DNA of 64,000 nt from the NCBI GenBank assembly GCA_965227295.1, contig OZ245742.1, positions 320,001-384,000 of the forward strand, in the 5' to 3' direction. Position numbers and translations under genes: made by a program. The notes below the pieces were generated by a model. It did not search any database. It was given only the letters and a program-made list of their open reading frames with translations, and had not been told where the DNA came from. The stretch is from Leptonemataceae bacterium (lineage in GTDB: Bacteria > Spirochaetota > Leptospiria > Leptospirales > Leptonemataceae). This document shows positions 1 through 64,000 of the stretch, piece by piece; within the stretch, counting starts at the first letter, position 1, and every line of letters begins with the position of its first letter.

Positions 1-577
1 CGAGGACCGGCGCAACAGTCCGGACTACGGACGCATCGCCAGCGAACGACACCATGCGCGGCTCAAGTCCATGCTGGACGACAGCGTGAATGCCGGCGCC
101 AACGTTTTTCTGGGCGGCAAGATGGATGCCGACGATCGTTACCTCGCACCGACGATCCTTACGGAGGTTCCCGCAAACGCGCCGGTGATGCAGGAAGAAA
201 TCTTCGGACCGCTGCTACCCGTGCTTAAGATTCGCAGCATCGACGACGCGCTCATGAAAATCAACGCCGGCGAGAAACCCCTGGCGCTGTACATCTTCAG
301 CAAGAAGAACAAGAACGTCGACCGCGTGCTGTCGAACACCAGCGCCGGCGGTACCTGCGTGAACGACGTACTCGTCCACTATCTGCATCCGAACCTGCCC
401 TTCGGCGGCATCAACAACAGCGGTCACGGCGCATCTCACGGCTTCTTCGGATTCCGGGCGTTCTCCCACGAACGCGGCGTGCTGCGCCACTCGGCCCTCG
501 CCCCCATGAAGATGATGTTCCCGCCGTACACCAACTTCGTGAAGAGAGTTATTTCCATTGTAACAAAGTGGATGTAA
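1..577 (+). CDS. Aldehyde dehydrogenase family protein (ALDH3/coniferyl-aldehyde type), 5'-truncated by the window edge
   Basis: MQEEIFGPLLP, EKPLALYIFS and LPFGGINNSGHG motifs; the frame is open from the window start. Confidence 0.92.
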   Translation, partial: EDRRNSPDYGRIASERHHARLKSMLDDSVNAGANVFLGGKMDADDRYLAPTILTEVPANAPVMQEEIFGPLLPVLKIRSIDDALMKINAGEKPLALYIFSKKNKNVDRVLSNTSAGGTCVNDVLVHYLHPNLPFGGINNSGHGASHGFFGFRAFSHERGVLRHSALAPMKMMFPPYTNFVKRVISIVTKWM

Positions 578-589
578 GGTCGGATCAGA

Positions 590-646
590 ACTCCGAGGAC
601 CGAGGAAAGATGGGAAGAAAAAACTCGGCACCTCGGTCCTCGGAGT
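590..646. terminator. 16-bp perfect inverted repeat (terminator or REP-like hairpin)
   Basis: ACTCCGAGGACCGAGG (590-605) / CCTCGGTCCTCGGAGT (631-646), just after the ALDH stop codon. Confidence 0.55.
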
Positions 647-659
647 CAAAAAATCAAAC

Positions 660-1025
660 ATGCAACCGCCCCCGGAACACGACAAACCCGCCGCGCCCGG
701 TATTCACATCGGATTCGAAGGCCAGGTGAACATCTATCACGTCGTCGCGCCGGACGACGACTTCGGTACCGCGGCGAATGCCGTCTTCGATATGTTGAAG
801 CGCGCTCAGGCGGAACATCCGGACCAGCGCCGCGTCCTCTACGTCGACATCGAAGGCCACACGGGATCATCCTCCGGATTCGAGCCGGACTTCTTCGAGT
901 TTCAACAGGAATTCCTGCAGGGATTCCTGGGACCGTTCTTCAGCGCGCTGGATATGCCGCTTCAGTCCGTCTTTAATCCGAATCCGCAACGCAACGATGT
1001 CCCCGATTTGATCGACATAAAATAA
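660..1025 (+). CDS. Hypothetical protein
   Basis: 121-aa ORF with genome-like codon usage; no motif recognised. Confidence 0.75.
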   Translation: MQPPPEHDKPAAPGIHIGFEGQVNIYHVVAPDDDFGTAANAVFDMLKRAQAEHPDQRRVLYVDIEGHTGSSSGFEPDFFEFQQEFLQGFLGPFFSALDMPLQSVFNPNPQRNDVPDLIDIK

Positions 1026-1098
1026 TCCTCAAAAATCCGGCATAGGTCTAAAAAATGTTGGACTCGATCTGACAATCGGTGTAAATTCCAGCCCAATC

Positions 1099-1269
1099 AT
1101 GAACTCGCGCCCCGAGGAAACCTCTACTGTCGTTCCCTCCGCAATCGACGCGGCGTGGGATCATGAAATCACCCGGCGCGTCCGTGAAGTCGAAGCAGGT
1201 TCGGCAATCATCCACGATCTGGATGATGTGTTGAGTGAGCTTCGTTCTGAAGCGGATGCTCGCGGTTAA
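1099..1269 (+). CDS. Short addiction-module antitoxin (TIGR02574-like), apparently lacking the N-terminal part
   Basis: Translated by hand (not in the ORF track): MNSRPEETSTVVPSAIDAAWDHEITRRVREVEAGSAIIHDLDDVLSELRSEADARG; AWxxEIxRR motif; overlaps the toxin start. Confidence 0.75.
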   Translation: MNSRPEETSTVVPSAIDAAWDHEITRRVREVEAGSAIIHDLDDVLSELRSEADARG

Positions 1270-1558
1270 GCTCCACGACGAAGCCAAACAGGAATTGCGC
1301 GAAGTCGCCGCCTATTACCGGGCGAAGAGCCCGCGACTGGAACGCGCGTTCCTCTCCGAATTCCAGCAGGCCTGCAATGATCTCCGCCGCTTTCCGCTCA
1401 GCCGCCCGCGCGGCACTGCTGGAACTCGCAAGTCGGTTCTGCGTAGCTTTCCCTATAACATAATCTATCTGCTACAGCCGATGCGCATCGTGATTATCGC
1501 CGTCGCTCACCAGAAACGCCGCCCCGGATACTGGCTTGAACGCGCGGATTTTAGATGA
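1256..1558 (+). CDS. Type II toxin, RelE/ParE family
   Basis: EAKQELREVAAYY...RSFPYNIIY...IIAVAHQKRRPGYW; ATG at 1256 overlaps the antitoxin. Confidence 0.88.
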   Translation: MLAVKLHDEAKQELREVAAYYRAKSPRLERAFLSEFQQACNDLRRFPLSRPRGTAGTRKSVLRSFPYNIIYLLQPMRIVIIAVAHQKRRPGYWLERADFR

Positions 1559-1664
1559 CCACACAATACGCGAAGTGAGCGCAACCACGGTCATCGACGA
1601 GGTTCGCGGCCCGTACTCTAAGCTACGTTACAACGAGGTTTTCGCTAACAGGCTCCCGTTACTT

Positions 1665-4600
1665 TTACTCTGCGGGCAACAGGAGCCGCAACTGATCACG
1701 CTGTTCAGTCTGGATTTCGACGTTGCCCTCTACCTCGTCTATTGTAGCTTGTACTCCAGATGCCTCATATCGCCACTTATTGAGACTGGTCTTGGGGATT
1801 TGGCGAGTGCGGCCGTTTATCATAACCGTAATATTGGGTCCGACTTGTGAAGTGGAAGGCGCAACAAGAAAACCCCCGTCCTTAAAGTCCAATGTTACCG
1901 TACGCGGGCCAGCCCCATCCTGATTATTCCGCAGATACTCGAGATCGCGGTTGGATTCGGAAATCTGTGCATTTAATTGAACCATCGCCTGCCGAATCCT
2001 CACAGCCTGATTAGTCCGAAACCTTTCTTCCTGCGCTCTCAAATTCGTCACAGCCTCTCTCATGCCATCCCGGTCACCGCTGCGTGCGGCGCGTTCGAGA
2101 TCCGCCAGAGAATTGCGACTGCCATTGAGGTATTGACGCAGACCGCGCTGAAGTTCCGGAAATTGGTCGATCCCGTCCGCCAGGTCATCCAGAGAATCAA
2201 ACCGCCGATTCATGTTCTCCGTGTAACGCTGGACCTTCGCCAACTCCTGGGCATCGTAGTGGTTCGTCAGCAGAGTCTCGGCCGGCTCGCAAAGATCCTT
2301 GTTTTCGTATCCGCCACCGAGGCAAACCACGTGTTTCTGTTTGGCCGCGTCCCACTCAATTTGATAAGGCGGCTGAGCCGAACTTCGATCCAGGCTCTCC
2401 GGCCACTCCCCTTTCTTTTTCAGCAGTTCACGATAAGCCTCGAAGGCAACGGCCCTTTTACCCGGATCGTCCAAATCCGCATACCCGAACGACGTCCGCT
2501 CTTCATACTCCTCATCACTCATCAAGTCATCCAGAGTAACCGGCCCGTCGTCGGCAATCTCCGGCGCCTCCCGGGTCGTCACTCCGGTCTCCCCGTCTTT
2601 CGCCGGTTGCTTATCATCTCCACCGCCGCCGAAGAACCATTCCCAGAGTCCGCCGCCGCCTTCGCCGACCTCACCGCGGGACACCCCGTCCCCGCCGATC
2701 GAACCCGCGGGTTCTTCCGGAACCGCCGGTGTTTCGAACAATTCCGTAAAGTCCTCGCCTAACTGCTCCGTAGCATCACCTAAGACCGCGCCCACGTCGT
2801 CGATCTTGCCGATGGGCGACTCCTCCGAAAGCGGCGGGTCTTCGCCCCAACGCCGCGGATTGCCGGCCCAGTCGCGCAGATTGTTCCATTGATCGCCCAC
2901 CGCTTCGAGAAACGGACTGCGCGCCCGACCGCGGTCGATGTCCAGCAGCTCGCGTCCGGCCCCCGTCACCGTACCGGTAAAACCGTTCTCGGTATCGAAG
3001 CCGCCGCCGAAGTCCAGGCCGCCGTAGCTGCCGTCGAAGTTCGTGCCGATTTTGTTGCCGTCTATGTTCAGAGGAATACCGGCGCCGTTCACCGAACCGG
3101 TAAAACCGCCGCCCATAAAATCAAACGTACCGTCGATGCCGTAACCGGAACCGCCGATGTCGGCCAGGTCTACACCGAACTCCCGGCCTAACTGCTGTAC
3201 ATCGCCGGTTAAGCTGATGCCGTCCGGACCGAAAGAACCGTTGAGACCGTAGCCGGAGCCTTCAACGGAAAAGCCGTCCCTGGAATTATAACCCGGCCGA
3301 AAGGTCGCTCCGCCGACGTTGATCGGATTCAGTCCGATCGTAAGGCCGTCTTCGCCGCTGTAACTGATGTCGCCGTACTCCGAGGAAACGCCGAGGCTCA
3401 AACCCTCGCCGCTGCGATAGCCGATCTTCGGATCCAGTTCTTCGGGAATCGGTAGATCAAAACCCAGGGCCCCGGCCAGACTGCCCACGCTTACGCCGAC
3501 GCCCCAATCGCCGTTCGCATAATCCACCTCGACCCCGTAGCCGCCGAGAGAACCGGAAAGACCGTTGTGTTCGTCGTACTGCATGCCCAGCTCGAAGCCG
3601 CCGTATCCCGCGCTTAAATCTCCGGAGAAACCGTTCTCTTCATCGTATCGTAGATTCAGGCCGCCGCTCAGCCCGCCGGATTCACCGCTCACGTTCAACT
3701 CGCCGGACAGTCCGCTTTCACGATCGTAGTTCACGTTCAGCCAATCGCTCTCGAACGAACCGCTGAGACCCTCGCTTTCGTTGTAACTGATGCCCAGATC
3801 ACCGTAGCCGCCGCTCCAGCCGAGTTCCGCACCGAAGCCGTTTTCCGTATTGTACGAGATTCCGGCGTTCATGCCGCCCTGACTGTAGCCGAGGCCGACG
3901 GTCGAGCCGCCGTGTTCGGTATGCGCGAACGAAAGTCCGCCGCCGCCGAAGCCGACACCGACCGAAGCACCGAAGCCGTCCTTCGGATCATAGGACAGGC
4001 CGACGTTCACCGCCCCGCCGGTGAGTCCGGACACGTAGGTATTCGCAATAGAACCCACGGCGCTGACCAACATGCCCTGCAAGCCGCCCTCGGATTGCAA
4101 CGCGCCGTTCACGGCGCCGGCAATGGCCATGGACGCGCCGCCGGTAAACGGCGCGGCGATCACACCCACCGCGGTAATCGCGCCGGTAACCGCTCCCATG
4201 CGCTTCGCCTTCGCGGCAGCCTTCTTCGCGTCCTGATGCGCCATGAACATGGACGCGAAACCGGGCGGTAAACCAAGGGCCTCGTCGATAGCCGACATGA
4301 TCTGGCCTTTCACGTACTGTTTCGCCGCGTCCGCCGGATCGGCGCCGCCGAGTACCGCGCTAACAAACGACGGCGGCAAGTTAAGAGCCTGACCGATGGC
4401 GGCGGAGACCTGGCCCTGCACGTGGCTCTGGATCGCCTCGGCGAGACTCGAACCCTTGAGCATGCTCTCCGCGAGTTTCTTCAACAACTTCGCGGTGGCG
4501 ACCTTCTGCGTGACGTCGTCCTGGAACATCCGCTCGCGTTCGCGAGCCGCCTCGTTCGCCGCCGTAAGTTGATCCCGCACCGACTGCATCTTGTCGCCCA

Positions 4601-7109
4601 GATACGATTGGTACTCCGTATACGATTCGCCGACCTGCGCGCCGAGGTCCGCATAGTCCCAGTTCGTGAAGATGTCTTCACCGCCCACCAGACGCACGGC
4701 ATCCGGCGGCAGGATCGTCACTGCCTGCTCCGTCATTACACGATCGTAACTATCGCGCTCGGTAGCGTCGCCGCCGTTGCCCACGGCCACCCCCGAACCG
4801 ATTTTGCGTTTCATGGTAACGCGGCCCTGTTCATCGACGACGACCTCGAAGCTGTCGTCCGTGTGCCGCTTGCGTTCCTCGGCGAGCTTACGCTGGAGAT
4901 CCTCGCGCAGTCGATCGTACTCGGCCTGATCGTACGCCTCGTAAAACTCCGTCTCGCCGACGTCCTCACCGCTCTCCGCGGCTTCTTTCAATCGCCCGAG
5001 TTCGGCCAGGCGATCTTCTTCTTCGAAACGAGCGCGATTCGTTAAAAAAGAAATCTCCCCGTTCTGGGCCCGCACCTGCTCCGCGATCTGACCGATGGCG
5101 TCGTTGCGCGCGTCTACGGCGCGCTCGTGCTGCGCGCTGGCGTAGCTGAGGTTCTTTACGCCGGTCGTCGCCCGCTGAAACTCGCCCAGGAGATTCTCCA
5201 GCACGGAAGCGTCGACCCCGCCGCCTTCACGGTTAAAGTCCGTTGAGATATTGTTAAGTCGGCCGCGCGCGTCGTCCAGATGCGCCCGCGCAGCGCTTTG
5301 TGAAATGCCGGATGTGATGAGGTGATCGTGAATGCGGTCTAATGTTCGTTCACTGCGTCTTTGTAGTTCTCGCGCAATGTCGCGGGCCCGGGCGGCGGCT
5401 TCCGGGTCCCCGCTGGCTTCCGCTTCCGCCGCGGCCTTCTGTAGCGCCGACCACTGCGCCTGCCCGCGCCGACGGATCTGATGCATATACGCGCTGTAAG
5501 CATTGCGCCGGGCCACGAGTTCGTCGCGGCCGGCTTCGAACGCGGCCTTCGCGGAACTGCGCACCGCCGCCGCCTCGGCCTGAAAGTTTGCATAGTTTTC
5601 TTCGTAGGCCGCCTTCTGCGCTTCCCAGGTCTCAATCGCGCCGAGCAGATTATTGCGCCAGTTCAACGCAATCGGCGAAAGCGCGTCGACGTAAGCCTGG
5701 TGCGTCTCTTCGTTCTCTTCCGCGGTTTCATCGAACCAGGTGAGACTCCCGCTGAAGTTCAGGTTCTGTTCCGCCCAGCCGTCCGGGCGAGGCGAAAGCA
5801 AATTGTGAAAACATCCGCCGACACCGAAGGCACCGATGCACGGCGCCGCATCGAAGGTGAAGGCGCCGTTTCCGGCGCTGCTGTAACATTCTCCCGTGCG
5901 TGACGGCCCGAGCTGGAAGACCGCGACCTGGTAGTGTCCGCCGGAACTGGAGCCGCACATATCCACCGAGCCGTTGACTTCAGTGAACGTCTTGCCCTTG
6001 AGACTCGACATGGTGGAGAGAAAGGCGTCCTCGTCCCCGGTATCCATGAATACGGCGATGGCATTCACGACGTCGTTCGACGCACGCCAGTCGATGGCGT
6101 GGTTGTCGCCCACCGCCTGGGCCAGGTCCGTAAAGGATTCCGTGCCGGTCTTCGTGGTCGTGTAGTGATCGACGATCTGCTCTTCTTCGAGGACCTTCGC
6201 TTCCAGTTCCGTGGTCATCGTCAGCACGAGGTCCGCGAGCGGCACACCGTTCGTCAGGTCCTGCTTGAGCTGATCCACGAATTCCTGAAAGTCTTCGCCG
6301 GATTCGTTGTACACCCCGGGAGAGTCGTAGAACATCCCGTTCGATTGCAGGAGGCCTTCCATGCCCGCCACGGCCGTGGCGATGGCATCGCGCACAGCCT
6401 GCTCGTAGGCTTCGATCTCCGCGAGGGTCCCCTGGAATTCGTCTTCTTTGTTCTGGAGTTCCGTGAGGGTTGCGAGGTAATCGTTTTCAAGATTCTGGAG
6501 GGCCGCCCCGAGTTCGGCCGAGGCGCGGTTCGCTTCCTCCTGGATCTTCTGTTCCCAGCGCGCGTAAGCTTCGTCGACATCTCCTCCCGACGACGTCGGC
6601 GGGGCGTGGTTGCCCGCCGAGGAAGCCGGATCCCTGGCCGTAAGAAACGCGGAGCGTTCTTTGGCAATGGCGGCCAGCGCGGACTGTTCCCAGGCGGCCT
6701 GGGCCTCCGCTTTCTGGATCTCCAGTTGGCCGCGCAGGTACTCACGATACTCGTCCTGACTGTGAAACGCGTCGCCGGCAGTGACGCTGCCGACTTCCGA
6801 TTCGATCAACGCGTCGACCTGGCTCTCCCATTCGGCCGAGATGGTGTATACGCCGGCAGCGATGATGGACTGCCACTGGGTCGTGGAGGAGGTGCCTTCC
6901 GCCTCACGAAAGTAGGGGGTAAGATTCGACTCCTGGAATTCCGGCGTGGCGAGGTCGGGGACCGGGATCGGCTGTGCCTGAACCGGTGTGACCGGCACCG
7001 CGCTGGTGACCGCGAAAGTTACGACAGCAAGCCAGGAGATCGCCTGGCGTTTTCTTCGGGCAAAACCGGCCCCGAAGAGATTGAGTTCTCTGAACGAATC
7101 CATACACAC
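1665..7109 (-). CDS. Large secreted protein, Leptospira TIGR04388-like (polymorphic-toxin-like)
   Basis: 1814 aa; signal-peptide-like N-terminus ending VQAQ; coiled coils; Gly/Ala hydrophobic segment (VIAAPFTGGAS); Gly-rich repeats. The N-terminal PxLxTPxF...W...EWESQV pattern is recalled from the family. Confidence 0.7.
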   Translation of the reverse strand: MCMDSFRELNLFGAGFARRKRQAISWLAVVTFAVTSAVPVTPVQAQPIPVPDLATPEFQESNLTPYFREAEGTSSTTQWQSIIAAGVYTISAEWESQVDALIESEVGSVTAGDAFHSQDEYREYLRGQLEIQKAEAQAAWEQSALAAIAKERSAFLTARDPASSAGNHAPPTSSGGDVDEAYARWEQKIQEEANRASAELGAALQNLENDYLATLTELQNKEDEFQGTLAEIEAYEQAVRDAIATAVAGMEGLLQSNGMFYDSPGVYNESGEDFQEFVDQLKQDLTNGVPLADLVLTMTTELEAKVLEEEQIVDHYTTTKTGTESFTDLAQAVGDNHAIDWRASNDVVNAIAVFMDTGDEDAFLSTMSSLKGKTFTEVNGSVDMCGSSSGGHYQVAVFQLGPSRTGECYSSAGNGAFTFDAAPCIGAFGVGGCFHNLLSPRPDGWAEQNLNFSGSLTWFDETAEENEETHQAYVDALSPIALNWRNNLLGAIETWEAQKAAYEENYANFQAEAAAVRSSAKAAFEAGRDELVARRNAYSAYMHQIRRRGQAQWSALQKAAAEAEASGDPEAAARARDIARELQRRSERTLDRIHDHLITSGISQSAARAHLDDARGRLNNISTDFNREGGGVDASVLENLLGEFQRATTGVKNLSYASAQHERAVDARNDAIGQIAEQVRAQNGEISFLTNRARFEEEDRLAELGRLKEAAESGEDVGETEFYEAYDQAEYDRLREDLQRKLAEERKRHTDDSFEVVVDEQGRVTMKRKIGSGVAVGNGGDATERDSYDRVMTEQAVTILPPDAVRLVGGEDIFTNWDYADLGAQVGESYTEYQSYLGDKMQSVRDQLTAANEAARERERMFQDDVTQKVATAKLLKKLAESMLKGSSLAEAIQSHVQGQVSAAIGQALNLPPSFVSAVLGGADPADAAKQYVKGQIMSAIDEALGLPPGFASMFMAHQDAKKAAAKAKRMGAVTGAITAVGVIAAPFTGGASMAIAGAVNGALQSEGGLQGMLVSAVGSIANTYVSGLTGGAVNVGLSYDPKDGFGASVGVGFGGGGLSFAHTEHGGSTVGLGYSQGGMNAGISYNTENGFGAELGWSGGYGDLGISYNESEGLSGSFESDWLNVNYDRESGLSGELNVSGESGGLSGGLNLRYDEENGFSGDLSAGYGGFELGMQYDEHNGLSGSLGGYGVEVDYANGDWGVGVSVGSLAGALGFDLPIPEELDPKIGYRSGEGLSLGVSSEYGDISYSGEDGLTIGLNPINVGGATFRPGYNSRDGFSVEGSGYGLNGSFGPDGISLTGDVQQLGREFGVDLADIGGSGYGIDGTFDFMGGGFTGSVNGAGIPLNIDGNKIGTNFDGSYGGLDFGGGFDTENGFTGTVTGAGRELLDIDRGRARSPFLEAVGDQWNNLRDWAGNPRRWGEDPPLSEESPIGKIDDVGAVLGDATEQLGEDFTELFETPAVPEEPAGSIGGDGVSRGEVGEGGGGLWEWFFGGGGDDKQPAKDGETGVTTREAPEIADDGPVTLDDLMSDEEYEERTSFGYADLDDPGKRAVAFEAYRELLKKKGEWPESLDRSSAQPPYQIEWDAAKQKHVVCLGGGYENKDLCEPAETLLTNHYDAQELAKVQRYTENMNRRFDSLDDLADGIDQFPELQRGLRQYLNGSRNSLADLERAARSGDRDGMREAVTNLRAQEERFRTNQAVRIRQAMVQLNAQISESNRDLEYLRNNQDGAGPRTVTLDFKDGGFLVAPSTSQVGPNITVMINGRTRQIPKTSLNKWRYEASGVQATIDEVEGNVEIQTEQRDQLRLLLPAE

Positions 7110-7303
7110 TTCCTGCGCGCTTGCGAAAAGGCCTTCGGCATATGGATGGCTCCCTCAACCTTCCGGCAATTCAAAGCCGTGATCGCAAACGCTACTGCCC
7201 ACCCGGCGGAATGCGCCTAAAAAATGAGCATATTTACTCTTTTTGGGCAAGGTTCGCGAAAACGGCGATGACTGTCTAACGGATTTTTAACAATTCCGAG
7301 ACA

Positions 7304-7804
7304 TCATCGTTTCCCCGGCGCCCGCCGAATGTACAACGTCTTATACACCCGCGCGACAATCTCATCGTCCTCGTTGCGAATCGTCGTCTCGAACTCCCAG
7401 TCCGTCTTGCGGTCCTTCGCGACCTTCGCGCGAATCGCGTCGAGGGTCTCCGCATCGATCTCGAAGCGGGCCCGCACGGTGCCCGTTCCCGGCTTTACGA
7501 AGTCAATGCGGGCGGATTTGTCCCAGATGATGTAGTCCTGCGCGCCCAGGTGATGCAGCAGGATGAACATGTAAAACGGATCGCACATGGAATAAAGCGA
7601 ACCGCCGAAGTGTGTGCCGACGTAGTTCCGGTTCCAGAAGTGCATGTCCAGTTGCGTCTCGATCCAGTAGAAATCCGGATCGGTAGCGCTCACGTGAATG
7701 CCGGCGCCGACATACGGCGGATACAGATTGATGGTCTGCTGAAAACCCAGGGCCTTCGTGGCCCATTCCCACTGCGGCGAAACGGCGAAATCCATGCTTT
7801 TCAT
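7304..7804 (-). CDS. DUF4442/YiiD-like hotdog-fold thioesterase
   Basis: INLYPPYVGAGI, NRNYVGTHFGGSLYSMCDPFYM, IWDKSARIDFVKPG. Confidence 0.88.
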   Translation of the reverse strand: MKSMDFAVSPQWEWATKALGFQQTINLYPPYVGAGIHVSATDPDFYWIETQLDMHFWNRNYVGTHFGGSLYSMCDPFYMFILLHHLGAQDYIIWDKSARIDFVKPGTGTVRARFEIDAETLDAIRAKVAKDRKTDWEFETTIRNEDDEIVARVYKTLYIRRAPGKR

Positions 7805-7879
7805 ACTGACCGGTAAGATATTGTTTTCGTCGAAAATCTGTCCAGACGATTTCCTGAATTTGTAGGAACTCTTACAGAA

Positions 7880-8263
7880 TCAGCCGGCCCCATCCGTCGG
7901 CGGCTCATTTGGCCGCGCGTAGAGGATCGCAAAGAGGACCACGGCCGGAATGACTCCCACCACCAGCGGGATTGCCAGCTCTATGTTCCAGATGGTCTCA
8001 CGCCAGTAGAGGTAACCATAGCTCGCGCCGTAGATTCCCGTGGCCGCAGCCACGCCGACAACCGCGGCCGGGAGCGGCTCGCCCTGCCCCGGTACCGCCA
8101 TCAGACCGGCCACCGCGCCGAAGATGGCCGCAACGCCCAGGGCTATGTCCCATCCGAGCGGCGGAATCTTATCGTGAGCAATGACGAAGGCGGCCTCGTG
8201 CATGGCCAGCACGATCGGCGGTACGGTGGCGAAGATCAGGGCAAAGGTCTCGCGATACGACAT
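7880..8263 (-). CDS. Hypothetical membrane protein
   Basis: 127 aa with about four hydrophobic segments. Confidence 0.7.
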   Translation of the reverse strand: MSYRETFALIFATVPPIVLAMHEAAFVIAHDKIPPLGWDIALGVAAIFGAVAGLMAVPGQGEPLPAAVVGVAAATGIYGASYGYLYWRETIWNIELAIPLVVGVIPAVVLFAILYARPNEPPTDGAG

Positions 8264-8401
8264 GTCACAGCGGCAACGATCGACAAAATTCTGTAAAATA
8301 AAAATGGACAGGGCGCCGACACACTGTCATCGAGTTTGGTGCCGGACTGTGGTCCGGCGGGGCCGCATACAAACAGCCAGCGCGCCGGATCGGAGGTTTC
8401 C

Positions 8402-10192
8402 ATGATCGCGAACAACTACTTCACCGATAACGAAGATCTTCTATTATACTTCAACGAACTCATCGACTGGGACGAAATCGTCCAGGCCACGGAGACGGGC
8501 GCCGACGGCACCCCCTTCGCCGACGCCAAAGAGTACGCCGAGACCGAAAACGAAAACCTGGCGTTCGCGCCGTCCAGCACCGAAGAAGCCGTCGAGTTCT
8601 ACCGCGCCACGCTGGAATCCCTCGGCGATCTTTCCGGCAACCTGGTCGCCCAGCGCGCGCAGAAGATGGACTGGACGGGCCTCAAGCACGAGAACGGAAA
8701 GGTCACCTTCCCGCCGGAAATGGTCGAATGCTACGAAGCATTCAAAGACGCCGGCATCATCCCCTACATGATCCATCGCCGTTACGGCGGCCTCGGCATG
8801 CCCGCGGTCATCGCCGCCATGTACACCGAAATCGTCACCCGGGCGGACACCGCCTTCATGATGGCCCTGGGTCTGCTGAACCTGGCGAACACCATTGTGC
8901 GCTACGGCACCGAAGAACAAAAGCAAACCTACGTAACGCGCATGGCCGCCGGCGAATCCCTCGGCGCCATGGCCCTCACCGAACCGAACTACGGCTCGGA
9001 CCTGAGCAGCGTGAAAACGAAAGCCGTGAAGCAGGAAGATGGGACGTATCGTCTCTTCGGTACGAAGCGGTTTATTTCCCAGGGCTGCGGCCTCGGCGAG
9101 TATCCCTGCACGCTGCTGACCCTGGCGCGCACGGGCGGCCCGGACAGCGGGGCGCGGGGTCTGTCGCTCTTCATCGTAAAAAGCGAGGACGTCGAAATCG
9201 CCGGCATTGAAAAGAAGATGGGCCTGCACTGTTCGCCCACGTGCGAAGTCGTCTACGATAACTCCCCCGGCGAACTCATCGGCAGCGAAGGCTACGGCCT
9301 CACCCGCTACACGCTCCAGATGATGAACGCGGCCCGGGCCGCCGTGGCCGCCCTGGGCGCCGCCATCGGCAGCGCGGCCTACTACGAGGCAAAGAAGTAC
9401 GCCCACGAACGCGAGCAGTTCGGCAAGAACATCGTCAACATTCCGGCCGTGAAGCGTATGCTGGACCGCATGGAGCGCGAGAACATGGCCATCCGCCTGC
9501 TCACCGGCGAGGCCGCGCGCGCGGTGGACAACTACATGCACCGCACGATGGTCATGGAGCGTGCCGGTATCTCCGAACGGGACATCAAGAAAAACGACGA
9601 CCTCAAGTACTGGGAACGCATCGCGACGATGTTCACTCCCATCTCAAAGTACTACGGCTCCGAGATGGGGATCACCCTGGCGAGCGACGCGGTTCAAATT
9701 CACGGCGGTGCCGGCTATACCGAGGAGTACGACGTCGCACGCATCTACCGCGATTCGCGGATCAACACCATTTACGAAGGAACGACACAGCTTCAGGTCG
9801 TCGGCGCCATCGGCCAGATCACCGCGGGCATGTCTGAAAAAGGCAACTTCCGCAAGTACTTCGAAAACGAGCTGGCGAAGTTCTCCGCATCGGAGCAGGT
9901 CCAACAGGAGTGGGATCAGCTCGAAGAAGCCGTCTCCATCTTCAAAGAAATCGAAGACAGCGAGATCCGCGACGGCGTGGCCTTTGAGGTGGTGGAGATC
10001 ACGGCGCGGCTCATGTGCGGCATGCTCCTGGAACGCGGCGCCTCCCGCGTCGACGGCGAGAATCGGGACCGCCTCCTCCGCTACGCCGGGGCCTATCACA
10101 CCGATTCCGGTGCCATCATCCTGGGAAATCTGTACAAACTCAAGGCGGCGAAGGCCAGAACCGGCACGGCCCCGCAGACCGCGGCGGTCTGA
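8402..10192 (+). CDS. Acyl-CoA dehydrogenase family protein
   Basis: AMALTEPNYGSD, GTKRFIS, EKKMGLHCSPT, AVQIHGGAGY, IYEGTTQLQ; GGAGG RBS before ATG 8402. Confidence 0.95.
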   Translation: MIANNYFTDNEDLLLYFNELIDWDEIVQATETGADGTPFADAKEYAETENENLAFAPSSTEEAVEFYRATLESLGDLSGNLVAQRAQKMDWTGLKHENGKVTFPPEMVECYEAFKDAGIIPYMIHRRYGGLGMPAVIAAMYTEIVTRADTAFMMALGLLNLANTIVRYGTEEQKQTYVTRMAAGESLGAMALTEPNYGSDLSSVKTKAVKQEDGTYRLFGTKRFISQGCGLGEYPCTLLTLARTGGPDSGARGLSLFIVKSEDVEIAGIEKKMGLHCSPTCEVVYDNSPGELIGSEGYGLTRYTLQMMNAARAAVAALGAAIGSAAYYEAKKYAHEREQFGKNIVNIPAVKRMLDRMERENMAIRLLTGEAARAVDNYMHRTMVMERAGISERDIKKNDDLKYWERIATMFTPISKYYGSEMGITLASDAVQIHGGAGYTEEYDVARIYRDSRINTIYEGTTQLQVVGAIGQITAGMSEKGNFRKYFENELAKFSASEQVQQEWDQLEEAVSIFKEIEDSEIRDGVAFEVVEITARLMCGMLLERGASRVDGENRDRLLRYAGAYHTDSGAIILGNLYKLKAAKARTGTAPQTAAV

Positions 10193-10366
10193 GCCGACGC
10201 CGCGCCGGAGAAATTCGCCAGGTTTTCGCCGCAGAGTCGCCGAGAGCGCGGAGACATTGTCTTGAGGGGTAGCGAAAGACCGCGAGCACGGCGAAAGGGT
10301 GGCCCTGGCTGTCCCGCAAACGTTTTTTGCTTTGCATCATATCTGCCGAAAATATAACAGAGGCGT

Positions 10367-11854
10367 ATGATGGAGCCGAAAACAGCCCCTGCACAGCAAT
10401 TATCCCGCAAATTCAGAATACTCATTCACTGTACGATCGCCGTTCTGCTGCTTACCGGCGGAACGCTCTTCGCCGATAGCCGCCCCGTCTATCACCGGGT
10501 GCGCTCCGGAGACACCCTGAGCGAGCTGGCGGTGAAGTACCGCACGTCCGTTTCTCGTCTCAAGAAGTGGAACGGCATTCGCAACGGTTCTTCGATTCGC
10601 ATCGGCCAGCGGCTTAAGGTCGGCTGGCGGAAAGTTAAGTCGAAGCAGGTCTCTTCCAGTCGCGCCGCGGCGGTGAGCTCGGCCTCCACCGGCCTTCGGA
10701 ACGTCTATTATCGCGTCCGCCGGGGAGATACCCTCAGCGAAATCGCCGTAAAGTACCGCACCAGCGTTTCCAGGCTGCGGCGCTGGAACGGTCTGAAGTC
10801 CGGTTCCGTGCTCCATGTCGGCAAACGACTCAAGGTAGGCGTACGCCGCGGCCTGGTGTGGCAGGAAATCTCACCGCACACCCAGGTCCGTGTGCCCGGC
10901 GGTTACAATCTGCGTAAGCCGCGCAGCCGCACCTTTGAAAACGATCACTTTCGCGCGGAAATCTTCGCGCGGCGCTTCGCCCGGGGCGAGGCCGTCTATC
11001 TCGAACTCCTCCCGCAAACGCGCAAGGATGCGAAGGCCTTCCCGGCCGGGTTCAGCCTTTCCTACGACGGCAAAAAAGTCCCGCTGTCCCGCACGTCCTT
11101 CGGCTACAGCGGTCTCTTCGCGTTGCCCCCGGGCAAGGCCGCCGGTCGCTACCGCCTGGTGATCAACGCCGATCACGGCGGCGACAAAGGTACGGAGAGT
11201 AAAAGTTACGTGTACAACCTCCCCGTCGCCGAAACGCGTTTCCGTACGCATACGCGCCGGGTCTATCTCGGCAACTACGATCGCCCGAAACCGGAACTTA
11301 CGCCGGAGCAAAAGCAAGCGCAAAAAGAAAAATGGGACCGCCGCCGTAAGCTGATCAGCGAAAGCAGCGCAAAGAAACGTGAGGTCTTCGGAATCTGGAG
11401 CGACAACTCCTTCAGCAATCGTCTGTCACATCCGCGCAATCTGCACAAAATCACGTCGCCCTTTTATACGAAGCGGCGCACCGTGCAGTGGTATCGCAAG
11501 GGCGGCAAGAAACACTTCAAGAAACCGCGTGTACGTTACCACGAGGGCACCGATTTGCGCGGCCGCTGGGGCGATCCCATTTACGCCATGGCCGACGGCA
11601 AGGTCGTTTGTGCGCAGCGCATGTACTTCGAAGGCAACTTCATCGTCATCGATCACGGCCAGGGCGTCTTCACGGGCTATATGCATCTCAGTAAGTTCAA
11701 CATTCGCGAAGGGGCTACCGTGCAGGCCGGCCAGTTGCTCGGCAAGGCCGGAGCCACGGGCGCGACCCGGGGTGCGCATCTCCACCTGAACCTGTGGATC
11801 CGCGGCGTGCCGGTGGAACCGCTGAGCCTGCTGTCGTTGCCGATTCGCCGCTGA
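10367..11854 (+). CDS. LysM-domain M23 family metallopeptidase
   Basis: Two LysM repeats (VRSGDTLSELA, VRRGDTLSEIA); HEGTD, YMHLS and GAHLHL zinc motifs. Confidence 0.93.
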   Translation: MMEPKTAPAQQLSRKFRILIHCTIAVLLLTGGTLFADSRPVYHRVRSGDTLSELAVKYRTSVSRLKKWNGIRNGSSIRIGQRLKVGWRKVKSKQVSSSRAAAVSSASTGLRNVYYRVRRGDTLSEIAVKYRTSVSRLRRWNGLKSGSVLHVGKRLKVGVRRGLVWQEISPHTQVRVPGGYNLRKPRSRTFENDHFRAEIFARRFARGEAVYLELLPQTRKDAKAFPAGFSLSYDGKKVPLSRTSFGYSGLFALPPGKAAGRYRLVINADHGGDKGTESKSYVYNLPVAETRFRTHTRRVYLGNYDRPKPELTPEQKQAQKEKWDRRRKLISESSAKKREVFGIWSDNSFSNRLSHPRNLHKITSPFYTKRRTVQWYRKGGKKHFKKPRVRYHEGTDLRGRWGDPIYAMADGKVVCAQRMYFEGNFIVIDHGQGVFTGYMHLSKFNIREGATVQAGQLLGKAGATGATRGAHLHLNLWIRGVPVEPLSLLSLPIRR

Positions 11855-11870
11855 AACGCTGAACATAGTT

Positions 11871-11904
11871 ACATCCCGCGCCGGTTTTTTCGCGCGCGGG
11901 ATGT
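11871..11904. terminator. Hairpin after the M23 gene
   Basis: ACATCCCGCGC / GCGCGGGATGT 11-bp inverted repeat; no clean U-tail. Confidence 0.45.
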
Positions 11905-11955
11905 CTACGGCCGCTAAGACGTTTACCTTTCGTTAGCTTTCGATACCCGTCACCT

Positions 11956-13365
11956 ATGGCGGGTCTGCTGTTACTCTACGTGCCCGGTGACTGGTCGCCC
12001 ACGGTGCAACGCACGCGGGAACTTCTTACGGCCGGCTCGAAGTCGATCAGCCGCATCGAGAAACTGATCCCCACCACGGCAAACGCCGGTCGGCGCGCCG
12101 CGATCCTCGCGACGGAACTGGCCAACTTCGAGGCCGTCATCGTCGTCTACGGCCCGGCCAGCTTCGGTTCGTCGTCGGTCATCGAAGACAACTCCGCGAG
12201 CTACCGGCGACGCCTGAATCTCGACGTGATCCTCACGGCACGCGAACAAGAAATACCTGTCGTCCTCATGCTCTGTGACGGGGCGCGCCCGCCCCATGAG
12301 TGGCCGGACCTGCCGCGCATCCTGGTCGCCCGGCATTCGGAAAGCGAAGCCCTGGAAGCATTGTACGATTTCCTGCTGGCGGGCGCCGGCGATGACGCCT
12401 CGCTCGCCCGGGAAGAAATCGACGCGTTGCTGTCCGGCGCTGACGATTTTAGCGGTGCGGACGATTTCAGCGGCGCGGACTACGGCGGCACACGCGAACG
12501 TCGCCGCACCGGGCCGCCGCAGCGACCGGAGAGAGTCGCCTTCCGGGCACACTATCCGCGCATACTTTACATTAAAGAACGTTACAGTTTGTTGATTTAC
12601 GCACACACGGATACGGAACGCATGCGCGACGCAGTAGATGAAGATGTGCGCAAGTTTGCCGAAGAACTCGGCGAAGAGCCCGCCGCCCGTTCCGGCCGAC
12701 AAAAGACGCAAATCCGTACCGGTACAATGTTAACGATCGTCCCCGAGGGCGACGGCCTGTTATTCGATCCGCCGGCGCTTACGAAGACCTGGCGGGGAGA
12801 TTGGTCCCGCTTCGCCTTCGACGTCGCGGCGGAAGACGATGCGATCGAAGACGAGAGCCTGCTGCTGCGCGTCTCGGTGCAAATCGGCGGTTTGGAAATC
12901 GCGCACATCACCTGCGGCGTGGACCTCGCCTCCGCCGACGCCGCCCGGACCAACCCGCTCTACGATGCAAAGCTGCGCGGCCGCAGCACGGCGCATCTGT
13001 ATCAGAAGATCTTTGTTTCGTACTCGCGCCGGGACAGTATCGTTACCGAGGCCTACCGCACGGCTCAGGCCGCCCTGGGCAACGAGGTCTTCATGGACTC
13101 CCACGATCTCAAACCCGGCGCCGACTGGCAGGCCGACCTCGCCCGCAGCATCGATTCCGCGGACGTCATGCAACTCTTCTGGTCGAAGCACGCCGCCCGT
13201 TCCCCGAACGTGCGCGACGAATGGGAGTACGCCCTGAAGCATCGCTGCCCCGGTGATCGCTGCGCGGGATTCATCCGCCCGGTCTTCTGGCAACGACCGC
13301 CGGCACCTCCGCCCGAAGAACTGGCGCATCTGAATTTTCGCTACGTTTCGCTGCGTGAGCGTTAG
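11956..13365 (+). CDS. TIR domain-containing protein (C-terminal TIR_2, degenerate N-terminal TIR-like domain)
   Basis: KIFVSYSRRD...VFMD...LKPGADW...SIDSADVMQLFWSKHAARSPNVRDEWEYAL. Confidence 0.88.
   Translation: MAGLLLLYVPGDWSPTVQRTRELLTAGSKSISRIEKLIPTTANAGRRAAILATELANFEAVIVVYGPASFGSSSVIEDNSASYRRRLNLDVILTAREQEIPVVLMLCDGARPPHEWPDLPRILVARHSESEALEALYDFLLAGAGDDASLAREEIDALLSGADDFSGADDFSGADYGGTRERRRTGPPQRPERVAFRAHYPRILYIKERYSLLIYAHTDTERMRDAVDEDVRKFAEELGEEPAARSGRQKTQIRTGTMLTIVPEGDGLLFDPPALTKTWRGDWSRFAFDVAAEDDAIEDESLLLRVSVQIGGLEIAHITCGVDLASADAARTNPLYDAKLRGRSTAHLYQKIFVSYSRRDSIVTEAYRTAQAALGNEVFMDSHDLKPGADWQADLARSIDSADVMQLFWSKHAARSPNVRDEWEYALKHRCPGDRCAGFIRPVFWQRPPAPPPEELAHLNFRYVSLRER
12436..12483 (+). 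repeat. 18-nt coding tandem repeat (GADDFS x2 plus GADY)
   Basis: ggcgctgacgattttagc ggtgcggacgatttcagc ggcgcggactac. Confidence 0.8.
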
Positions 13366-13468
13366 TGATTTTCGCCGGAACCTCCGCGCGAGTCCGCGAC
13401 CTGGAACGGCGGCCGACCGAACACGCGCTTTGACTTGACGGATTCCTGCGCTGCGACATCGTCTGTGA

Positions 13469-14077
13469 ATGGCCGCGCGTAAGAAGTCCGCAAAATCCGC
13501 GAAACCCACCGCGAAGAAAAAATCGAAAACGACGGCAAAGAAGAAAGCGGCGGCCGCATCGCCCCCGTCGCCCGTTCCGCCGCCGCCGGCCGGTGATCCG
13601 CGCCGCCTGCGCGGTCCGGTCATGGTTTTCACCGCCCTGACCATCACCGCCTTCGTGCTGATATACTTCATCTATGCCGGTGCCGGTCTCCGTACCGCGC
13701 CGCGCGTCGTACATACGGAGAGCGATGCCGCGGGGGAACGGGCCTTCGTCGAGGGCCTGCAGGTTCGTTACGAAAAGAAAGACGTCAGCGTACCGGCGCC
13801 GGCCCGGGATGATCTACGCCGGGTTGTGGCCTATCTCCAATCGAATTCCCGACAGCGGCTCCGCATTGTCGGATACACCTGCAACATCGGCACGCCGGAG
13901 GACAACGTCGAACTGTCCGAACAGCGAGCGAAGGTCGTCCGGGATTTTCTCATCGCCGCGGGAGCACCGGAAGACCGCCTGGACTTTGAAGGTGCAGGGG
14001 AAAGCGATCCGGTGGCGTCCAACTCCAGCGAGGCCGGACGCATTCGTAACCGACGCGTGGAGTTTCGTCTTCAGTAA
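13469..14077 (+). CDS. OmpA-family peptidoglycan-binding protein with one TM anchor
   Basis: IVGYTCNIG...NVELSEQRAKVV...GESDPVASN...GRIRNRRVEF. Confidence 0.92.
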   Translation: MAARKKSAKSAKPTAKKKSKTTAKKKAAAASPPSPVPPPPAGDPRRLRGPVMVFTALTITAFVLIYFIYAGAGLRTAPRVVHTESDAAGERAFVEGLQVRYEKKDVSVPAPARDDLRRVVAYLQSNSRQRLRIVGYTCNIGTPEDNVELSEQRAKVVRDFLIAAGAPEDRLDFEGAGESDPVASNSSEAGRIRNRRVEFRLQ

Positions 14078-14097
14078 AGCTAAGGATTTTTGATTCG

Positions 14098-14892
14098 ATG
14101 TTAGACGATTCCACGCGCGCGTTCTTCAACCGGGAGAGCCGGTTGTTCCAGGCTTCCCTGAGAGCTTCGGTGTACTTCGTGGCCGTACTCTGGGCGGTGC
14201 ATCTTGCGGACATCGTCGTGCCCGTCGACTTCGGCCGTTTCGGCATCGTGCCGCGCAGTCCCGAGGGGGCGCGGGGGATCTTGTTCGCGCCGTTACTCCA
14301 CGGCGACTTCACGCATCTCATTTCCAATTCGGTACCGCTCGTCGTGCTCGGCACGGGACTGCTGTACCTCTATCGCCGCGTATCGTGGTGGGTGGTTTTG
14401 ATCGTCTACGTACTCGGCGGCGCGGGCGTATGGCTCTTCGCGCGGCCGGCGTCCGTGCACATCGGCGCGAGTGGTCTCATTTACGGCTTCGCGGCGTTCA
14501 TCTTTTTCAGCGGGCTCCTGCGCCGCGATCCGCCGTCCATCGCTCTCGCGTTGGTGGTAACGTTTTTGTACGGCGGCATGGTCTGGGGCGTGTTGCCTCT
14601 CGAAGATGGCGTTTCTTTCGAAGCGCATCTGGCGGGGGCCCTTTCGGGAATTCTGTGCGCCGTGCTCTTTCGCAACGCCGCCCGGCCGCCGAACCTTCAG
14701 AAGCCGCCGGGCGACGACGATGACTATCCGGAAGACGAGGACGAACTGGATGATCCCGCGCGCTTCGATCCGCGGGCGGCGCACGACTACGAATCCGAAG
14801 CATCCCGCGACGCGAATCACTTCAACGACGACGCGGCCCGCAATCGCCGGCGCCTGCGGGACATCATCGATGAGATCGGCGACAACTGGTAA
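14098..14892 (+). CDS. Rhomboid family intramembrane serine protease
   Basis: LHGDFTHLISN, HIGASGLIYG, SFEAHLAG. Confidence 0.93.
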   Translation: MLDDSTRAFFNRESRLFQASLRASVYFVAVLWAVHLADIVVPVDFGRFGIVPRSPEGARGILFAPLLHGDFTHLISNSVPLVVLGTGLLYLYRRVSWWVVLIVYVLGGAGVWLFARPASVHIGASGLIYGFAAFIFFSGLLRRDPPSIALALVVTFLYGGMVWGVLPLEDGVSFEAHLAGALSGILCAVLFRNAARPPNLQKPPGDDDDYPEDEDELDDPARFDPRAAHDYESEASRDANHFNDDAARNRRRLRDIIDEIGDNW

Positions 14893-14984
14893 GACGCTTA
14901 TGTCCCGTGATCAATATCGGGAACTACTCTTCGTATCTCAAAAAATCGTTGCCCGGTTGCACTCTAAGGTCTCACTGACTGTGA

Positions 14985-17672
14985 GTGAGTGCCCGCCCTC
15001 CGCGCAATTCCACGGCCCGCACAGGCGCGGCGAAGGCCCTTTGTTTCGTAGTTTTACTTTTCGCGGCTCCCGGCGCGCTCGTTGCTCAGACACATTCCGC
15101 GCCGTCCATTCCGTTGAACGGCCTGGACTGGTACATTGCGCGCGGCTTCGATGCAAACGTGTTTGAGCTTTCGCCGGATGCTTTTTGGCCCGGCGAAACG
15201 GCGGCATCGCTCACCTTCGATCAGGTCGTCCAATTCCCCGTACAAATCTTTCGCATGTACCCCGAACTGCGACAGAACTGTACGCAATGCTTCGAGACCT
15301 TCACGCTCGTAACCTACTTCGATGCGCCGGAAGCATTGCGCAAGGGGCGACCGCAGCCGGGCATCCTCTTTGCCGAAATCGGCGAGGCGTTCGAAGTTTA
15401 TGTGAACGGAAAACTCATCGCGAAAGAGGGCATCGTTCGCGACGGCGACGTACGCTTTCATCGCACGGTGCGCAGCGTGGTCTACGAGATCGACGCGAAC
15501 GAACTGCGGGCCAGGGACAATCAGCTCGTGCTCAAACTCATGGGCGATCCGCGGTACCAGCACTTCGGCCTGTATGTGGATCGCGGCTACGAGATCGGCT
15601 TCTACGCGGAACTGCGCACGAAGGTCCGGGACAACATCGCCCTGTTTCTACTGAGCCTGTATCTCTTCGCGGGTTTGTATCATCTGCTGCTGGCTTCGGT
15701 CCGCCGTAAGGAACGGTACAATCTCTACTTCGGTGTCTTCTGCCTGGTCTTTTTCGTGTACCGCTGCACCCGCACGCCGATTATCTTCGAGTTACCCCTG
15801 GACTCGCTGTTCATCCGTCGCCTGGAACTGACAGTGCTGTATACGTTCGGGCCTTTGCTTACGGCGTTCTTCGACGATTACTTCGTCGGCCGCGTCTCAC
15901 GGTTGATCAAAGGCTACGCGATTTTTTGCGCCCTGCTCATCATCCCGAATCTCGTGCTCCCCATTCACCACGCCGAGTGGCCGTTCATTCGCATGTGGCA
16001 GGCGTCGATTCTACTCCTGGCGTTCCCGTATATCTTTTATCATCTCGCCCGGGCGACGATCAAACGTCTGCGCGGCGCCCGGCGTCTTTTGGCCGGCACC
16101 ATCCTGTTGTTCATTACGGCCGCCTTCGATATTGCCGACGCGGCGTACATGAACACCGGCATTGCGCTCACGAAGTACGGCCTGTTCTTGTTCGTCCTCG
16201 GCATCGCCTTAATCCTCGCGGATCGTTTCTTAAGACTGCACATCGAAGTCGAAGATCTGAACCGCACCCTCGAAAAGCGCGTGGAGGATCGCACCGGTCA
16301 GTTAAACCGCGCCCTGGGAGATTTACGCCAGACCTACGATGAGCTGCGCCAGCTCAAAGAAAAACAGGACGCCGATTATTATCTCACGTCGCTGTTGCTC
16401 CGACCGCTCAGTCTGAACCAGGCCGATGCCGATCGCGTGCGCGTGGAGTTTCACGTTCGCCAGAAGAAGGTCTTTCGTTTCCGGCGTTGGGAAAGCGAGA
16501 TCGGCGGGGACCTGTGCATCTCGAACTCCATCGTCCTGCGCGGCCGGCGCTACACGGCCTTCATCAACGCCGACGCTATGGGCAAGTCCATCCAGGGCGC
16601 CGGCGGCGCGTTAGTCCTCGGCGTCGTTTACAACTCCATGATCTCGCGGACCATCTCGTCCTTCGCCAATCAGAATCGTTTTCCGGAGCAATGGCTGAAG
16701 GCGAACTTCATCGAACTCCAGGACATCTTCCAGAGTTTCGACGGCCTCATGTCCGTCACCGCGCTCATGGGCCTGGTCGACGAAGAGAACGGTTTCACGT
16801 ACTATCTCAACGCCGAGCATCCGCGTTCGGTCTTGTATCGCGACGAGCGCGCGAGCTTTTTGCATCACAGCCGGCGTTATCTTAAGATCGGCAGCCCGGC
16901 CTTCGAAGGCCCGCTCATCGTCGACACCTTCGCCATGAAACCCGGCGACGTGATTCTCCACGGCTCCGATGGACGCGACGATCTCTACATCGGCGAGAAC
17001 GCCGACGGCACTCTGGAAGTGGTTTCCACCGAAGAAGACTTTCTGCTGCGGGTCGAAGAAGGGCGCGGCATCCTGCGCGAAATCGACGAGGCCATTCGCC
17101 GCTGCGGCGAGATGGTGGACGACATCTCGCTGCTACGCATCAGCTTTCTGGAAGATGCGCCGGCCGTGCCGGAAGAGAATCTGCCGCCGCAGTACGAAGA
17201 ACACCGCGACGCCGGGCGCCGGGCTTTCGCGGCCGGCGATTTTACGGCGACGCGACGACACTACGAGCAGGCGTTGGAATATTTTGACGGCGACGCCCGC
17301 GATGCCCTTGAGTTTGCGCGGGCGTGTGAAAAGCTGGAGGACTACGAGCGCATCGGCGATTGCATCGAAGATTGCACGGGACGATTCCCCGGCGAGGACG
17401 AATTGATTTTGATCGGCGCCCGGGCCTACAAACACCTGGGCCGCTACGAAACCGCGGCGGACTACGGTGAACGCATTCGCCTGCGCAATCCCCGTCACGT
17501 CGAGAATCTACTCAACCTGGCCGACGTCTATCGTCACCTGGAACACTATCCGAGCTTTGAACGCATTGTGGACGAATTGCTCGACATCGATCCCGACAAC
17601 GCCGGGGCGGTGGAGTTGATTCGGGCCGTGTTCGGAGAATATCCCATCCCGCCGGAACGACGCTCACACTAA
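14985..17672 (+). CDS. 7TM-DISM-like sensor with SpoIIE (PP2C) phosphatase and C-terminal TPR-like repeats
   Basis: Periplasmic beta domain and about 7 TM helices; EIGGDL, ADAMGKSIQGAGGA, NAEHP, SDG and DDISLL motifs. Confidence 0.88.
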   Translation: MSARPPRNSTARTGAAKALCFVVLLFAAPGALVAQTHSAPSIPLNGLDWYIARGFDANVFELSPDAFWPGETAASLTFDQVVQFPVQIFRMYPELRQNCTQCFETFTLVTYFDAPEALRKGRPQPGILFAEIGEAFEVYVNGKLIAKEGIVRDGDVRFHRTVRSVVYEIDANELRARDNQLVLKLMGDPRYQHFGLYVDRGYEIGFYAELRTKVRDNIALFLLSLYLFAGLYHLLLASVRRKERYNLYFGVFCLVFFVYRCTRTPIIFELPLDSLFIRRLELTVLYTFGPLLTAFFDDYFVGRVSRLIKGYAIFCALLIIPNLVLPIHHAEWPFIRMWQASILLLAFPYIFYHLARATIKRLRGARRLLAGTILLFITAAFDIADAAYMNTGIALTKYGLFLFVLGIALILADRFLRLHIEVEDLNRTLEKRVEDRTGQLNRALGDLRQTYDELRQLKEKQDADYYLTSLLLRPLSLNQADADRVRVEFHVRQKKVFRFRRWESEIGGDLCISNSIVLRGRRYTAFINADAMGKSIQGAGGALVLGVVYNSMISRTISSFANQNRFPEQWLKANFIELQDIFQSFDGLMSVTALMGLVDEENGFTYYLNAEHPRSVLYRDERASFLHHSRRYLKIGSPAFEGPLIVDTFAMKPGDVILHGSDGRDDLYIGENADGTLEVVSTEEDFLLRVEEGRGILREIDEAIRRCGEMVDDISLLRISFLEDAPAVPEENLPPQYEEHRDAGRRAFAAGDFTATRRHYEQALEYFDGDARDALEFARACEKLEDYERIGDCIEDCTGRFPGEDELILIGARAYKHLGRYETAADYGERIRLRNPRHVENLLNLADVYRHLEHYPSFERIVDELLDIDPDNAGAVELIRAVFGEYPIPPERRSH

Positions 17673-19192
17673 CCGTGCCGACGACCGAAGAAGGCCCGCA
17701 GACGCAGGCCCGCAAAAAAGTTGGCGAGGCGCACACTGGCCCGGTAGCCCGCGTTGATGAGTCGATGGTTCCACTTGTGTTGCAAGACACCATCCGCCGT
17801 CATATGATCGGCCATGGAATGCCAGACCTGTTCCCAACGAAACGGATCCAGGCCGAGACCGTAGGACGGCACCCGTCGGTGAATCTGGATTACATCGTGC
17901 TCCAGGTCGCCGTACTTCGGGATGCGATACTGAATGCCGGTCTTCTGGAATCCGATGTCCCGGTAGATTTTCCATAGATGTTTGTCGGAACCGGCAATAA
18001 ACTTCGCCCGACCGGAAGTTATGAGAACGTGAAACAATCGTTCGAACATGCCGTGCAATATGTCGCTCTTGCGATAGTCGTGATGAATGCACAGCCCGGC
18101 GACTTCGATCATTGTGGCCGGAAGTCCCAGTTTCTGAAACTCTTCGGGCGGGACCAGCTTTTGAATCTCGAACTTGTTTTGTTCTCCGTCCGCAAACAGG
18201 ATCGTCACGGAAGCCACCAGGCGATCGTGGTGCCACGCCGTGAGAATGCGGCTGAACTGATCGTAATCGTACGTTACCGCGCCGAGGTCGGCGTCTCGAT
18301 CGATCTTACCCACCGCGGAATAGGTCGCGAGGCGCAGCCGACGCACGGCCTCGTAATCCTCCGGCGTCCGGGAGTAGCGGAAATTGATGACGCTCTTAAC
18401 GTCCTCGGTCACGAAGCCGACCTTTTTCAGTTTGATCGGCTCCCAGTCGAGGAACTGCAGGACGTACTGCACAATGCCCTTTTCCGTACTCGCCGGCAGG
18501 TCTTCGATGCGAATGGAAAATTCCACGCCGCCGTTCTCATCGTCCCAAACCCGCACGACCCGGCCGACCACCGGCTCCGTGGCAAAAAAGGTGCTGAGAT
18601 CGAAGTTGATGGTCATATCCGGAAAGACCACAAAAGAGCGATCGTAACATCGCGCGACAAAAAGTTTGCGCGAGAGAGCCGCGACTTTGATGAGGGAACG
18701 ATGATCGTACAAAAACGGATGCACGGCCAGGCCGGCAATTTCCACATCTCCCGGCAGATGCAACAACCGAATGCTCTTGCCGCCGCCGAGATCCTTAAGT
18801 TCCGGGCGCTCGGAGTTTACCCGCCGCAGCCCCAGGCGAACGCGTCCCTTTGTGCCGGCTTCTTTGCGAATGACCCGGCATTGAAAATCGAACCGTCGCC
18901 GCATGAACTGAAACGATACGTCCACCGTGGAATCCACGGTCACGCCCTGGATGGCCACGGCGCGGGCGGTCTCTACGCCGAAGCCCGTGGACGAGTAGTC
19001 CATGACCAGCAGCGGAATGGGAGAGTGGTTCGGGAGATGCAACGAGGCGGAGACCCCTTCTCCGCGACGAACTTCTACACGTCCGGCGCGCCGCTGCTCC
19101 AGACGCTCCCGGGCCGAGAGGGTCGGCGGAGTTCTCTTCGGGGATTTCGATTTCGTTGATTTTTTCGAGGAGCGTTGAGCCACGGCCTTCAA
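17669..19192 (-). CDS. PilZ-domain protein fused to a GNAT (FeeM/N-acyl amino acid synthase-like) domain
   Basis: QRRAGR (RxxxR) and DYSSTG (DxSxxG); C-terminal YEAVRRLRLATY...IEVAGLCIHHDYRK; start codon uncertain. Confidence 0.75.
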   Translation of the reverse strand: MKAVAQRSSKKSTKSKSPKRTPPTLSARERLEQRRAGRVEVRRGEGVSASLHLPNHSPIPLLVMDYSSTGFGVETARAVAIQGVTVDSTVDVSFQFMRRRFDFQCRVIRKEAGTKGRVRLGLRRVNSERPELKDLGGGKSIRLLHLPGDVEIAGLAVHPFLYDHRSLIKVAALSRKLFVARCYDRSFVVFPDMTINFDLSTFFATEPVVGRVVRVWDDENGGVEFSIRIEDLPASTEKGIVQYVLQFLDWEPIKLKKVGFVTEDVKSVINFRYSRTPEDYEAVRRLRLATYSAVGKIDRDADLGAVTYDYDQFSRILTAWHHDRLVASVTILFADGEQNKFEIQKLVPPEEFQKLGLPATMIEVAGLCIHHDYRKSDILHGMFERLFHVLITSGRAKFIAGSDKHLWKIYRDIGFQKTGIQYRIPKYGDLEHDVIQIHRRVPSYGLGLDPFRWEQVWHSMADHMTADGVLQHKWNHRLINAGYRASVRLANFFAGLRLRAFFGRRHG

Positions 19193-19356
19193 GCAATCAG
19201 TACGACGAATCTAATGGCAAGCGAAAATGAAGGTGATTTCAGAATCATCTCGCGCGCCGTCGCCATGCACCAGGAGCTGAGCGATTTTAACTTTTTGCGA
19301 AGGGAACTTAACCTTCCGCCAACCGATGTCGACGTCAGCGGCCCCGGCGGCATGAC

Positions 19357-19995
19357 TCACACTTTCAGCGTGCCGCTCTGCATGGCCGTCTTGAAGAACT
19401 CAATGCCGTCTTCGATGGGATCGTTCCCGGTGGCGCCCGTGCGCAGCAGGTCCGTCATGTCCAGGACGATGAGGCCGTAGATCCAGGCCCAGAGCGTGCT
19501 GGCAATGGCGCGGTAACGATCGGGGGGGTACATGATTTCGCCGTTGTTGATGCCCCGGCGCAGGGCTTCGAGGAATACGCGATAGCTCGTCGGTAGTTTG
19601 CGAAAGGACTTTCGGTACAAACCCATGTTGATCATGAGTTTGTGCAACTCACGATTCGTCGTGGCGAACTTCCAGTAGGTCCGCGCGAGGATTTCCAGCT
19701 CCGTGTATACGTCCAGCTTGCGTCCGGCGACGGCGTCCCGCAACATTTGCGTGAGCTGGAGTTCACCGTTAATGATGAGGCTCTGGATGATGGCTTCCTG
19801 GCTTTCGAAGTAAGCGTAGGGGCTGGCGACGCTGCACTGTAGAACGTGAGCAATGCGGCGCATGCTGAGTTTTTCCAGGCCTTCGTCCTGGATAATCGTA
19901 AGGGCCGCTTCGAGAATTTCTTCGCGGCTGAGACTACCGCGGGTACGGCGGGGATGACCGGGATTCGAAGTCGCCATCCCCGGCAGTATGCCCAT
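19357..19995 (-). CDS. TetR/AcrR family transcriptional regulator
   Basis: EILEAALTII...LSMRRIA...SPYAYF HTH; WAWIYG C-terminal motif. Confidence 0.92.
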   Translation of the reverse strand: MGILPGMATSNPGHPRRTRGSLSREEILEAALTIIQDEGLEKLSMRRIAHVLQCSVASPYAYFESQEAIIQSLIINGELQLTQMLRDAVAGRKLDVYTELEILARTYWKFATTNRELHKLMINMGLYRKSFRKLPTSYRVFLEALRRGINNGEIMYPPDRYRAIASTLWAWIYGLIVLDMTDLLRTGATGNDPIEDGIEFFKTAMQSGTLKV

Positions 19996-20129
19996 CGTGA
20001 AAAAGGGCGCAAGAAAAAAGCGTTGTTGTGAATTGTTCTTGCTTCCCCCGCAGAAGAACGCACTTTCCAGTTGATATCCCGTCCAACTTGCAGCCGGCCC
20101 CGCCGGTAAATTCCCTCAGGAGCACATCA

Positions 20130-20621
20130 ATGAAATCACGCATTTCCTATGCTGTCGCAGCTTTCGCCGCCGCGAGTGTATTCGGCGCCGCGCTCTTCGC
20201 GGATACCCTTTCGCATTCCACCGCCGGCGTAAACATCTGGGTCCCGGACAATTGGTCTCAGGAAGGCGACGACAACATGCTCATCGCCGGTGATCCGAAC
20301 GAAGAGATCATCATGGTTTTCGGCATCCTCGAAGCGAGCGAAATCGACGCCGCCATCGAAGAGATGGATCGCGAGCTGAGCCAGATCGTCGAAAACGCCG
20401 AGCCCGTCGGCGAACCGGAAGAAGTCAAGATCAACGGCATGGACGCTATCGTCATGGACGGCAAAGGCAGCGTCGAAGGTACACCGGTGGAAATGGGCAT
20501 CGCCCTCATCGCCACGCCGAACAAAAAGATCCTGCTGGTCTTCGGTGTCGTTGAAGCCACGGCCGCCGAGAAACACGAGGCGACGGTGGAGAAGATCATG
20601 ATGGGCATTAAGCCGATGTAA
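20130..20621 (+). CDS. Secreted hypothetical protein
   Basis: AGGAG RBS; signal peptide MKSRISYAVAAFAAASVFGAALFA; acidic mature domain. Confidence 0.8.
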   Translation: MKSRISYAVAAFAAASVFGAALFADTLSHSTAGVNIWVPDNWSQEGDDNMLIAGDPNEEIIMVFGILEASEIDAAIEEMDRELSQIVENAEPVGEPEEVKINGMDAIVMDGKGSVEGTPVEMGIALIATPNKKILLVFGVVEATAAEKHEATVEKIMMGIKPM

Positions 20622-20627
20622 GGGAAG

Positions 20628-21155
20628 TCACGCACCTCGGTGAAGGAAATTGGGAATATGATGCCGTTTCCTTCGCCGCAATTCATCGGGTGTTTCCCAT
20701 GCCTCAAGAGAGGCACGCCGATTTAATCTCATACGCCCCCGCGAGATATCTTCCATCTCACGTGAGATCTGCGTGATCTTGTGATCGAACAGTTCAAAAA
20801 GGGGTTCGCCCTGTAGAGTGGCCACGAATTGCTCGGCTTCACTTCGGGGCGCAAATTCGGCCCGAAACGCATAGATTGCTTGCAAGTTCAATCGACCTAC
20901 ATTGATAGCCGCCGTGATACACATGCCGGCTAACCACCAAATAAAAGCGTCCCAGAGCACGGCTGGCTTTGTGACGGCTTGAACGTATGTGGTCCGTTGG
21001 GCCTGACTATGATCAGGGCCAGGAATTGAGGCCCCTGTGCCGGTTCTTTGCACGCCCGACGGTAAATTTCTAAAATGATATATTAATCGTAATGCGGCAA
21101 CAAATGCCCCCGCAAGAGCCGGCACAGCGAAGATCTCAAAAACCATCCCCCACAA
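20628..21155 (-). CDS. Hypothetical membrane protein, low GC
   Basis: 175-aa ORF with two hydrophobic segments and AT-richer codons. Confidence 0.5.
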   Translation of the reverse strand: MWGMVFEIFAVPALAGAFVAALRLIYHFRNLPSGVQRTGTGASIPGPDHSQAQRTTYVQAVTKPAVLWDAFIWWLAGMCITAAINVGRLNLQAIYAFRAEFAPRSEAEQFVATLQGEPLFELFDHKITQISREMEDISRGRMRLNRRASLEAWETPDELRRRKRHHIPNFLHRGA

Positions 21156-21252
21156 CCACCGCCCCTAACTATCTCCGACAACAACTTTACAAACCAATCA
21201 TACCCGTACTAACCCCAGCCTCTCGACCTTTCATCCTCCTGCGCAACTCGCA

Positions 21253-22017
21253 TCACTCAAACACAAAATCATCCGCCCCGTAAACATTCAAACAATACGC
21301 CTGCAACAACGCCCCCGTTGCGTACGTCGGCGAGTAACCGTTGTCGGTGACGATCCCCACATCAAAGAACGCCGTCGTGCACTGCCCCGTGCGATTCGTC
21401 GACGTGCAGGCATTCGCGGCAAAGGTTCCCCCCGCATTCGAACAGTTCCCGCGCGCCGCGTCCTCCGCCGTGCCCGGCGCATAGTCCCGACACAACGACG
21501 CATCAATCACACAACTCCCGCCGCCGGAAACGGCGCCGTCACTCACGGCCGTGAAGTACGTGCCCGTACCGGCATCGAAAGGACTCACCTGCAAGATGTA
21601 GTCGCCCGCCGTCACCGAAACTTCGCGACGTTCTACGACGCCTGCCAGGCTGCGATCGTTTTGATAGATGGTGCGCACGCCGGGCAACGTCAGTGTCATC
21701 ACGGCATCGAGGACGGGACTCGCATATACCGTCGCAAGGACCGGCGAGTCCTGAGTGATGGTGAAAGAGTACAGGGCAATGTCGTTACCCGTGCCGAGTA
21801 CGCCGTAGCTTCCGGTACCGTCGAGGCTCAGTGCCCGCGGCGTACTTTCGACCAACACAACGCCGCCGGCGCCGAGCAGAAACAGCAGATCCGCGGAATC
21901 ATCCGCGGCGCTACGGCATGCCGGCAAGAACAGCACGCACAGCAATACACACGGCAGGAGTCGCCGCGAAATGCGCGGCCGCCCGCGGCGTGGATTTTTG
22001 ATCGACCTTTGCGTCAT
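21253..22017 (-). CDS. Predicted lipoprotein with a PPC-like beta domain and Cys-rich C-terminus
   Basis: Lipobox LFLPAC; AGDYILQVSPF; several paired cysteines. Confidence 0.7.
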   Translation of the reverse strand: MTQRSIKNPRRGRPRISRRLLPCVLLCVLFLPACRSAADDSADLLFLLGAGGVVLVESTPRALSLDGTGSYGVLGTGNDIALYSFTITQDSPVLATVYASPVLDAVMTLTLPGVRTIYQNDRSLAGVVERREVSVTAGDYILQVSPFDAGTGTYFTAVSDGAVSGGGSCVIDASLCRDYAPGTAEDAARGNCSNAGGTFAANACTSTNRTGQCTTAFFDVGIVTDNGYSPTYATGALLQAYCLNVYGADDFVFE

Positions 22018-22104
22018 GCGTTTTCTACTGACTCTTAAGTATCCAAATAACGCTCTGAAATCAAACTATTTTCCAGCGCAATTTCATCACGGAGAACCAG
22101 GACG

Positions 22105-22881
22105 ATGGCCGAACTCATTCAACGCAACCTCGACGATAACGGGGTCCTCGATCTCAAGCTGAACATCAACGCTCAGAATCAAATGAACCCCGACGGTTTC
22201 GCCGCCCTGGAGGATGCACTCACGAAGGCGTCCGAAGACAAAGGCGTGCGTGTCCTTATGCTCGGCAGCGCCGCCGACGGATTCTACTCCAACGGCCTCG
22301 ATCCCGCCGCCGTGCACGGGCGCAGCGCCGCGGAAATCGAAAAGCTCATCGAGTTCTTCTTTTCGGTTCTCAAGAAGGTCCTGTTTTTTCCGGTGCCGGT
22401 TGTCGCCTGCATCAGCGGACATGCCATGGGTTACGGCGCCATGCTCGCCCTGTTCAGCGACTACCGTTTCATGATCGATAAGGGCGCGCGTATCGCGTTT
22501 CCGGAAATCAACATCGGCATCTCCCTGCCGGTGTTTGTCGTGCGCGTTTTACAGGATGTCGTCGGCCCCGCCGCGGCCCGGGATCTCCTCTATCTCGGCA
22601 AAGCGTTGAAAGGTCCCGACGCCCTGGAGCTAGGCCTTGTCGACGAGTTACACGAGGCCGACAAAATCGAAGACAAGGCCCGTGCCCTGGCGAAAAAGCT
22701 CGCCGGTCTTTCGGCTTCCGGTGTGCGCAGCATGAAGACGAACATCATCCAACGTTATGCCGGCGACGTCGATGCAATCATCGCGTCCGATCTCAAGGAC
22801 ACCCTGGCCCTCATGCAAAGCGCCGACGCCAAAGAAGGCTTTGCCGCAATGACGGAGAAACGTCGGCCGAAGTTCAGTTAA
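22105..22881 (+). CDS. Enoyl-CoA hydratase/isomerase family protein
   Basis: FYSNGLD, SGHAMGYG, AFPEINIG, DAKEGFAAMTEKRRPKF. Confidence 0.93.
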   Translation: MAELIQRNLDDNGVLDLKLNINAQNQMNPDGFAALEDALTKASEDKGVRVLMLGSAADGFYSNGLDPAAVHGRSAAEIEKLIEFFFSVLKKVLFFPVPVVACISGHAMGYGAMLALFSDYRFMIDKGARIAFPEINIGISLPVFVVRVLQDVVGPAAARDLLYLGKALKGPDALELGLVDELHEADKIEDKARALAKKLAGLSASGVRSMKTNIIQRYAGDVDAIIASDLKDTLALMQSADAKEGFAAMTEKRRPKFS

Positions 22882-22923
22882 GAGCCGACACGGCCCGAAC
22901 TCAGGTGTAAGTCAAAAGATTTT

Positions 22924-23033
22924 TTTTGGGCGCCCCCGGCGCTACGCGCCGGTCGGGCTGCTCCGGGCTCCGCCTTCGGCTTCGGTCTTCGCTGCGCGAA
23001 GACTCGCTTCGCGACCCTTCACATCCCTGGCGC
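22924..23033 (+). ncRNA. Flavo-1-like structured RNA/repeat, copy 1
   Basis: TTTTGGGCG-CCCCC-hairpin-GGTCGGGCT...GGGCTCCGC...ACCCTTCACATCCCTGGCGC; the ends resemble the Flavo-1 consensus as I recall it. Confidence 0.55.
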
Positions 23034-23051
23034 TTGTGGTTCACGGCTCTT

Positions 23052-23214
23052 GCGTTAGCGATTGGAAGGGTGGCCGAAGGCCAGTCCGCGCGTATCGCGG
23101 ACCGCAGCGAAGCGGAGCCCTGGGCCGCTCTCGGACATCCTGTCCTTCGCGGCATAAGGCCATCCATGGCCAAAAAAGCGCGCCCCTCGCGCAGCGAGGG
23201 GAACGCCCAAAAAA
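23052..23214 (-). ncRNA. Flavo-1-like structured RNA/repeat, copy 2 (inverted, with an internal insertion)
   Basis: The minus strand reads TTTTGGGCGTTCCCC-hairpin-GGGGCGCGCT...GGGCTCCGC...ACCCTTCCAATCGCTAACGC. Confidence 0.55.
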
Positions 23215-23258
23215 TTCTTAAGTTATCCGCTAACTTCCGATTCGGAGCGATTAAGATC

Positions 23259-26200
23259 TTACGCCCCGCCGCCGGTAAACCTGGCCGTCGCTTCACGCAA
23301 ACGACGGCTGATCGTGCGAAACAACGAAAACGCCAGGCGCGGGCGGGCCAGGAGCAATCGTTGAAAGTCCTCGCGCTTGATCGCGAGCAGCGTCGCGTCT
23401 TCCTGAATCTCGACGGTGGCCGAGCGCGGTTCCTGATCGAGGATCGCCATCTCGCCGAAACAATCGCGGTCTTCCAGAATCTCCAGCGTAATGTTCTGCT
23501 TGCCCTTGTTCACCCGGACCTTGCCGCGAATGATGATGTACAACGCGTCGCCGACGTCGTTCTCGCGAAAGACGACCTGCCCGGCCTTGTAGTGCCGTTC
23601 TTTGGCGATCTCGTTCAACCACTGAAGATCCTTCCCGTCGATGTCCGCAAAGAGCGGGACACTCCGCAAAAATAAAATGCGTTCCATGTTGATGGCCATC
23701 TTCTGGACCTCCTTGCGAAGCTTCGTCACCGACGTGCGCCGCCCCTTCCACTTCTTCACCTTCGAAAGTTTGCCGATCTTTTCCAGCGCGACGACGGCGT
23801 TGTCGCGAATGAACGGCGCGTGATCATCACACATCTCGAGCAAAAACGATTCGAATTCGTGCAGGCGCAGCTCACCGATGCAATAGGCCAGGCAGGCCTC
23901 GAACCATTCGTGCTGTTTCGTAATCAAGAGTTCAATGACGATGTCCTCGAGGGTGAGTTCCTCAAGGTCCTCCGCCTCAAGGACCACGTTTCCGCCGGGA
24001 ACCACCGGAGCCACCGGCCGGGCGTTCGCCGCAATGCGTCGTTCCAGCAGGCCGGCCAGGGCCGCGCCTTCCCCACCGGTACCTTCCAGAATCTCGATGG
24101 CCTCGGCCACGGAACGCCGCTCGCCGGCCCGCAGGCTCGCCGCCGCGGCGCGCACCGTGTTTACGTCGCCGATCACCTCAAGCAGCTTCAACGCCAGCTC
24201 TTCCCGCCGCGCGGCGGCCCGTTCCAGGGAATCCAGCAGGAGGGCCGTGGCGTCTTCGTTCGGAATGCGGCGCAGCGTGCGTACGTGCACGTGATCGCGC
24301 TCCATCTTTTGCAAGATGGCGCCGAAGGATCGCCGGACGGTGCCCAGAACTTTGTGATCGAAGACCTCCCCCTCCGGTGGAACCGTCTCACCGGTACCGG
24401 CGATGGCGGCGTGTTCCCGGCGCTCGCGTAAGTTCTCTTTAACAGAAGCTAAGGCTTCAATGGCCGCGTCTTCGACGATGATTCCCTGGCGGATCAAGAG
24501 CGAGACCAGCACCGGCACACTCCCCGGATCGGCGATCTCCCCGAGACAGTTAATGATTTGTTCTTTCAACGAGTCTTCGACGTTGTCGGCCAGGGCCAGG
24601 GCGTGCAGTTCGGTGAGCCCCGACTGTCCCACGCGAACGATGGCATCCGCTGCCAGGTGGCGGGTGTCACCGTCCGGCAGAAACTCCACCAGTTTCGGAA
24701 TCACGTCGCCGCTGCCCACGGCACCCATGGCACGGATCGTTTCTTCGCGCACCGCGCGTTGTTTGCTCCCCGCCAGTTGTTCGAGAATCGGCAACAACTC
24801 CGGCCGCGCCAGTTCTCGAATGACCCGCGCCGCCATGAGTTGCCGGCCGGGGCTGCGATGCTTCGACGTCTCCACGAGCTTGCGATAGGCCCGGGAACGC
24901 CGCGCGATCGTCGGCTGAATGGCGAGCTGGGCAATCATCACCTCGCGCTGTAGTTTCAGTTCTTTGCTCTTGTTCAGCAGCGGCGTGAGCTTTTTGATTT
25001 CGCCGTCCGCGCCGATCAAACGCAACGCACGTACGGCCGCCCGGCGTAGATCTTCGTTCTCCCCTTTTAAACAACGCAACAACTCCGGCAACACCGGCTC
25101 GTAGCCCTGACGCGCGAGCAGGTACATCGCCTGCACGCGCACTTCGTCCGGAAGCTTCGGCATGCGCACGACCAGATCTCCCAGGGCCGCCGGATCGTTC
25201 AGCTTTTCGATGTACTCGAGAGCCAGCAGGGCCGCGTCCTGATCCTCGCTTTCCAGGGATCGCAGGAGCAACTTGCGAACCTCGTGGCGTCCGCCTAGTT
25301 CGCGTAAGGTACCTTCGCCGGCGTCGATGTCGTGCACGCTCAGGTTGTCCACGAGCGCGCGCATGTAATGCCGCTTGATGCCGAAGGCCAGCACGATCCA
25401 CACACCGGCAATCCCGGCCGTGGCGAAAGCGACGTACTCCAGGGGAACGGCGAAGGCCGCCACCGCGACGAGCAGAACACCGGCGAGGGCGGTGGCCAGG
25501 GGTTCCACGGCGCCGTTGATGAAAGCCCGCGCCAGACCGCGTTCTTCGGCGGGCACCGCGTTGTAGAGTAACTGACTGGAAGTCTCGTGCACCGAGTTAA
25601 GAACGCTCTCGTCGAAAAAACGCGCGAGGGCCGCAAGCCAGATGCGCGGATGCAACAACGCCACAAAACTCGCCACCGCGGCCCCGCCCGAAAAGAAAAC
25701 CGCGCGAAATCCCAGGGCCAGCGAGCCCAGCGCCATGGTCATGGGATAGATCGTAAAGGCCCCGGTGTTGCCGAAGACGCGCAGTAACGTGCGCACCAAA
25801 AACAACTGCACGAGCAATCCCGTAAGAGAAACCAGGCCGTTGAGATAACCCAGGAAGGCCGTGCGCGCCTCGTCGTTTTCGGAGCCGGGGAAAAGATCCT
25901 GCACGGCGCTCAAGAACAACCAGTCCACCGTATGCACGGTAAACCACAATGGAATCGTTAAGATCGCCAGAGCGCGTACTAACGGAACCTTCCAGACCGT
26001 CTCGAACATCTCGCGAAAATTCAGATGTTCGTCCGTGGCGTGATCACGCGTGCCGTCGATCTCAATGGCCTGCTCCTGGGCGGCGAAGCGCGTCCAGACG
26101 GCCACGGGCACCGAGAAGATCATCAAACCGATCCACACGAAAAAGATGTTCTCCGTCGAACCGAACAAACGTTGCAGCAAATCCACCGAAACCGCACCGA

Positions 26201-26678
26201 CGATCAAACCCACCAGGCCGGCGCCGCCGACGAAAGGAAAGGCCCGGCGTCCCTCGCGCGGATCGAAGAGATCGTTCGCGTAGGTCCAGAAGTGAATCTG
26301 CATGGCCAACAGAAAGATCTCGTAAAACGCGAAGACGGCGAAACCGGCCACGGCCGTCGCATCGCCGGTAATGAGCACCGTGCGCACGAGCAACAGCAGC
26401 GCCGCGAGAAAGATCAACAGAATGACGAGCAAACGATACCGTGAGATGCGCGGCTCGATGAGCGAATAGCCGGCGGAGAACGTCGTCATCAGAAAGGCGT
26501 TAAGAATGAGCAGGTACGGCACGTTCTCGGCGCCGGCGCTGCCCAGAAAAAACGACTCGCCCGCGGAACGACCGAGACCCAGGCCCGCCATAATCAAAAA
26601 AAACAGCAGCGCCATCGAAAGCGTTCGGGCTCGCTCACGCTCTGCGATGCCCAGCAGTCTCAGTAAGGTGCCGCGCAT
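23259..26678 (-). CDS. Npt1/Npt2 (TLC)-like MFS transporter fused to HEAT repeats and a cyclic-nucleotide-binding domain
   Basis: About 12 TM helices with FWTYANDLFDPREGRRAFP; HEAT-like repeats; FGEMAILDQEPRSATV phosphate-binding cassette. Confidence 0.88.
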   Translation of the reverse strand: MRGTLLRLLGIAERERARTLSMALLFFLIMAGLGLGRSAGESFFLGSAGAENVPYLLILNAFLMTTFSAGYSLIEPRISRYRLLVILLIFLAALLLLVRTVLITGDATAVAGFAVFAFYEIFLLAMQIHFWTYANDLFDPREGRRAFPFVGGAGLVGLIVGAVSVDLLQRLFGSTENIFFVWIGLMIFSVPVAVWTRFAAQEQAIEIDGTRDHATDEHLNFREMFETVWKVPLVRALAILTIPLWFTVHTVDWLFLSAVQDLFPGSENDEARTAFLGYLNGLVSLTGLLVQLFLVRTLLRVFGNTGAFTIYPMTMALGSLALGFRAVFFSGGAAVASFVALLHPRIWLAALARFFDESVLNSVHETSSQLLYNAVPAEERGLARAFINGAVEPLATALAGVLLVAVAAFAVPLEYVAFATAGIAGVWIVLAFGIKRHYMRALVDNLSVHDIDAGEGTLRELGGRHEVRKLLLRSLESEDQDAALLALEYIEKLNDPAALGDLVVRMPKLPDEVRVQAMYLLARQGYEPVLPELLRCLKGENEDLRRAAVRALRLIGADGEIKKLTPLLNKSKELKLQREVMIAQLAIQPTIARRSRAYRKLVETSKHRSPGRQLMAARVIRELARPELLPILEQLAGSKQRAVREETIRAMGAVGSGDVIPKLVEFLPDGDTRHLAADAIVRVGQSGLTELHALALADNVEDSLKEQIINCLGEIADPGSVPVLVSLLIRQGIIVEDAAIEALASVKENLRERREHAAIAGTGETVPPEGEVFDHKVLGTVRRSFGAILQKMERDHVHVRTLRRIPNEDATALLLDSLERAAARREELALKLLEVIGDVNTVRAAAASLRAGERRSVAEAIEILEGTGGEGAALAGLLERRIAANARPVAPVVPGGNVVLEAEDLEELTLEDIVIELLITKQHEWFEACLAYCIGELRLHEFESFLLEMCDDHAPFIRDNAVVALEKIGKLSKVKKWKGRRTSVTKLRKEVQKMAINMERILFLRSVPLFADIDGKDLQWLNEIAKERHYKAGQVVFRENDVGDALYIIIRGKVRVNKGKQNITLEILEDRDCFGEMAILDQEPRSATVEIQEDATLLAIKREDFQRLLLARPRLAFSLFRTISRRLREATARFTGGGA

Positions 26679-26700
26679 ACTTAAAAGAAAATCGCCGGCA

Positions 26701-28263
26701 TCATTGAAATCCGAGCACGCGAATATAATTCACGAACGGATCGGCCGTCCCCTGTAAATGCGAATTGTGTTCTTTAAGAATGCGAATGTAGTCCACGATG
26801 TCCCGGGTAATGCGCTCCCCCGGGCAAATGACCGGAATGCCCGGCGGATACGACATGACCATCTCACCGCAGATCTCGTTGACCGAGTTCTCCAGCGGCA
26901 CCGACTTCTTGTACGAATAAAAGGCGTCCCGGGGCATGACGATGGTTTCGGGTACGTCCGGAATCTGCGTGACCTTGCGAAACTTGCGCACGCGGCACTT
27001 CAGCGCGATGGACTTGAGCGCGTTGATGAGGTTGTCGATGTTGCGATCGTCGTCGCCGACGGTGATCATCGCCATGATGTTATTCAGGTCGGCCAGCTCG
27101 ATCTGAATGTTGTACTCCTGGCGCAGACGGCGTTCCATCTCGAAGCCGGTCATGCCCAGGCGACGCACGTGCACGCACAGCTTCGTATGATCAAAGCCGT
27201 GCAGGGCTTCGCCGTCCACCAGTTCGGAACCGAAGGCGTACAATCCGTCGATCTGGTTAATTTCATCTCGTGCGCGCTTAGCGTAGGCCAGCGTACGTTC
27301 CAGCAGTTCGTTGCCGTGCAGGGCCATCTGCTTGCGCGCGAGGTCCACCGAGGCCATCAACAGATACGAGGCCGAGGTCGTGCGCATGAGGTTCAGCGTG
27401 TTCAGGACTTTCTCGTTGGGAATCACGCGATTGCGATGCAGGAGCACCGACGACTGCGTGAGCGAACCGCACGTTTTGTGCGTACTGATTACGGACATGT
27501 CCGCGCCGACGTCCATGGCCGTGGACGGCAGGCCGTCGTGAAAGTACATGTGACCGCCGTGGGCCTCGTCCACGAGCAGCGCGGCGTCCCACTCCACGGC
27601 GAGCTTTTTCAATTGAGTAAGATTGCTGGTGAAGCCGTAGTAATTCGGATTGAGCACGAACAAGGCCGCGGTCTGCGGGGCGCGATGAAAGCACTTCTCG
27701 AACGAATCGTACGTGGGCGCGAGGGCGATGCCCAGTTCTTCGTGCATCTCCACCTGAGCATAAACCGGCAGCGCCCCGGAGAGGATCAGCCCGCTGAACG
27801 CGGACTTGTGGCAGTTGCGCGGCAGGATGATGCGATCTCCCGGACGCAACGCGGTCATCATCATCGTATGAATGCCCGAGGTCGTACCGTTGATCAAGAT
27901 GTGCGCGTGGTCCGCGCGAAAGGCGTCGGCCAGAAGTTCCTGGGCGTCGCCGATGACGGAGACGGGGTTCGCCAGGTCGTCCACGTCTTCCATGGAATTG
28001 ATATCGAAGAGAAACATGTTCTCGCCGAGGAACTCACGCATTTCCAGCAGGCCCTGGCCGTGCTTGTGCGCCGGCACGTGGAAGGGCGTGATCTTCTCGT
28101 CGATGTGCTGACGCACCGCCTGGTACAGGGGCGCCTGATCATGGCGCGCGGGATCGAGACTGGTCCGTTCGATTTCCGGTTTTGCATTCGACTGCGAAGA
28201 TTCTGAAGTTTGCAAAGGTTCGCCTCCCGGGCACAGGACTGATTCGCTCGCGACGATAAGCAC
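26701..28263 (-). CDS. speA: Fold-type I Orn/Lys/Arg decarboxylase (probable arginine decarboxylase, Bacillus SpeA type)
   Basis: PFHVPAHK, NGTTSG, PRNCHKS, DEAHGGH, STHKT (PLP lysine), YPPGIP; start uncertain; substrate inferred from context. Confidence 0.8.
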   Translation of the reverse strand: MLIVASESVLCPGGEPLQTSESSQSNAKPEIERTSLDPARHDQAPLYQAVRQHIDEKITPFHVPAHKHGQGLLEMREFLGENMFLFDINSMEDVDDLANPVSVIGDAQELLADAFRADHAHILINGTTSGIHTMMMTALRPGDRIILPRNCHKSAFSGLILSGALPVYAQVEMHEELGIALAPTYDSFEKCFHRAPQTAALFVLNPNYYGFTSNLTQLKKLAVEWDAALLVDEAHGGHMYFHDGLPSTAMDVGADMSVISTHKTCGSLTQSSVLLHRNRVIPNEKVLNTLNLMRTTSASYLLMASVDLARKQMALHGNELLERTLAYAKRARDEINQIDGLYAFGSELVDGEALHGFDHTKLCVHVRRLGMTGFEMERRLRQEYNIQIELADLNNIMAMITVGDDDRNIDNLINALKSIALKCRVRKFRKVTQIPDVPETIVMPRDAFYSYKKSVPLENSVNEICGEMVMSYPPGIPVICPGERITRDIVDYIRILKEHNSHLQGTADPFVNYIRVLGFQ

Positions 28264-28419
28264 CGGCCCCGAGTACTGTATATATAAATATCGAACACCG
28301 AGACCGTGAAATTCATTGCCAGATTATGCCCTTCGCCCTCGTCTGAAGTATTTGCAAAGTTTCGTAATCGCGCGTAGTCTCAGGAACGCGTGATTATGTC
28401 CGATACAACGAGAGGTAGC

Positions 28420-29619
28420 ATGTCAAAAGCACTCATCATCGGCGCCGGCGGAGTCGGCGGAGTCGTGGCGCATAAGTGCGCGCAGAATCCCGAAGTCTTT
28501 CAAGAGCTCGTCCTCGCCAGCCGCACGGTGGAAAAATGCCGGCGGATCGCGGACGACATCCGCAGCAAGTACGGTCGCGAAGTCATCACCGAGGCCCTGG
28601 ACGCCGACGACGTGCGGCAGACCGTCGCCCTCATCCAAAAACACAAACCGGACATCGTCATCAACGTCGCCCTGCCGTACCAGGACCTGGCCATCATGGA
28701 CGCCTGCCTGGAGACGAAGACCGACTACCTGGACACGGCGAACTACGAACCGCCGGACGTCGCGAAGTTCGAGTACAAATGGCAATGGGAGTACCAGCAG
28801 CGCTTCAAAGACGCCGGCATCATGGCGCTGCTCGGCAGCGGCTTTGATCCGGGCGTTACGAACGTCTTCTGCGCCCACGCCCGCAAAGAGTACTTCCAGA
28901 CCATCGAAACGATCGACATCCTCGATTGCAACGGCGGCGATCACGGCAAGGCCTTCGCCACGAACTTCAATCCGGAGATCAACATCCGCGAAATCACTCA
29001 GCCCGGACGCTACTGGGAGAACGGAGAATGGAAAGAGATCCCGGCCATGTCGGTCAACATGATGTGGGACTATCCCCGGGTCGGAGCGCGCAACTCGTTC
29101 CTGCTCTACCACGAGGAACTGGAATCCATCGTAAAGAATTTTCAGAAAGACGGCCTCAAACGCATTCGATTCTTCATGACCTTCGGCGAAGAGTACCTCA
29201 CGCACCTGCGCGTCTTGCAGAACGTCGGCATGACGAGCATTGAACCGGTCCTCTACGAAGGCCGCGAGGTCATCCCGCTGCAATTCTTAAAGGCCCTGCT
29301 CCCGGACCCGGGCAGCCTCGGCGAAAACTACACGGGCAAAACGAACATCGGCTGCGTCATCGAAGGCACGAAGAAAGACGGCAACCGCGGCCGCTACTAC
29401 ATCTACAACGTCTGCGATCATGCCGAAACCTACGCCGAGGTGAAGGCCCAGGCGGTGAGTTACACCACGGGAGTGCCGGCCATGATCGGCGCCATGATGA
29501 TGTTGCAGGGCAAGTGGAAACAGGCCGGCGTCTACAACATGGAAGAGTTCGATCCGGCGCCCTTCATCGAACAGTTGAACAAACAGGGTCTTCCCGTTAC
29601 CGAGACCTGGCTCGACTGA
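28420..29619 (+). CDS. Carboxy(nor)spermidine dehydrogenase (saccharopine dehydrogenase family)
   Basis: IIGAGGVG, NVALPYQDL, YLDTANYEP, GFDPG, FATNFNPEINIRE, QAVSYTTGVPA; adjacent to nspC. Confidence 0.92.
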   Translation: MSKALIIGAGGVGGVVAHKCAQNPEVFQELVLASRTVEKCRRIADDIRSKYGREVITEALDADDVRQTVALIQKHKPDIVINVALPYQDLAIMDACLETKTDYLDTANYEPPDVAKFEYKWQWEYQQRFKDAGIMALLGSGFDPGVTNVFCAHARKEYFQTIETIDILDCNGGDHGKAFATNFNPEINIREITQPGRYWENGEWKEIPAMSVNMMWDYPRVGARNSFLLYHEELESIVKNFQKDGLKRIRFFMTFGEEYLTHLRVLQNVGMTSIEPVLYEGREVIPLQFLKALLPDPGSLGENYTGKTNIGCVIEGTKKDGNRGRYYIYNVCDHAETYAEVKAQAVSYTTGVPAMIGAMMMLQGKWKQAGVYNMEEFDPAPFIEQLNKQGLPVTETWLD

Positions 29620-29637
29620 GCGGCGCCTTTCGTATTC

Positions 29638-30837
29638 ATGAACGGAGAACCCTTTCGAAACTTCGACCACAGCGGGCTGCCCACGCCGGTGCACGTCATC
29701 GATACCGCGGCGCTCCGGCGAAACTTAGCGATCCTGGCCGACGTGCAGGAACAGAGCGGCGCGCGCATCATCCACGCGCTGAAGGCCTTCGCCCAGTGGA
29801 GCGTCTTTCCGATCATGCGCGAGTATCTGAGCGGCGCCACCGCGAGTTCCCTGGCCGAAGCGCGCCTCGCCCACGAGGACTTCACCGACCACGGCCGCGC
29901 GGGCGAAGTACACATCACCGCGCCCGCGTACACCGAAGCGGAGATCGGCGGCATCCTGAACTGTGTCGATCACATCGTGTTCAACACCTTCACGCAATTC
30001 GATCGCTTTCGCGAACGTGTGGAACGCCACAACCGGAACATTGAATGCGGCATTCGGGTGAATCCCGAGCACAGCGAAGCGGAAACAGCACTGTACGATC
30101 CCTGCGCACCGGGATCGCGGCTGGGTTCGAAACACGCCGTGTTCGAAGAACGAATCGCACAACTCGGAATCGACGCCGCCTTCGCGGGCATATCCGGTTT
30201 GCACTTTCATACTCTCTGCGAACAGGGACTGCCGCCGCTGGAACGTACGCTTGCCGTCTTCGAAAAAAAGTTCGGCGCGTATCTCACGCGCATGCGCTGG
30301 GTAAACTTCGGCGGCGGTCATCACATCACGAAGGCCGACTACGATCGCGACGGTCTGGTGCGGCTCATCACCGAATTTCGCAATCGCCATCCGCATCTCA
30401 AGGTCTATCTGGAACCCGGCGAAGCGTCCGTCGTGGAAACCGGCGTGCTCGTCTCCACGGTGCAGGACATCCTGCCCGGCACTCCGCCGATCGCCGTGCT
30501 CGATACATCCGCGACGGCGCATATGCCGGACGTATTAGAAATGCCGTACCGCCCGGAGATCCTCGACGCATCGGAGCCGGGCATACGGAAATATACCTAC
30601 AATCTCGGCGGGCTGACGTGCCTGGCAGGCGACGTAATCGGGGAATACTCGTTCGATCACGAGCTTCAACCGGGCGATCGACTCATCTTCCTCGACATGT
30701 CGCACTACACCATGGTGAAGAACACGATGTTCAACGGCGTCGGATTACCGGCCATCGCCGTCGGCGATACGAACAGCGGAGAACTGCGCGTGGTTCGAGA
30801 ATTCGGCTTCGAGGACTACCGGCGTCGTCTGTCGTAA
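29638..30837 (+). CDS. nspC: Carboxynorspermidine decarboxylase
   Basis: ALKAFA, YDPCAPGSRLG, GLHFHTLCEQ, NFGGGHHIT, HMPDVLEMPYRP, CLAGDVIG, HYTMVKNTMFNG. Confidence 0.95.
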   Translation: MNGEPFRNFDHSGLPTPVHVIDTAALRRNLAILADVQEQSGARIIHALKAFAQWSVFPIMREYLSGATASSLAEARLAHEDFTDHGRAGEVHITAPAYTEAEIGGILNCVDHIVFNTFTQFDRFRERVERHNRNIECGIRVNPEHSEAETALYDPCAPGSRLGSKHAVFEERIAQLGIDAAFAGISGLHFHTLCEQGLPPLERTLAVFEKKFGAYLTRMRWVNFGGGHHITKADYDRDGLVRLITEFRNRHPHLKVYLEPGEASVVETGVLVSTVQDILPGTPPIAVLDTSATAHMPDVLEMPYRPEILDASEPGIRKYTYNLGGLTCLAGDVIGEYSFDHELQPGDRLIFLDMSHYTMVKNTMFNGVGLPAIAVGDTNSGELRVVREFGFEDYRRRLS

Positions 30838-30933
30838 ACAAGCACTGCGATCTTAAAAGCGACTTAGCGCCATAAATTTCGCTGGACGAAAGTTACGCGT
30901 TGTATAGAAAGAGCGTCTACGAGAGGGAAAGAA

Positions 30934-31644
30934 ATGCCCGCGATTGCTGCCCGGCCTGCCACGGAAAACAAGACCATGTCCGAATCACAAAAACTGCGCA
31001 TCATGCTCGTCGACGACGAACGCATCACGCGCATGTTCATCCGTGATCTCATTGAAGGCGACGACCAACTGGAAGTCGTCGCGGAAGCCTCGAACGGCGA
31101 CCATGCCGTGTCGCTCATCAACGACGGCGTCAACAACATCGACGTGGTCCTCCTGGATCTCGGCTACAACATCGACGGCAAGAGCGGCCTGGACGCCGGT
31201 CCGGAAATTCGTAAGCTGCTTCCGAAAGTCGGAATCATCGTCCTCTCCCAGCACGACGCTTACTACGGTGAAAGCCGCTCCTGGGCGAACGGCTATCTCA
31301 TCAAGGATCAGGCGCCGGAGAAACTCGTTCAGGTCGTCCGCGACCTGGCGTTGCACAAGCGCGAGTACATCTCTGACGAAGCGCGCACCGCCGCTTCGGA
31401 CAAAAGCGGTCGCATGGCCGCCGTCGGCCAACTGGACAAACTCAGCAACATCGAGAAGAAGGTCATGGTGCTCACGGCCCGGGGCATGAGCAGCGACGCC
31501 GTCGCCCGGGAAATGGGCCGCAGCGTCTACACCATCAACAATCATCTCGTGCGCATTTACAACAAACTCAAGATTCCGCCCGAGCGTCGAAACAAGCAGG
31601 AACTGACCCGCCTGGCCACCGAGGCGCGGATCGATCTCCCCTGA
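30934..31644 (+). CDS. NarL/LuxR family response regulator
   Basis: MLVDD, VVLLD and GYLIK receiver motifs; C-terminal LuxR HTH; alternative start at 30976. Confidence 0.92.
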   Translation: MPAIAARPATENKTMSESQKLRIMLVDDERITRMFIRDLIEGDDQLEVVAEASNGDHAVSLINDGVNNIDVVLLDLGYNIDGKSGLDAGPEIRKLLPKVGIIVLSQHDAYYGESRSWANGYLIKDQAPEKLVQVVRDLALHKREYISDEARTAASDKSGRMAAVGQLDKLSNIEKKVMVLTARGMSSDAVAREMGRSVYTINNHLVRIYNKLKIPPERRNKQELTRLATEARIDLP

Positions 31645-31688
31645 CATTCCCTTGACCACGGAGCCGCCACCGTGCGGCATCTATTTCA

Positions 31689-32714
31689 GTGAGTAACGAT
31701 CAACTGGACCGCGCCGCGGCCTTCGCTCCCCGGCGCATAACCGCAACGACCTCCCCGCAGACTGGATACGAAATCTGGTTCGCCACGCTCTTCGATCCGG
31801 AATCCCGCACGGCATTGTGGCTGCGCTACACCCTCTACGTCCCGAACGACCGGGCGAAGGCTCAGGCGTTGGTGTGGCTGTCCTTCTTCGACGCCGAACG
31901 CCCGGAACACCATGCCTTTCATGCGCAGAGCTACGACCTGGCAAAGGCGAGCATTACCCCGGAAAATATCCGCATCGATGAAAATGTGCTGAGCGCGGAC
32001 GGAGCCGAGGGGAGCAGCCGCACACCGCACGGGGTGCTCAGCTACGAACTGCAATTTCACCATCGCTTTGATCCGCACTATCACGGCCCGCCGCGCCTCG
32101 CTCGCTCCGGCCTGGCCGGCGTTTCGTCGGCGGTGGTTTCGCCGTTCTGCGGCGTATCCGGTCGCATCAAGACCGGGCGCAATCGCAGCCTGCGGCTGGA
32201 TGCGAAGCGTTGCCGGGGAACCTTCGTGCACATCTCCGGCAAAGAGCGCACGCCGGAACTGTACTGGACCTTCGCCCCGTTTTTACAGGAAGGCCGGAGC
32301 AACGGCACGGAAACCGGCATCGAGGCCGTTTACGTTAAACCGCCCGGCTTTGCACCGGCGGCGTGTTTCGGAAGCCTGCTCTACGAAGGCCGGGTGATCC
32401 ACGACCGCGCCCTGACCCGCGGCCTGTTCGGACGCAATCGTTTCGCGTACCCGGAGCAACGCTTCCGGCTGAACTTCGAAGGCATGCGGGCCGAACTGCG
32501 TTCACAACTCCGACGCGAGCAGAGCACGGGCTACATCTACCGCGGGCCGTCGGGCAATCCGTTTTTCATTGTCCAGAGCGACGTAAGTTCGTGCGATCTG
32601 AAGTTACGTGCCTACGACGGCCGCGAACGCCGCTACCATTCCGACCTGGCCGCCGTGGAGTTCCACGGCGCGAAGGCCTGGCCGGGGGTGATGTATATGG
32701 ATCCGTACGAGTGA
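31689..32714 (+). CDS. Hypothetical protein (possible tocopherol-cyclase/AttH-like beta fold)
   Basis: GYEIWF...ALWLRYTL pattern; beta-rich; the fold is a guess. Confidence 0.6.
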   Translation: MSNDQLDRAAAFAPRRITATTSPQTGYEIWFATLFDPESRTALWLRYTLYVPNDRAKAQALVWLSFFDAERPEHHAFHAQSYDLAKASITPENIRIDENVLSADGAEGSSRTPHGVLSYELQFHHRFDPHYHGPPRLARSGLAGVSSAVVSPFCGVSGRIKTGRNRSLRLDAKRCRGTFVHISGKERTPELYWTFAPFLQEGRSNGTETGIEAVYVKPPGFAPAACFGSLLYEGRVIHDRALTRGLFGRNRFAYPEQRFRLNFEGMRAELRSQLRREQSTGYIYRGPSGNPFFIVQSDVSSCDLKLRAYDGRERRYHSDLAAVEFHGAKAWPGVMYMDPYE

Positions 32715-32721
32715 GCCTTGC

Positions 32722-32970
32722 TCAGCGAGCGATGGCGCGATAGATGATGAGGATCAACAGGGCCCCGCCCACGGCGATGACCAGGCTGTAGAGAGTAAAA
32801 CCGTTGATGCTACCGAAGCCCAGGTGCGAAGCGATATAACCGCCCAGGAGCGCGCCGCCGATACCTAACAGAATCGTCACAATCCAGCCGCCGGGATCAC
32901 GGCCGGGGAGAATGATCTTGGCCAGCACGCCGGCAATGAGTCCTAATACAATCCACGCTAAAATTCCCAT
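32722..32970 (-). CDS. GlsB/YeaQ/YmgE family membrane protein
   Basis: WIVLGLIAGVLAKIILPGRDPGG...LGIGGALLGG. Confidence 0.93.
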   Translation of the reverse strand: MGILAWIVLGLIAGVLAKIILPGRDPGGWIVTILLGIGGALLGGYIASHLGFGSINGFTLYSLVIAVGGALLILIIYRAIAR

Positions 32971-33010
32971 GAGCGGTATTTAGCAGACGCGTAAATAATT
33001 ACAAGCGAAT

Positions 33011-33958
33011 TCACGCACCTTTCCGCCGCATGCGTTCCGCCGCAAACGCGATCCCCATGGCGTTGATGCCGATGTCGAGTTTCAGGAGTTTCCAGGCCCG
33101 GTCGTCGAAACCACCGCCCGGCATCGCCTCGACCTTCTTGCGAAAGTACGTGCGCACGCCGTCCTCGCAGAATCTCTGCAGGGCGTCCCCGGACTGACCG
33201 CAATCCACCGCCCGTTGCAGCAGCGCTTCAAAGGCGTCGAGGCCCTCCAGCATTTGACGTTCGCCCGCGTCCAGGTCCGTGAACTCGCCGAAGTGTGTAA
33301 GATAAGCGCGCCCCGCCCCGCTCTCGCGAATCTTGCGAACGCTGCGCCGGGCCTCTTCCGGATGAAACTGCGTCGGCGTTGTCGAAGGATACAGAAACGG
33401 GCCGGCCTGTTGAATGTCGGCGTAACCAATGCCGAAGCTGTCGCCGGTAAAGATGCCGTTGGAACGATCGTCATGAATGCAGAAGTGATGGTCGGCGTGG
33501 CCGCGGGTAAACAAAAACGTTAACTTGCGATCACCGAAACTCAGGACCTCGCCGTCCTCCATAACGCGCACGCGTTCTTCGGGGACGGGATGGATCTCCC
33601 CGTACAATTTCGCGAAGGCTTCGTCGCCGTAAACCTGCTTCGAGCTTTCCACCAGGCGTTCCGGCTGAATCACGTGACGCGCCGCCTTCGGATGGGCCAG
33701 CACCGTCGCGTTAGGGCAATGCTTCAGCAGTTCCGAAGTACCGCCGGCATGATCCAGGTGCACGTGGGTGATGATCGCGTAGTCCACGTGCTCCGGCCCG
33801 AGGCCGTGATCGTGTAATGCCTGGAGCAGACGCGGAACCGCGTGAGTGGTATTGTTTTCGACGAAGGCGGCCCGCTCCCCCTCGATCACGAGGAAGGCCG
33901 CCGCCGCGCGAGGATAAACGTAATCGCAGTCAATGGTAACGACGCCGGATTCGGACAT
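33011..33958 (-). CDS. MBL-fold metallo-hydrolase
   Basis: THVHLDHAGG, GHADHH, FTGD, THFG. Confidence 0.93.
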   Translation of the reverse strand: MSESGVVTIDCDYVYPRAAAAFLVIEGERAAFVENNTTHAVPRLLQALHDHGLGPEHVDYAIITHVHLDHAGGTSELLKHCPNATVLAHPKAARHVIQPERLVESSKQVYGDEAFAKLYGEIHPVPEERVRVMEDGEVLSFGDRKLTFLFTRGHADHHFCIHDDRSNGIFTGDSFGIGYADIQQAGPFLYPSTTPTQFHPEEARRSVRKIRESGAGRAYLTHFGEFTDLDAGERQMLEGLDAFEALLQRAVDCGQSGDALQRFCEDGVRTYFRKKVEAMPGGGFDDRAWKLLKLDIGINAMGIAFAAERMRRKGA

Positions 33959-33964
33959 AGCGCC

Positions 33965-35161
33965 TTAGAATTCGAAGCGCGCGCCGACGGTGGCGCCGTA
34001 CGTGCGCCCCGTGGTCATGCCCTCGATGCCGAGCTTCAGGATCCAGAGATTGAATTCCAGCCCGCCCTTCCAGTAATAGATGTCCTTCGGAACTTCGGAT
34101 TGATCGTACAGGCTGATGCCCAGCGACGCCACCTCCGAGTTGCCCTGAAAGCTGCTGAGCAGATCCGCGGGAATGTAGTCGAGGTATTCCTCCGGAATCT
34201 GCGGAAGTTCCGCGGAGGAACGAATGGTAACCGGGCCGTTCCGCGTGAGAATGAAACGGGTATCGCCGTCGCTATGGACGTAGCCGGCGCCCACGGTAAT
34301 GTTAAAGAGATAGAGCAACTGGATGCCCGTGGTGATTTCCACCGGGAAGCTGCGAATGTTGTTCTCCCAGAAGATGTTATCGCGCCCCGCCCATTCCAGG
34401 GTTACGCCTTCTTGCAGAGCCACTTCCAGGGTATTCGTCTCCGCGCCGAAGGTCACGCGCTGGGATGTCGTGGCCACGCCCACACCCAGGGAGACCCCGC
34501 GAAAGCGCAGCAAGGGACCGGCGGCGATGTTGCTACCCTCCACGAGATGATAGCGCAACTCGACCTTCTGCGACTGCACGTGGCCGTCGATGCTGCCGTC
34601 GATCTCATCGCCGATGCTGTCCATGCTCTCGGAATGATCGATGAAGCTGAAGTAGATGTCGAAGCGATACGGCGAAAGCCAGCCCGGTTTCACGGCGCCG
34701 TCGGCATACGGGTCGTGGGCCTTGCCCATGAGATAACCCAGGTTGATCCCCGCGAAGAAGCGGCCGTTCACCGAGGCCCCCGCGCTCGGCGCGTCCTCGA
34801 TGATACCAACATTCGGAATGTAGATGTCCTTATCCTCCACCGGGCGAAAGCCGGCGGAGGCGTAGCCACCCGCGGTAAAAGTATTCAGATTTACCGTTCC
34901 AATGTATGGTCCGGCGGCATTCGCCAGGATGAGGCTTTCGGCGATTTTGTCGAAGACCTCGCTGGTGTACTGGTTCTGGAATTCGTAGAAAATGGCGTTG
35001 TACTCGTCCGGAGTCAGCGGAATGAGCGCACAGTTCGGCCCCGAGCAGGAGATCTGGGCTTCCACGGCGGACGGCGCTAGAGCGCACAGGAACAGCGCCA
35101 AACCGCCGCAAAAGGCGTGGAATCGGGATCGGAGCGAAAGGAAAGTGTGATGATCAGACAT
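33965..35161 (-). CDS. Outer-membrane protein, Leptospira Lsa36-like
   Basis: Signal peptide ending VEAQ; ISCSGPNC N-terminus; amphipathic strands; C-terminal Phe (GARFEF). Family recalled, not searched. Confidence 0.6.
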   Translation of the reverse strand: MSDHHTFLSLRSRFHAFCGGLALFLCALAPSAVEAQISCSGPNCALIPLTPDEYNAIFYEFQNQYTSEVFDKIAESLILANAAGPYIGTVNLNTFTAGGYASAGFRPVEDKDIYIPNVGIIEDAPSAGASVNGRFFAGINLGYLMGKAHDPYADGAVKPGWLSPYRFDIYFSFIDHSESMDSIGDEIDGSIDGHVQSQKVELRYHLVEGSNIAAGPLLRFRGVSLGVGVATTSQRVTFGAETNTLEVALQEGVTLEWAGRDNIFWENNIRSFPVEITTGIQLLYLFNITVGAGYVHSDGDTRFILTRNGPVTIRSSAELPQIPEEYLDYIPADLLSSFQGNSEVASLGISLYDQSEVPKDIYYWKGGLEFNLWILKLGIEGMTTGRTYGATVGARFEF

Positions 35162-35267
35162 GGGCTTCTCGGTTCTTCCTAATAGACGGCCCGCGGTGCA
35201 CGGATATCAAGTACAACAGGCGCGCCGCGGTTTTTTTTCACGGCTTTTTTCGCCCAATGCGACAGAA

Positions 35268-35870
35268 TCAGGGCTGCTTCTTTCGGGAATGCAGCGCTCT
35301 CTGGAGGTCCTGCACGGCGGAACCGAGGTCCAGGCCGTCCTCCAGCACGCGCTGCATGAGGTCCTCGAGGATGCCCTGGCGCAGCGATTTCGGCATGGCG
35401 GCGAAATCCCGCAGGGCGGCGCGATCCTGAAGCAGGAGCTCCAGAAAGTCCGATACCGCGGGAAGGTCCGCGCCCGGGAATAGATGGCGGCTCAAAGCGA
35501 GGAAGCGCGCCGCGTCCTCCGGCGGCAGCCAGCGAAAGCGATTGTGCAGGCGATTTTCGTCCGGATCAAAGGCGTGGGCCGGTTCCATGAGGGAATCCAG
35601 GCGCCGCACGTTGTCGCCGGACTCCGGGACATCGGCCCCGCGATCGTTCCCCAGGCGCAGTTCCTCCAGGCGCAGGCAAATGCGGCTGATCCGTCCGGCG
35701 TCGCCCTCCTCCGCGATCAGCGGGTAAAGCGCCCGGGCGGTCTGCCGGTCGCAGCCGTTCAGGTACATTTGCAGCTCATAGTAGAACGAGCGGTCTTCCG
35801 CCGACAACGAACGGAACCGTTCCTGGAACTCGCCGTCCCGATCCAGAGGATGATTCAATGGTCTGCCCAT
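35268..35870 (-). CDS. Hypothetical protein
   Basis: 200-aa helical ORF with genome-like codon usage. Confidence 0.65.
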   Translation of the reverse strand: MGRPLNHPLDRDGEFQERFRSLSAEDRSFYYELQMYLNGCDRQTARALYPLIAEEGDAGRISRICLRLEELRLGNDRGADVPESGDNVRRLDSLMEPAHAFDPDENRLHNRFRWLPPEDAARFLALSRHLFPGADLPAVSDFLELLLQDRAALRDFAAMPKSLRQGILEDLMQRVLEDGLDLGSAVQDLQRALHSRKKQP

Positions 35871-36103
35871 GTTGCGTACTTCGAATGAGGGGGCCGCAAA
35901 TGCAGCGCACCTCGTTTAACCTGTTAATTTAGCGATGAAGACGGCCCCGTGCAAATCTTCCAAATAGTTTTGTTTGAGATTGTTCAATTTTCTTACAATT
36001 TGCGCTCGGATAGTCCGTGAAAATACGTACACCGCGAGCCAATGTCGCCGGGCTGCTCTTACCGCACTGCCGGATGAGCAACCTCGCCGCACGGCCGAAG
36101 CGG

Positions 36104-37189
36104 TCAACCGGAATGCCGGGGGAGTTCCATGGTCAGACAGTGAATCCCACCGCCCTCTAACATTATCTCACGTGCATCTACGCCGACAATGCGGTGCTCC
36201 GGAAACAACGTCGCGAGGATCGCTTCGGCTTCACGATCGCTCGCCCCGGCAAACGTGGGCACAAGCACCGCCGTGTTCGTTACGTAGAAATTCGCGTGGG
36301 TGTAGGGCGGTCCGTCCGTCGTCCACTGCGGCATGGGTAATTCCAGGAGCTCCCAGGCGGAGCCGTCGTCTCGGCTCCGAATCCATTCGCTTAACTTACG
36401 ATAATTGGCGGACAGAATCTCCCGGGCCGGATGCCCGGGCCCGGCCGTCGCACTGAGAATTCGTCGGCTACCGGTGAAACGCGTGATCATATCCACGTGA
36501 CCGTCGGTATCGTCCCGGGGCAGGCCGGCCTCCAACCACAGTACGTCGCCGACACCGAAGCGACGGCGCAAGAGCGCGTCGACATCCGCGAAGGTGAGCC
36601 GGGGATTGCGGTTCTCGTGCAGCAAACACTGGCGCGTGGTGATCATCACGCCGGACTCTCCGCTCCCGCCGTTGCATTCCAGGGCCCCGCCCTCGATAAA
36701 GATCTCCTCTCGTAAGATCCGTTCGCGCGAGTTGTTTCGTAAGTTTAGTTTATCGATGATTAAGGCGGCGGCGGCATCGTCCCGGACGTGGGGCTCGTAC
36801 TTCCCGCCCCAGCCGTTGAAACGGAAGTCCAGGGACAGCGCATCGTTGCGGCCGTCCAGCGGCAGCATGCGCAGCGGTCCGTAGTCGCGGATCCAGACGT
36901 CGTCCGTGGGAATATGCAAAAACTCAACGGCGTGCCGGGAGTCGTAGTGCGGACTCTGCTCGAGAACGGCGCGCGCCGCGTCCTCGGCTCGTGCGTCGTT
37001 GACGAGGATCAGCACCGTTTCGCCCGGAGCGACGGCGTGAGCGATGTCGGCGAAACGCGCGGTGACAATTTCGTAACGACCGCTCCAGAGTTCCGGCCGC
37101 TGCGGCCAGGCAAGGAGCGTGGCGGCGTGGGGCTCCCACTCGGCCGGACGGCGGTACGCGGGCTGCGTGGTCTGGGTCACAGGCGACAC
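36104..37189 (-). CDS. aguA: Agmatine deiminase family protein
   Basis: PAEWEPH, DVWIRDYGP, FNGWGGKY, EGG, DDTDGHVD, GGGIHCLT; GTG start near 37189 or 37180 chosen to avoid overlap. Confidence 0.9.
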   Translation of the reverse strand: MSPVTQTTQPAYRRPAEWEPHAATLLAWPQRPELWSGRYEIVTARFADIAHAVAPGETVLILVNDARAEDAARAVLEQSPHYDSRHAVEFLHIPTDDVWIRDYGPLRMLPLDGRNDALSLDFRFNGWGGKYEPHVRDDAAAALIIDKLNLRNNSRERILREEIFIEGGALECNGGSGESGVMITTRQCLLHENRNPRLTFADVDALLRRRFGVGDVLWLEAGLPRDDTDGHVDMITRFTGSRRILSATAGPGHPAREILSANYRKLSEWIRSRDDGSAWELLELPMPQWTTDGPPYTHANFYVTNTAVLVPTFAGASDREAEAILATLFPEHRIVGVDAREIMLEGGGIHCLTMELPRHSG

Positions 37190-37260
37190 AAACAGGGCGC
37201 GGAACTGGCAGGCAATTAAGAAACGCTTGTCCTTCCCGGGGCCGGGAGTTACGCCGGGGT

Positions 37261-38433
37261 ATGAGCGCGCAGGACTCCGAACGCGAACCAGAAAAAACCG
37301 AAACGCCGGACAAAGAGCCGCAGCCGGGCGTGCGACCACCGACGCCCACCGAGGCCATGCAGCAGCGCTTCGCCGGCCGGCTGGAGAACATCTGGTTCAG
37401 CGTCCTGTTTTTAGGCATCGGCGCCCTGATCGTTCTGATGGCCTGGCCCTTTCTCACGGCCATCATCTTCGCGTTGATCATTGCCGGTTCGTTCTACCCG
37501 CTCATGCGGTACCTCGTCGACAAACGCGGTCTGGGGCGCACGCTCAGCGCGTCGCTCGTGACGACGCTCATCATCCTCTCGGTCTTTCTGCCGATGGTCT
37601 ACGTGATCGTGCGGCTCTCCCAGGAAGCCGTCTTCGCGTACGAGGAATTCACGAAGACCACCCGCGAGGGCGCGCTGATGGAACTGTTCTTCGGCCAGGA
37701 GTCCTGGCTCGCCGGCCTGGGTCGCCAGCTCTTCGGCTTCCTGAACATCGACTACAATCCGGAGCAGGTCCGCAACATGCTGATCGACTTCGCCGGCACC
37801 CTCACGCAATGGATCTACGATCGCGCCACGAGTTTCATTTCGAACATCATGTATCTGCTGCTGCAGATTTTCATTATGCTGCTCGTGATCTTCGGCGTAC
37901 TGCAACGCGCACCGGACCTGCGCGACTTCTTCTTTAAGCTGTCCCCGCTGCCCGAAGAAGACGAACGGCTGATCATCAATCGCTTTAATCAAATGAACTA
38001 CGTCACCATGGTCTGCAACGGCCTCGGCGGCATTCTCCAGGGCGTGCTGGCGGGCCTCGCGCTGTGGGCTCTGGGTTTCAAGGCGGTGATCCTGTGGACG
38101 GTGATCATGTCCATCCTGGCCTTTATTCCGCTGGTGGGTATTTCGTTCATCTACGTTCCGGCGTCGTTGTATCTGGCGATCACCGGCAACTACGGATCGG
38201 CGGCGTTTTTGTTTATCTATTGTTCGCTGGTATCCCTGGCCACGGAGAACTGGTTCAAGCCCGTGTTCATGGGTTCATCGGTGCAGTTGAATTCGTTGCT
38301 CGTGTTTCTGAGCATCATCGGCGGCATGGCGGTCTTCGGCACGGCCGGCATCTTCTACGGCCCGCTGATCATCATCATCTTCCTGACGTTCGTGGAGTTG
38401 TACCACAGGAAGTACGAGACGCGATTGAATTAA
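37261..38433 (+). CDS. AI-2E family transporter
   Basis: Multi-TM; FIPLVG, ENWFKP, LSIIGGMAVFGTAGIFYGP. Confidence 0.92.
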   Translation: MSAQDSEREPEKTETPDKEPQPGVRPPTPTEAMQQRFAGRLENIWFSVLFLGIGALIVLMAWPFLTAIIFALIIAGSFYPLMRYLVDKRGLGRTLSASLVTTLIILSVFLPMVYVIVRLSQEAVFAYEEFTKTTREGALMELFFGQESWLAGLGRQLFGFLNIDYNPEQVRNMLIDFAGTLTQWIYDRATSFISNIMYLLLQIFIMLLVIFGVLQRAPDLRDFFFKLSPLPEEDERLIINRFNQMNYVTMVCNGLGGILQGVLAGLALWALGFKAVILWTVIMSILAFIPLVGISFIYVPASLYLAITGNYGSAAFLFIYCSLVSLATENWFKPVFMGSSVQLNSLLVFLSIIGGMAVFGTAGIFYGPLIIIIFLTFVELYHRKYETRLN

Positions 38434-38505
38434 GAAGTGCCACCACCGAGGCGCGAAGGACGCGGAGAGGCGATGTGGAGGAAAGCCGTGCCCGGATAGA
38501 CACGG

Positions 38506-39276
38506 TTAACGATTCTTCCCGGCGATCATGTTGACGGCCTTTTCAAACTCCGGCGTTTTCACGAGTTCCATGGCCGCGCGTACGGCCTCGGGTTCGTCGC
38601 GGTCGATGTCTTTGAGGATGGCCGCACGGTACGCGTTGCGGGTCATCATGTAAGAGACCTTTTCCAGACGAAAGATGGCGTCCATGCGCTTGAGGCACAT
38701 CTTGCGCAGCTCCTCTTTCGATTCGGCGACTCCGTCGATGAGGCCGATGCGTTCGGCTTCGTCCGGTTTGAACGCCGTGCCTTCCATGACGGAACGTACG
38801 CTCGCCGGAACCACGAGGCGGCTGATCATATGCAGATACACCACCGGCAATGACAGACCCACGGCCAGTTCGGAAAATCCGTAGCGCGCGCCGGTGTTGA
38901 TCATGTAACGATAGTCCGCGCAGGAAGAGATGACGGCACCGCCGGCCATGGCGTGCCCGGCAATCTCCGTGATCCACGGCTTCGGAAAACGAAGGAGCGT
39001 GCCGTAGACCTTAATCATGGCGGCGATGGTGTTCGCGCGGGTGGCCTCGTCGCTTTCGAGCAGGGTTTTGCCGTCGAGGCCGTTGGAGAAAAACTTCTCG
39101 TTCGCCGAGTTTACGAGGACGCCGTCGGCATTTTCGCCGGCCTGGTTGAGCGCGGCCACGAACGCGTCGAGCAAAGGGGCGCTGAGCGTGTTGTTGGGCG
39201 GGATTGCGTTGATAGTGAGAATCGCGAGCTTGCCGTTTTTGCGGTCTTCGTACGAGATCGGGAAGTTTTCGGACAT
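38506..39276 (-). CDS. Enoyl-CoA hydratase/isomerase family protein
   Basis: FFSNGLDG, AGHAMAGG, GFSELAVG. Confidence 0.92.
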   Translation of the reverse strand: MSENFPISYEDRKNGKLAILTINAIPPNNTLSAPLLDAFVAALNQAGENADGVLVNSANEKFFSNGLDGKTLLESDEATRANTIAAMIKVYGTLLRFPKPWITEIAGHAMAGGAVISSCADYRYMINTGARYGFSELAVGLSLPVVYLHMISRLVVPASVRSVMEGTAFKPDEAERIGLIDGVAESKEELRKMCLKRMDAIFRLEKVSYMMTRNAYRAAILKDIDRDEPEAVRAAMELVKTPEFEKAVNMIAGKNR

Positions 39277-39316
39277 GGTCCGAGGATGGGACGGCGATCA
39301 AGGCAGGCAAGCCTTT

Positions 39317-39619
39317 TCAATCTGCTGCGCGATGTTTCCAATAATCGGGGCGACGTTTTTGGTGAGCCACGGCGATGATATAGACTTTTTGATCGTCGAA
39401 GCGATAGATGATGCCGAAAGGAACGCGGACCAGAGATCGGCATCGATACGGCGGATCAATCACCGGCGCGGATTCGGGATACATGCAGAGACGCCTGACG
39501 GTCGCCTCGAATTGTCAAATGAATCGCTTCGCGGCCGGCGCACCAAATTCGGCAACGGTGTAATCAATGGCAGCGAGATACTCCTGCTCTGCATCCGGAG
39601 CAAAACTAGAACTGCGCAT
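39317..39619 (-). pseudogene. RelE/ParE toxin interrupted by an in-frame TGA at codon 35
   Basis: Translated by hand: MRSSSFAPDAEQEYLAAIDY...AAKRFI*QFEATVRRLCMYPES...PFGIIYRFDDQKVYIIAVAHQKRRPDYWKHRAAD; stop at 39515-39517. Confidence 0.85.
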
Positions 39620-39854
39620 CCAGATGCGCCCGTGCGGAGGCCAGGACCTGCTCCCCGGAAACGAACTTCGAGTTGCCGGATTGCAGAGCGGCCCAGCGCC
39701 GCTTTGCTTCATCCACCCAGGCCTGCTCCACTTCCGGATCCGATCCGACAGAGTTTTCCGACAGACTCTCCGACAGACTCTCCAGCAATTGCAATCGTTC
39801 TGACTCAGGGAGGGCCAGAGCGGCTTCTTTGATTTCTTCGAGACTCTGCGCCAT
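39606..39854 (-). CDS. Addiction-module antitoxin (TIGR02574-like)
   Basis: ALALPESERLQLLESL...EVEQAWVDEAKRR; overlaps the toxin start. Confidence 0.88.
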   Translation of the reverse strand: MAQSLEEIKEAALALPESERLQLLESLSESLSENSVGSDPEVEQAWVDEAKRRWAALQSGNSKFVSGEQVLASARAHLDAQF

Positions 39855-39971
39855 GGCCCCATACTACTTCGAGGATACCCGCTCGGTCCACAACTTTTGT
39901 GTCACGAATCATCAACTCCCGGTCACCGTCGATCATTGCGAGGCGGGCCGTATCATGCTACATCTACCGGC

Positions 39972-40841
39972 ATGAACTACGTAATCATTGGTGCAAAAAG
40001 TATTGCCGGGCTTGCCGCAGTGGACGCTGTGCGCGCATTCAACGCGGAGGCGAACGTCATCGGAACGACCTCCGGCGACGGCGCCCTCGATCACTGCGAC
40101 GAAACCATCGGCGGAATCGATCTGTGGCAGGACGGGGCCGTGGAGAAAATTCTGGGCGCACTGAAAGGCCGCAACATCGCGACGATCTTTTACACGCCGT
40201 CCATGGGCATGGTGGGCCATCCGGCCTGGGACGCGAAGGCCGAAGACATTGAACAGGCCCTGGCGTTCAGTTATCGGCCTTTACGTCGACTCGGCACCGA
40301 GCTCGATACCGTGGTCGTCGGTTATTCTTCGTTCTTCTGGCTGCCGCACATCTCCGTGGCCTACGGCGCCATGGCCGCTGCGAAATTCTGCATCGAAAGC
40401 CTGGCCGTCCATGAACCGGAGCGCTTTCGTGTGATTCGCTCCGGCGTCTTCGAAAGCAAGTCGTTGCGCGGCATCAGTCTCATGGTTCGCCGCGAACTCA
40501 AGACCACCGACGATCCGCACCTGCGCGCCCTCGAAGCGGACTGGAAGGATCGCGGCTGCAATTTCACGGAGTACTTCTTCGATTTCGCCCACGGCACGGA
40601 ACGCGATACGTTCCAGCACGACCCGCGTTTTCAAAACATCCCGCATCGCAAAACGTCGCACGAGGATCTGAAAACCGCGGCGCTCGCCGTTTTAAAAAAC
40701 GAAACCGGCCCGATTCACAACATCATCGGCGACTGGCGCTGGGATGAGGATGCCCTGCCGGAAATCAACGCGGACATTCTGAAGCCGTTGCAGGCCTTCG
40801 CCTCGGAAACCCCGGCGACGTTGGGCGTGAACGCGAAGTAA
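39972..40841 (+). CDS. Divergent SDR / FabI-like oxidoreductase
   Basis: N-terminal Rossmann-like YVIIGAKSIAG; YGAMAAAK (YxxMxxAK); RSGVFESKSLRGI. Confidence 0.6.
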   Translation: MNYVIIGAKSIAGLAAVDAVRAFNAEANVIGTTSGDGALDHCDETIGGIDLWQDGAVEKILGALKGRNIATIFYTPSMGMVGHPAWDAKAEDIEQALAFSYRPLRRLGTELDTVVVGYSSFFWLPHISVAYGAMAAAKFCIESLAVHEPERFRVIRSGVFESKSLRGISLMVRRELKTTDDPHLRALEADWKDRGCNFTEYFFDFAHGTERDTFQHDPRFQNIPHRKTSHEDLKTAALAVLKNETGPIHNIIGDWRWDEDALPEINADILKPLQAFASETPATLGVNAK

Positions 40842-41100
40842 GCCTTCGCATTTCGCACACGCCCCGAATCGTGGTGTAAGTAGCGGCGAGTGTACATTAA
40901 GACTTTTATGGTCACGGCTGGTTCCAGGCGACCACGGAGGTTGTGCCGGGGATATGTGGGGCGCGCACTGGAACGGCGTCTTCATCTCGGAAAATCCTTG
41001 AAGCGAAGCCGCACCCCGGAGCCCCGCTCTATCCGCGGGGCGGAGCGGGTGCGGCTTCGCGGTTTACCTGGTTGACTGCGCACTGCCTGTCAAACAGCGT

Positions 41101-42144
41101 ATGCCCGTTATGTCCGGCAAACGGATTGTTACATCCACACGGGCGACGGTGGTACTGACGCGCATCTTACTCGATCGCGGCTATACCATCGAAGGCGTAC
41201 GCGAGGCCGCGGAGCTGCCCGACCTCGATCCGAACCTCACGGACCAGGCCGTGGACCTGGCCGGGCACGTGCGGCTCTGGCACCTGGCATGCCGCGCCAC
41301 GAACGATCCGGCCCTGGGGCTGCGCCTCTTCGATTACTACAACCCCGAAGAAATGCACTTCATCGGCCAGGTGCTGAAGTTCGCGCCGGATGTGCGCACG
41401 TCCATCGTCCTGTGGACGCGCTACGTAAAACTCATTTGCCCCACCGATCGTGTGGAACTACGACGCGAGGGCTCGTTCTATGTTGCGACGTATACGAATC
41501 TGTCGGCCGCACATCAGAATCGCTTTATGCCGGAGCACTACGCGTCCATCGGCCTCATGCGCGGGCGTCTGCGCACCGGCCGGCAATTGCGTCCCGTGGA
41601 AGTGCGGATGAGCTTCCCGGATCCCGGCTATCGTGAGGTCTATGCCGAAATCTTCCAGGCCCCGGCGCACTTCGGCTGCGAAGAGAACGCCATGGTCTTT
41701 CGCCTGGATGATCTCGAAGTGCCGCACCGTACCGCCGACGCGAATCTGCACAAACACCTGGCGGAGTACGCGGACATGCTGCTGGCGAAGTCTGCCGCAC
41801 CGGAGAGCACCAGCGACCGCGCCCGGGAGGCGTTGATCCGCCTGTTGCCGCGCGGCATCGCCGCGAAAGAAGAGGTGGCCGGGCAATTGGACATGGGCTC
41901 GCGCACTTTGCTGCGCAAGCTGAAAGATGAGGGCCTGACCTACCGCGAACTCTTAGATGACACGCGCAAATCATTAGCGCTGGCATACTTAAAAGAAGGC
42001 GTGGGCATCACCGAGATCGCGTATATGCTGGGCTTTTCCGAACCCAGCGCACTCACGAACGCGTTCAAGGCCTGGTTCGGCCGGAGTCCGGGCAAACTGC
42101 GCCGGGAACTTCGGGATCGCCCGGGCGCCCGGTCACACCCGTAA
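41101..42144 (+). CDS. AraC family transcriptional regulator
   Basis: DPALGL N-terminal domain; RTLLRKLKDEG...EIAYMLGFSEPSALTNAFKAWFGRSP. Confidence 0.94.
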   Translation: MPVMSGKRIVTSTRATVVLTRILLDRGYTIEGVREAAELPDLDPNLTDQAVDLAGHVRLWHLACRATNDPALGLRLFDYYNPEEMHFIGQVLKFAPDVRTSIVLWTRYVKLICPTDRVELRREGSFYVATYTNLSAAHQNRFMPEHYASIGLMRGRLRTGRQLRPVEVRMSFPDPGYREVYAEIFQAPAHFGCEENAMVFRLDDLEVPHRTADANLHKHLAEYADMLLAKSAAPESTSDRAREALIRLLPRGIAAKEEVAGQLDMGSRTLLRKLKDEGLTYRELLDDTRKSLALAYLKEGVGITEIAYMLGFSEPSALTNAFKAWFGRSPGKLRRELRDRPGARSHP

Positions 42145-42191
42145 CTCAAAAAACCGCAAGCCCATCGGCGGACGCGGATTAACTCAGCTTT

Positions 42192-42449
42192 ATGCATCGT
42201 TACTCGGTTTTCGGCAACTTCTCTCGCGTCGCAGTACTGGCCTGCTGTGCCGCACTCATCACGGCCTGCGCCCCGCGACCGGAATTCGATCGCACCGTGG
42301 AGCTGAGCATCCTCGCCGCGGCGGGCGTCGCCGAAAGTTCGGAGAGCAGCGGGACTTCCAGCCCGGCAGCGAAGCCTCCGACTCGTTGCAGCCCGGCGTC
42401 GTCTGCCCGAGCGGTTCCACGCACATCCTCACTGCAAACTTCAACTTAA
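42192..42449 (+). CDS. Small putative lipoprotein, possibly a frameshifted remnant
   Basis: Lipobox LITAC; low-complexity tail. Confidence 0.4.
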   Translation: MHRYSVFGNFSRVAVLACCAALITACAPRPEFDRTVELSILAAAGVAESSESSGTSSPAAKPPTRCSPASSARAVPRTSSLQTST

Positions 42450-42487
42450 CGACAATTAGCTCGCTCCAGTGCTTGTAGGGTTCCGCG

Positions 42488-42745
42488 TCAGCGCTTGTGG
42501 CTGTTCGGCGGCCAGGCCAGGGGCTCCGCCGGCTCTACCGCGTCCCGCGTATGACAGTCGTTTTCCCGCGCCCGCAGCATACGCGGACGATTGCTGTCTT
42601 CTTCCTGGTAGCCCCCGGCAACACTGCGCGTCTCTTCCGGCCCGCCGCAGGCCACGGCGCGATCCGTACCGGTGGACGGCGCGGTGCTGCTCGCGCAACC
42701 CACAGGGCTGAGAATCATGCAAAGAAACAGGGCACGAACGATCAT
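42488..42745 (-). CDS. Small putative lipoprotein
   Basis: MIVRALFLCMILSPVGC signal/lipobox-like N-terminus. Confidence 0.45.
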   Translation of the reverse strand: MIVRALFLCMILSPVGCASSTAPSTGTDRAVACGGPEETRSVAGGYQEEDSNRPRMLRARENDCHTRDAVEPAEPLAWPPNSHKR

Positions 42746-42808
42746 GATTCTTAATATAGAAGCGCAGGCCGCGCCGTGTGTCAAGTCCGAGGCGACCTGG
42801 AGAATGGT

Positions 42809-43180
42809 TTACGGCACAGGTCCCGGCTCCCAGAGTTCGATGGGGTTGCCTTCCGGATCGTGCAGACGCGCAAAGCGGCCGTTGGGATAACTCTCCGGAT
42901 CCGGCGTGACTGCAATGCCGGCCGCGTTCAGTTGCGCGATCATGGCGTCCAGATCACGCACGCGGAAGTTGATCATCCACTGCTGTTCGGTGCGGCCGAA
43001 GTACTGCGTGTCCTCGGTGAACGGGGCGAAGACCGTGTCGCCCGCGTCCTGGGACCAGGGCGGCGTGTCGTAGTCCTGCGGCACGCGCGTTACGCCCAGG
43101 TGCTGTTCGTACCAATGTGCCAGGGCCTGCGGATCCTTCGCGCGAAAGAACAAACCGCCGATTCCCAGTACTCGCTCCAT
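42809..43180 (-). CDS. VOC (glyoxalase/bleomycin resistance) family protein
   Basis: VLGIGGLFFRAKDP, MINFRVRDLD, GRFARLHDPEGNPIELW. Confidence 0.93.
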   Translation of the reverse strand: MERVLGIGGLFFRAKDPQALAHWYEQHLGVTRVPQDYDTPPWSQDAGDTVFAPFTEDTQYFGRTEQQWMINFRVRDLDAMIAQLNAAGIAVTPDPESYPNGRFARLHDPEGNPIELWEPGPVP

Positions 43181-43698
43181 TATGCGTCTCCCTGTAGCGC
43201 CGTGTCCAGCACCGCTTTTGCTCGATCGTCGAAGGCCGTAAGAATGACTCGCTGAATGTTAGCGCCGGCCGCACTGTTCGTAAATTCCAGCACCGTACGC
43301 ACGGCAATGTCGGCGGCACGGTCCGCGGGAAAACCGTAGATGCCCGTCGAAATGGCGGGGAACGCAATCGATTGCAGATCGTTTTCGGCGGCCAGCTTGA
43401 GTGAGTTGCGATAGCAGCTTTCCAGCAGTTCGTCCTCGTTAGCGTTGCCGCCGCGCCACACGGGCCCCACCGTATGAATGACGTGTTTTGCCGGAAGATT
43501 GTACCCGCCCGTGATCTTCGCCTCGCCCGTGGGACAACCGCCCAGGCCGCGGCATTCTTCGAGCAATTGCGGTCCCGCCGCGCGATGGATGGCGCCGTCC
43601 ACGCCGCCGCCGCCGAGCAACGACGTATTCGCCGCGTTGACGATGGCGTCCACCTGGAGTTTCGTGATGTCACCCTGTTCCACAAGTAGTTCGGCCAT
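43180..43698 (-). CDS. ymdB: Macro domain protein (O-acetyl-ADP-ribose deacetylase, YmdB-like)
   Basis: [52 protein letters not shown]. Confidence 0.92.
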
Positions 43699-43717
43699 AA
43701 CTTATACTCATTCGATT

Positions 43718-44407
43718 CTAACGCGGCACCACCTTGAAGTCACTCTCTTCCGGAGCTTTCATCAACAGGAACGGCGCCGGGTTGATCGCCCCGCCGCCGA
43801 GGGCCATGTGCCCCATGCCGAGATAGAGGTCGTCGTTGACCTTGCGAAGTTCGTCGCGCATACTGTCGACCGTGCCGCCGTTGTACGCTTCGTAGTTGAG
43901 ATGATACGCCGGCCCGCCTTCCGGATCGATCTGCGACGGCCCGAGGTACGTATCGAACTCCCGGGCCGGCACCGATTCCGGCCGCCCATCCGCGTCGCGT
44001 TGCAGGAAGAGATTGTAGCCTTTGCCGCGGAGTGCCGCGCCGTACGTCGCCGCGGGAAGCGCGATGCCCTTGCCGAGCCAGCGCCCGGGACCGAAGACGT
44101 GATTGGTGTAGTACGACGTGGCCGGCGCGAGAATGCCTGCATCGACTAACTTGCCGTAATATTCACCTTGCATTTCGGCGAAAGACGGAGCGGGCAGCGC
44201 GTAGAAAAGTTGAAAGACATCCGCCTTCTCCAGGGCGAGGACGTGTTTGAACATGGCCTCGTCGACGTGCGCCACGCCCAGGATTTCCGCCGGAGTGCGA
44301 CCGTCCCGTTCCCGCGGGCCGTTCTGGTAGATGTTAATGATCGTCGGCGTGAGCGTGAGAAAGACGAGGACGAGCAGTGCGAGGATGATCCAACGGGTTC
44401 GGGACAC
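43718..44407 (-). CDS. Hypothetical membrane-anchored protein
   Basis: N-terminal TM; WLGKG and MRDELRKVNDDLYLGMG motifs. Confidence 0.7.
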   Translation of the reverse strand: MSRTRWIILALLVLVFLTLTPTIINIYQNGPRERDGRTPAEILGVAHVDEAMFKHVLALEKADVFQLFYALPAPSFAEMQGEYYGKLVDAGILAPATSYYTNHVFGPGRWLGKGIALPAATYGAALRGKGYNLFLQRDADGRPESVPAREFDTYLGPSQIDPEGGPAYHLNYEAYNGGTVDSMRDELRKVNDDLYLGMGHMALGGGAINPAPFLLMKAPEESDFKVVPR

Positions 44408-44591
44408 GGCAGGATTCTCGCAACACCCCGGCGTATGTCAACGCGATTGTGCTCTGTCCTCCGGCAAGGGGACAGCCGGCCTCACGGCTTTTTTTGAGTG
44501 TACAAAAAATCCGGCAAAAAAACGCGCAACGAATGAAACTTTTGCGACGTGTATAAGCCCGATCTGCTTGACCGGAAGCGAAGCAAAGCCT

Positions 44592-45185
44592 ATGATTCCT
44601 TCGATGACCCTTGCGACTCCACTGCGTAACGGCCGACAGCCGCAGTATCATGGCCGACGTGTCACGCTGGAGGAGTACTTAGACCTTCCCGACGACGGCT
44701 TCCGGTACGATATGATCGACGGAGTGCTGTACGTGGCAACGAGTCATACCCCCAAACACGGCCGGGCCGAACCACGGTTCGCGCACATCGTTCTCAACTA
44801 TCTGGACGAACATCCCGTCGCGGATGTCTTTCTCGAAACCGACGTCCTGCTCCCCGACGGTAACGACATCGTCCGTCCCGACGTGTGCGTCATTCGCAAT
44901 GAACGACTGCACATGGCCGGAGAACGCATCATCCGGGGCGCGCCGGACCTGGTAGCGGAGTTGCTTTCGGACAGCACGGCACAGCGCGATCTCGGAGTGA
45001 AGTCGGAACGCTATCTGGCGAGCGGTGTGCACGAGTACTGGCTTCCCGATCCCCGCGATCAAAGCCTGCGCGTGCGCCATCGCGTCGAAAAACGGGGCTT
45101 TCCGAAGTGGGAAGAAGTCCGCGGCGCGTCTCTGGAAAGCCGGCTGTTCCCGGGCCTCGTCATCGAAGCAGGGCGTTTGTTCTAA
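44592..45185 (+). CDS. Uma2 family endonuclease
   Basis: TLEEYLDLPDDG, VRPDV, GAPDLVAELLSDST, KSERY...GVHEYW. Confidence 0.9.
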   Translation: MIPSMTLATPLRNGRQPQYHGRRVTLEEYLDLPDDGFRYDMIDGVLYVATSHTPKHGRAEPRFAHIVLNYLDEHPVADVFLETDVLLPDGNDIVRPDVCVIRNERLHMAGERIIRGAPDLVAELLSDSTAQRDLGVKSERYLASGVHEYWLPDPRDQSLRVRHRVEKRGFPKWEEVRGASLESRLFPGLVIEAGRLF

Positions 45186-45826
45186 TGTTCATCGACAAAA
45201 TCTTACGCATCTTCGGCACCAGCGTGCCCGCCCAACTCGAAAAACCGGAGGGCCTCGTCGGGCGTTTTCTGATTTCGGGCTGGCTCGAAAAAGGCAATGC
45301 ACGATTGAACGAGTTCTGCATCTCCGCCATGGAACTTCAGGGCACGGACCGCGTGCTGGAGATCGGCTTCGGCCCCGGCGGCACCCTGGGAACCATGGCG
45401 CAAACAGCGGAGTTTGTGGCCGGCGTTGACTTTGCGCCGGACATGTGTCGCTCGGCAGAACGCAAGAACCGTGCGTTCATCGCAGCGGGGCGCGTCGAGG
45501 TCCGCTGCGCCGGCGTCGACGAACTGCCGTATCCGGACGCCTCCTTCGACAAAATCTACACGGCCAATACCATCTACTTCTGGCCCCATCCGGAACGGAA
45601 CGCGCGGGAAATTCTGCGCGTGCTGAAGCCCGGCGGCGGCCTCTACATCGGCTACCGACCGCGGAGCGCCATGCAAAAGATTCCGGTGATCGATCAGCGA
45701 TTCACGATGTACGAACACCAGGACATCGCACAGTTGTTCATGGACGCCGGTGCCGGGGAAGTCCGCACCATCTCACGCGAAGAGGACGGCCTGTTCGATT
45801 CCCACTGCGCCGTGGTTCGTAAGTAG
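45185..45826 (+). CDS. Class I SAM-dependent methyltransferase
   Basis: VLEIGFGPG, LPYPDASFDKI, RVLKPGG; TAATG coupling to the upstream gene. Confidence 0.92.
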   Translation: MFIDKILRIFGTSVPAQLEKPEGLVGRFLISGWLEKGNARLNEFCISAMELQGTDRVLEIGFGPGGTLGTMAQTAEFVAGVDFAPDMCRSAERKNRAFIAAGRVEVRCAGVDELPYPDASFDKIYTANTIYFWPHPERNAREILRVLKPGGGLYIGYRPRSAMQKIPVIDQRFTMYEHQDIAQLFMDAGAGEVRTISREEDGLFDSHCAVVRK

Positions 45827-45881
45827 AGAGCCCGTTAGTACTGGACGCCCAGGCGCGCGGTGGATATCATCGCCGCCACCC

Positions 45882-47165
45882 ATGAGCAACACGAGCTTTA
45901 TCCCGCCCGACTTTCAACTCCCCATGGCCTGGCTGGCCGACGCCGTCACCCCGGGTCTGTTGAAGGTCGCCTTTAACATCGATAAAGTCCACATTTCGCA
46001 GGAAGATCGAGTCATGCTGCGCACGCTCCGCAAAGAACGACTCATGTACTTCAGCAATCATCCCACCCAGGCGGAACCGCCGGTGGCCTGGGTCGTGGCG
46101 AACGCCATGGGCGCCCGCTTCAATTCCATGGCGGCCCGGCGCGCCTTCGACTTCGGCTTCGGTCTCGTGGGCCGGGTGTTTCAGTCCACCGGGGCCTTCT
46201 CGGTCATTCCCGGCATCGCCGATCGGGACAGCATGGCCATGGCGCGCAAGGTCCTCGCCGCGCCGCAGGGCAAACTCATCCTCTATCCCGAGGGCGAACC
46301 CATGTCCAGCGAGAACGACAACCTCATGCCGTTCCAACCGGGCATCGTAAAGATCGGCCTGTCCGCCATGGACGATGCGCGCAAGAAGTACCCGGACGCG
46401 GACATCATCATCCTGCCGGCTTTCATTAAGTACGTCATCACTTCACCGCGTTCGGAAATCGTCGCCGACCTGGAAAAATCCATCGAAGTCATCGCCGACA
46501 AAATGGGCGTGGACCTCGGTGCGCGAAACCTGCTGCGCCGCTTTTTGATGATTGCCCGCATCCTCATGGAACGCGTGGAGAGCGAGTACAAACTCGAAGT
46601 AACGCCGGACATGGACTGGGACTTTCGCACGGGACGCCTGCGTCACGCCATGCTCGACGGCGTCGCCGATCGCCTGAACATGACCCGCTTCGATAAATCC
46701 GCCGACGCCATTCACAAGTTGCGCGTGCTGACTTCGATTCTGGAACTGGAAGAACTCAAACATCCGCAGTCACCGATCAAGGACGCGAGTCCCGAGGACA
46801 TCGCCATCGCCAACGACGACATCATCCGCGCCTACGACTTCATTGTCATGCGCCGGGAGTACCTCGTGGAGTATCCTTCGGCGGAACGCTTTTATGAATG
46901 GCTCGCCCGTTTCGAATCTCTGGTCCTCGGCAAACGGCCGCGCATGCTCGGCGGCGAACCTTCGCATCTACCCCGGGACGCCTACGTTACGTTCGCGAAA
47001 CCCTTCGGCCTCGGCGAGTACTACCAGCGCTACCGCGAAAATCGCAAAGAAACCCTGGCCCTGATCCTGGAACGGCTGCGCAACGATATGAACCAACAGC
47101 TCGAAGAAAACATGAAACGCAGCGAACCGATCGTCGAGCCCTACGATGTGGGGGACGGCACGTAA
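45882..47165 (+). CDS. PlsC-like phospholipid/glycerol acyltransferase
   Basis: SNHPTQAE (HxxxxD-like), GAFSV, LYPEGE, PFQPG. Confidence 0.85.
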   Translation: MSNTSFIPPDFQLPMAWLADAVTPGLLKVAFNIDKVHISQEDRVMLRTLRKERLMYFSNHPTQAEPPVAWVVANAMGARFNSMAARRAFDFGFGLVGRVFQSTGAFSVIPGIADRDSMAMARKVLAAPQGKLILYPEGEPMSSENDNLMPFQPGIVKIGLSAMDDARKKYPDADIIILPAFIKYVITSPRSEIVADLEKSIEVIADKMGVDLGARNLLRRFLMIARILMERVESEYKLEVTPDMDWDFRTGRLRHAMLDGVADRLNMTRFDKSADAIHKLRVLTSILELEELKHPQSPIKDASPEDIAIANDDIIRAYDFIVMRREYLVEYPSAERFYEWLARFESLVLGKRPRMLGGEPSHLPRDAYVTFAKPFGLGEYYQRYRENRKETLALILERLRNDMNQQLEENMKRSEPIVEPYDVGDGT

Positions 47166-47180
47166 TGATGTGAGCGCGCT

Positions 47181-47672
47181 TCACTCCGCGTGCGTCCCCG
47201 TCGGCGCCGGCAATCGCGTCCAGCGCTCCAGCAGAAACACTACAACCATGATCATCGGCACAAGAATCGCGCCGAGAAAGATGGCCCCGACGGTTCCCAG
47301 ATACAACACGCCGTAGAAAATTCCGTCGGGAACGCCGCCGGGTTCCAGGTACTCGGTCAGCAGGATCAACGCGAAGGCCGAAACGTAAGCCGCGCAGAGG
47401 TACAGCGCGAGGGCGATTCCCAGTAACTTTACATAACGATACGTTTGGATCCGCGCCGCAAAATATCCCAGAACGGCGCCCGCGGCAATGCCCGCCACGA
47501 ACGGCGCAAAGAAAAACACGAGCGCCACCGCCTGATACTCCGGATCCTGCGGCCCCATGCCCGCCAGCTGTCCGCCGACCCACGGCAAGAAAAACAGCAA
47601 CGCCAGGCCGCCGCCCAGGAGGGCGCCGCGGATGAGACAACGGTTTCGATGTTCGTTTTCAGGAATGCCCAT
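47181..47672 (-). CDS. Hypothetical membrane protein
   Basis: About four TM segments; ATG at 47672 chosen. Confidence 0.7.
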   Translation of the reverse strand: MGIPENEHRNRCLIRGALLGGGLALLFFLPWVGGQLAGMGPQDPEYQAVALVFFFAPFVAGIAAGAVLGYFAARIQTYRYVKLLGIALALYLCAAYVSAFALILLTEYLEPGGVPDGIFYGVLYLGTVGAIFLGAILVPMIMVVVFLLERWTRLPAPTGTHAE

Positions 47673-47763
47673 ACCCCACTCGTCTGCAATGCTCCGACAT
47701 TCGCGAGCGAAAAAAGATCGCGCGGGCTTGACACGTTTCCCGGACGACGACGAAAATCTCCGT

Positions 47764-49266
47764 GTGTCCCTCGTCCGCATCGGCACTGTCCTCGCGCCGA
47801 TCCTGCTGCTTCTGGCGATCACGTCGTCCCGGAGCGAGTCATCTTCCGTTCACGAACCGTTGATCGGCGCGCGCTTGCTCCTGGACGCGCCGCGGGAAAA
47901 CCCCGCCGCAGTCGAACAACGCGCTTACGAAAACGCGCGAGGCTTGTTGTCCCCGCTCGGGCAGTTTCACTTTCGCGGCCTCCATCATCCGGCGCACCGC
48001 TGCATCTGTAAGTCCGCGCCCACGCTGACACCGAACGGCCGGGCCTTCGTCGGTCCCGGCCCGCCCGCGGATGCTTCGTTGTGTGCGCGAACACCGCCGG
48101 GCGAGCAAAAAGATGAGCATGATGCGCCGAATTGTCTTTCGAACGCCGGCCGCTTTCACTTTAACGAAGAAGGCGACGCTTCCATGCACACGGGGGCGCT
48201 GCTCGCGGCCCTCGCCTGGCGCTACAAAAATCATCCCGACCCCGCGCAACGGCGGGACACGCTAAGTACGATTGGCCGCATATTAAGATACTACGAACTC
48301 TTGCAACGGCACAACGACGGCTGCATCGGCCGGAACTTCGTCGCCGCCGACGCCTACGAACGTTTCGCGCCGCAAAACCGCCACGGCACCGAAAACAGCG
48401 CGAGCAGCGTCCTGGATGATCTTTTCGGCAAGGGCAAGGCCGCAAAGTTCGCAAAACGCTATCGCCGCGTCGAACTGGACGACGCACGGCTTCCGTCGCA
48501 GGATCGCGGAGTGTATTACCTGCGCTACGACGTATCCCTGGACGCCGTCGTGCATTCCGTGGCAGGCCTGCACTGGATCACGCGTTTCACGCCGGCACCG
48601 GAACGCGAACGCGCGCGCAAGGTCCTGGCCGCGCAACTGGAGTACTACGAGCGCCGTGCCTGGCGCATCGCCGAGAACGGAAAGATGTTGCTGCACGGCG
48701 ACCACCGCCCGGATCACATTAATCCCATCGCCACCGCCATTGAGCTGATCCTCAAACATAACGTGCGCGGGGAAACGCCGCAAGCTCGCGATGCGCAACT
48801 GTTACTGATCCGCAACTATCGTACGTACGAGCCGGGCATTCACGGAAAGAAAACCGAACGCCGGCAGTTCAACAACTACATGGCCCTGACGGCCTTCGCG
48901 GCCCTGGCCGATCATCCCGACGCCTCGGTACGCGGACATGCCCGGGCCGGTCTGCTCACCGCCGTGCAGGAAAACGAGGCCGAGCTGAATTACTTCGCAC
49001 TCGCCGTGCGCGCGCAGGTCTTCGGTGAAAACACGCCGCAGTTGCGCCACGATCCCTTTGTCCGGCTGAACGATTATCACAGTTTCTGCGGAATGCTGCG
49101 CTCCCCCGCGCCCGCGTTCTTCGAGCAACGCTTCGGTTATAACTGGTGGGAGAACGATGCGTACGAAGTCGCCCTGCCGTGCACGCAGGTGCCGGGGCTG
49201 CAGGATTTGCATCCGGCCGGTCTCACGGGCAACGAGGCCTATCTCCAGGCCTACTGGTGGTACTGA
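47764..49266 (+). CDS. Exported hypothetical protein, helical (possible alpha/alpha toroid)
   Basis: Signal-like VSLVRIGTVLAPILLLLAITS; GDASMHTGALLAALAWRY; start uncertain. Confidence 0.65.
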   Translation: MSLVRIGTVLAPILLLLAITSSRSESSSVHEPLIGARLLLDAPRENPAAVEQRAYENARGLLSPLGQFHFRGLHHPAHRCICKSAPTLTPNGRAFVGPGPPADASLCARTPPGEQKDEHDAPNCLSNAGRFHFNEEGDASMHTGALLAALAWRYKNHPDPAQRRDTLSTIGRILRYYELLQRHNDGCIGRNFVAADAYERFAPQNRHGTENSASSVLDDLFGKGKAAKFAKRYRRVELDDARLPSQDRGVYYLRYDVSLDAVVHSVAGLHWITRFTPAPERERARKVLAAQLEYYERRAWRIAENGKMLLHGDHRPDHINPIATAIELILKHNVRGETPQARDAQLLLIRNYRTYEPGIHGKKTERRQFNNYMALTAFAALADHPDASVRGHARAGLLTAVQENEAELNYFALAVRAQVFGENTPQLRHDPFVRLNDYHSFCGMLRSPAPAFFEQRFGYNWWENDAYEVALPCTQVPGLQDLHPAGLTGNEAYLQAYWWY

Positions 49267-49283
49267 ACCGTGCCCGCATTGAT

Positions 49284-49311
49284 TTGACAGATTCCGCGAG
49301 ATTTCTAAATT
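49284..49311 (+). promoter_or_regulatory. Sigma70-like promoter
   Basis: TTGACA (49284-49289), 16-nt spacer, TAAATT (49306-49311). Confidence 0.65.
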
Positions 49312-49317
49312 ACGGTC

Positions 49318-49527
49318 ACGCAAAAGGAGGTGGTCCAATGATAAGTGAAAGTTCGATGACCAGCGAGGTGGCTGGGCGGTAAGTCCGGCAACTTTGCAAT
49401 GCATTGAGTGCGCGACGTTGTCGCGGCTTGCTGCAATCCAACCAGACCACCGCCTTCCGTAGTTCTCGGACATTGGTCCCCCGAGGCGCATCGCGCAGTC
49501 GCTACGGAAGGTTCTTCAGTTTTCTTC
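49318..49527 (+). ncRNA. Putative structured RNA/leader carrying a 14-aa ORF (49338-49382, MISESSMTSEVAGR)
   Basis: Promoter; extended SD AAAGGAGGTGGTCCA; internal hairpins; terminal 10-bp stem with T-rich tail; ends are estimates. Confidence 0.55.
49453..49527 (+). terminator. Terminator-like stem with T-rich tail
   Basis: CCTTCCGTAG (49453-49462) / CTACGGAAGG (49502-49511), then TTCTTCAGTTTTCTTCT; large structured loop. Confidence 0.5.
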
Positions 49528-49546
49528 TATAATAAATTATCACAGC

Positions 49547-49795
49547 ATGCTTGAGCTTCGCCCCACCTGCGAGAACTGTAACACGGCGCTGCCGCCGGAC
49601 TCCGCCGACGCTCGCATCTGTAGCTTCGAATGCACGTTTTGCGCAAAGTGCGTCGACGAAATCTTAAACGGCATCTGCCCGAACTGCGGCGGCAACTTCG
49701 CCCCGCGACCCATCCGCCCCCCGGCGGCGCTGCGTCGGCATCCGGCCATCACAAAAGTCACGCACAATCCGTTGAGCGAACGATCACGTCCGTAA
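49547..49795 (+). CDS. DUF1272 domain-containing protein
   Basis: MLELRPTCENC...ARICSFECTFC...CPNCGGNFAPRPIRP; TATAAT at 49528-49533. Confidence 0.92.
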   Translation: MLELRPTCENCNTALPPDSADARICSFECTFCAKCVDEILNGICPNCGGNFAPRPIRPPAALRRHPAITKVTHNPLSERSRP

Positions 49796-49810
49796 CATCG
49801 TCAGACATCC

Positions 49811-50989
49811 ATGCCGTTTCGCATTCTCCTTACCTTCCTGCTCTGCTCCAGTTTGATTCTCGCGTGCAACTACGGCGCGGCCCGCCGCGCGACGGTCGGC
49901 ACGTCCGTGGCACCGCTGGTCTTCGTGCCCGGCCTCATGGGGTCCACGCTCTATGACACCGACGGCGAGCAGCTCTGGCTCACGCCGTCCCACGGCCTCG
50001 GCTGGAGCACGCCGGACCTCGGCCTGCCGCTTACCTGGATGAACGGCGTGCAAAGCGGCCCGCGCCTCGTCTCTCGCGGTTCGGTGCAGGCGGTGCAGAT
50101 CCTGTTCGGCCTCCTCGGCCAGGAAATCTACGCACCGTGGGAACGTGCCGCGGCAGAGTTTCCGAATCGCGAACTGCACGTCTTCGGCTACGACTGGCGC
50201 CGGGACAACAACGAGAACGCCGCCGCCCTGGAAGCTTTCCTGGTAAAACTGCGCGAACGCTACGGCGAACGGAAGATCGGCATCGTCGGCCACAGCATGG
50301 GCGGCATGCTTACCCTGGCCGTATTGAACAAACATCCGGACTGGTTTGATCGAGTGGTGTTCGCCGGCGTTCCGTTTCGCGGCGGCATCGGCCACCTGGA
50401 CAATCTGCGAGACGGCACGCCCATCGGCGCGAATGGGGAGCTGCTGACGCCGCCGGTGCTGTTCAGTCACCCGAGCGTGTTTTCGTTTTACCCGTCCGGC
50501 CAGGCCTGGGAAAACCAGGACACCGTGCTCGACGCAAGCCGCAAACCCATTCCGATAAACTTTTATTCAGGCAAAGTCTGGGAAAAATACGGCTTCGGTC
50601 CGTACGCCCCGGAGAACGCCGACTGGTTCAACGAAACCGCGGAGCAACTCGCGCACTTCGAACAACTCCTGGAACGCGGGCGACTCTTCCGTCGATCCAT
50701 GACACCGCGGCGGAACGTCGACTATCCGCCGGCCCTGGTACTCATGAGCAAGGACCATCCGACCATCGCCCGCATCCAGGTCGAAGAAGGCGCCGGCGCA
50801 AACACCGCCCATTGGCGGCACGATCCGGATCGCGAGCCCGGCGACTCCACCGTGCTGTACGCGGACGCCCTGCCGCCGGAACCGATTCGCTACGCGGTCC
50901 ATCTGACGAAGTACGAGCACTCGTATTTGTTGAACGATCCCGCGGCGCAAGAACGCATCGCGGAGTTTCTGGGCGATGCGCTACAATGA
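49811..50989 (+). CDS. Lipoprotein, LCAT/PGAP1-like alpha/beta hydrolase (lipase/acyltransferase)
   Basis: Lipobox LILAC; FVPGLMGS, YDWRRD, GHSMGG, GDSTV, EHSYL. Confidence 0.88.
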   Translation: MPFRILLTFLLCSSLILACNYGAARRATVGTSVAPLVFVPGLMGSTLYDTDGEQLWLTPSHGLGWSTPDLGLPLTWMNGVQSGPRLVSRGSVQAVQILFGLLGQEIYAPWERAAAEFPNRELHVFGYDWRRDNNENAAALEAFLVKLRERYGERKIGIVGHSMGGMLTLAVLNKHPDWFDRVVFAGVPFRGGIGHLDNLRDGTPIGANGELLTPPVLFSHPSVFSFYPSGQAWENQDTVLDASRKPIPINFYSGKVWEKYGFGPYAPENADWFNETAEQLAHFEQLLERGRLFRRSMTPRRNVDYPPALVLMSKDHPTIARIQVEEGAGANTAHWRHDPDREPGDSTVLYADALPPEPIRYAVHLTKYEHSYLLNDPAAQERIAEFLGDALQ

Positions 50990-51343
50990 AGCGACGGCGT
51001 CATCGACGGTGTCGAAGATGCCGACGGGTTGATGGGTGCCGCCGACGGTAAGCAACTTGCGGATGTAGGCGTTGTCGGTGACGACGCAGAGTTTGCCGCC
51101 GCGTTCTTCGCACTCGCTACCGACGGCGAAGATGGAGCTGATGAACGACGAATCGATGCGCTTGACCTGGCTGCAATCGAGGACGAGGTTCGCGGCGCGA
51201 CCCTTAATCATCCCCGTAACCTTAAAGCGGAAGTCCACGGTCATGTCCATGCGCAACGTGGAATCGGCGAACTTCAGAACGCAGTGGTCGTCGGCGTAGC
51301 TAACGCTGGTCTGCACGGCATTAGAAACCGGCGCCCGCCTCAC
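50981..51343 (-). CDS. STAS domain protein (anti-sigma factor antagonist)
   Basis: LVLDCSQVKRIDSS...RGGKLCVV...IFDTVDDAV; the start may be GTG 51316. Confidence 0.88.
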   Translation of the reverse strand: MRRAPVSNAVQTSVSYADDHCVLKFADSTLRMDMTVDFRFKVTGMIKGRAANLVLDCSQVKRIDSSFISSIFAVGSECEERGGKLCVVTDNAYIRKLLTVGGTHQPVGIFDTVDDAVASL

Positions 51344-51390
51344 ACTGCAAGTAGAAAATCAAAGACAGTTAGTAAACGTTCACTGCCTAC

Positions 51391-52548
51391 TCAAGAGCCC
51401 ACGGTATTGCGACCGGCGTTCTTCGCCTGGTAGAGCGCGCGGTCCGCCTTCTCAATGAGCTTCGAGGGCCGCGACAGCAAACCCGGAACAGCGGTGGCCA
51501 GGCCCAGACTGATCGTAACACGTTCGTGGGGAGACTCCGAGTGCGTCTCGGCAAGTTTGTAAACGGCCTCACGCAGACTCTCGGCGATGGTCCGCGCCTG
51601 CTCGCTGTCCACGTCCGGCAGGATCGCCGCAAACTCCTCGCCGCCGTACCGCGCGAGGATGCAACCGTTGTCCGCCACCGTGGCTTCCAGGGCGCCGGCC
51701 ACGGCCCGCAAACAACGGTCCCCGGCCTGGTGTCCGTACGTATCGTTGTACTTCTTGAAGTAGTCCACGTCGATCATCAAGAGCGAGAGCGGCGCATGAC
51801 CGCGCATGGCCTGGCGCCAGGAGATGTCCAGGTAACGATCGAAGAAGCGGCGATTGGGAACGCCGGTGAGTTCGTCGTGAATTGAGATGCTGCGAAAGAT
51901 GATGTTCGCGGTCTTCAGGTCCTCGGTCATGCGACGCAGATCGCCGGCGGTGCTCTTGAGTCGCGCAATCTCCTCGCTGCGGGCCACCGCGGCGTGCATG
52001 CGCGCGGGCAACTCCACGTCGAAGCTCGGTCCGCGGCAAATGAAGTCCGCCGCCCCCGCTTCGAAGGCCCGGATCATTGCCTCGGGATGATTCGGATTGC
52101 CGACGAGAATGACGGGCACGTGGCCGTACTCTTCGCTGCCGGAAATGCGTTCGAGCAATTCCAGCGAGGCCTGAAAGCCGCCGTCTTCTTCGAGATCGAT
52201 CAAAAACAAGACCACGTCTTCCGGCGTCGTCGAATCTTCGGCGTCACTCGTGTAGAAGACCAGTTGCTCGTTTGCTTCGGTGGCGGAAGCGTACTCGACC
52301 CAGGCGATGCGCGCCTGCATGCGCCCGGCATATTCGGATAGCTGCGGAACAAGGCCGCGCTGGCGCGATGAATCCGTGATCAGTAAAACTCTTTTTTGTG
52401 TGCCGGTCTGCACAAGCATGCAATATGAGACGAAAAAGTTTGGATCGCTCTTCAGGGAACGTATGTCCGACAGCGTTTCAGGCGTCATCTCGTTTCTCCT
52501 TTTTGATAAGACGCTTGCGAAGGAGATTCTCCGGTCCATTCTCGTCAC
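51391..52548 (-). CDS. Diguanylate cyclase with receiver-like domain (PleD/WspR-like)
   Basis: DELTGVPNRR, DVDYFKKYNDTYGHQAGD, ARYGGEEF, ADRALYQAKNAGRN; start uncertain. Confidence 0.93.
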   Translation of the reverse strand: MTRMDRRISFASVLSKRRNEMTPETLSDIRSLKSDPNFFVSYCMLVQTGTQKRVLLITDSSRQRGLVPQLSEYAGRMQARIAWVEYASATEANEQLVFYTSDAEDSTTPEDVVLFLIDLEEDGGFQASLELLERISGSEEYGHVPVILVGNPNHPEAMIRAFEAGAADFICRGPSFDVELPARMHAAVARSEEIARLKSTAGDLRRMTEDLKTANIIFRSISIHDELTGVPNRRFFDRYLDISWRQAMRGHAPLSLLMIDVDYFKKYNDTYGHQAGDRCLRAVAGALEATVADNGCILARYGGEEFAAILPDVDSEQARTIAESLREAVYKLAETHSESPHERVTISLGLATAVPGLLSRPSKLIEKADRALYQAKNAGRNTVGS

Positions 52549-52575
52549 ATCTAACTGAATTCTAATGTTACGACT

Positions 52576-53232
52576 ATGAGCCCTTCATCGCCCACCGCGA
52601 GCCGTGCATCGCTCTGGATCTTTCGCGTCTTTCTTACGTATACGATCCTGCTGCCCGGCCTTGCCACGATTTCCGTCTACGCGTACTTTTTAGCGCCGCC
52701 GCCGGAATGGGCGCGTTTTCTGCTGTGGATCGGCGGCATCGCCCTTGTGGGCGTCTATCTGGCCACGCTGAATTATTTTACGGTTCCTGCTTCTCCCGCA
52801 ACGGCGTTGTTGCTCCTGCTGGACACGCCGCTCATCCTATTGCCTCAGTTTTACGATGCGGGCGGCATGAACGGCGCGTCGATAGCCGCGTTTCTCGTCA
52901 CGGACTTCTGGGCCGAGGCCGCCGGCACGGGCCTGGCAATCACGATCCTCGCGCTCCGCGAAGGCCAATCCCCGGTGGTTCCGCTGATCATCTTCGCGGC
53001 GGCCAACGCTCTTTTCGGTCCGGCCGTTTTTGAAATCTTCGCGGAACGTTCGATCTTCGCCTGGGCCGGCCTGGCTTTCGCGTTCGCACTCAGCACCGTA
53101 AACGACTACCGCGTCATGCACGCGAGCCTGCGCGGCGGTCATCGGCCGAACGAAGAGTTCATGCACATCGTCGGCGGCATCCTCTTCTGGACGACGGCGT
53201 TGTTTCTATCGTTCGGCGGAGTGTTTCAGTAA
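52576..53232 (+). CDS. Hypothetical membrane protein
   Basis: 218 aa with about seven TM segments. Confidence 0.75.
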   Translation: MSPSSPTASRASLWIFRVFLTYTILLPGLATISVYAYFLAPPPEWARFLLWIGGIALVGVYLATLNYFTVPASPATALLLLLDTPLILLPQFYDAGGMNGASIAAFLVTDFWAEAAGTGLAITILALREGQSPVVPLIIFAAANALFGPAVFEIFAERSIFAWAGLAFAFALSTVNDYRVMHASLRGGHRPNEEFMHIVGGILFWTTALFLSFGGVFQ

Positions 53233-53248
53233 GGGCCGAGCTCTTCAA

Positions 53249-53746
53249 CTACGGCGCGTCTCCGGATTTCTGAAACCGTTCCAGTAGCTGAACAGTGCGT
53301 TCCGGGAGGGCGCCGTCGTGAACATCCTGCAGCGCTTTCACAATGCGATCGGGGCGGTCGTGGTACTCCGCGTACTTAGCGTTCGTGGATTCGAGGAGTA
53401 TCGTGAGAAAGATGTTCAGCGACTTGAGGTAGCGATCCCGGGCATCGCCGCGAACACCGTCGGTGCGAGCGTGGCGCGCGAAGATTTCTCCTTCCAGGCG
53501 CAACAGCTCGGCCAGGACAATGCACTTGTCGTGATAGAGACTGCGATCGGCGGACTGCATCATCATGAGCGTTTCGTAGGCCAGAGACCCGATGAGATCG
53601 CTGTTCACGCCGAGATATTGACGATAGACTTGCTCGATCTCATAGCTGGCGTCGTCGAACTGCTCGTCTTTGAGGAACTTCGCCAGGCGCTGTAGCAGCC
53701 GTCCGAATTGCTCGATCATGAAAAGGATGTAGTCTTTCTGGTACAT
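53249..53746 (-). CDS. DUF6483-like protein
   Basis: MYQKDYILFMIEQFGRLL N-terminus; helical. Confidence 0.7.
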   Translation of the reverse strand: MYQKDYILFMIEQFGRLLQRLAKFLKDEQFDDASYEIEQVYRQYLGVNSDLIGSLAYETLMMMQSADRSLYHDKCIVLAELLRLEGEIFARHARTDGVRGDARDRYLKSLNIFLTILLESTNAKYAEYHDRPDRIVKALQDVHDGALPERTVQLLERFQKSGDAP

Positions 53747-53835
53747 GCTGCGCGGACCGCGAACGGCTTGAAACATAGCATGAGTTTGATTACACTGAAG
53801 GCAAGCAATTCCCGAAACCATATGGAGGTATTTCC

Positions 53836-55002
53836 GTGTCTACCGACGACATCCGGTTAAATCCCGGCGACCCCGAAGAACAGACCAATCCCGACAAACT
53901 CCGCGCCTTTCGCGAGGTTTCCACCGAGGCCTCCGTCTCCCGCGAGGCGGGCATCAAAGAAGAAAGCGCCGCGCCGAAGCTCAAATGGCTTCTGCTGCTC
54001 GCCGCCCTGGGCGGCCTCGCTTACTTCGTACTAACATCTACCGATTTTGAGTTAAACTCAGCTCCGCCGCCGGAGGAACACGTCGGCGAAGACAACGCCC
54101 GTGCGCCCGCACGCCCCGAACCGCTGTTCATCCTGGGCGGCGACGGCGAGGGCCACGTCGATCACATCGCCGAACTGGAGTACGCCCTCACCGGCGACAC
54201 CGAGTTTCTTTCGTCCGGCAACCGCGTACAGAAGCTGGCCTTTCGACCGGACGGCGCCGTGCTCGCGTCGGCCGCGGAACACGACCTCATCCTGTGGAAT
54301 GCCGAAACCGGCGCCATCGTCGCGCGCACGACTTACGCCGAGCACGTCGACGCGGCGGATCTCTGGATTCACTGGATCACCTTTGATCGCACCGGGGAGC
54401 GACTGCTGCTTTTACCGGAACACGGCGAGCTGCTCGTCTTCGACGCGCATGACCTGGAATTCCTGGAAGCCGTCGATCGCCCTCCCGGCATAGTATACGA
54501 TTATCGCCGGGGCAAGGATGGGCGGGTGTGGGTTGTCTTCGGCATGGACGAAATCGCCGTACAAAGATGGAAGGATGAGGCCGAAGGCGGCGGCGCAGAA
54601 ATCGTTTATCGCCGCAAACTCGATGCGCAGCGCGAACTCTACGAACTGCAGTTCGATCCGGATCAACAACGCCTGAAGATCGTATACACCACCCTGGAAC
54701 GTCTTGTCGATACCGCAACCGACACGGTCCTCGCCGAGAGCGAACTCGACGAAGCTCCGCAGTACGACGGCGGCTTCAGCGGCGAAAAGGTCCTGGCCGA
54801 GAACGAACAGTTGCGCATCGTCTCGGATATCCTCGACGATTTCGCGTACGCCAACGCCGTGGAAGACGGCCGTACCGTCAGCGAACTCCGTCACAATCGC
54901 GCGGTGAGCTGCGCCGCGTTCGCGCCGGACGGCCGAACCCTGGCCACCGCCGGTTACGATATGTACGTACGCATCTGGAAGACGCCGCAGTTACAGCAAT
55001 AG
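53836..55002 (+). CDS. Membrane-anchored WD40-repeat protein
   Basis: VQKLAFRPDGAVLASAA...LWN; VSCAAFAPDGRTLATAGYDMYVRIW; GGAGG RBS. Confidence 0.85.
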   Translation: MSTDDIRLNPGDPEEQTNPDKLRAFREVSTEASVSREAGIKEESAAPKLKWLLLLAALGGLAYFVLTSTDFELNSAPPPEEHVGEDNARAPARPEPLFILGGDGEGHVDHIAELEYALTGDTEFLSSGNRVQKLAFRPDGAVLASAAEHDLILWNAETGAIVARTTYAEHVDAADLWIHWITFDRTGERLLLLPEHGELLVFDAHDLEFLEAVDRPPGIVYDYRRGKDGRVWVVFGMDEIAVQRWKDEAEGGGAEIVYRRKLDAQRELYELQFDPDQQRLKIVYTTLERLVDTATDTVLAESELDEAPQYDGGFSGEKVLAENEQLRIVSDILDDFAYANAVEDGRTVSELRHNRAVSCAAFAPDGRTLATAGYDMYVRIWKTPQLQQ

Positions 55003-55056
55003 CATGTCTGTGATATTTGACTTGCGCGTCCGTGTTATCGCAACACTTTGCCGGAA

Positions 55057-56301
55057 ATGGCCCTGATCGTTCAAAAATACGGCGGCACTTCCCTCGGCGA
55101 TACGGATCGCATTCATAACGTCGCCAATCGCATCAAGACCTACTACGATAAAGGGCACAACCTGGTGGTCGTACTTTCCGCGATGGGCAAGACCACCGAT
55201 CATCTCGTCAGCCTCGCCGCGGCCCTGCACTCGAATCCCAGCAAACGCGAAATGGACATGCTGCTCTCCACCGGCGAGCAGGTATCGATCGCCCTCATGG
55301 CCATGGCCCTGGACGCCCTGGGTATTCCCGCCATCTCTTTGACCGGCGCGCAGGTCGGCGTAAAAACGACGAACCGTTTCAGTGAAGCGCGCATCGAGTC
55401 CATCGACACCGAACGCGTGCAGTCTCATCTGAACGAACGCCGCGTGTGTTTGATCGCCGGCTTTCAGGGCGTGGACCATGAATTCAACATCACCACGTTG
55501 GGCCGCGGCGGCAGCGATACCTCGGCAGTGGCCATGGCGGTGGCCCTGGGCGCGAGTGAATGTGAAATCTTCACCGACGTGGACGGCGTGTACACCACGG
55601 ACCCGAACAAAGTTCCCGCCGCGCGTAAAGTCGAGCGCATCAGCTACGAAGAGATGCTCGAACTCGCTCGCCTGGGCGCGGGCGTGCTGCACAGCCGCAG
55701 CGTGGAGATGGCCTCGAAGTACAAGGTCGTCCTGCACGTGCGGTCGAGCTTTAACAACGCAAAGGGCACGCTGGTCGTGCCGGAGGATCAGATCATGGAA
55801 AAAGTTCTCGTACGCGGCGTCACGCTGAAGACCGACGAAGCCCGCATCTCCGCCGTGGACATTCCGGACCGCCCCGGCCTCGCCGCCGATCTCTTCGGTC
55901 GCCTGGCCGACTCCGACATCAACGTCGACATGATCGTACAGACCGTCGGTTACGACGGCGAAAATACGATCTCATTCACCGTACCGCAAAAGGATTTGCT
56001 CCAGGCGCGGCAGGTCGTCACCGACTGGGAGCAATCCGTCGGCGCCGGCCGCGTGGAAGTGGACGAGAAGATCGCCATCGTCTCCGCCGTGGGCATCGGC
56101 ATGAAGTCGCACTCCGGCGTCGCCGCCACCATGTTTAGAGCCCTCGCGGAAATCGGCGCAAACATTGAAATGATCAGCACGAGCGAAATCAAAATCTCCG
56201 TCGTCCTGCAACCGGAGCAGGGCCGCCCCGCTCTGGAAGCCTTGCATAAGGCCTTCGCCCTGGACGGCGACGCGGGCGAAGTTTCCGAACTCAAAGGCTG
56301 A
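55057..56301 (+). CDS. lysC: Aspartate kinase
   Basis: [38 protein letters not shown]; two ACT domains. Confidence 0.96.
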
Positions 56302-56304
56302 GCC

Positions 56305-57108
56305 GTGAGTGATGCGCGTCCCATCGGCGTCTTCGACTCCGGCCTGGGCGGCCTGACCGTTCTCGCCGAACTCGTCAAGGCCCTGCCCGGCGAATCCTTT
56401 CTCTACTTCGGCGATACCGCGCGCGTTCCGTACGGCGCGAAGTCCCGGCGCATCGTGCAGCGCTACTCAGAGGAAGTCAGCGACTACCTGGTCGGCCGGA
56501 ACATCAAGTTTCTCATCGTCGCCTGCAATACCGCCACCGCCCACGCGGAAGATATTTTACGCGCGCGCCTGGCGCCGAAGAACATTCCGGTACTCGGTGT
56601 GATTCAGCCGGGCGTGGAGAGTCTGCTCGCGCGAACGAAGAACCGACGCGTGGGTGTCCTGGCCACACGCTCTACTACGAAGTCCGGCGAGTACGTGCGC
56701 CGCATCCTGGAACGCAGTCCGGGCACGCAGGTCTTTACGAAGGCGTGCCCGTTATTCGTGCCGCTCGTAGAAGAGGGCTGGACCGAAAAACGCATTACGC
56801 GGCTCGTTATCCAGGAGTACCTTTCCGAACTTGACCGCGAAGAAGTGGACACCGTTGTTCTCGGCTGCACGCACTATCCGCTGCTCAAACCCGCCATCCG
56901 CGAAGAGTTTCCGAATCTTCATCTCGTGGATTCGAGCGAAGAGACCGCGCGCTTCGCCGTCCGTGTCCTGGATGAAGGTAGCCTGCGTAGTGACGCGGCC
57001 ACCGGCAGTGTGCGCATTGAACTATCGGACCTTACCGATCAAATGAACGAACTGGAGAAACTTCTGGCCGGCCTCGCAATTGAAAGCGTGGTGGAAGTAA
57101 ATCTTTGA
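56305..57108 (+). CDS. murI: Glutamate racemase
   Basis: IGVFDSGLGGL, VACNTAT, LGCTHYP. Confidence 0.96.
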   Translation: MSDARPIGVFDSGLGGLTVLAELVKALPGESFLYFGDTARVPYGAKSRRIVQRYSEEVSDYLVGRNIKFLIVACNTATAHAEDILRARLAPKNIPVLGVIQPGVESLLARTKNRRVGVLATRSTTKSGEYVRRILERSPGTQVFTKACPLFVPLVEEGWTEKRITRLVIQEYLSELDREEVDTVVLGCTHYPLLKPAIREEFPNLHLVDSSEETARFAVRVLDEGSLRSDAATGSVRIELSDLTDQMNELEKLLAGLAIESVVEVNL

Positions 57109-57143
57109 ACGCGCGTAAAACTTTCCCCGGCGGTTAAACTTTC
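57097..57143. repeat. Three 11-nt direct repeats at 18-nt spacing (possible operator)
   Basis: GTAAATCTTTG (57097), GTAAAACTTTC (57115), GTTAAACTTTC (57133). Confidence 0.5.
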
Positions 57144-57221
57144 TCCTGCAAATTTTTAGCGAATGATGGTTGCCCCTCTGCCGCCGTTGTCATATGTTCG
57201 CCGCGACGTCAGGTCGAACTT

Positions 57222-57590
57222 ATGCCCGGTGGAGAATCCATACTGAGCGCGCGCACGGAAGCTGTGGTCGACGGTGTCGGCGGCATCGGCGTTCTGGCGA
57301 CCTGCGATGCAAACGGCAACATAGCCGTGAGCCTCGACGGCACTCCGCTCATCTCCACCCAGGACGACATCCTCGATAATCTGTACAATCTACGCGTTGC
57401 CCGCAATTCCGTACTGGAAAAACTGCCGACCCTGCTTCATGAACTCGAACAGCACGTCCTCGCGGACGCCGGGCACGCCCCCGCGGACGAGAGCGGGGAC
57501 TGGCGCCGCGAACGCTGTGATCGCGGACGCAAGGGCTGCGCGGAACTCACAGAAATGGTCTACGGCGTCTACGGACACCGGGACGATTAA
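57222..57590 (+). CDS. Hypothetical protein, paralog A
   Basis: Shares VDGVGG...GNI...DNLYxLRxARNSVL with the downstream ORF. Confidence 0.75.
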   Translation: MPGGESILSARTEAVVDGVGGIGVLATCDANGNIAVSLDGTPLISTQDDILDNLYNLRVARNSVLEKLPTLLHELEQHVLADAGHAPADESGDWRRERCDRGRKGCAELTEMVYGVYGHRDD

Positions 57591-57631
57591 CTATGCGAAA
57601 CATAAAAAAGTTAAACCTTTCGCATAGTTAA
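57587..57631. repeat. Perfect 14-bp inverted repeat between the paralogs
   Basis: TTAACTATGCGAAA (57587-57600) / TTTCGCATAGTTAA (57618-57631). Confidence 0.75.
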
Positions 57632-57729
57632 CGGCTGCCGCAGGGCGAAATAAATCGAAAAAATATCTTGCCGCAAATAGGCCTTAAGGATTAGTTTTCA
57701 AAGCTAACTCGCGGGGCGCGGAGGTTCCG

Positions 57730-58041
57730 ATGGCGGCGGAAAAGAAAGGCGGCATGCTGGTAGCGCAGACCGAGGTGACGGTGGACGGTGTCGGCGGCCA
57801 TTCGGTCCTCGTAGTAGCGGACAGCTCCGGCAACATCAGCCTGAGCTACGAAGGACAACCCGTCGCCTCGTCCGAGGACAGCGAAGACGACAACCTCTAC
57901 CGCCTGCGTACGGCGCGGAATTCCGTGCTCGCCGCCTTCCAGGATCTTTTGGGCGAACTCGAAGCACTGGCCGGGTCCGAGGGAAACAGTACCGCCGCGA
58001 GCAACGTCACCAACCTGCGCGCCATCCTCGCAAAAGTCTGA
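57730..58041 (+). CDS. Hypothetical protein, paralog B
   Basis: GGAGG RBS; same conserved block as 57222-57590. Confidence 0.8.
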   Translation: MAAEKKGGMLVAQTEVTVDGVGGHSVLVVADSSGNISLSYEGQPVASSEDSEDDNLYRLRTARNSVLAAFQDLLGELEALAGSEGNSTAASNVTNLRAILAKV

Positions 58042-58086
58042 GCTTTTTCCGATTTACGGCGCGTCCCCGGGCGGCTCTGTGACAGC

Positions 58087-59949
58087 GTGCAGGCTCCCAC
58101 CGATCCCGCCTTCCTGCTACGGGAAGTTTTCGGTTACGAATCGTTCCGTGGCCCGCAGGCCGACATCATCCAGCACGTCCTCCAGGGCAACGACTCCCTC
58201 GTTCTCATGCCTACCGGCGGCGGCAAGTCGCTGTGCTATCAAATCCCGGCCATCATTCGTCCGGGCACGGGCATCGTCATCTCCCCGCTCATCGCGCTCA
58301 TGCAGGACCAGGTCGAGGCGCTCAAGCAGGCCGGTGTGCGCGCCGCCTTTCTGAACTCGTCACTCGAATTCCATGAGGCCCGGGAAGTTGAGGAGCGTCT
58401 GCTCGCCGGGCAGCTCGATCTGCTCTACGTCGCACCGGAACGTGCGGTGACGCCGAACTTCCTGGCGCTTTTGCAGAGAATTCCCGAGCCGGCCCTGGTC
58501 GCCATCGACGAAGCCCACTGCGTCTCCCAGTGGGGCCACGACTTTCGGCCGGAGTACCTGCGCCTGAACGAACTGGCCGATCGTTTTCGAAACACCCCGC
58601 GCATCGCCCTCACCGCCACCGCGGACAACGTCACGCGCAAAGAAATCGCGGAGAAGCTCGGACTAACGGAGGCGCGACAGTTCGTCTCCAGCTTCGACCG
58701 GCCGAACATTCGTTATCACGTCGAACTCAAGAACAGCCCGCGGCGACAATTGCTGGGCATCCTGAGCAGCCGCCACCGGCGCGATGCGGGCATTGTTTAC
58801 TGCCTCTCCCGCCGTAAGACCGAAGACACCGCGGAATTTCTCCGGCGCGAGGGCTTCGATGCGATTCCCTATCACGCGGGCCTCGCACCGGAAGTCCGCG
58901 CGGAGCACCAACGGCGTTTTGTTCGGGAAGAGGGCGTGGTCGTCGTGGCCACCGTCGCCTTCGGCATGGGCATCGACAAACCGGACGTGCGTTTCGTCGC
59001 GCACCTGGATATGCCGAAGAGCATTGAAGCCTACTACCAGGAAACCGGACGCGCCGGTCGGGACGGCCTGCCCTCGAACGCGTTTTTATTCTACAGCCTG
59101 GCGGACGTCGTCGCGCTGCGCCAGATGATCGGACGATCGGAGCCGCAGCGGGAGCCGGCCAACCCGGAGGAGTACGAGCAGTTTCGCCTCGTAACACAGC
59201 GCCGCCTGGACACCATGCTCGGCTACGCCGAGAGCGCGCGGTGCCGGCGCCAGGTTCTCTTAGAGTACTTTGGTGAGAAGTTAGAGAAAAAATGCGGGAA
59301 CTGCGACGTCTGCCTGGGCCCGGAGGGTTCTTTTGAGACCTTCGACGGCACCATTTTGGCGCAGAAGGCGCTCTCGTGCGTCTACCGCACGGGGCAACGC
59401 TTCGGCGCCGGTTATTTGATCGACGTACTGTTGGGTCGAGAGAACGAGCGCATGGTTCGTTTCGGCCACGAGCGCGTCTCCACATTCGGCATCGGCACGG
59501 AACTGTCCGAGGCTGAATGGAAGTCCGTCTTTCGGCAGTTGGTGGCCGGCGGTTACCTGGACGTCGACCTCGACGAGTACGCCGGTTTTCGACTTTCGGA
59601 GCGCTCGAAGCCCGTACTCAAAGGCGAAGAAAACGTAACCTTACGTAAGGATCCCCTGCCCCGCAAGGGCAAGAGCAGCCGCCGCGCCGCCGAGGACGTG
59701 CCGGACCTGGATTCGGAAGCACAAGATCTCTTCGAAGCGCTGCGCGCGGTTCGTCTGGAGCTGGCCCGGGAAAACAACCTGGCCCCGTACATGATCTTTC
59801 ACGACAGCACGCTGCGGGAAATCGCCGTGCGACGACCGCAGTCCGCGTCGGAATTCGAGAGTATTTCCGGCGTGGGCCAGAAGAAACTCGCAAATTACGG
59901 CGAGGCCTTTCTCAGTGCCGTGCGGGACCATGGAAACACGCAACCGTAA
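58087..59949 (+). CDS. recQ: ATP-dependent DNA helicase RecQ
   Basis: [39 protein letters not shown]; Zn-binding RQC and HRDC domains. Confidence 0.97.
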
Positions 59950-61021
59950 CAATGTACGCGCCGAAGACGCGGCCGGCCTGCGACTTGCGCTGAGTTTCGA
60001 TGCGCAAAAGTTAAGGGCGGACCTGGCTCGCATCCAGTCGGGCGAATGGTTTCCGCATTACAGCAACGACGCTCCCGGCGGCGGCTGGACCGTGGCGGCC
60101 CTGTTGAACGGGAGCGGACAGACCGGAGAGATCTACGCGGGCTCACCGTCCCGGCCGGTACCGACGCCGGCATTGCAGCGCTGCAGGTACCTCCCGCACG
60201 TATTTGCCGCCCTGCCCGGCCGGTTGCTTTCGGCGCGACTCATGCAACTGCAACCCGGGGCGCGGATCCTGCCTCACACGGATTCGGGACTGGGCCTGGC
60301 CTTCGGTCTGGCACGTCTGCACATTCCCATCACCACGGAACCGGCGCTTCAATTCCTGGTCGGCGGCCGGCGCTTGCGCATGCGACCCGGCGAACTCTGG
60401 TACGCCGACTTTTCCCTGGAACACACGATTGATCATCAGGGAACACAACCGCGCACGCATCTCGTGATGGACCTTGAGATCAACGCGGAGTTACAGCAGC
60501 TCCTGGACACGGCAAACGTTCACATCATCGCCGCCGACCGTCATCCCGCGCGCCGGCGCCTGCCGCGTATCCTCCCCGTTGCCGGGGACGAGCAAAACAA
60601 CGAGCCGTTGCGAAGAATCATATCTTTTCTCCGGGAGATCGGCATCCCGGTGCGTTCGGGGCGAAGCACCGGAGCCCGACTGGCCCCGGGCCTGACTTTG
60701 CGCGATGGATCGCTAATTGTAGATGCACAGAACTTAAGCGATGTCGCCGATCTGCTCGGCTATGCCGGTCATCTGGCGATCATTCCGGAAACCGAACGCG
60801 TACGCTTGTCGATCTTCGAAGTGGACCGGCGCAAGACGAACCCGCTCGCCCGGGGCTGGGCCTGGGCCGCGGCCCGGCACCTGAAGTTGCCGCTGCCGGA
60901 GGTTCACCCGGCCGCGGCCGATCTCCTGGAGTGGGCCGGACTGCCGGAACTTGCTGAAAGCGTACGCACCGGCGCGGCGCCTGCCAGGCGAAGGCGCTGG
61001 ACAGTGCAGTCTCTGCAGTGA
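59930..61021 (+). CDS. Aspartyl/asparaginyl beta-hydroxylase-type 2OG-Fe(II) oxygenase with an extra C-terminal domain
   Basis: [33 protein letters not shown]. Confidence 0.8.
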
Positions 61022-61064
61022 TTCTGGCCGCATTGCGCCGGGGACGCCCCGCGAACAAAGTGCC

Positions 61065-62786
61065 ATGAAACTGAGACAGAACAACATCGAAAAACTCGAC
61101 GATCGCATCTTCGACGTGCTGATCATCGGCGGAGGGATCAACGGCGCCGTCAGCGCGTCGGCGCTCACTTCCCGCGGAGCCTCGGTGGCTTTGATCGACC
61201 GCGGAGACTTCGCGAACTATACCTCCCAGGAGTCTTCGAACCTGGTCTGGGGCGGCATCAAGTACCTGGAGACCTTCGAGTTCGGCCTGGTGCGTAAGCT
61301 CTGCGTGTCACGCAATCATCTCCTTAAGAACTATCCATCGAACATTAAAGAAATTCGCTTTTTCACCACCATCGCGAAAGGGTTTCGCTTTCATCCAGTG
61401 TTCATCTTCCTGGGCACCATGTTGTACTGGCTCATCGGCAATTTTTTTACGAAACCGCCGCGCTACCTCACCGCCGGACGCATCCACCGCGAGCAGCCAG
61501 TGGTCAAGACCGAGGGCACTGCCGGCGGCTTCGAGTACAGTGACGCGTTCTTGATCGATAACGACGCCCGTTTCGTTTTTAAGTTCGTGCGCGCGGCCCT
61601 GGACCACGGCGCCATCTGCGCAAACTACATCGAATCCCTGGGTTCGACCCGGGCCGTGGAAAACGGCGAAGAGATCTGGATCACCCGCGCCGTGGATCTC
61701 ATGTCCGGCCGTCGTTTCGATGTGCGTTCGAAGATCGTCGTCAACGCCTGCGGACCCTTCGTAGATCGGCAGAACGAACTCAGCGACGAGTCCACCGAAC
61801 ACCGGCATCTCTTTTCCAAGGGCGTCCACTTGATCGTGGACCGGGTTACGCCGGTGCGCACCGTACTCACGTTCTTCGCGGACGACGGACGACTCTTCTT
61901 CGTAATTCCCATGGGCGCCCGTTCGTGCATCGGCACCACGGACACACGCGTCGAGGAGTTGCCCGCCGTCGTAACCGACGAGGACCGTAACTTTATTCTA
62001 GAGAATGTCAACAAGCGCCTGAATCTCGCCACCCCGCTGAGCATCGACGACGTCATCGCCGAGCGTTGCGGCGTCCGCCCGCTGGTGATCAAGCAGCAGG
62101 CCGGCGGCGCCGGGGACACCGGAGACTGGACGGCCCTTTCACGCAAGCACGAGGTGGAAATCGATTCCGCGCGCAAACACATCAGCATTTTCGGCGGCAA
62201 ACTGACGGACTGCATCAACGTCGGCGACGAAATCGCCGAGGCGGTGCGGGACTTCGGCGTTACGATGCCTTACTACGACGTGAAGTGGTACGGCGAACCG
62301 GTGGGCGAACTGCGCGACGAGTACTTCCACCAGGCGAAGCTCATGGACGTGGACGCGCTCACGCATCCGAACTCGTCGGAAAAAATCAGCAAACGGCTGT
62401 GGCGGCGCTACGGCGGACGGGCCCTGGGCCTGCTCGAGGACATTCGCCGGGACCCGGGCATGGCGGAGGTCCTCATCGAAGGCACGGAGTATCTCCGTTG
62501 CGAACTGCATCATGCCGCGAAACACGAGATGGTTACGAAACTCGAAGACTTCCTGCGCCGACGTTCGAAGATCGTTCTGGTCGCACGCAAGCATAAGATT
62601 CGAACGGCGCCGGGACTAAAAGAGGCGTGTGAGATTCTCTTCGGCGCAAAAGAGGCGAGGAAGAAATTCGACGAGTACTTTCGCGAGACCTCGGAGAAAG
62701 GCAGGGCAGCAAGAAAATCCGCGGCGCGCAAAAAGCCGTTGTCTAAGACGCAGGGCCGGCGCCGAACCGCGCGTAAGTCTCAGTAA
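61065..62786 (+). CDS. glpD: FAD-dependent glycerol-3-phosphate dehydrogenase/oxidase
   Basis: DVLIIGGGING, TSQESSNLVWGGIKYLE, SKGVHL, IGTTD, GVRPL, GGKLT. Confidence 0.88.
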   Translation: MKLRQNNIEKLDDRIFDVLIIGGGINGAVSASALTSRGASVALIDRGDFANYTSQESSNLVWGGIKYLETFEFGLVRKLCVSRNHLLKNYPSNIKEIRFFTTIAKGFRFHPVFIFLGTMLYWLIGNFFTKPPRYLTAGRIHREQPVVKTEGTAGGFEYSDAFLIDNDARFVFKFVRAALDHGAICANYIESLGSTRAVENGEEIWITRAVDLMSGRRFDVRSKIVVNACGPFVDRQNELSDESTEHRHLFSKGVHLIVDRVTPVRTVLTFFADDGRLFFVIPMGARSCIGTTDTRVEELPAVVTDEDRNFILENVNKRLNLATPLSIDDVIAERCGVRPLVIKQQAGGAGDTGDWTALSRKHEVEIDSARKHISIFGGKLTDCINVGDEIAEAVRDFGVTMPYYDVKWYGEPVGELRDEYFHQAKLMDVDALTHPNSSEKISKRLWRRYGGRALGLLEDIRRDPGMAEVLIEGTEYLRCELHHAAKHEMVTKLEDFLRRRSKIVLVARKHKIRTAPGLKEACEILFGAKEARKKFDEYFRETSEKGRAARKSAARKKPLSKTQGRRRTARKSQ

Positions 62787-62845
62787 GACGCCCGGCACCT
62801 CAAAAAAGATGTAACAAATCTCCGGCGCCTGGATCATACTGACGT

Positions 62846-63535
62846 ATGATCGACCTCTACACCGCCGCCACCCCGAACGGACACAAAGTCAGCATCGTGC
62901 TCGAAGAACTGGGCCTGCCGTACACCGTGCACGCCCTGGACCTCATGAAGCGCGAACAAAAGGAAGACTGGTACCTCAAGATCAATCCCAACGGACGCAT
63001 CCCGTCCATTGTGGACCGGGACAACGGGGACTTCGCGGTTTTCGAGTCCGGCGCAATCCTCATGTATCTCGCCGAAAAAACCGGTAAACTCTTGCCCGGT
63101 GATGTTAAGCGGCGCAGCGAGGTGATTCAGTGGCTCATGTTTCAGATGGGCGGCGTCGGGCCGATGCAGGGCCAGGCGAACGTATTCTTTCGTTACGCAC
63201 CGGAGAAAATTAGTTACGCCATTGAACGTTATCAAAAAGAAACCCTGCGGCTCTACGGGGTGCTCGAAGCACGACTGGAATCTCAACAGGAACACGGTGA
63301 GGACGTGTATCTTTGCGGCGATTACAGCATCGCCGACATCGCCACGTTTCCCTGGGTCCGTTCTTATGCCTGGGCCGGCCTGCGAATCAAAACGCTGCCC
63401 TTGCTGCGGGCCTGGCTCACACGCATTGCCGCGCGGCCGGCGGTACAACGCGGCCTGGCCGTACCGGCCCGCCCGGGTACGGACGATGAAGACGGCACCG
63501 AGCAGATAAAGAAAGTCGGCCGCAGCATCATTTAA
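62846..63535 (+). CDS. Glutathione S-transferase (YfcG/YghU-like)
   Basis: [43 protein letters not shown]. Confidence 0.94.
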
Positions 63536-63553
63536 CGGAGGGTGTCGCGCAAA

Positions 63554-64000
63554 TCACAGGAGCGGCGCATCCACGACAATGCGCGGCCCGGGCATTCCCG
63601 GAGAACCCGGCTCTATGCGCAACTCACCGCCGATCAAGCCCGCACGATACCGCATCGTGCGCATGCCCATACCCGCCCGATCGTCGTAACGTTCCGACGC
63701 CGGGTTCAACGGCATCCCATCGTTTTCGATGCGCAGATACAGCATGTGATCACCGTCCGTAAGTTCGATGCGAATCTTTTTCGCCTGACCGTGACGACGA
63801 GCGTTGGTCACTGCTTCCGTGGCAATGTAATAGAGGTTCGTGGCTATCTCCTGATCCACGCGCTCCGGTGAATCCCCGGCATCGAGCACGCACTCGATTC
63901 CGAACAAGATCTGCACGGATTCACAGAGAGACATGAGCGCCGTCTCCAGGCCCCCGCTATCCATCGCCACGGGCGACAGTCCCCGCGCAAGACTGCGGGT
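63554..64000 (-). CDS. Sensor histidine kinase (NarX/UhpB-type HATPase), 5'-truncated by the window edge
   Basis: LYYIATEAVTNARRHG, IENDG, GMGMRTMRYRA. Confidence 0.9.
   Translation of the reverse strand, partial: TRSLARGLSPVAMDSGGLETALMSLCESVQILFGIECVLDAGDSPERVDQEIATNLYYIATEAVTNARRHGQAKKIRIELTDGDHMLYLRIENDGMPLNPASERYDDRAGMGMRTMRYRAGLIGGELRIEPGSPGMPGPRIVVDAPLL

Follow-up and report, generated by a model that had tools for sequence, protein, structure and literature searches.

Sequence comparison and folding indicate that the 64,000-nt stretch of DNA analysed here (the window) contains a genuine stand-alone gene for a structured small RNA, which carries a very short reading frame and would grip the mRNA-docking tail of the ribosome, and that this RNA is a member of a family already catalogued. 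We infer a structured small mRNA of ~205 nt (~49318-49527, + strand), deriving the transcript, its ends and its translation alike from the DNA. The best explanation for the locus, which we hold to be probable, is a free-standing structured small mRNA that has the fold of the Ms_IGR-5 family and shares its design with the rre ('ribosome-regulated expression') small mRNAs.

Ribosome-binding site and genomic setting of the locus

Near the 5' end of the predicted RNA lies an extended Shine-Dalgarno (SD) sequence, SD1 (AAAGGAGGTGGTCCA, 49323..49337, + strand), which is a 15-nt complement of the 16S rRNA 3' tail with a pairing energy of -26.0 kcal/mol. When set against the end of this genome's own 16S gene (...GGCTGGATCACCTCCTTT), the 15-nt anti-16S site reported in a preliminary description of this DNA is upheld, with 14 Watson-Crick pairs and one G-U pair, and the pairing would gain one further A-U pair should maturation leave on the 16S tail one of the T's that follow in the gene. 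Across both strands of the 5.94-Mb genome, SD1 is the only 15-mer with 14 Watson-Crick matches to the 16S tail, five others have 13, and a better complement of the tail occurs only opposite the 16S gene, on its antisense strand. Upstream of SD1, a promoter scan placed a -35 box TTGACA at 49284..49289 and a -10 box TAAATT at 49306..49311 (both + strand), with a 16-nt spacer and 10/12 matches; relatives carry an equally spaced TTGAC-type box. This near-consensus promoter, which had been recognised before, proved to be the sole promoter-like site in 48800-50000, where shuffled sequences average 0.3. The spacing from the -10 box and the conservation of the 5' leader CACGCAAAAGG suggest the A of a conserved CAC, at 49318 (+ strand), as the transcription start, and SD1 would then begin 5 nt from the 5' end. 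The presumed 3' end is a U-rich tail (49512..49527, + strand) recognised by reading the sequence, and relatives are U-rich at the end too; a simple terminator scan made no call at 49512-49527.

The gene is present as one copy per genome in 108/108 positive genomes when 151 genomes of the window's order are searched with model R1, which was built solely from Leptospirales sequences. The positives include 99/109 genomes of the Leptospira-containing family and 8/41 other genomes of the window's own family; because the RNA is present in only this minority of the latter, it is dispensable there. Neighbouring genes are unrelated across the loci of nine relatives: depending on the genus, the downstream genes are DUF1272, Cas6, LTXXQ/sigma factor, patatin or unknowns, in one relative (G007) the next gene is convergent, and the context is already variable inside the window's own genus. 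Since the flanking genes differ between genera, the locus is best read as a stand-alone gene and not as a leader, and the stand-alone transcript proposed in the preliminary description is further backed by a conserved promoter of its own and by the terminal stem. We considered a recurring association with lipase genes (a hydrolase gene downstream here, a patatin gene in Leptospira) and discarded it because other genera carry different neighbours.

The spacing to the next gene bears on the suggestion that the RNA is a ribosome-sensing attenuator or leader of the DUF1272 and hydrolase genes, in which an SD not occupied by a 30S subunit would pair with CCAGACCACCGCCUU and strip the terminal stem of its left arm, with polymerase read-through as the result. 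The SD can indeed pair over 11/12 nt (-19.6 kcal/mol) with a strand reaching into the left arm of the terminator; the DUF1272 ATG lies 20 nt beyond the U-tail, and the scan of 48800-50000 called no promoter for this gene, which has a TATAAT ahead of it at 49528-49533; and most relatives have a co-oriented gene within roughly 20-400 nt downstream. However, only 4-5 of 12 terminal-stem pairs would be lost, the downstream genes change from genus to genus and even within the window's own genus, with the convergent neighbour in G007, and the context of the rre genes is likewise not conserved outside the Bradyrhizobiaceae according to the accessible portion of their description (Hahn et al. 2016, RNA Biol 14:1353, PMC5711450). 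Because no downstream gene is conserved in the nine loci, the earlier idea of a translation-coupled attenuator of the next gene finds no support, and we regard it as very unlikely.

Assignment to the Ms_IGR-5 family

In an Rfam covariance-model search, RF02471 (Ms_IGR-5) matched positions 49316-49519 along its full length (model positions 1-184 of 184) with a score of 45.4 bits (E = 5.1e-7 for the entire window), a margin of only 0.4 bits above the gathering cut-off of 45 bits; relatives score 23-41 bits against the same model. The preliminary description had been unable to assign a named family; since the RNA matches a described Rfam family, the claim of novelty falls, and the RNA is not new in kind, being one of an already catalogued class. 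Along the RNA, the window sequence and Ms_IGR-5 have in common, in the 5' part, an extended SD, a short ORF holding GAGGUGGCUG and a stop codon 15 nt after the motif start and, in the 3' part, a variable hairpin, AAUCC, CAG..CACC and a terminal stem enclosing a hairpin. They differ in host (Leptospirales, Spirochaetota, versus Actinomycetota), in the spacing to the start codon (7 in the window, whereas it is mostly 10-12 in a pattern-selected, chiefly actinobacterial set), in ORF length (14 codons versus a mode of 12 in the pattern-selected set) and in the 3' strand (CAGACCACC in the window, CAGUCACC in Ms_IGR-5). In addition, the RF02471 consensus structure draws the 5' hairpin differently and lacks the helix that joins the in-ORF tract to the 3' strand. 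The M. smegmatis member, IGR-5, is ncMSMEG15794c; laboratory saprophytes with a member of the family include Mycolicibacterium smegmatis and Leptospira biflexa. As far as the available parts of the two reports go, RNAs of the Ms_IGR-5 family are validated but uncharacterised and are NAD-capped (bioRxiv 10.1101/2021.12.14.472595), and Ribo-seq footprints in two mycobacteria mark Ms_IGR-5 as ribosome-protected (PMC4974804); the papers found under the names Ms_IGR-5 and IGR-5 give no function.

The search with model R1 was extended to metagenome loci that had been selected only by an rre-type 5' end, and in 10 of the first 100 loci (100/120 searched) it gave full-length matches (E <= 1e-4). Metagenome RNAs with the exact rre-type 5' end include, in other words, true fold-homologues of the window RNA, and two of the R1-positive loci also pass RF02471 (60.5 and 53.5 bits). 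The RNA was further found under the record labels Acidobacteriota, Latescibacterota, Chloroflexota, Eisenbacteria, Heliobacteriaceae and Syntrophobacter. In genus g23, an exact pattern found 0/20 and model R1 24/24, the pattern having missed this genus because GGTGGTT replaces GGTGRTC. Several candidates were dropped: a 24.9-bit RF02471 match (L013) that is coding-like and has no SD, a Planctomycetota pattern match (L039) with neither promoter nor start, and a second match in the window's own genome (L002, E = 0.9), taken as a false positive. Other Rfam matches of the window fell below their cut-offs (RAGATH-32, 12.9 vs 41.8 bits; Ms_AS-4, 15.7 vs 50 bits; Afu_513, 9.3 vs 48 bits), and a plasmid collection (blastn, E <= 10) returned seven short matches; the two without annotation, on Deinococcus and Kitasatospora plasmids, lack both SD and ORF and were put down to chance. 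The consensus of the Caulobacter sRNA CC2171 (RF01867) starts cAAcaAucGAAAGGAGGUGAUCCAGUG, that is, with a short leader, an extended SD and a start codon, and metagenome loci of the 22-25-codon type pass RF01867 (88.8 and 84.9 bits). The window RNA is not a member of this family, as its score is 11.1 bits where 75 are required, and the alignment is confined to the SD and a hairpin.

The short open reading frame and the fold around it

As had been noted, an ATG at 49338 directly follows the 16S complement and opens a short ORF of 14 codons (MISESSMTSEVAGR plus TAA, 49338..49382, + strand), of which the frame, start and stop are conserved. Among 140 distinct sequences of the pattern-selected, mostly actinobacterial set, 132 have a stop codon 15 nt downstream of the motif start, and 133 have a start that is in frame and open, as against 18 and 12 in the other frames; the exceptions are four sequences with a CTG start, two with the ORF in a shifted frame and one false match. 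Outside the pattern selection, all 20 of 20 model-found sequences retain the ORF. Judged from these comparisons, it is the frame that is conserved and not the peptide, of which the C-terminus is EVAGR in the window and EVTLL in genus g26.

That the 14-residue peptide with its conserved C-terminal T-x-E-V-A-x-R could itself be the product, with RNA structure tuning its synthesis, would fit the conservation of ORF, start and stop, the recurrence of T[GSC]EVA[GE][RQ] across the order and its likeness to the frame read from the Rfam actinobacterial consensus; RreB and RreR, too, are conserved within their clades in what is available of Hahn et al. 2016 (PMC5711450). We nevertheless find this rather improbable. 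The stretch GAGGTGGCT that encodes the conserved residues is nucleotide-invariant, synonymous sites included, even though only 7% of Ala codons here are GCT, and it also serves as the 5' strand of a covarying helix. A change in the helix is a change in the peptide, as with EVTLL in genus g26; the motif is read in another frame in two Latescibacterota members (L080 and L122) and one metagenome locus (L277); and the N-terminal half of the peptide has no conservation among relatives. The same partial source describes synthetic RreB and RreR as unstructured and reports that putative overproduction of the RreB peptide, from a truncated leader supporting translation, had no effect on growth (PMC5711450).

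The lack of a growth effect from the RreB peptide also weighs on the type I toxin-like mRNA with an occluded SD that had been suggested for the locus. Some type I toxin mRNAs mask their SD by long-range pairing, and the fold predicted for the window RNA does so as well. The peptide MISESSMTSEVAGR, however, is short (14 residues), hydrophilic, unconserved and devoid of a membrane-spanning stretch, the gene is single-copy and near-universal in one family, and the promoter scan found no minus-strand promoter-like site in 48800-50000. A toxin layout is thus not borne out, and we consider it exceedingly unlikely.

Inside the ORF, the second SD-like tract of the preliminary description is confirmed: SD2 (GAGGTGGCTGG, 49365..49375; this and all following features on the + strand) shows no variation in alignments A1 and A2, and its pairing with the 16S tail is worth -11.8 kcal/mol. 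Part of SD2 (49367..49375) would form the 5' strand of helix P2, as indicated by pair counts and by compensatory variants in genus g26, and it is followed by the 5' strand of helix P2b (49376..49385), which holds the stop codon and has covarying pairs (e.g. AU in 8 sequences, GC in 8). P2b closes a hairpin region (49386..49424), assigned by folding, whose length and sequence differ between relatives, and its 3' strand, placed by pair counts and folding, lies at 49425..49434. Between P2b and P2 stands an unpaired AAUCCAA (49435..49441) that is nearly invariant in A1 and A2; CAAUCC also occurs in the acidobacterial, Heliobacteriaceae and Rfam actinobacterial forms. Next comes CCAGACCACC (49442..49451), which folding and pair counts identify as the anti-SD-like 3' strand of P2 and as an alternative partner of SD1. 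The terminal stem, with a left arm bearing the anti-SD-like CCUUCC (49452..49463) and a right arm bearing the SD-like GGAAGG (49501..49512), is predicted by folding and has compensatory changes in 8/10 pairs. It encloses hairpin P4 (49465..49485, from folding) with the conserved loop UGGUC at 49474-49478, the small hairpin P5 (GCGC/GCGC, 49486..49496), in whose place relatives have hairpins of variable size, and a junction with a conserved GCAGUCG (49495..49501) that is invariant or nearly so in A1 and A3. The minimum-energy fold has z = -3.44, equalled by 1/200 shuffles, and contains the CGCGAC/GTCGCG and CTCGG/CCGAG hairpins pointed out earlier.

In P2/P2b, 92.3% of cells are paired compared with 86.6% in shuffles (0/500 reach the observed value), double-change cells number 24 against 8.4 in shuffles, and controls with slid strands are 22-48% paired; genus g26 alters both strands together (GGUGA:UCACC and CUCU:AGAG). 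The covarying P2/P2b helix is shown, on these comparative grounds, to tie the last five codons and the stop codon to the downstream anti-SD-like strand. The P4 loop has a proposed pseudoknot partner within the ORF, GACCAG (49358..49363), and among 55 distinct sequences the fourth pair of this contact is C-G in 43, U-G in 9 and U-A in 3, with 0 mismatches; it involves the double change of one clade only, its flanks are weak, and 16/2000 shuffles reach the observed pairing. The loop matters for a further possibility, a trans-acting sRNA that would base-pair with other mRNAs through the loop sequence UGGUC or through AAUCCAA; SD and ORF would then be incidental or act only as a stability element. 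Both motifs are almost invariant and are drawn unpaired, as such an sRNA would have them, yet UGGUC changes in step with a partner site inside the RNA, and the best genomic 16S complement, the canonical start spacing and an ORF that keeps its frame across phyla would be left unexplained; we judge this quite improbable.

A proposed two-state model and the relation to other small RNAs

The pairing partners of SD1 and SD2 suggest how a structured small mRNA of this kind might work. In the minimum-energy folds, 6-10 of 10 SD-core nucleotides are paired in 27/27 representatives (in silico, with crude 3' ends and without a shuffle control), so that the ribosome-binding RNA with a short ORF and an occluded SD envisaged at the outset stands at the level of sequence and fold, the ORF being conserved and the masking predicted. 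The strand CCAGACCACCGCCTT (49442-49456) can pair with the SD region (-19.6 kcal/mol) or with the in-ORF tract (-16.9 kcal/mol); the alternative pairing noted previously is thereby reproduced, and the strand borders on the left arm of the terminal stem or extends into it. Folded in silico, the two alternative states have energies of -85.1 and -84.8 kcal/mol, and holding the end of the ORF open lets the SD pair with GACCACC. The SD:anti-SD helix is 88.9% paired in the covariation test, the same as every shuffle, and receives no support from covariation because its 5' side never varies.

In the mechanism that we propose, the free RNA would mask its own SD, and a 30S subunit would win the SD and dock at the start codon since opening it costs about 8 kcal/mol, less than is gained by pairing to the 16S tail (-26 kcal/mol). 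The docked ribosome, in translating 14 codons, would have to unwind the loop-ORF contact and next P2/P2b, which would free CCAGACCACC for pairing with the vacated SD; the passage of a ribosome would therefore flip the RNA between two near-isoenergetic states and limit reloading. The working part would then be the encounter of RNA and ribosome rather than the peptide, and its output may be the RNA's own turnover, the exposure of AAUCCAA and UGGUC, or a read-out of free 30S subunits.

The rre small mRNAs, as far as the accessible text of their description goes (Hahn et al. 2016, PMC5711450), offer a close parallel in design. There, rreB is a free-standing 165-nt transcript with its own promoter and terminator, as the window RNA is predicted to be with its own promoter and terminal stem; in rre RNAs, 16-17 nt complementary to the 16S tail run up to the start codon, compared with 15 nt including one G-U pair in the window; their ORFs have 14 or 18 codons, compared with 14 in the window starting directly after the complement; and in both cases the SD is predicted to be largely base-paired and the gene context varies between lineages. 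The start codon is GTG in rre and ATG in the window. Binding to 30S subunits, weak translation and start-codon-dependent decay are features of rreB, whereas the window RNA is known from sequence alone: in the parts available, rreB, for which no function is known, co-sediments with 30S subunits and is translated only weakly, and a GUG-to-UAG change lengthens its half-life from 10 to 37 min (PMC5711450). Moreover, 20-fold overproduction of rreB left the growth of B. japonicum unchanged, and ribosomes far outnumber rreB (PMC5711450), which argues against any simple titration role. Besides Hahn 2016, the literature matches listed for rreB concern only eukaryotic RREB or unrelated topics. Metagenome loci called rreB- or rreR-like by peptide length, and for rreB also by a neighbouring tRNA (VSCxKRCHLAGIAR and VSRxxLE..., respectively), match model R1 in the SD region only (~15 bits), and their anti-SD-like strand is placed differently from that of the window RNA.

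A wider reading would unite Ms_IGR-5, rre, CC2171 and the Leptospirales RNA in one ancient, pan-bacterial class of ribosome-docking mini-mRNAs that, in the manner of 6S RNA, would report or buffer free-ribosome and translation capacity; we hold it to be unlikely. Its members would combine SD-like with anti-SD-like modules. At a super-strong SD before a structured roadblock they would hold an idle 30S or 70S and let it go only once the mini-ORF is translatable, translation refolding the RNA and masking the SD. 6S RNA mimics the substrate of RNA polymerase, as the window RNA would that of the ribosome, and in both cases synthesis on the RNA could trigger a refolding that ends the engagement. It binds RNA polymerase and not the ribosome, and has no relation in sequence or fold to the window RNA, so that any likeness would be one of logic only; the Rfam search of the window gave no 6S match.

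With respect to the preferred reading, a free-standing small mRNA with the Ms_IGR-5 fold, the labels known so far are 'Actinobacteria sRNA' in Rfam for Ms_IGR-5, and rre genes described only for Alphaproteobacteria. In the portion available, a survey of Leptospira sRNAs (PMC5243855) gives no Rfam match for an RF02471-type RNA. The window extends the Ms_IGR-5 RNA to the Leptospirales as a single-copy gene, and its wide retention, together with the genome's strongest ribosome-binding site and an indifferent peptide, points to an undescribed form of mutual sensing between ribosome and RNA.

Layout and family of the RNA gene

The single 16S rRNA gene of this genome ends in ...GGCTGGATCACCTCCTTT, and the RNA (~49318-49527, +) is therefore able to pair with the 16S tail over 15 nt, with 14 Watson-Crick pairs and one G-U pair (computed at -26.0 kcal/mol), through its extended Shine-Dalgarno sequence (SD), AAAGGAGGTGGTCCA (49323-49337, +). 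The SD lies 12 bases past TTGACA-16-TAAATT (49284-49311, +), the sole promoter-like site detected within 1.2 kb by a promoter scan (shuffle mean 0.3). When both strands of the 5.94-Mb genome were scanned, no second 15-mer with 14 Watson-Crick matches to the 16S tail was found, 13 matches were reached by five, and the only better complement was the antisense strand of the 16S gene itself. The ATG directly after the SD opens an ORF (MISESSMTSEVAGR-stop; 49338-49382, +) containing a second SD-like tract, GAGGTGGCTGG (computed pairing with the 16S tail, -11.8 kcal/mol), and a downstream strand, CCAGACCACCGCCTT, is predicted to be complementary to either tract; the unit closes with a terminal stem of 12 bp and then a U-rich tail. 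The preliminary description of the promoter, 16S complement, ATG, ORF and in-ORF tract is thus borne out, as is, at the level of predicted pairing, that of the downstream strand and terminal stem, and the comparison with the genome's own 16S 3' end upholds the 15-nt pairing. Its statement that the RNA belongs to no named family is overturned by Rfam Ms_IGR-5 (RF02471, 'Actinobacteria sRNA'), the sole Rfam match within the 64-kb window, which covers 49316-49519 across the whole model (45.4 bits; gathering score 45).

In the papers cited here, Ms_IGR-5 is described as validated but uncharacterised: RNA-seq validated it in S. lividans TK24, and an sRNA transcription unit of S. avermitilis was matched to it (PMC8079986, PMC8780764); in M. 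smegmatis it has an NAD cap (bioRxiv 10.1101/2021.12.14.472595); and ribosome footprints on it are seen in both M. abscessus and M. smegmatis (PMC4974804). A trans-acting sRNA is a quite unlikely reading of the window's RNA.

The genes around the unit were scanned against Pfam at nine loci. At the window locus an unknown protein lies upstream, and DUF1272 followed by an alpha/beta hydrolase lies downstream. Flanks elsewhere were Cas6; a methyltransferase with a flavin monooxygenase in convergent orientation; an ABC-F protein with LTXXQ and a sigma factor; TetR with a DUF6242-like protein (both in further species of the genus to which the window belongs); a beta-lactamase-fold protein; and an MFS transporter with patatin. 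No neighbour was common to the nine loci, and the unit is therefore not the leader of any particular gene; it is a stand-alone gene, as the reading of a standalone transcript had proposed. An attenuator of the next gene, which in the window would be DUF1272 (49547-49795), is very unlikely. Within 49528-49547, a perfect TATAAT inside the U-rich tail lies 13 nt ahead of the DUF1272 ATG and no -35 box was called for it, so that this gene is either nearly leaderless or reliant on read-through from the small RNA. The large upstream ORF (47557-49266) matched no Pfam family at E <= 0.001 (last 482 residues scanned), and by eye the translations of 50981-51343 (-) and 51391-52548 (-) resemble a STAS-type anti-sigma antagonist and a response-regulator/GGDEF (RYGGEEF) protein, respectively. 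Outside the window, the string ATGG-GAAGGG-TTGATTTGGCTACGG occurs at at least 11 places in the genome (e.g. contig G000:C1 2836669, 2836989, 2837317, 3143312 and 3143641 (-)) and possibly represents a multi-copy element or the start of a gene, and a recurrent GC-rich palindrome, GGGGGAGC-TTCG-GCTCCCCC (e.g. G000:C1 255129, 474753, 2835510, 3040695 and 3342858), looks like a REP-like hairpin repeat.

Distribution and reading frame

A covariance model built from 18 sequences of the window's order, Leptospirales (R1; threshold E <= 0.001), gave exactly one match per genome in 108 of the order's 151 genomes. Matches were found in 99 of 109 genomes of the sister family, to which Leptospira belongs (by genus: g22, 22 of 22; g23, 24 of 24; g24, 38 of 39; g26, 6 of 6; g27, 5 of 5), and in 8 of 41 of the window's own family, the window's genome not counted. 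RF02471 itself matched 12 of 41 relatives at E <= 0.01; 11 looked real, and one (locus L013) did not and was discounted. An exact pattern (GGAGGTGRTC, 20-60 nt, GAGGTGGCTG), in which no start or stop codon is specified, matched 55 of 401 genomes sampled across the phylum, all but one in the window's order (8 of 42 genomes in its family); the reversed pattern, as a control, matched once. Over one genome per species, the pattern returned at least 120 stretches, which, assigned by record title, show presence and not proportions: among the matches listed were 88 from Actinomycetota, 24 from Acidobacteriota, two from Latescibacterota and one each from Leptospira, Heliobacteriaceae, Syntrophobacter, Chloroflexota, Eisenbacteria and Planctomycetota, the last being false. 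In the Leptospira jelokensis locus (L065; Spirochaetota, Leptospirales), the stretch from the SD through the in-ORF motif is identical to that of genus g24.

The 161 pattern matches yielded 140 distinct cores, with ORFs of 11-23 codons and an SD-to-start spacing of 5-17 nt. In 132 of the 140, a stop codon follows at exactly 15 nt from where the GAGGTGGCTG motif begins, and in 133 an ATG, GTG or TTG 0-14 nt past the SD is in uninterrupted frame with that stop, compared to 18 and 12 in the other two frames. The seven exceptions comprise one false match, four Acidimicrobiia with a CTG start in the same frame, and two Latescibacterota in which an ATG-to-TAG ORF lies in a shifted frame and the peptide is therefore different. 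All 20 further sequences found by R1 and not by the pattern have an ORF of 14-21 codons. Within the order the peptide ends in T-x-E-V-A-x-R/Q, and its GAG GTG GCT codons are invariant, third positions included (GCT accounts for 7% of Ala codons in the window's genome). The tract of genus g26 is GAGGTGACTCTG, with a peptide ending in EVTLL. The N-terminal halves of the peptides have no sequence in common; that of the window's ORF uses rare A/U-ending codons (AUA, 4% of Ile; AGU, 10% of Ser codons). Overall, these comparisons indicate that the reading frame is kept and the peptide is not: of the proposed micropeptide gene the frame stands, and conservation of the peptide fails in the N-terminal half and at the g26 C-terminus, making a functional peptide unlikely. 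In L202, a g24 locus, an insertion after the in-ORF tract moves the stop from +15 to +24 (21 codons), and the ORF still ends in the helix region.

Covarying helices and a predicted two-state fold

A long helix is supported by RNAalifold and direct pair counts: P2, between the in-ORF GGUGG/CUGR and YCAG-A-CCACC, is continued through the stop codon by P2b, which closes a variable hairpin. In 18 distinct sequences 92.3% of P2/P2b cells are paired, compared to 86.6 ± 0.9% in shuffles (reached by 0 of 500) and 22-48% with slid partners, and 24 cells are double changes against 8.4 in shuffles, kinship among the sequences inflating these shuffle tests. Genus g26, with GGUGA:UCACC and CUCU:AGAG, differs from the window by three compensating changes and, on sequence grounds, is an independent confirmation of P2/P2b. 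Of the 10 pairs predicted for the terminal stem, 8 show compensatory changes, so that the covariation called for by the preliminary description is seen in both structures. Single-sequence folds place the conserved UGGUC in a hairpin loop within this stem in most of the 18 sequences, beside another small hairpin and GCAGUCG left unpaired. The loop is complementary to an in-ORF GAC(C/U), and across 55 distinct sequences their fourth pair is C-G in 43, U-G in nine, U-A in three (all from one genus) and mismatched in none. Flanking positions are weak and the observed pairing is reached by 16 of 2000 shuffles; a loop-ORF pseudoknot is likely. In g26 loci L193-L196, the two halves of the 16S 3' tail, separated by 2 inserted nt, make up the strand past P2 (CAUCACC-GA-CCUCCUUUAG). 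A perfect SD, CAGGAGGUU, forms the right arm of the g22 terminal stem. The RNA as a whole gives the impression of having been built from SD-like and anti-SD-like modules.

Similar in sequence to the 16S tail, the 3' strand of P2 has the true SD as a possible alternative partner (GGUGGUC:GACCACC, extendable to 11 of 12 pairs). This SD-masking helix is 88.9% paired in the 18 sequences and is unable to covary because its SD side is fixed by rRNA. Forced folds of the window RNA gave -85.1 kcal/mol for P2 and -84.8 for the SD-masking helix, two near-equal predicted states that agree with the switch-like pairings first described. Holding the SD single-stranded, as under a 30S subunit, gave the P2 state, and leaving the ORF 3' end plus the next 13 nt unpaired, to imitate a ribosome at termination, gave the SD-masked state. 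In all 27 order representatives, folded with crude 3' ends and no shuffle control, 6-10 of the 10 SD core bases are paired in the minimum-energy fold, and opening the core costs a median 8.2 kcal/mol, far below the gain of -26 on the 16S tail.

The gene is conserved and single-copy, with the genome's best 16S complement; its ORF keeps frame, and the end of that ORF, with the stop codon, is buried in a helix. In the mechanism we propose, a 30S subunit would open the masked SD and settle on the start codon, with the loop-ORF contact and P2 ahead of it; translation of a few codons would unwind both; the released anti-SD-like strand would shut the SD behind the ribosome; and P2 would be restored after termination. 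We consider it probable that this is an Ms_IGR-5/rre-type RNA with such ribosome-actuated refolding.

Relation to the rre RNAs

This kind of RNA is already known, from Rfam and from Hahn et al. 2016 (PMC5711450). That paper describes rreB of Bradyrhizobiaceae as a 165-nt small mRNA with a 17-nt 16S-tail complement ending at the start codon of a 14-codon ORF, which co-sediments with 30S subunits, is weakly translated, and has a half-life that rises from 10 to 37 min once the start codon is destroyed; its function is termed elusive, and analogues occur in four alphaproteobacterial orders. Most of its 16S complement is predicted to be base-paired, as is that of the Leptospirales RNAs in our folds. 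By analogy, these experiments would fit a ribosome-centred life cycle and argue against simple ribosome titration. Overproduction of rreB gave no growth phenotype, and a toxin, which the type I-like layout might recall, is extremely improbable here. The Rfam consensus of Caulobacter sRNA CC2171 opens with the same leader, SD and GUG as rreB; rreB, rreR and CC2171 have a design in common with the window's RNA but no detectable common fold.

A search of metagenomes for the CC2171/rre-type 5' end, GAAAGGAGGTGATCCAGTG, returned at least 120 stretches, 106 of them distinct with full flanks, and among the matches listed a GTG opens a 12-31-codon ORF in 105 of the 106. The types were 14 codons (VSCxKRCHLAGIAR), 18 codons (VSRxxLE...), 20-25 codons (VSHCLSPRS...) and 13-14 codons with an in-ORF GAGGUG tract and matching 3' strand; their assignment to rreB and rreR, by peptide length and, for rreB, a neighbouring tRNA, is not proven. 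Among the first 100 of the at least 120 loci, R1, built from Leptospirales only, matched 10 at full length (E <= 1e-4), its remaining 66 matches covering the SD only. In an Rfam scan of 12 loci, two R1-positive loci passed Ms_IGR-5 (60.5 and 53.5 bits), two of the 25-codon type passed CC2171 (88.8 and 84.9 bits), and the rreB-like and rreR-like loci had no match. Textbook rre 5' ends therefore include true Ms_IGR-5-fold members. The rreB-like locus L234 (peptide VSCFKRCHLAGIAR) lies ~150 nt from a tRNA gene, which fits the published position of rreB beside tRNA-Gly, and its ORF contains the anti-SD-like CACCUCGCUGG. The 18-codon, rreR-like loci (L290, L319, L270 and similar) carry near-perfect 16S-tail copies downstream, e.g. 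CAUCACCUCCU, which complement their own SD over a far greater length than is the case in the window's RNA.

What is new here is the presence of the RNA in Leptospirales, where it is near-universal in the family containing Leptospira, the covariation of P2 and P2b with the compensatory set of g26, the predicted two-state energetics, and the bridge from rre-type 5' ends to the Ms_IGR-5 fold.
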